DNA of 18,202 nt from Candidatus Thorarchaeota archaeon (GTDB lineage Archaea; Asgardarchaeota; Thorarchaeia; Thorarchaeales; Thorarchaeaceae): the NCBI GenBank assembly GCA_048882385.1, contig JBHLRQ010000065.1:1-18202 (forward strand), given 5' to 3'. Position 1 is the first letter of the stretch, and every line of letters begins with the position of its first letter. Positions 1 to 18,202 of the stretch are shown piece after piece. Below the pieces are notes generated by a model that searched no databases, was not told the origin of the DNA, and worked only from the letters and a program-made list of their open reading frames with translations. A program made the position numbers and the translations under genes.

Positions 1-1
1 T

Positions 2-763
2 AGTAGGATCCAGAGATCTCCGACGGATTGATCCTATTATCATCTTTAGTAGAAATAGGACACATGCGGGAATTGTCACCATTATGACAAGCCAGAAATA
101 TGATGGTGCTATGGAATGAACCAGAAAGAGAACTGAACCAGCTAAAGATCCTAAAATATCTAGAATTGAAGATTCATAGGCTGACTCTTTTATCAAATTC
201 TCGGGTAGAGTTAGAATTTTCTGTACGCTTGACCATTCAGGATAGCTTCTGACAAAAAGTATCTCGTGATTGCGTTCTCGAATATATGTTACTACGCCAA
301 ATGCAATGATGACAATAAGAAGTTGTATGGCAAGGACAGTTGATGCCAGGAAATTAAGCCAAATTGGCCCGATTAAGGTTGATAATATGGTGATGATAGA
401 TGCCCAAATAATTGCAACAGATCCAGTCTGAAGAAGAGCTCCTAAGTAAGATTTGACTTCCTTTTTGGGCGTTTCATATTCTTCTATCTTTTCCTGTTCA
501 ATTGGATGTGCACCCTGTTCAAGTGGTATTGTGTCAGGCAACATTGAGTATTTGTATTCACGTGCAACCTCGCTTGGAGCTCCAAACTGAGCTACAACCT
601 TTTTGGCTGATTGTGAAGTGATTTCACCTCCTCCCATTTCTCTTGCAGTTTCAATCATATAGCTCCTCAGCTCAGAAATAACATCCTCGGAGATTGATTC
701 AGGTAAGTGTTCATTGACTAAACCCAAGTATTCCTCAATGATAATTTCAGGATTTTCCGTCAT
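2..763 (-). CDS. HAAS-domain (DUF1700-like) polytopic membrane protein, 3' end beyond the window
   Basis: Not in the ORF track. I translated it from ATG at 763 (ATGA overlap with the PadR stop; AAGGAGG SD about 10 nt upstream): MTENPEIIIEEYLGLVNEHLPESISEDVISELRSYMIETAREMGGGEITSQSAKKVVAQFGAPSEVAREYKYS. The YL...EL.....FG.P.EVA.EY pattern is typical of HAAS domains, and several hydrophobic segments follow. The frame is open to the window edge. Confidence 0.85.
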   Translation of the reverse strand, partial: MTENPEIIIEEYLGLVNEHLPESISEDVISELRSYMIETAREMGGGEITSQSAKKVVAQFGAPSEVAREYKYSMLPDTIPLEQGAHPIEQEKIEEYETPKKEVKSYLGALLQTGSVAIIWASIITILSTLIGPIWLNFLASTVLAIQLLIVIIAFGVVTYIRERNHEILFVRSYPEWSSVQKILTLPENLIKESAYESSILDILGSLAGSVLFLVHSIAPSYFWLVIMVTIPACVLFLLKMIIGSIRRRSLDPT

Positions 764-1137
764 TTCAGCCCTGCCTCCTTTGTTAACTCCATTAATTGAT
801 TGTTCAAACTTTGCCAACTCTTTACCATCATCCGTAGAATTCTTCGACCATCTCTTGTAACATAATACAGCCGCCTTCGCTTACCCGATGCATCAGACCA
901 TCTACCTTCAAGTATTCCTCTCTTCTCTAAACGCCTTAGCAGAGGATATGTTGTACTTGGTTCAAGTTGAAGTGCGTCAAACTCTTCATTCCCAAGTTTC
1001 TTCATAATGTCATAACCATAGGATTCCCCATCCAAAATGATCGCTAGAATGGCCAATGACAAGGCACCTCGCCTGATTTCGAGTGACCAACGTTCGTATT
1101 CAATCTCAGGACCGGTTTTGTCATCACTGTCAACCAT
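760..1137 (-). CDS. PadR-family winged-helix transcriptional regulator (short type)
   Basis: RRGALSLAILAIL...SYGYDIMK...STTYPLLRRLEKRG...RRRLYYVTRDGRR is the PadR signature. The start is set at ATG 1137 because GGTGATTGAGG (SD-like) precedes it; the ORF track starts at 1146. Confidence 0.92.
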   Translation of the reverse strand: MVDSDDKTGPEIEYERWSLEIRRGALSLAILAIILDGESYGYDIMKKLGNEEFDALQLEPSTTYPLLRRLEKRGILEGRWSDASGKRRRLYYVTRDGRRILRMMVKSWQSLNNQLMELTKEAGLK

Positions 1138-1159
1138 AGTCCTCAATCACCATGATTAC

Positions 1160-1198
1160 TATGTAGAACGATATAGTATGTGGCACGATATATATTTT
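1160..1198. promoter_or_regulatory. Two tandem pseudo-palindromic operator-like repeats plus a TATA-like element for padR (minus strand)
   Basis: TATGTAGAACGATATA (1160-1175) and TATGTGGCACGATATA (1177-1192) are 14/16 identical with a 17-bp period. The minus-strand AAAATATATAT at 1188-1198 overlaps the second copy. Confidence 0.6.
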
Positions 1199-1275
1199 AC
1201 TCTGTCTATTTTAGACTGAAAGAAGGCCCCAAACACCTTAATATGGAACAATATCATCGGACCCTTGAGGTGCTC

Positions 1276-1671
1276 GTGCTGAGTATAATTGACCATATTA
1301 CAACGCTGCTTGATGATGTGGAAATAAAATACACTCGTGAAGACAATGTTCTGATGATGCGTTGGAAGACAGACCACTTTGAGGATCTGAAAATCAAGAT
1401 CGTATCAAACAAAGATGAATCATGGGCTTACATTGTAGCTCCTTTCACTAATTTCTATGAAGTTGAAGAAAGCAAGAGGATGAAGCTTGCATACGATATG
1501 CTCAAAGAATCTTGGAAGGCTAATGGTGTAAAGTTCGCAATTGACGATGACGATGACATCATTGTCATCGCTGAAACAAATGACACGGACCTCACTGGCG
1601 ATGAGATACGAACCCTAGTGGGCCATGTAGTACATGCTTGTGATACTCTCTGGGAAATCTATCCTGCATAA
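1276..1671 (+). CDS. YbjN/CesT (type III secretion chaperone fold)-like protein
   Basis: About 130 aa and acidic, with the pattern MLKESWKANGVKFAIDDDDDIIVIAE...LTGDEIRTLV resembling YbjN-like proteins. Likely start is GTG 1276 after SD GAGGTG (1267-1272); the track ORF begins at 1180. Confidence 0.7.
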   Translation: MLSIIDHITTLLDDVEIKYTREDNVLMMRWKTDHFEDLKIKIVSNKDESWAYIVAPFTNFYEVEESKRMKLAYDMLKESWKANGVKFAIDDDDDIIVIAETNDTDLTGDEIRTLVGHVVHACDTLWEIYPA

Positions 1672-1770
1672 ATTCCCTTTCAATTGACACCTGGTTTTAA
1701 TACCGGGCATCACCCTTCGGGATATAGGTTCGACATCTTCATAAGTCGAAAGACAGCGCTGGTGTAGTTC

Positions 1771-2310
1771 ATGACTAAAAAAGGCCCTGAAGCATTCCCT
1801 CGTGAGAAAATGGAGCGGCTTGTGAACATCTTCTATCCAAAACGAGCATCCTTCATTTTTTACTATGTTTTTGGTGTGGTTGTTTTCATTGTTGGCCTTG
1901 GTTTCAATGTAACTGCCGCTGCTGACTTTATTATCCACAATATGGTTTCATGGGTTGCTGGATTAGCAGCAATGCTCTTAGGAATTCTCATTTTCGCTTT
2001 AGCTGAAAGTCGAAGATGGTTTACACTGTATATCATCACATCATGGAATGTAAGAGTGAGAAAAGGAGTTCTCCATAGAAGGACTGTAAGAGTCTTCTAT
2101 GACGAAATAACTAATGTCATAAGTTGTGGTCCTACTGATGAACGCCGAATTGGGATGGGGGATGTTGAAATCTATTCGAGCTCAGATACTACAAAGCCTA
2201 CGCTGGTCTTCGATGGTGTCCACAATCCTGATGGTGTAAAGGAAATTATCTTGAGATTTGTAATGACTACCTCGGATCCACCCCCATGGGCACACCTTGA
2301 TCGAACATGA
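1771..2310 (+). CDS. Membrane protein with bacterial PH domain (bPH_2-like)
   Basis: Two N-terminal TM helices, then YIITSWNVRVRKGVLHRRTVRVFYDEITNV...ERRIGMGDVEIYS...FDGVHNPDGVKEII, matching the bPH_2 pattern. Confidence 0.8.
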   Translation: MTKKGPEAFPREKMERLVNIFYPKRASFIFYYVFGVVVFIVGLGFNVTAAADFIIHNMVSWVAGLAAMLLGILIFALAESRRWFTLYIITSWNVRVRKGVLHRRTVRVFYDEITNVISCGPTDERRIGMGDVEIYSSSDTTKPTLVFDGVHNPDGVKEIILRFVMTTSDPPPWAHLDRT

Positions 2311-2348
2311 AAAAGAGAAAGGTCTGCTGAGATGATGTCACCTCAGCA
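2311..2348 (-). terminator. Hairpin plus pyrimidine tract ending the 812-aa gene
   Basis: Minus strand TGCTGAGGTGA-CA-TCATCTCAGCA (2325-2348; a G-U pair forms only on the minus strand), followed by GACCTTTCTCTTTTT. It lies between convergent genes. Confidence 0.6.
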
Positions 2349-2359
2349 ATCCTTGTCAA

Positions 2360-4798
2360 TTACTTCTTTCCACTTCTTTTCTTAGAGAGTACGAAGACAA
2401 TCACCAACACAACAATAATTCCCCCGCCGATGAGTGCAAGAAGCATTGGATCGACCGAAAGTCCCGCAACAACCTCGAATGAACCAGTAACGGAGCTCCA
2501 AGTACCGACACCACTCTCCATGAAGATTGTGAAGTTCATTATACCTGGAACATCTGGAGTCCACGAATGCGAGTATCGGTCCCCTAGAGATGTCATCGTA
2601 TGATTGGAACCATCGTATTCGATGAGTACTTGATTGACTCCGAGGAAGTATGTGACGTTCGAGGCAACCTCAACTTCCTCACCAAGAGGTACAGGTGATG
2701 GTGTCACAAGAGGTCCATCAAAATCGGGGACTGAAGTCAAGACTTCATACTTGAAGCTCAACTCTTTCCATGAGGTCCAGATACCAGTGATGTCACATGT
2801 ACGTACTCTGGAGTAGTATCTTGTTGCATCCACAAGTGGTAATCCTGCATATTCAACATCGCTTTCAGGTCGAATGAAATCTATAGACATGTCATAAGTA
2901 AGAGTACCATTTCCTACACTATCGAACCCTCCACTATTTAGATCCCAAGCATGATATCCGCCTTCACTTCCGCCTTCATATGTGAATAAGCAGATAGCGT
3001 TACCGCTAATTAGTGATCCCCAACGGAATTCTACCAGCAGATCCATCTCATTCTTGAAATAGAATATATTGTCAACATCAACAACCATTACTGAACCTAA
3101 GTTGCGGACAGTGTAGTTCGCTTCACTCAGTACTAGCGTGGGAGTAACGCCTCCGTAATTATATGTCCAGGTACCATTTTGTAGTCTACCTAAGACAGGG
3201 GTTTCACAAAGATATACTTCGAAGTCTTCAAACTGGACATCAGTTCCTCCAATAAAGACATTGAAGAATAGCTTGTCAATATAACCTGTCTTTGATATCA
3301 GTGAATTGTTGTACTTCCACACAATCCTGCCTGGATATCCCACTGTGGTATCGAATGGAGACGAAATGCCGATAGGTGATTCAGATGTATAAATCTCTTC
3401 AGATACTAGTTCAATATCCAAACTATGACATCTTGGGGAGAGATACCCCGCAGTAGTGGCAGTATAGTCTCCTGCCTGTCCATATTCGTAAGCCACCCAT
3501 CCAACGGATGAACTGGCATCAAGCTCTGAAATTGAAAGGGTTCCATCCAGACCTGTAAACCTAATTTCAATTATCAGACTCAAATGATGGTTTAGGACAA
3601 AGCTGTTTTCCACATCTATTGTCAAAATACTGTCATGGATGAACGCCTCGTAAGCATCAGTTCTCAGAACAGTGATCGGAATCGCATTACCATAATTGCC
3701 CTCGAAATCAGAACCAAGTGCTCCGGAAGTTACTGTGCTTGCCATCCTTACAACTAGATTCTCTAATGTAAGTGCTCCTTCATCCTTAACCACGTAGAAA
3801 TGAAGCTTATCAACAGTGCCTGATCGATTTAGTATGGAACTATCGTACTTGTACTGGAATCTTACCTCGCTATCAGTTTCAAATGGTATTGCATTCTGAG
3901 ATAAGTTGGCATAGAATATAGGCTGGATTGAAGTACTCGAGTCACTCCACAACATTGTTTCATTATAGATAGGATCATTCCATACTTCAACTTCATACCC
4001 GTATTGGAAATCGTTTGGATCTGGATCATAATGCATCCATGAAATCATTGGCGTCGGATTTTGGATATAATCAAGTAGAGGTCCAGATGAAATCCCCTCA
4101 ATAGTGACTTCCTCGATTGATGGTGTTGTATAGCTCACTGCAAGGTAAGCTGCTCTAAACTGATCATACTCGTCTTCAATGAATCCTCTTCCACTTATCA
4201 GACTAATCGATTCATCATGATTTTTCAATACTTCAGTCAGAATCTTATCGCCAGATAGTGATGTACGAAAATCTTGTGTCACATCCCAACTGTGCCATTC
4301 ACCAATTACGAAATCATCAATAACATCAGTGGGTGTTTGAGAGAATGAAGGTTGATTATTCCAAGTAATCAAGGTTTCATCCCAAGAATCATCATCGCAA
4401 TAGTACGCTCCTATAGGAACATCAGTAGATGATACAACCACTCCCTGGAGGAATGCAAACATCTGAACATTGGAAAATACAAATTCTTCTGCAATATGTG
4501 AAAGATCAAATTTGACAAATGATCTAGCAAGGCTATTAGAACCATCCAGTCCGACTAACAGGCCTCCTAAACTGGTTTGACCATGATAATTCGAATCTCC
4601 AGTGCTCCAATTCAAAACGGTTTCTTCTTCATAAACAGGTACGATTAGCGTTTCAAAACTCCCATCTTCACTACATATTGGTTGATTAGAATCTGCTAGT
4701 TTAAACTCAAAGGCTAAATTGAAATCTGAAGCAGTTGGCATCACTAGTACTAGGCATATCATTAATACAATCATACTGCAAAATAATCGATTCCTCAT
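2360..4798 (-). CDS. Secreted, membrane-anchored surface protein: DNRLRE (CBM96-like) domain, FN3-like domain split by two internal repeats, Ig-like domain, C-terminal TM anchor
   Basis: N-terminal signal peptide; RSFVKFDLSHI and WDETLITWNNQP (DNRLRE-type motifs); PMISW..DPDPNDFQYGYEVEVW and YAGLPL..ATRYYSRVRTCD.TG.WTSW (FN3 like the GH78 N-terminal domain); C-terminal LLALIGGGIIVVLVIVFVL-SKKRSGKK. Confidence 0.8.
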   Translation of the reverse strand: MRNRLFCSMIVLMICLVLVMPTASDFNLAFEFKLADSNQPICSEDGSFETLIVPVYEEETVLNWSTGDSNYHGQTSLGGLLVGLDGSNSLARSFVKFDLSHIAEEFVFSNVQMFAFLQGVVVSSTDVPIGAYYCDDDSWDETLITWNNQPSFSQTPTDVIDDFVIGEWHSWDVTQDFRTSLSGDKILTEVLKNHDESISLISGRGFIEDEYDQFRAAYLAVSYTTPSIEEVTIEGISSGPLLDYIQNPTPMISWMHYDPDPNDFQYGYEVEVWNDPIYNETMLWSDSSTSIQPIFYANLSQNAIPFETDSEVRFQYKYDSSILNRSGTVDKLHFYVVKDEGALTLENLVVRMASTVTSGALGSDFEGNYGNAIPITVLRTDAYEAFIHDSILTIDVENSFVLNHHLSLIIEIRFTGLDGTLSISELDASSSVGWVAYEYGQAGDYTATTAGYLSPRCHSLDIELVSEEIYTSESPIGISSPFDTTVGYPGRIVWKYNNSLISKTGYIDKLFFNVFIGGTDVQFEDFEVYLCETPVLGRLQNGTWTYNYGGVTPTLVLSEANYTVRNLGSVMVVDVDNIFYFKNEMDLLVEFRWGSLISGNAICLFTYEGGSEGGYHAWDLNSGGFDSVGNGTLTYDMSIDFIRPESDVEYAGLPLVDATRYYSRVRTCDITGIWTSWKELSFKYEVLTSVPDFDGPLVTPSPVPLGEEVEVASNVTYFLGVNQVLIEYDGSNHTMTSLGDRYSHSWTPDVPGIMNFTIFMESGVGTWSSVTGSFEVVAGLSVDPMLLALIGGGIIVVLVIVFVLSKKRSGKK

Positions 4799-4975
4799 TT
4801 CATCCCCTCAATGATCAGATCATTCTCAGACTTCACCCTTATTGAGTTGGATATGTTGATTGCAATGCGATTCGTGTCTTATTTTTCTTGTGAGTAAACT
4901 ATAGAAGCCCTCAAAAGCTATCAACACAAAAGAAATCAAGGTTCGATACAAAAAGAAAAGTGGAGAGGTATAGAG

Positions 4976-5707
4976 GTGACCCGTTTCACCATTAGGTATG
5001 TTGCATCAGATGGCGAGAAATATCAGGTTGAGAAAGATGACTATTACACTGAAATAGACCTCTCAGACTCCAGCATAAAATCCATCAGTCTTGAGCCACT
5101 TGGCCAGTGCTCAAGTCTGGAAAAATTGAATCTAGACACAAACCTTCTGACTGAGATAGATCTATCACCTTTATCAAACTGCTCTAGTTTAAAGATGCTC
5201 AGCATCACTTCTAATGAACTAACAGACATTGAACTAGAACCTCTCTCCAAATGCTATGCACTCCAAGCTCTGGAGCTTTCTGACAATATGCTATTTGAGA
5301 TAGATTTGGAACCTCTGAGAAAATGCACTTCACTCCGTTGGTTGTATGTTGCAGATAACCGTCTTAGAGATATTGATCTTTCGCCACTCGAGGATAATTC
5401 AAAATTACAGTATCTCGTTCTATCTGGCAATCTTCTTAGAGAGATTGACCTATCATGCCTAAGTAAAGCAGAGGACCTCAGGTATCTTCATCTAAATGAG
5501 AATGCGTTGGAGCGAATTGACATCTCTGTACTTTTCAACTTTGAAAATCTTGAATCACTCGTAATTGACGAAAAAACAGTCATTACTGCAAATCACAAGC
5601 TCAAACACCTTCATTACTTTCCTGATCCTATAAACGAGAGACTCGATGATATTGAATGGTCTCATGAAGTTGTGGAATCTGGAATTGAAAGAGATAGTAC
5701 AACATAA
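4976..5707 (+). CDS. Leucine-rich repeat protein (24-aa LxxLxLxxNxLxxIDLxPLxxCxx repeats), no signal peptide
   Basis: Six full plus partial 24-aa repeats. GTG start preceded by GGAGAGGT. Confidence 0.92.
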   Translation: MTRFTIRYVASDGEKYQVEKDDYYTEIDLSDSSIKSISLEPLGQCSSLEKLNLDTNLLTEIDLSPLSNCSSLKMLSITSNELTDIELEPLSKCYALQALELSDNMLFEIDLEPLRKCTSLRWLYVADNRLRDIDLSPLEDNSKLQYLVLSGNLLREIDLSCLSKAEDLRYLHLNENALERIDISVLFNFENLESLVIDEKTVITANHKLKHLHYFPDPINERLDDIEWSHEVVESGIERDSTT

Positions 5708-5773
5708 TACTCAACGATTTATGAAGAGTGATTAAACTGAAAAATGCGTGGATGACGTACAGGGGCCTCTCCT

Positions 5774-6610
5774 ATGTCTGAGATTCTCATAAAATTCACA
5801 ATCGAAAAGGGAACTGAACTTATTTTTCAAGCAAACAATGATGTTTCAGAAATTGACCTTTCGGGAAGAAGTATAGTAGAAATAGACCTTAGTCCACTTG
5901 TTGAATGTGTAAATCTTCGAAATCTTAACCTATCTGCCAATCTCATCAAAAGCATTAATCTTGAACCACTTAGTCAGTGCGCTAGCTTAGAGAAATTATT
6001 CCTCAGCTCAAATCTTTTGACGTCTCTTGATCTTTCTCCTTTGGCTTCTTGCACAAATTTAGATACTTTATCTCTTGAGATCAACAAGTTGCAGAGGATT
6101 GATCTCTCTCCGCTTTTAAATTGCCTTAGATTACAGGAACTCAATCTTCACTCTAATGACTTTATTACAATCGACCTTTCTCCACTAGGTAGGTGCTCAG
6201 GACTAAGGTTTCTTAGACTAGACAGTAATCAGCTCTATGATGTGGATCTTGAACCCATATCCAAATGTTCGAGTCTTCAGGAACTCTTCCTGGAGAATAA
6301 TCGACTTGAAACTGTAGACTTGTCTCCTGTTAGTGGATTGACATCTCTGGAAGGCTTATGGCTTCGTTCGATCCAGATTCTACAGATAGACCTGCATCCA
6401 TTGATGGAGTGTACCAATCTTCTCTGGTTAGATTTAAGTGAGAATCAAATGAAGACAGTGGATGTTTCTCCACTATTCTATTGTAAAGACCTAGAATCCT
6501 TCATGATTGATGAAGCAATTCCTCTAATGGCAAAAGTTGAGTTAAATGATGCAGATTGGCCTATAGCGTTTGAATCAATAAAAGAACGAATCTTCTGGGT
6601 GCAGAATTAA
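5774..6610 (+). CDS. Leucine-rich repeat protein, paralog of the upstream gene
   Basis: Eight full plus partial 24-aa repeats. It shares the short N-cap (I.(Y/F)....G) and the C-cap (LES..IDE.....A...L....P.....ER...W) with the upstream LRR. Confidence 0.92.
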   Translation: MSEILIKFTIEKGTELIFQANNDVSEIDLSGRSIVEIDLSPLVECVNLRNLNLSANLIKSINLEPLSQCASLEKLFLSSNLLTSLDLSPLASCTNLDTLSLEINKLQRIDLSPLLNCLRLQELNLHSNDFITIDLSPLGRCSGLRFLRLDSNQLYDVDLEPISKCSSLQELFLENNRLETVDLSPVSGLTSLEGLWLRSIQILQIDLHPLMECTNLLWLDLSENQMKTVDVSPLFYCKDLESFMIDEAIPLMAKVELNDADWPIAFESIKERIFWVQN

Positions 6611-6655
6611 GCTCTTCTGTCATACCCCGGTGACACTAGCTCTAATCTTGCGTTA

Positions 6656-7342
6656 ATGCAATTTGAACCTGTGGAATTCATGACTGCCACTGATGATAAT
6701 ACAGCTAGAATGACTCTCCGGATTGCAGGTGTATATCAAGAGATACGTGATATTTGGGCAAAGAGATTGGACAAGTATTTCACACAGATAGAATCTCTAA
6801 TTGACGGGCAATGGTTAGAAACTGAAGACATTCTTGGCATAATCAAAGAATCACGTTTGGCATCTCGTGAAGCTTTGGATGGTCTGGGTAGCGATTTGAG
6901 TTCTGAGCTTGTTCATGCTTCTAATGGCATTGTGGCTAGATATGAAGCTATGAGGTCCTCACTTGTTGAAGAAATTGTAGATTTACGAAATGAAATTAGT
7001 AATTTAACTTCGGGAGATGAAAACTCTCTAAGACGAGAAAACATTGCATTGAAAGATGCTGTATTCTCAGTACCTGAGTTTAAACTCCTTCAGGTCATTC
7101 AAAAACATCGAAGAACCACATATGATCAACTGTGTAATGAAACGAGTCAAAAGAAATCAGTTATTCGAAAGCTTGTGAAAGCACTAATGAGTAGAGGTTA
7201 CATTAACATCGATAAAAAAGCTCGTCCTCATGCTATTGTATATCTCTTTGCTCCATGGAATCAGATGAATTCTGATGATCAACAGATCCTTGATCAACAG
7301 CTGTCTTCACCTTATTTACACGCTCAAGCTGAACATCGCTAG
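6656..7342 (+). CDS. Helical/coiled-coil protein with C-terminal winged helix-turn-helix
   Basis: Heptad region LVEEIVDLRNEISNL...LRRENIALKD, then EFKLLQVIQKHRRTTYDQLCNETSQKKSVIRKLVKALMSRGYINID, which reads as a wHTH. Confidence 0.7.
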   Translation: MQFEPVEFMTATDDNTARMTLRIAGVYQEIRDIWAKRLDKYFTQIESLIDGQWLETEDILGIIKESRLASREALDGLGSDLSSELVHASNGIVARYEAMRSSLVEEIVDLRNEISNLTSGDENSLRRENIALKDAVFSVPEFKLLQVIQKHRRTTYDQLCNETSQKKSVIRKLVKALMSRGYINIDKKARPHAIVYLFAPWNQMNSDDQQILDQQLSSPYLHAQAEHR

Positions 7343-8207
7343 CCCCTAGTCGTTTTGCTATTCTTCGCATCACTTTACTTGTCCAACCAATTGTTAGCTC
7401 ATTGATTATGATTATTGGAATTAGAAATGCCATTAACATAAATGGCAGACCAATGGTCCATCCCAAACTGACAAGAATCTCTGATATCTCCAAATCTACT
7501 CCAACTACAACAAACTTTTGGAAGAAGTATCGATTAAACATAGTAATTGGAAAAGCAAGAATACCAAACCCTCCAACAAGATTCGAATACCAACGTCCTA
7601 CGCCTTCTGTGTCTGGACAACGTCTCATTTCAAGATGATCTGGTTTCACATGAGCTACTATACCCGCATCATTCAATATCCAAGTAGGAGAAAATATCGC
7701 AATACTTACCACTAAACCGATTAATGCTCCGAGCATTGTTAGTAGAGGATGCAATGAACGAATAACTTCCCTCACATCACCTTCAGGAATTTGAGGAATC
7801 CGAAAGATTAATCCTTGGAGAAGACTGTTTACTATTTCTCCCAGAGATAATGCAAACAAAGCTGGGACAACAGATCTCTTCATAATTCTGAACCAATCAA
7901 ATCCATGGCCAATATTCATGATGTCAATGTTATACGTGGCAAATCGGAACATTCTTGCTATCACAAGCAAGATCAGAGCAATTGGTAGTGTCAGTATAAT
8001 AAACTCGATGAAGAATATTGGGATCAAGATAAGTAGAAGGAAGTTGACATCAAAACCTACTGTTCCATCAACCGCTGTAATAAGGTCAAATGTAGGTAAA
8101 AGGCCAGTTACTGTCAATGTAAGATTCCTTGTTAGAAAAAGGGTTAATATAATGCCAGCTGCTGAAAATAGTATTGGTAGAACAAATCGTTTGTAATCAT
8201 CTGACAT
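7233..8207 (-). CDS. Uncharacterised polytopic membrane protein (about 6 TM)
   Basis: 324-aa ORF with multiple hydrophobic segments and SD-like GTAGGT upstream. No family recognised. Confidence 0.8.
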   Translation of the reverse strand: MSDDYKRFVLPILFSAAGIILTLFLTRNLTLTVTGLLPTFDLITAVDGTVGFDVNFLLLILIPIFFIEFIILTLPIALILLVIARMFRFATYNIDIMNIGHGFDWFRIMKRSVVPALFALSLGEIVNSLLQGLIFRIPQIPEGDVREVIRSLHPLLTMLGALIGLVVSIAIFSPTWILNDAGIVAHVKPDHLEMRRCPDTEGVGRWYSNLVGGFGILAFPITMFNRYFFQKFVVVGVDLEISEILVSLGWTIGLPFMLMAFLIPIIIINELTIGWTSKVMRRIAKRLGASDVQLERVNKVKTAVDQGSVDHQNSSDSMEQRDIQ

Positions 8208-8274
8208 TGAAACTACCTACAGCCACAAATCTTCTTAGAACATCTAAGCATATCGGTGCTTGCCCTTCCTAACG

Positions 8275-8333
8275 TTTATATGTAGATGTCTACATAGCAT
8301 AAGTAGAGTTCTACATATGTAGGTGTCGACATA
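8275..8333 (+). promoter_or_regulatory. TATA box plus three PadR-type operators (ATGT-N8-ACAT consensus)
   Basis: TTTATA at 8275-8280; TATGTAGA-TG-TCTACATA (8279-8296, perfect inverted repeat); TAAGTAGA-GT-TCTACATA (8300-8317); TATGTAGG-TG-TCGACATA (8316-8333, ending on the A of the ATG). Confidence 0.8.
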
Positions 8334-8908
8334 TGACATTCAGTAGTATGGGCAGAAGACGACCACACGGAACAAGACTCAGTCCTGTTCAGATTTTGAT
8401 TCTTGCTATTTTAAAGCAGAAACCAGCTCATGGGTATGTAGTACTTCAGGAGATGGAGGAAAAGCTCGGATCAAGAAGGGTCAAGAGTGGAACAGTCTAT
8501 CCTGCACTCCACCGACTTGTAGAGAAAGAGCTTATTCTTGGAAGACATGTACCCCAGGATGATGGACCAGACACTGTTGAGTATCAACTCACATCAAAGG
8601 GACATAAGATACTCTCCACAGCACTACAAAATCTGGATTCGGAGTGGGGTTTCCAAGGAAAGATATGGCAGTTTCTGGGCTCAACAGCTGGTGAGAGGGC
8701 GGCTGCGCCTCTATTGGACTGGACCGTTCGTGAACGTAGCCCAATTGGATTTGCAGCCATGAAACACAGATGTAAATCTGGAAAGTGTTCTGAAAAGCAT
8801 GTCGAGTTCCTAAAACAGTATCGTTCATACCTGCAACATGAACTCGATTGGGTTAATCGACGCCTTAAGGATATGAAGGACTCTGACGAAATGGCAGGAG
8901 GTGAATAG
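8333..8908 (+). CDS. PadR-family regulator with C-terminal Cys-containing coiled-coil extension
   Basis: ILILAILKQKPAHGYVVLQEM...SGTVYPALHRLVEKELI...YQLTSKGHKIL. The C-terminus reads HRCKSGKCSEKHVEFLKQYRSYLQHELDWVNRRL. Confidence 0.92.
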   Translation: MTFSSMGRRRPHGTRLSPVQILILAILKQKPAHGYVVLQEMEEKLGSRRVKSGTVYPALHRLVEKELILGRHVPQDDGPDTVEYQLTSKGHKILSTALQNLDSEWGFQGKIWQFLGSTAGERAAAPLLDWTVRERSPIGFAAMKHRCKSGKCSEKHVEFLKQYRSYLQHELDWVNRRLKDMKDSDEMAGGE

Positions 8909-8914
8909 ACAAGA

Positions 8915-9124
8915 ATGTGTGATGAACATAGGGGTCGTGGATATGGTCACTTCTTCATGGGTCCGGGATTCTATAACATGTGCTGTTCTCCAAAGCATGA
9001 TGGACTTAGCAAAGAAACTAGAATAAAGTACCTGGAAGCAATGAAATCAAAGCTAGAAGACCGGATCAAACACATTGACCAGAGGATTGAGAAAATTCAG
9101 AAGGGTGAAGCTCAAGAAGTATAA
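8915..9124 (+). CDS. Small Cys/His/Gly-rich plus coiled-coil protein (DUF5320-like)
   Basis: Strong SD GGAGGTGA at 8897-8904. MCDEHRGRGYGHFFMGPGFYNMCCSPKH is followed by heptads RIKYLEAMKSKLEDRIKHIDQRIEKI. Confidence 0.8.
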   Translation: MCDEHRGRGYGHFFMGPGFYNMCCSPKHDGLSKETRIKYLEAMKSKLEDRIKHIDQRIEKIQKGEAQEV

Positions 9125-9148
9125 TTCCCAATTCTGATAGCGCATAAA

Positions 9149-9177
9149 CGCGACGTCGCGAACTCTCTTTCTCTCTC
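9149..9177 (+). terminator. GC-rich palindrome plus pyrimidine tract after the padR operon
   Basis: CGCGACGTCGCG (perfect 12-bp palindrome, 9149-9160) followed by AACTCTCTTTCTCTCTC. Confidence 0.45.
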
Positions 9178-9210
9178 GGTGGTTCAACAATCATCAACTT
9201 ACTAATGAAA

Positions 9211-9882
9211 TCATTTTTTCATCGTATCAGCTAGGTTCTTGAATATCTCAGGTTCTTCAAGCAAGACCCCAATCATTCCTATTGTTCTTGCCATATCCTT
9301 TATGCTGAAAACGTCAACATCACCGAAGAAGGTTGCAAGCTCCTCATTGTCAATTGTTTTCTCAAATAGCTCTCTAACCACTTGACTCCAAGACTCTAGA
9401 TACTTTGACATATGTTTCTTGAAATCTTCTCGTCGTTCTTGAGAAACCTCAAAGAACATGAGAGCAAGGTCACTTAGCTTAGCAAGTTCCTGTTGTCCTT
9501 GTTCTGTTTCCCACCATTTAGATCCCTTTACTTCTCTTTCTTGGAAAAACACTTTTCCCGTTCTACAGTATAATTTCTCGGTCTGTCTGCTTCCTTGGTA
9601 TTTCCTATGTCCTGCGATTTTTACTAGTCCTGCTTTATCCAGAATATCAAGGTGCCTATAGATCGTCTTGAGACCCTTACTGTATACAGGTCCTTCTGGG
9701 TCTTCAAGAAAGAGATGATGTATTTGTTTCACAGTCATGAACTGCTTTCTTCCAAGTGCTCCAATGATTTCGATGTTTTCATTTATCAACTTCATCTGTT
9801 CTTCGTTTGTCATGATAACAGGTTCTGGTTCTGACGTAATGAAATCCTGCGGCTGGACCTTCTTCTTTGACATTTCCCTCAT
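9211..9882 (-). CDS. Winged-helix (ArsR-like) transcriptional regulator with C-terminal helical domain
   Basis: IIGALGRKQFMTVKQIH...LKTIYRHLDILDKAGLVKIAG...TEKLYCRTG. An alternative start is ATG 9873 after GAGGGA. Confidence 0.8.
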   Translation of the reverse strand: MREMSKKKVQPQDFITSEPEPVIMTNEEQMKLINENIEIIGALGRKQFMTVKQIHHLFLEDPEGPVYSKGLKTIYRHLDILDKAGLVKIAGHRKYQGSRQTEKLYCRTGKVFFQEREVKGSKWWETEQGQQELAKLSDLALMFFEVSQERREDFKKHMSKYLESWSQVVRELFEKTIDNEELATFFGDVDVFSIKDMARTIGMIGVLLEEPEIFKNLADTMKK

Positions 9883-9939
9883 CTCTTTGCTCTGATTATT
9901 GATCTAGACAAGAGTGACTTCTGACGCTGATGGGAAGAC

Positions 9940-9997
9940 TTTTATCAATTGTCATTGACGATAGTCATTAATAGACAATCGTTGTCATATATGACAA
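9940..9997. promoter_or_regulatory. Divergent promoter with GTC/GAC inverted-repeat sites
   Basis: TTTTAT at 9940-9945; ATTGTCA-T-TGACGAT (9948-9962); ATAGTC-N7-GACAAT (9961-9979); perfect 16-bp palindrome TTGTCATATATGACAA (9982-9997). Confidence 0.6.
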
Positions 9998-10004
9998 TGA
10001 TAGG

Positions 10005-10910
10005 ATGTGCTTACAAATGCCTTCTACGGAATATATCGATGTAAGAAAGAACATTGTTCTGATGAGAATAACAGGTTCTGGATTTAATGAGGGAAATGTG
10101 ACATGCATTGAGTTAGATGACAAACTTGTCTTTGTTGATGTAGGTCGTAAGGCAGAACCTGTCAAGAAATTCAGGCTCAAAATGGAAGAGAGGTTCGGGA
10201 AAGAGACGTCTATGGTTCTTTTGACACATACACATCAGGATCACTATTTTGGTGTTGAAGCCTTCAAAGATGTGCCAATTGTAACTACATATCATGGATT
10301 GAAAGCTGTTACTGATAACCTCCGTGATTCATGGTCGCATGAAGGCCGATTAAAGACTATTGAGGAAGTTAAAGGATTCTTTAGAGAGAAGAATGAACCA
10401 CTACCTGAACGTTTCAATGGTTGGGACAAAGAACTACTTGCAACCAATCTGTTTAGCCCTACATTTGGAGTAAAAGATGAAATCAAGCTAGAATCTAAAG
10501 ATAGATTCTTGTTTTATCGTGCTATAGGAGGGCATTCGGATTGCTCGGCTTATTTGCACTTTGAACCTGAAAACATTTTGATTACTGGTGATAATCTCGT
10601 TGCTGAACATGCAAGTAACTCTGCATGCATGTTGGCTGGATTCGATGCCATGGGAGTTGAAATTCTTCGAAGATTCGAGGACTATAAAGCTAGTTTGCTG
10701 ATTCCAGGTCATGGCCCGATTGTTGACACCAAATATGTTCGAAAGTCGCGTGAATGGTTCACCAAGATGTTTGATCATTTGAGGGCACTGAAAGAGAAAG
10801 AGACTCCTGTTGAAGACGTAGTTGCTGATTCTTCTCTTCCAAAATTCTTCGAAGAGAACAAGCCTAATCAGTGGAACAATATCCTAAGCTTCTGGTATGA
10901 AAAAGTCTAG
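10005..10910 (+). CDS. Metallo-beta-lactamase-fold hydrolase (cyclase-like)
   Basis: THTHQDH (HxHxDH), GGHSD, ITGDN and IPGHGP metal-binding motifs. Confidence 0.9.
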   Translation: MCLQMPSTEYIDVRKNIVLMRITGSGFNEGNVTCIELDDKLVFVDVGRKAEPVKKFRLKMEERFGKETSMVLLTHTHQDHYFGVEAFKDVPIVTTYHGLKAVTDNLRDSWSHEGRLKTIEEVKGFFREKNEPLPERFNGWDKELLATNLFSPTFGVKDEIKLESKDRFLFYRAIGGHSDCSAYLHFEPENILITGDNLVAEHASNSACMLAGFDAMGVEILRRFEDYKASLLIPGHGPIVDTKYVRKSREWFTKMFDHLRALKEKETPVEDVVADSSLPKFFEENKPNQWNNILSFWYEKV

Positions 10911-10940
10911 GTTGATTTAGTGTTTGAGTGATGGGAAGAA

Positions 10941-10980
10941 TAACGGTTGTGCATGCACACTGCACAACTGTTATATATAA
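10941..10980 (+). promoter_or_regulatory. 13-bp inverted repeat abutting a TATA box upstream of tlpA-ccdA
   Basis: TAACGGTTGTGCA-TGCACAC-TGCACAACTGTTA (10941-10973, one G-T pair), overlapping TTATATATAA at 10971-10980. Confidence 0.55.
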
Positions 10981-11031
10981 AAACAGCAGAATCAATACTG
11001 ACATCGACCCGGCAGCTAGAGGATATCGTAA

Positions 11032-11601
11032 ATGGATCCAGAAAAGATAGCAATTGTGGGAGTGACATTGGCCATAGTGACCGTTGGATTACTCATGGGA
11101 GTTTCTTTTCTAACATTTCCAACTGGAGATGCAGATGGCGACACACCACTTACTGGAATAGTCGCTGATCGTGATCTTCTTGAGTTAGGTCTAGAAGCAC
11201 CTACTGATTGGACATTCGAGATGTCAGATGGCTCGACGTTAACATTGAGTGACTTTCGTGGTCAAGTAGTGATTGTGGACCTCATGGCAACATGGTGCAC
11301 TTCTTGTGCTGCACAGAATTCTTACCTGGAAACCATACATCAGAACCTAGTTGGTACCGCTACAATTATCTCTCTAACAGTTGATGCTAGTGAAACTGCT
11401 CAGATGATGGCCACATATAAGTCTGATAAGGGTCTTCTATGGGACCATGGTGTAGATACGGGAGAAAAATTTGATAATTACTTCAATGTTCAATACATAC
11501 CCACCATAGTTCTTATTGATGCTAATGGCATCTTTAGGTATATGCATGAAGGTATCTGGAGTGCAGGAAGTATAAGTGACGCGGTAGCATCAATCCTCTA
11601 G
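11032..11601 (+). CDS. Membrane-anchored TlpA/ResA-like thiol-disulfide oxidoreductase
   Basis: N-terminal TM; LSDFRGQVVIVDLMATWCTSC (CxxC); cis-Pro motif YIPTIVLIDANG. Confidence 0.92.
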   Translation: MDPEKIAIVGVTLAIVTVGLLMGVSFLTFPTGDADGDTPLTGIVADRDLLELGLEAPTDWTFEMSDGSTLTLSDFRGQVVIVDLMATWCTSCAAQNSYLETIHQNLVGTATIISLTVDASETAQMMATYKSDKGLLWDHGVDTGEKFDNYFNVQYIPTIVLIDANGIFRYMHEGIWSAGSISDAVASIL

Positions 11602-11616
11602 TAGGAGTTGTGTGGG

Positions 11617-12309
11617 GTGCAAGGGTTCATAGAGATAGGAGTACTACTTGCTAAGATAGCTGGGGTCTTTGGATCTGGACTCTACATAGCTATGTCTCCT
11701 TGTCTTTTTCCCCTACTTCCTCTTTTCCTGTTGAATAGCTTGAAATCGGCTGATAGCAGGAAACGGAGTGTGTTGGTGACAGCAGTACTTGTAATAGGGA
11801 TACTCAGCTCATTAGCAATTTTCATGTCTATTGCGTGGCTCATCGGAGCATTGCTGATTGATTACTACATACGAATTCAGGCAATGCTTGGATTAATCAT
11901 CATCTTTCTGGGTGTGATTACGATGTCGTCTACTCTCAAAAATAAGCTTGGGATATCAAGTTTAAATTTGAGATCTCATCCGTCAGCACCTTCAAACTTG
12001 ATGAGTGTGTATTTTGTAGGTCTAGGATATTCCTTACTTGCCGCACCCTGTTCAGGTTCAGCAATCTTTGGTGTTATTGCTCTCTTTGGAGCTGAAACAG
12101 GATTTCTTGTCCCGATTCTATTATTTGTTGTACTTTCAATTGCTGTTGCGATTCCATACTTTGCAATAGCGTTAGTTACAGGTGAGGCACGAATGAGAAT
12201 GGCAGCGTCAATCAGCACACATGCTCGTAAGGTTGAGATTGCTGCAGGAGTCATACTCATCACAATTGGCTTATTGCTATTCTCTCAACTCTTCGGATTC
12301 CGATTCTAA
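11617..12309 (+). CDS. ccdA: CcdA / DsbD transmembrane-domain electron transporter
   Basis: About 6 TM helices with the two Pro-Cys motifs SPCLFPLLP and APCSG. Start set at GTG 11617 after AGGAG (the track uses TTG 11608). Confidence 0.88.
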   Translation: MQGFIEIGVLLAKIAGVFGSGLYIAMSPCLFPLLPLFLLNSLKSADSRKRSVLVTAVLVIGILSSLAIFMSIAWLIGALLIDYYIRIQAMLGLIIIFLGVITMSSTLKNKLGISSLNLRSHPSAPSNLMSVYFVGLGYSLLAAPCSGSAIFGVIALFGAETGFLVPILLFVVLSIAVAIPYFAIALVTGEARMRMAASISTHARKVEIAAGVILITIGLLLFSQLFGFRF

Positions 12310-12328
12310 CCTCATCATGGTCAGTGAA

Positions 12329-12360
12329 AAGATGTAAAACGCAAGACATCTTCTTTTCTT
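12329..12360 (+). terminator. Possible hairpin plus T-rich tract after ccdA
   Basis: AAGATGT-N10-ACATCTT (12329-12352) followed by CTTTTCTT. Confidence 0.3.
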
Positions 12361-12361
12361 C

Positions 12362-14209
12362 ATGCGGCTTTCCAATAATATCAATTTGGATGCACTGATA
12401 GATATTCCACGCATAAATCGGTGGAGAGTGTCACCCAATAAGAGATACATTGGATTATCCGTAAATAGGATTCAAGAGAATTATGATGTCTTTTTGAAGA
12501 CAACATACTCAACAGGAAATTTGGTTCCTCTCACAAAAACTTCTGAAATCACCATAATTGAGGATTGGGCACCAGATTCGAAGTCAATTCTTGTTTCAGA
12601 AGACAAGGCAGGTAATGAGCGTGTAGCACTATATCGTGTATTCCTTGAGAATCCCTTCGAGTTGGATCCAATTACTCCGATTGATCCAAATTACTACATC
12701 CATGGAGGTTGTTTCGGACCCAGAGGAGATTTTGTTGCGTATGCTATGAATTACGATGTCGACACAAAAAGGGAAACAGAAACATTTCGTATTGTCTTAC
12801 ATTATCTGGAAACAAATGAGAGAATAATTGTAGCACGTCCTGATAAACCGACTTTCCCTGAATTGGAGGTTGATCCAAAGAATCGACTCGTCCTCTACAA
12901 AAGATCTGATGAGGATCCATCAGGTTCTCAGTGGTGGATTGTTTCGTTGAACGGAGACGAGGACCGAGAAATCCTTAATTTTGGACCCAAAGCAAAGGTT
13001 GATGCTGCATGGACCTACGATGGGAGAATCCTGTTTAACACTGATACATTGGATGGTGTTCAATACAACTCGGTAGCAGTTGGCCTTTATGACATATCTA
13101 CCGGAAGAATAGATTGGCTATCCAAACCGACTGAAGGAGGAACATATGATGGCTCATTTGTTCCGTCTCATTCCCATCACATTGTTTTGTATGAAGACAT
13201 CGAAACTAGAAGACGATTCTATATCTATGACTTGAAGACTGATGTTCTTGAGAATGTCAATCTACAAAGGGGAAATCTATGGCCAATTACGAATCTTGAA
13301 GCAGATGAATGGATTGGAATCTTTTTCAGCTCCACTATTCCAAGGAATATTGTCAAATTTAATCTAGACGCATTTGACACAGAGTCTTTCACTCCTCTAA
13401 CTGATATCTTAAGTTCCACACAACTCAAGTCAGAGGATTTGACACCTGCTGAAGATTTCAGGTGGATATCCTCAGATAATACAATGGTTCATGGTTGGCT
13501 CTATAGATCTATGAACCCAAATGGGAAGACGATTGTTACCGTTCACGGAGGACCAACATCACATTCAGGAGATGCTTTTGATCCAGAGATACAATACTTT
13601 TGTTCTTTGGGCTATAATGTATTAGATCCAAACTATCGAGGTTCTACCGGCTATGGGATTAACTTCAGGGAATTGATCAAGAAAGATGGATGGGGTGGTC
13701 TCGATAAGGAAGATATCCGAACAGGTATTGAAACAATGATTGAGAAAGGAATTGCTGTACCTCACAAAGTGGGAATCTATGGAACTAGTTATGGTGGTTA
13801 TATGAGTTGGAATGCTATTACTCACTTTCCGACAAAGGTGATTGCTGCCGCTGCTCCAATTTGTGGAATGACTGACCTTGTTGTTGATTATGAAACTACT
13901 AAACCTGATCTGAGACCCTATTCTGAAGAAATGCTTGGTGGCTCACCAAAAGAAATTCCAGAAAAATACAAAGAAAGATCTCCAATTAATTACATTCAAA
14001 ACATCAAGGGAAAGCTGCTAATTGTACAAGGTCTACGAGATCCTAATGTAACAAAAGCTAACGTATCCGAAGTAGAGAAAAAACTGGAATTGTATCGTAT
14101 TCAGTACGAAAAGCTAATGTTCGAAGATGAAGGACATGGGATCAAACGTGAGCGAAATGTAAAGACTCTCCTCTCAAGATTGGCAGAATTCTTTGATTCT
14201 TCGCTTTGA
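12362..14209 (+). CDS. S9-family (acylaminoacyl/prolyl oligopeptidase-like) serine peptidase
   Basis: N-terminal propeller-like region; VHGGP, PNYRGSTGYG, catalytic GTSYGG, DPNV and EGH. Confidence 0.95.
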   Translation: MRLSNNINLDALIDIPRINRWRVSPNKRYIGLSVNRIQENYDVFLKTTYSTGNLVPLTKTSEITIIEDWAPDSKSILVSEDKAGNERVALYRVFLENPFELDPITPIDPNYYIHGGCFGPRGDFVAYAMNYDVDTKRETETFRIVLHYLETNERIIVARPDKPTFPELEVDPKNRLVLYKRSDEDPSGSQWWIVSLNGDEDREILNFGPKAKVDAAWTYDGRILFNTDTLDGVQYNSVAVGLYDISTGRIDWLSKPTEGGTYDGSFVPSHSHHIVLYEDIETRRRFYIYDLKTDVLENVNLQRGNLWPITNLEADEWIGIFFSSTIPRNIVKFNLDAFDTESFTPLTDILSSTQLKSEDLTPAEDFRWISSDNTMVHGWLYRSMNPNGKTIVTVHGGPTSHSGDAFDPEIQYFCSLGYNVLDPNYRGSTGYGINFRELIKKDGWGGLDKEDIRTGIETMIEKGIAVPHKVGIYGTSYGGYMSWNAITHFPTKVIAAAAPICGMTDLVVDYETTKPDLRPYSEEMLGGSPKEIPEKYKERSPINYIQNIKGKLLIVQGLRDPNVTKANVSEVEKKLELYRIQYEKLMFEDEGHGIKRERNVKTLLSRLAEFFDSSL

Positions 14210-14216
14210 TTCTCCT

Positions 14217-14972
14217 CTATCCAAATAGATTCTCAGAGTATGGGCGAAGAATTTGACTTGCTTTTCCCTCTTCCTCTTCAAATTTGATTCCCTTGACGAT
14301 GACCATTGGAATGCCTTCTCCAGCCTGACCCATGACTAGTTCAGAGGCTGCTGCAACCTGATCTGCAAGACAGACTAGAGAACTCCTCAATTCTCTCCCA
14401 AATAGATCTTCTTTTCCTGAATTGTGTATAAATGGTGACATCCCAGCCACTCCAATTGCTAGGTTGACAGCACCTTTTCTCCAAGGTCTTCCCTGAGTAT
14501 CAGTCATAATGACCGGTACCTTGAATCCAACTTTCTTCGTGATTGCGTTGCTAATTCGTTGAGAAGACTCATCAGGATCATTTGGTAGTGCAACAAGAGT
14601 ATTTGTAGGTGCATTACTCTCATCGACACCAGAATAGTCTGTTATTATTCCATGTCGAGTCTTTGTAATCAATACTGGTTCTTCTCGTATGATTTCACTT
14701 GCTTCCTTGAGAGCTATCTCAATTTTTTCAGCCGGTATTCCAACTCGTTCAGAAATCTCCTTGGCTTTTTCAGTTACCACGATTTCCTCTAATCGGTAAA
14801 TACTTCGTTCAGCTATCGAAACGATTGTATGAGTGATAACGAGAATATCACCTGATTCTAGTTTCAGAGATTGGTTTTCTATTAGACCTGTGATTATATT
14901 TGGTATGTCATCTCCAGGATTTATCAATGGAACTCCTTGAACTGGAATGATCTCAATCCTGTTGTTAGTCAT
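14217..14972 (-). CDS. cofE: Coenzyme F420-0:L-glutamate ligase
   Basis: IEIIPVQGVPLINPGDD...GDILVITHTIVSIAE...SGVDESN...LPNDPDES...IMTDTQGRPWRKG...DLFGREL...ADQVAAASELVMGQAGEGIPMVIVKG. True start is probably ATG 14972, overlapping the upstream stop by 8 nt. Confidence 0.93.
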   Translation of the reverse strand: MTNNRIEIIPVQGVPLINPGDDIPNIITGLIENQSLKLESGDILVITHTIVSIAERSIYRLEEIVVTEKAKEISERVGIPAEKIEIALKEASEIIREEPVLITKTRHGIITDYSGVDESNAPTNTLVALPNDPDESSQRISNAITKKVGFKVPVIMTDTQGRPWRKGAVNLAIGVAGMSPFIHNSGKEDLFGRELRSSLVCLADQVAAASELVMGQAGEGIPMVIVKGIKFEEEEGKASQILRPYSENLFG

Positions 14973-15600
14973 CGTTATCTGATGCAAGCTCTTCTTCTGA
15001 TATTTCTTCGTACTGTTGGTCTTTTGAAGTGCGGTATTTTCCAAGACCTGCTTGGATGGCAAGACTCTCTGGTATCATCCTATACATAATAATTCCAACA
15101 AAAATATTGATTCCAGCTTGAAGGATGTTCCATGGGATATAGGCTATCGAATAAGTAATGGCTGATTCGAAGGGCATGTATCCAAAAAGAGTGAATAGCA
15201 TGATATTTCCGAAGTACATACCAATTGATCGAAAAGTTGCAGCGAATATGAAATAGATGCCTGCAGTCCACTTCCAATCAATATCCCGGTTTCTCAATAC
15301 CAGTTTTGCTACGATTAGACCTAGTAGGGTCAGAATTTCTGAGAGTCCTTTGAACGCAGCACCGTTGAAATTTCTGTATGCTATGAAGACCCACATGATG
15401 CCTACTGATAGAACCGAGAGAACTATTCCAAGTCCTAGAAAGATAATCATGATAGGAATTCCTGTCCAGTCAATAGTGAAGCCAGGTACTGGAGTATAGA
15501 AGTCAGTCAATCCAACAATGGGAAAAATCTCAAGTGCTATGATGATTGAGGTAAAAATCGCAAACACTGCAATGCTCTTCGAATCTGTTCTAATGTCCAT
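14965..15600 (-). CDS. ECF transporter S-component (substrate-binding membrane subunit)
   Basis: About 6 TM, 211 aa. IAVFAIFTSIIIALEIFP...TIDWTGIPIMIIFLGLG and C-terminal YIPWNILQAGINI follow the RibU/PanT-like S-component layout. Confidence 0.75.
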   Translation of the reverse strand: MDIRTDSKSIAVFAIFTSIIIALEIFPIVGLTDFYTPVPGFTIDWTGIPIMIIFLGLGIVLSVLSVGIMWVFIAYRNFNGAAFKGLSEILTLLGLIVAKLVLRNRDIDWKWTAGIYFIFAATFRSIGMYFGNIMLFTLFGYMPFESAITYSIAYIPWNILQAGINIFVGIIMYRMIPESLAIQAGLGKYRTSKDQQYEEISEEELASDNDD

Positions 15601-15684
15601 AGTTTCTCTGTTCTCCTATCGCTCCCTCAACTAGAGCTCTGATTTTGCGCTGTACATATCTAAGATAAAAGGGCATTGCATATG

Positions 15685-15723
15685 AAAGAAAGGGAAAAGT
15701 CCCCTGTCGTCTGACCGGGGACT
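15685..15723 (-). terminator. GC hairpin plus U-rich tract downstream of the zinc-finger microprotein
   Basis: Minus strand AGTCCCC-G-GTC-AGAC-GAC-A-GGGGACT (15698-15723) followed by TTTCCCTTTCTTT. Confidence 0.65.
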
Positions 15724-15735
15724 ATAGTTAAAGCA

Positions 15736-15846
15736 CTACTTGTGTTTTTGATGTACCTCCTTGGCATGCTTCTTCATCTCCTCCTGAGATCCGAGTTTTT
15801 TACCACAGATCTTACATTCGAATTGATCTCGTTCTTCATTCATCAT
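15736..15846 (-). CDS. Single C2H2 zinc-finger microprotein (36 aa)
   Basis: Not in the ORF track: MMNEERDQFECKICGKKLGSQEEMKKHAKEVHQKHK*, i.e. F-x-C-x2-C-x12-H-x4-H. It has its own BRE/TATA-like element upstream and a terminator downstream. Confidence 0.8.
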   Translation of the reverse strand: MMNEERDQFECKICGKKLGSQEEMKKHAKEVHQKHK

Positions 15847-15863
15847 AAATCAGAATAACTATT

Positions 15864-15887
15864 GTTAATAACAATTATTAACTTTTC
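15864..15887 (-). promoter_or_regulatory. BRE/TATA-like element overlapped by a perfect inverted repeat
   Basis: Minus strand GAAAAG-TTAATAA about 30 nt upstream of ATG 15846; GTTAATAA-CAA-TTATTAAC at 15864-15882. Confidence 0.5.
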
Positions 15888-15938
15888 TGCAAATACTAAT
15901 AAAAGCATATATAACCTGATTTGCTTTATGCAAAAGAG

Positions 15939-17645
15939 ATGATGATGAAGGGTAGGTGGGAAATACTCATCTTCATAGTGCTAGTGAATCTATCAATTGG
16001 AAGTATTGTATTACCAAGAACGATAGATGACATTGCCGAAGATAGCGTAGTCAAAACTTTCGAGCCATCCGAAGTATCACTTATGATTGTTTTTGATTAT
16101 TCTCATGGCCAGTACAGTTCTTATGTTGAGTCATTAGATCTAGAACTTCAGGCTTCACTTGAGGGTTTAGGATACACGATAGTTTGGGCACGTGGTGGCA
16201 TCAATTCTACAATTCTAAGTAACGCAACTGGCTTAGTGTTAGGTTCTATGTATGAAATATCCAATGGATTTCTTGCATCAGAGATTCAAGCCATCAAAGA
16301 TTGGTTTGATGAGGGTAGCAAATTCTTGTGGGTCAGTACAGATTCTGACTATTCGGGATATGCATACATCAACAACAACATGTCAGCAATTCTAGAAAGT
16401 GTAGGTTCACATGTCTATCCAGAACCTACTTCAATATATGATCCTATAATGAATTGTAATGCATCTTATCGTGTTATTGCTAATAGAACAAGTGAAGAAG
16501 CATTTGTGTCACCTATCGTGGAAGGTGTATCCGGAGTTCTAATGCATGGACCTACATTACTCTATGGAAGTAATACTACAACAAATCCTGGTGTCGGAAT
16601 AGAACCTGTGGCTTTGGAGACTCAGAATATAATGAATGTTTATCCTCTCCTTTACTACAGCCAATTCGCCGTTATCGGAGATAGTGACCTGGTACTTCCT
16701 CATGCACATAATGACGATGATACTGGGTCATTTGTCTGTGCTACGATGGAAACTTACCTTGGCGCTTCAAATTCCAGCACGGTTATTGTGTCTGGATCTT
16801 CTCCCTATGGCAACTATCAGCCAATGTTCACGTCATTATATTACGGCAAGGTGTTACAAGGCGATCTATTCGTTAAACAAGCCATTAATTACGGAATGCT
16901 ATTAGGCTGCGGTTCTATTATTTCTGGTCCCGCAGACATCACCTATGAGGAAGGCGTATCAGGGAATGTTCTTGAATGGCGTGCTTTTGATTTGTATCCA
17001 AAATCCTACAATATATCCTGTGAAGAAGCATTAGTAAGATCTGGACTCTGGAATTCTTCGAGTGAAATTATTAGCATTGTAGTTGATGGACTGACTGTTG
17101 GTATTTACAACTATACTCTGCAGGTGACCAATCAAGCTAATGATACAATTTCTGATACTGTGTTTGTTATTACTCAAGAGCAGCTTGCACCCACGATTAA
17201 TCATCCCGAAGACATTAGCTATTTCGAGGGTGATAACTCAAGTGTAATAATTTGGACTCCTTCGGATCTTAGTCTGCATTATTATGAAATCTTCAAAGAT
17301 GGCGAGTTGATTTACACTCATTATTGGCTAACAGATGAATCTCCAGATGTATCACTGAATGTAGGCGGACTGCCAGTTGGAGTATACAATTTCAGCATAA
17401 CCATCTATGACAAAGTACTACTAGAAACCACAGATGTGGTCATTGTTGAAGTTTTAGAAGTGATATTACCTTCGCAAACGACAACTACTACTACTACCAC
17501 AATTACCACCACAAATACGACAACTTCTGAGACTGCAGATGGACCTAGTGACTTAGATTTCATTAGAACGGCAACTATAGCTATCTCTATTGGTTCATCT
17601 TTAGTTATCATCGCAGTTGTTATCCTTATCTTTCGAAGACGATGA
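15939..17645 (+). CDS. Membrane-anchored surface protein: GldG/IFT52 (GIFT)/DUF4350-like domain, two Ig-like repeats, Thr-rich linker, C-terminal TM
   Basis: Signal peptide; IVFDYSHGQ...KDWFDEGSKFLWVSTDSDY; repeats GPADITYEEG.SGNVLEW..FDLYP and HPEDISYFEG.NSSVIIW..SDL; TTTTTTTITTTNTTT; TM followed by RRR. Many N-x-S/T sequons. Start is ATG 15939/15942/15945 (the track uses TTG 15921). Confidence 0.8.
   Translation: MMMKGRWEILIFIVLVNLSIGSIVLPRTIDDIAEDSVVKTFEPSEVSLMIVFDYSHGQYSSYVESLDLELQASLEGLGYTIVWARGGINSTILSNATGLVLGSMYEISNGFLASEIQAIKDWFDEGSKFLWVSTDSDYSGYAYINNNMSAILESVGSHVYPEPTSIYDPIMNCNASYRVIANRTSEEAFVSPIVEGVSGVLMHGPTLLYGSNTTTNPGVGIEPVALETQNIMNVYPLLYYSQFAVIGDSDLVLPHAHNDDDTGSFVCATMETYLGASNSSTVIVSGSSPYGNYQPMFTSLYYGKVLQGDLFVKQAINYGMLLGCGSIISGPADITYEEGVSGNVLEWRAFDLYPKSYNISCEEALVRSGLWNSSSEIISIVVDGLTVGIYNYTLQVTNQANDTISDTVFVITQEQLAPTINHPEDISYFEGDNSSVIIWTPSDLSLHYYEIFKDGELIYTHYWLTDESPDVSLNVGGLPVGVYNFSITIYDKVLLETTDVVIVEVLEVILPSQTTTTTTTTITTTNTTTSETADGPSDLDFIRTATIAISIGSSLVIIAVVILIFRRR
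17478..17526 (+). repeat. ACN-codon low-complexity repeat encoding a poly-Thr linker
   Basis: acgacaactactactactaccacaattaccaccacaaatacgacaact within the surface protein. Confidence 0.7.
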
Positions 17646-17711
17646 TGAATCTACACACAATGAGTTCTTAAAACTACAAACGAATACCGTACTTCGAGGT
17701 GAGCATGTGTT

Positions 17712-18202
17712 ATGACACATGTCAATAAGAAGATGGTACTGGGTTTGGTAGTTTCGTTTGCCTTCTTAATCGGAACATTCTCCGTCCCGGTATCTGCACT
17801 ACAGACAAATATTGTAATTGAAAAATATAATCAAGGGTATAGATCAGGTGCGAACAATCATACTTACATGTATGTGGAACCTGACCCCTTGAATTACATA
17901 ACTAGAAGCTATCTGCATGCAAATGTGGATATGGATTATACACAGTATAGATTTGACGATATAGGATGGATATCCCCAGACAGTAATGTGTTTGCCGACA
18001 CAAATGCTCCATTTAACTGGCAAGTCTTCAATACTTTCACAACTGGTCCGTTTGGTAATGATGCTACACTTCCGTCATTTTATGACTTTACTGCATCAGA
18101 TGGAAGTGAGTTTGGAGTCAATACTACCCTAGAAACACGAACTTACTCTCTTGCTTTTGGTCAGCAAACTCCTGTGCAAGTTGATGCTGGATTCATGTAT
18201 AT
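17712..18202 (+). CDS. Secreted/surface protein, 3' end beyond the window
   Basis: Not in the ORF track. SD GAGGTGA (17697-17703), then MTHVNKKMVLGLVVSFAFLIGTFSVPVSA-LQTNIVIEKYNQGY (signal peptide with a VSA cleavage site). The frame is open to the window end. Confidence 0.85.
   Translation, partial: MTHVNKKMVLGLVVSFAFLIGTFSVPVSALQTNIVIEKYNQGYRSGANNHTYMYVEPDPLNYITRSYLHANVDMDYTQYRFDDIGWISPDSNVFADTNAPFNWQVFNTFTTGPFGNDATLPSFYDFTASDGSEFGVNTTLETRTYSLAFGQQTPVQVDAGFMY

Follow-up and report, generated by a model that had tools for sequence, protein, structure and literature searches.

Profile-level relationship between the C-terminal helix of an Asgard PadR-family repressor and the mini-protein encoded directly downstream

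Introduction

The window analyzed here, meaning the whole stretch of 18,202 nt from a Candidatus Thorarchaeota genome, encodes a PadR-family repressor and, directly behind it, a protein of 69 amino acids (hereafter the mini-protein). A sequence-only reading of this DNA proposed that the mini-protein is a copy of the PadR dimerization module lacking the DNA-binding part, which would pair with the repressor and place it under metal or redox control. The locus raises the question of whether the helices of the two neighboring proteins are related beyond the resemblance of any two coiled coils, and what such a relationship may mean for the regulation of the gene pair. The PadR proteins of subfamily 1 are described as having two domains and a mass of about 19-22 kDa, the second domain being a distinct helical dimerization domain at the C terminus that forms the main dimer interface (PMC5728393, partial text).

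Results

The repressor protein

The repressor gene and its parts are as follows.

8333 to 8908, + strand: PadR-family repressor, two-domain, subfamily-1-like, 191 aa (PF03551, E 1.3e-18)
8399 to 8614, + strand: winged helix-turn-helix DNA-binding domain, residues 23-94 (Pfam match range; helices and wing in the model)
8738 to 8788, + strand: conserved SPIGFAAMK motif and Cys147/Cys152 pair ahead of the last helix, residues 136-152 (homologue conservation)
8789 to 8896, + strand: C-terminal DUF5320-like helix of PadR, residues 153-188 (model, DUF5320 match, and hhalign to the mini-proteins)

In the Pfam search, residues 23-94 of the window PadR matched PF03551 with 67.2 bits against a cut-off of 27. 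The AF2 model (pLDDT 78.4) contained C-terminal helices at residues 101-118, 121-134, 137-148, and 154-188, and its best Foldseek matches were two-domain PadRs, the top full-length ones being 3l9f and 5x11. The PadR profile was aligned over most of its length to the structures of AphA, PadR, and VanR, with positions 22-182 corresponding to 6-176 of the AphA chain (1yg2) and to 13-181 of PadR (6jyi). The window PadR has a separate helical C-terminal domain, in keeping with the two-domain build of subfamily 1. Because the alignment of the profile to AphA extends to residue 182, and the main dimer interface of PadR lies in the C-terminal domain, the assignment of the tail helix to the last helix of the dimerization domain, as seen in subfamily-1 structures such as 1yg2, is supported.

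PF10400, which we take to be the Pfam C-terminal model for AphA-type proteins, was absent from the Pfam matches of the window PadR. The tail matched DUF5320 (PF17253) over profile positions 66-98 with 14.8 bits, under the 27-bit cut-off, and matches to DUF5320 below the cut-off were obtained for 27 of the 32 PadRs of the family. Ahead of this helix, residues S136-M143, K144, and C147 were unchanged across 29 close homologues.

Candidate operators and the divergent gene

The region upstream of the PadR start codon carries the following features.

8275 to 8281, + strand: TATA-like box TTTATAT, overlapping operator 1 (read from the sequence; putative promoter element)
8280 to 8295, + strand: predicted operator 1, a perfect ATGT-N8-ACAT palindrome (motif scan, conservation)
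8301 to 8316, + strand: predicted operator 2, AAGT-N8-ACAT (motif scan, conservation)
8317 to 8332, + strand: predicted operator 3, running up to the PadR start codon (motif scan, conservation)
7233 to 8207, - strand: divergent gene for a 324-aa membrane protein, sharing the operator-bearing intergenic region (open reading frame; probable co-regulated target)

PadR operators are described as ATGT/ACAT inverted repeats with a spacer of 8-10 nt, located in the promoter of the regulator itself (PMC3506622, partial text), and candidate sites of this kind occupy positions 8280-8332 in the promoter of the window PadR. The motif scan of the window returned these three sites, with 6 matches over both strands against 0.30 expected, and none of 200 shuffled sequences reached 6. 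Operators 1 and 2 form the sole pair of exact GTAG-N4-CTAC sites at most 40 bp apart in the 3.7-Mb genome. The three operators are kept in related loci across lineages, and in most of these loci the same TATA-like box lies ahead of the first palindrome. The triple operator noted in the sequence-only reading is thus real and conserved.

The divergent 324-aa membrane protein matched no Pfam or NCBIfam family, and its atlas matches were Thorarchaeota hypothetical proteins only. Of 11 Thorarchaeota-type loci, 9 have a homologue in the same position, which is partial in one case. To judge from the shared intergenic region, this gene is probably a co-regulated target of PadR.

The mini-protein and DUF5320

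The mini-protein gene, the start codon of which lies 6 nt past the PadR stop codon, shows the following features.

8897 to 8904, + strand: Shine-Dalgarno-like GGAGGTGA within the last PadR codons, 10 nt ahead of the mini-protein ATG (read from the sequence)
8915 to 9124, + strand: 69-aa mini-protein, a short member of a DUF5320-like family (PF17253, 22.1 bits against a cut-off of 27)
8915 to 9007, + strand: N-terminal part rich in Cys, His, aromatic residues, and Gly, residues 1-31, predicted to be disordered (pLDDT 41-54)
9011 to 9115, + strand: single amphipathic helix, residues 33-67, related to the PadR tail helix (pLDDT 80-92; profile comparisons)

The window mini-protein covers only positions 45-98 of the DUF5320 profile and stays below the gathering cut-off; in the genome search, it exceeded this cut-off only "with its neighbours in the frame" (36.2). 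Of its family of 38 mini-proteins, 27 matched DUF5320 below the cut-off. The profile built from the 38 sequences found 116 representatives at E up to 1e-3, and when 21 of them were scanned, 14 matched DUF5320 at E up to 0.01, with 7 of the 14 above the cut-off; the mini-protein profile thus reaches members above the Pfam cut-off. The same representative search returned no PadR-sized protein with a recognizable PadR domain. As for longer fused forms, two matches were found among 8,000 scored candidates; both were without a Pfam domain and look like read-through gene calls.

The layout of the mini-protein is also that of DUF5320. A low-complexity or disordered stretch (residues 1-30) precedes a single C-terminal helix (residues 33-67), as DUF5320 has an N-terminal part rich in Gly, aromatic residues, and Pro followed by one C-terminal coiled-coil helix. 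The window protein differs in being shorter and in having an N-terminal part rich in Cys and His. No literature on the function of DUF5320 was found, and the papers naming the family were, in the text available of them, unrelated to its function.

Relationship of the two helices

The ungapped alignment of the PadR tail with the mini-protein was found as first described (residues 153-182 against 33-62, with 5 identities and a BLOSUM62 score of 36), as were the six positions of swapped charge. BLASTP of the two window proteins did not report this alignment, its best E value of 0.45 lying elsewhere. The pair score was reached by 2 of 20,000 plain shuffles and by 281 of 20,000 heptad-preserving shuffles; ten other genome frames scored as high, and the PadR frame ranked 12th of 37,967. 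The similarity of the single pair was not significant beyond chance.

At the level of families, the similarity of the helices was beyond chance. The hhalign comparison restricted to close homologues gave 20%, and that of 38 mini-proteins with 32 PadRs gave 82.4% (E 1e-5) in the register of the original alignment. With the PadR tail alone, the value was 89.7%, and the reversed controls gave about 1%. An independent profile of 80 metagenome mini-proteins reached 96.5% (E 9.9e-10), compared with 0.3-0.6% for the tails of subfamily-2 (short) PadRs used as decoys. In the genome search, the PadR-tail HMM ranked the mini-protein first among the other 37,966 frames (E 0.0047), and the window PadR was not significant in the genome-wide search with the mini-protein HMM (E 2.2). 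In other Asgard genomes, the mini-protein profile matched PadR tails with per-genome E values of 1e-6 to 1e-9.

Both families also converge on one Pfam entry. Among 24,736 Pfam models, DUF5320 was the only family other than wHTH families matched by most PadRs and by most mini-proteins. Within the source genome, besides the mini-protein itself, DUF5320-like helices were limited to the PadR tail and one generic coiled-coil frame that touches the profile at E 0.6. The core positions invariant in both families include a basic residue at one heptad a position (32 of 32 PadRs and 38 of 38 mini-proteins). Taken together, these profile comparisons indicate that the mini-protein helix and the C-terminal helix of PadR are homologous DUF5320-type helices at the profile level.

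A chance likeness between two amphipathic helices, with the small ORF unconnected to the PadR tail, would account for the BLASTP and shuffle results, for DUF5320 matches of the window proteins that all lie under the Pfam cut-off, and for the generic frame at E 0.6. The profile values above reversed and decoy controls, the selection of DUF5320 by both families, the matches on other Asgard PadR tails, and a small ORF intact and adjacent in 34 loci (see below) all argue against it, and we regard this explanation as very improbable.

The profile likeness is confined to the helix. The GFxxM and Cys stretches that precede it, cited earlier as a further likeness, are present in both proteins; they showed no profile likeness (0.1%, equal to the reversed control). 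A test for concerted evolution gave no sign of recent gene conversion, and that idea was set aside: the tails scored no better with the mini-protein of their own lineage than with those of other lineages.

The charges of the two helices were compared by heptad position. At e9, PadR has K where the mini-protein has E, and at g18, PadR has E (32 of 32) where the mini-protein has R, H, or Y. In the two window proteins, these positions are Lys161 and Glu41 (e9) and Glu170 and Arg50 (g18), with the PadR residue named first. More generally, the mini-protein has basic g positions and acidic e positions (e9, e16, and e23), and PadR is basic at e9 and e30. The reservation that the charge swaps were not clearly at e/g positions is not sustained, since the family-level charges do differ at e9 and g18.

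Conservation of the gene pair

Of 35 assessable Asgard loci, 34 have the mini-protein gene directly downstream of PadR, the spacing ranging from -22 to +46 nt; the small ORF is intact in 34 loci, and the pair is conserved. A Shine-Dalgarno-like word at the PadR stop region precedes the mini-protein in 29 of the 35 loci. In the wider metagenome set, 59 of 70 assessable loci have a mini-protein behind a PadR.

The association has exceptions on both sides. Tail-bearing PadRs occur without any mini-protein found in the searched genomes (L046, L047, L050, L051, and L140), and mini-proteins also lie beside short PadRs whose tails differ from the mini-protein helix and beside an ArsR-like regulator. 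Because tails and mini-proteins occur separately, helix mimicry is not the whole story and a zipper between tail and mini-protein is required by neither partner. NifX-like proteins of other Asgard genomes show the same layout, in which a domain ending in a DUF5320 tail is encoded next to a DUF5320 gene on its own.

The separate occurrence of tail and mini-protein is what would be expected if the two helices shared descent, by partial duplication or by fusion of a DUF5320 module, and the proteins did not cooperate through them, with the mini-protein acting elsewhere, for example on membrane or transport neighbors. Such neighbors are frequent: besides the familyless membrane protein of the 9 Thorarchaeota-type loci, there are MFS transporters (L016, L022, and L024) and, after the ArsR-like/mini-protein pair, ABC transporter genes, in addition to unrelated genes. 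However, the neighbors vary and the regulator is the only constant one across lineages, and the helix is found on no other protein of the source genome. We consider shared descent without cooperation quite unlikely.

Contigs matching the locus were also observed. One 272-nt contig, of unspecified library kind, spans positions 8831-9102. In a soil RNA-seq contig, a piece of 87 nt matches with 4 differences and the sequence then diverges; this contig derives from a relative, because the matching piece runs on into unlike sequence.

Proposed metal or redox sensing

The metal or redox gating proposed in the sequence-only reading is weakly supported, being drawn from Cys/His content only. At least two Cys precede the last helix in 24 of the 32 wider PadR family members, and 7 of the 32 have none. 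Neither the window nor the related loci that were inspected contained a gene for metal transport, metal resistance, or cluster assembly, with one exception among the 27 neighbor proteins of 12 related loci: a P-type cation ATPase, which by its Pfam domains is not of the heavy-metal type.

The composition of the mini-proteins also admits a different role. They may be a regulated product that handles a ligand and not a stable PadR subunit: a coiled-coil homodimer, the Cys/His arms of which would bind or carry a metal or metal-sulfur species as buffer, store, or chaperone, a role comparable to that of SmtA beside SmtB or of CopZ beside CopY. PadR would then sense the same species itself, and the two helices would resemble each other through common ancestry of a dimerization module. 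Residue 2 is Cys in 29 of the 38 mini-proteins, and the N-terminal part has at least two Cys in 34; the window protein has Cys2, Cys23, and Cys24. Cys and His are even more abundant in the wider metagenome mini-proteins, whose short PadRs have an N-terminal Cys/His motif of their own. The basic g and acidic e positions would fit a parallel homodimer, mini-proteins are linked to regulators without a DUF5320-like tail, and free DUF5320 proteins adjoin NifX-like cluster-binding proteins. Set against this are the lack of metal-related neighbors noted above, two of the 38 mini-proteins (L031 and L032) with no Cys at all, and the same-family helix on the Asgard PadR, which is left unexplained. This explanation seems to us somewhat doubtful.

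Discussion

The reading we prefer, with a probability of roughly 0.4, is a self-repressed two-gene operon in which the mini-protein would dock on the C-terminal domain of PadR and tune repression, its Cys/His part serving as the sensor. The PadR dimer most likely binds the three tandem ATGT-N8-ACAT palindromes, which overlie the TATA box of its own gene and extend to the start codon; the divergent membrane-protein gene is probably under its control as well. The mini-protein would be translated from the Shine-Dalgarno sequence embedded in the last PadR codons, pack helix to helix on the C-terminal domain, and move repression up or down in the manner of SinI on SinR. Because of the e/g charges, an antiparallel arrangement or a four-helix bundle is more likely than a parallel zipper. 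The same charges count against docking in that they would suit a parallel mini-protein homodimer, and a parallel heterodimer would have repulsive pairs. By its composition, the Cys/His part would respond to a metal, a metal-sulfur cluster, or oxidation.

A bolder version, in our judgment unlikely, is that the DUF5320 helix acts as a portable zipper tag, by which Cys/His-rich mini-proteins would dock on proteins bearing the same helix as a tail, namely PadR at this locus and, in further Asgard genomes, NifX-like cluster carriers. Transcription would then give a direct readout of the metal or metal-sulfur load of the mini-protein. That NifX-like proteins repeat the layout, a DUF5320-tailed domain next to a gene for DUF5320 on its own, is a hint of such a general docking module. 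If true, it would bring a microProtein- or Id-style layer of control to the archaeal relatives of eukaryotes and would give DUF5320 its first function.

DUF5320 is widespread and has no assigned function, and one family of Asgard PadRs carries its helix at the end of their own dimerization domain. The pairing of repressor and mini-protein suggests a partner role for DUF5320, and the evidence offers a concrete, testable one, as the partner of a winged-helix repressor.

Compared with the characterized PadRs of subfamily 1 (Bacillus subtilis PadR, Vibrio cholerae AphA, and VanR), the window PadR is alike in its wHTH and helical C-terminal domain, its size of about 190 aa, its ATGT/ACAT inverted-repeat operators, and autoregulation, which is predicted here. 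It differs in the match of its last helix to DUF5320, the conserved Cys pair that its family has before this helix, the three tandem operators of the locus, and the constant mini-protein gene downstream; a literature search found no similar partner gene for the characterized proteins.

CopY/CopZ and SmtB/SmtA are metal-sensor pairs in which the gene for a winged-helix repressor is accompanied by that for a small Cys-rich protein. The likeness is one of layout, and here no metal transport or resistance genes adjoin.

The eukaryotic Id proteins and microProteins, to which the mini-protein had been compared, are similar in concept, being short proteins that keep only the dimerization element of a transcription factor. 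Their folds are unrelated to that of the mini-protein, and dominant-negative action is established for Id.

SinR/SinI (and SlrR/SlrA) of Bacillus subtilis is a closer analogue than Id, in that a repressor stands beside a small protein that shares its oligomerization helices; the homology of the mini-protein to the oligomerization element of PadR is indicated by the hhalign values of 82-96% with their controls. The DNA-binding fold of SinR is an HTH of the Xre/cI type, whereas that of the window repressor is the PadR winged helix, and the shared module consists of two "helical hook" helices there and of one long DUF5320-type helix here. The surface that SinR and SinI share mediates a heterodimer in which DNA binding is abolished, and sinI is transcribed under separate Spo0A control (PMC3163267, partial text). 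In contrast, the mini-protein appears to be co-translated from the message of the repressor, with its Shine-Dalgarno sequence within PadR codons; it also has an extra Cys/His-rich part, and its pairing with PadR is a prediction. If the two helices do pair, the locus would stand as the archaeal equivalent of SinI/SinR and of the eukaryotic microProteins, and its two small genes and three operators would make up a compact sensor circuit that could be easily rebuilt in vitro.

Organization of the PadR locus and its predicted operators

The gene of the 191-aa PadR regulator is followed directly by that of a 69-aa small protein (the mini-protein). The window is DNA of an Asgard archaeon, and close homologues of both proteins were labelled Thorarchaeota. 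The features of the locus are listed below.

Features of the PadR locus
6656-7342, forward strand: HTH_24 gene, 228 aa
7233-8207, reverse strand: divergent membrane-protein gene, 324 aa
8280-8295: operator 1, 16-bp palindrome of the ATGT-N8-ACAT type, overlapping a TATA-like box
8301-8316: operator 2, 16-bp palindrome of the same type
8317-8332: operator 3, 16-bp palindrome of the same type, ending at the PadR start codon
8333-8908, forward strand: PadR-family regulator ORF, 191 aa (PF03551, 67.2 bits, residues 23-94)
8915-9124, forward strand: mini-protein ORF, 69 aa (best Pfam match DUF5320, PF17253, below the cut-off)
9211-9882, reverse strand: winged-helix protein gene, 223 aa
10005-10910, forward strand: metallo-beta-lactamase-fold gene
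11032-11601: thioredoxin/redoxin-like gene

The ATGT-N8-ACAT type was matched 6 times over both strands against 0.30 expected, a number reached by none of 200 shuffles, and the three-palindrome arrangement was kept across lineages in the related loci, which bears out the triple operator of the sequence-only reading. Operators 1 and 2 were the only exact GTAG-N4-CTAC sites no more than 40 bp apart in the 3.7-Mb genome, where 26 sites of this sequence occurred and 52 were expected. According to the available text of PMC3506622, the ATGT-N8-ACAT type is that of the canonical operator of PadR proteins, and the divergent 324-aa membrane-protein gene was kept in 9 of 11 Thorarchaeota-type loci. Taken together, the significant and conserved palindromes, the canonical motif and the conserved membrane-protein gene make it a sound inference that PadR would repress its own gene through the predicted operators, probably together with the membrane-protein gene.

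The convergent HTH_24 and membrane-protein ORFs share 110 nt at their 3' ends (7233-7342). Two tandem leucine-rich-repeat genes (4976-6610; 243 and 278 aa), paralogues of each other, also lie upstream in 7 related loci. Nine related Thorarchaeota loci lack the winged-helix and metallo-beta-lactamase-fold genes and have the redoxin gene within a few hundred bases after the mini-protein gene; the two extra genes (9211-10910) appear to have been inserted in this genome. The non-regulator neighbours varied by lineage and included MFS transporters, a DUF998 membrane protein, an ABC-2 permease and unrelated enzymes.

Conservation and coupling of the gene pair

Scanning a single genome for each species yielded 40 loci. 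A mini-protein homologue (E below 1e-3) was encoded directly downstream of the PadR gene in 34 of them, labelled Thor-, Hermod-, Odin-, Sif-, Borr-, Wukong-, Hod- and Heimdallarchaeota, and the distance from the PadR stop to the mini-protein start ranged from -22 to +46 nt. Among the other six, one contig (L039) ended inside the PadR gene, four non-Asgard loci (L040-L043) matched through the wHTH only, and L035 had no mini-protein, so that the pair is kept in 34 of the 35 assessable Asgard loci. L035, identical with L052, is on a Borrarchaeum-labelled contig, where an unrelated 222-aa ORF begins about 130 nt past the PadR gene.

Of 35 loci, 29 (among them that of the window) had a Shine-Dalgarno-like word, mostly GGAGGTGA, 8-12 nt before the ATG of the mini-protein gene. 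In the window (8897-8908), as in related loci, the word falls within the PadR frame; wherever it does, it codes for the Gly-Gly-Glu that is conserved at the C-terminus of PadR, and part of the conservation of the PadR tail may therefore be a ribosome-binding-site constraint.

Upstream DNA was sufficient in 70 metagenome loci; in 59 of them a mini-protein of the wider kind followed a PadR-like ORF and in 11 there was no such ORF, and 10 further loci were not judgeable. The PadRs of these metagenome loci (L056-L135) are short, have tails unlike the mini-protein and carry an N-terminal Cys/His motif of their own, starting Met-Cys-Gly ... Cys-x-Cys/His; many also contain an internal Cys-Gly-Cys-His. 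Both proteins of these operons are thus Cys/His-rich.

Family assignment and structure of the two proteins

The mini-protein scored 22.1 bits against the DUF5320 cut-off of 27, its residues 5-60 aligning to positions 45-98 of the profile. When 1.84 billion representatives were searched with a mini-protein profile, 116 relatives were retrieved (E up to 1e-3), the majority of them 46-119 aa long and with the same layout; 14 of the 21 scanned matched DUF5320, 7 above its cut-off, so the mini-protein is, by profile matches, a short, Cys/His-rich branch of this family. Structure prediction gave a disordered N-terminal part, in which Cys, His, Gly, Met and aromatic residues are abundant, followed by a single helix (residues 33-67, pLDDT 80-92). 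Cys occupied residue 2 in 29 of 38 mini-proteins, and 34 of 38 had at least two Cys in the N-terminal part. No solved structure was found, nor any paper on the function of DUF5320; the two papers found to name this family were unrelated to its function.

In the AF2 model of PadR (pLDDT 78.4) the wHTH is followed by three shorter helices and, at the end, by a long one (154-188). The best full-length Foldseek matches were the two-domain PadRs 3l9f and 5x11, with TM scores of only about 0.4. The PadR family profile aligned through the tail to the subfamily-1 structures AphA (1yg2; profile 22-182 on chain 6-176), PadR (6jyi) and VanR (5z7b). Since about 70% of the dimer interface of Bacillus subtilis PadR comes from the C-terminal domain, as stated in the available part of PMC5728393, the mini-like helix is placed in the dimerisation domain, as had been proposed.

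Very probable homology of the PadR tail and the mini-protein helix

Ungapped alignment of PadR 153-182 with mini-protein 33-62, the pairing given by the sequence-only reading, has 5 identities, an agreeing hydrophobic core and six opposite-charge positions. BLASTP of PadR against the mini-protein did not report the helix alignment. The BLOSUM62 score of 36 was reached by 2 of 20,000 plain shuffles and by 281 of 20,000 that kept heptad positions, and ten other frames of the genome also reached it, leaving the PadR frame 12th of 37,967. These results justify the earlier caution that coiled coils align by chance: by itself, the similarity of the single pair is not significant.

Family profiles were then compared using 38 mini-proteins (alignment A3) and 32 PadRs (alignment A4) from genome loci and protein searches. 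hhalign aligned 37 columns in exactly the proposed register with a probability of 82.4% (E 1e-5); the value was 20% with close homologues only, 89.7% with the PadR tail alone and about 1% with either side reversed. The profile of 80 further mini-proteins from metagenome contigs matched the Asgard PadR tail at 96.5% (E 9.9e-10), and the C-terminal helices of the short PadRs gave only 0.3-0.6% against this profile and against A3. Over 24,736 Pfam models, DUF5320 was the only non-wHTH family matched by most PadRs (27/32, E up to 1, best 5.2e-4) and by far the commonest for mini-proteins (27/38 at E up to 0.1; next family, 4); in the PadR of the window, tail residues 148-180 matched DUF5320 positions 66-98 at E 0.067. 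An HMM of the PadR tail searched over all 37,967 frames ranked the mini-protein first after PadR itself (E 0.0047); in the reverse search of these frames with the mini-protein profile, PadR was fourth and not significant (E 2.2). In other Asgard genomes the mini-protein profile matched PadR tails at per-genome E values of 1e-6 to 1e-9. The a/d heptad core is common to both families column by column, with a basic residue at one 'a' position in 32/32 PadRs and 38/38 mini-proteins, preceded by a hydrophobic or aromatic residue at 'g'. The two helices are thus very probably homologous, judging from these profiles.

The likeness did not extend upstream. GFxxM and two Cys do precede the helix in both proteins, as had been noted, but the pre-helix profiles gave 0.1%, the same as the reversed control, and homology of this part is unsupported. 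The shared helix may stem from a DUF5320 helix that became fused to PadR, or else from a partial duplication of the PadR 3' end.

Other arrangements of the helix

In this genome the mini-protein and the PadR tail were the only DUF5320-like helices, bar one generic coiled-coil frame (E 0.6). Three further arrangements were seen in other Asgard genomes. Four loci (L048, L049, L054 and L055) encode NifX-like proteins (Nitro_FeMo-Co, 183-227 aa) with a DUF5320-like helix at the C-terminus, adjoined by one or two free DUF5320 genes, the same layout of tagged protein plus free helix protein as in the PadR pair. Tail-bearing PadRs without a mini-protein, followed by Hsp20 or ABC genes, were found at L046, L047, L050, L051 and L140; at L046, L047 and L140 the following gene is Hsp20/alpha-crystallin on the same strand. 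Free mini-proteins of 75-78 aa lie between ArsR-like regulator and ABC transporter genes and matched the PadR-tail profile at E 5e-10 to 1e-6. In these loci (L136-L139; genomes G070, G047, G064 and G038) the regulator, mini-protein, transporter ATPase and ABC-2 permease genes share one strand, and the Cys-bearing mini-proteins matched the PadR-tail profile better than the mini-protein profile. Since the tail is found without the mini-protein and the mini-protein without the tail, the link between regulator and mini-protein cannot rest in general on helix mimicry.

Proposed mechanism and comparison with known systems

At the level of sequence, the analysis established a predicted autoregulated PadR, a tightly coupled mini-protein and homologous helices, of which that of PadR belongs to its dimerisation domain. 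We tentatively propose, with a probability of roughly 40%, that the mini-protein helix would pack against the C-terminal domain of PadR and thereby alter its DNA binding or operator cooperativity. The family charges are acidic at e9, e16 and e23 and basic at g4 and g25 in the mini-proteins, and basic at e9 and e30 with Glu at g18 in the PadRs. The e/g charges of the mini-protein would suit a parallel homodimer well, and in a parallel heterodimer some of the pairs would repel each other, so that a simple heterodimer of this kind is disfavoured; the opposite charges of the two proteins would meet if the helices paired antiparallel or formed a mixed bundle. By its composition, the Cys/His part stands out as the candidate sensor, which would respond to metal, cluster or redox state. 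In the main rival reading, somewhat less likely than packing on PadR, the mini-protein would be a metal- or cluster-handling product that has no more than a dimerisation module in common with PadR.

Literature searches for PadR with a small partner, PadR with Asgard, and PadR with cysteine-rich coiled coils found nothing relevant among the matches listed. The closest known system by analogy is SinR/SinI, in which, according to the available part of PMC3163267, a small protein with the oligomerisation helices of the repressor forms a heterodimer and DNA binding is abolished. In both systems the small protein carries a helix related to the oligomerisation element of the repressor, although the interaction is predicted for PadR and the mini-protein, and fold and module differ. 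The PadR pair is further set apart by the co-translation of its two genes and by the Cys/His part of the mini-protein.
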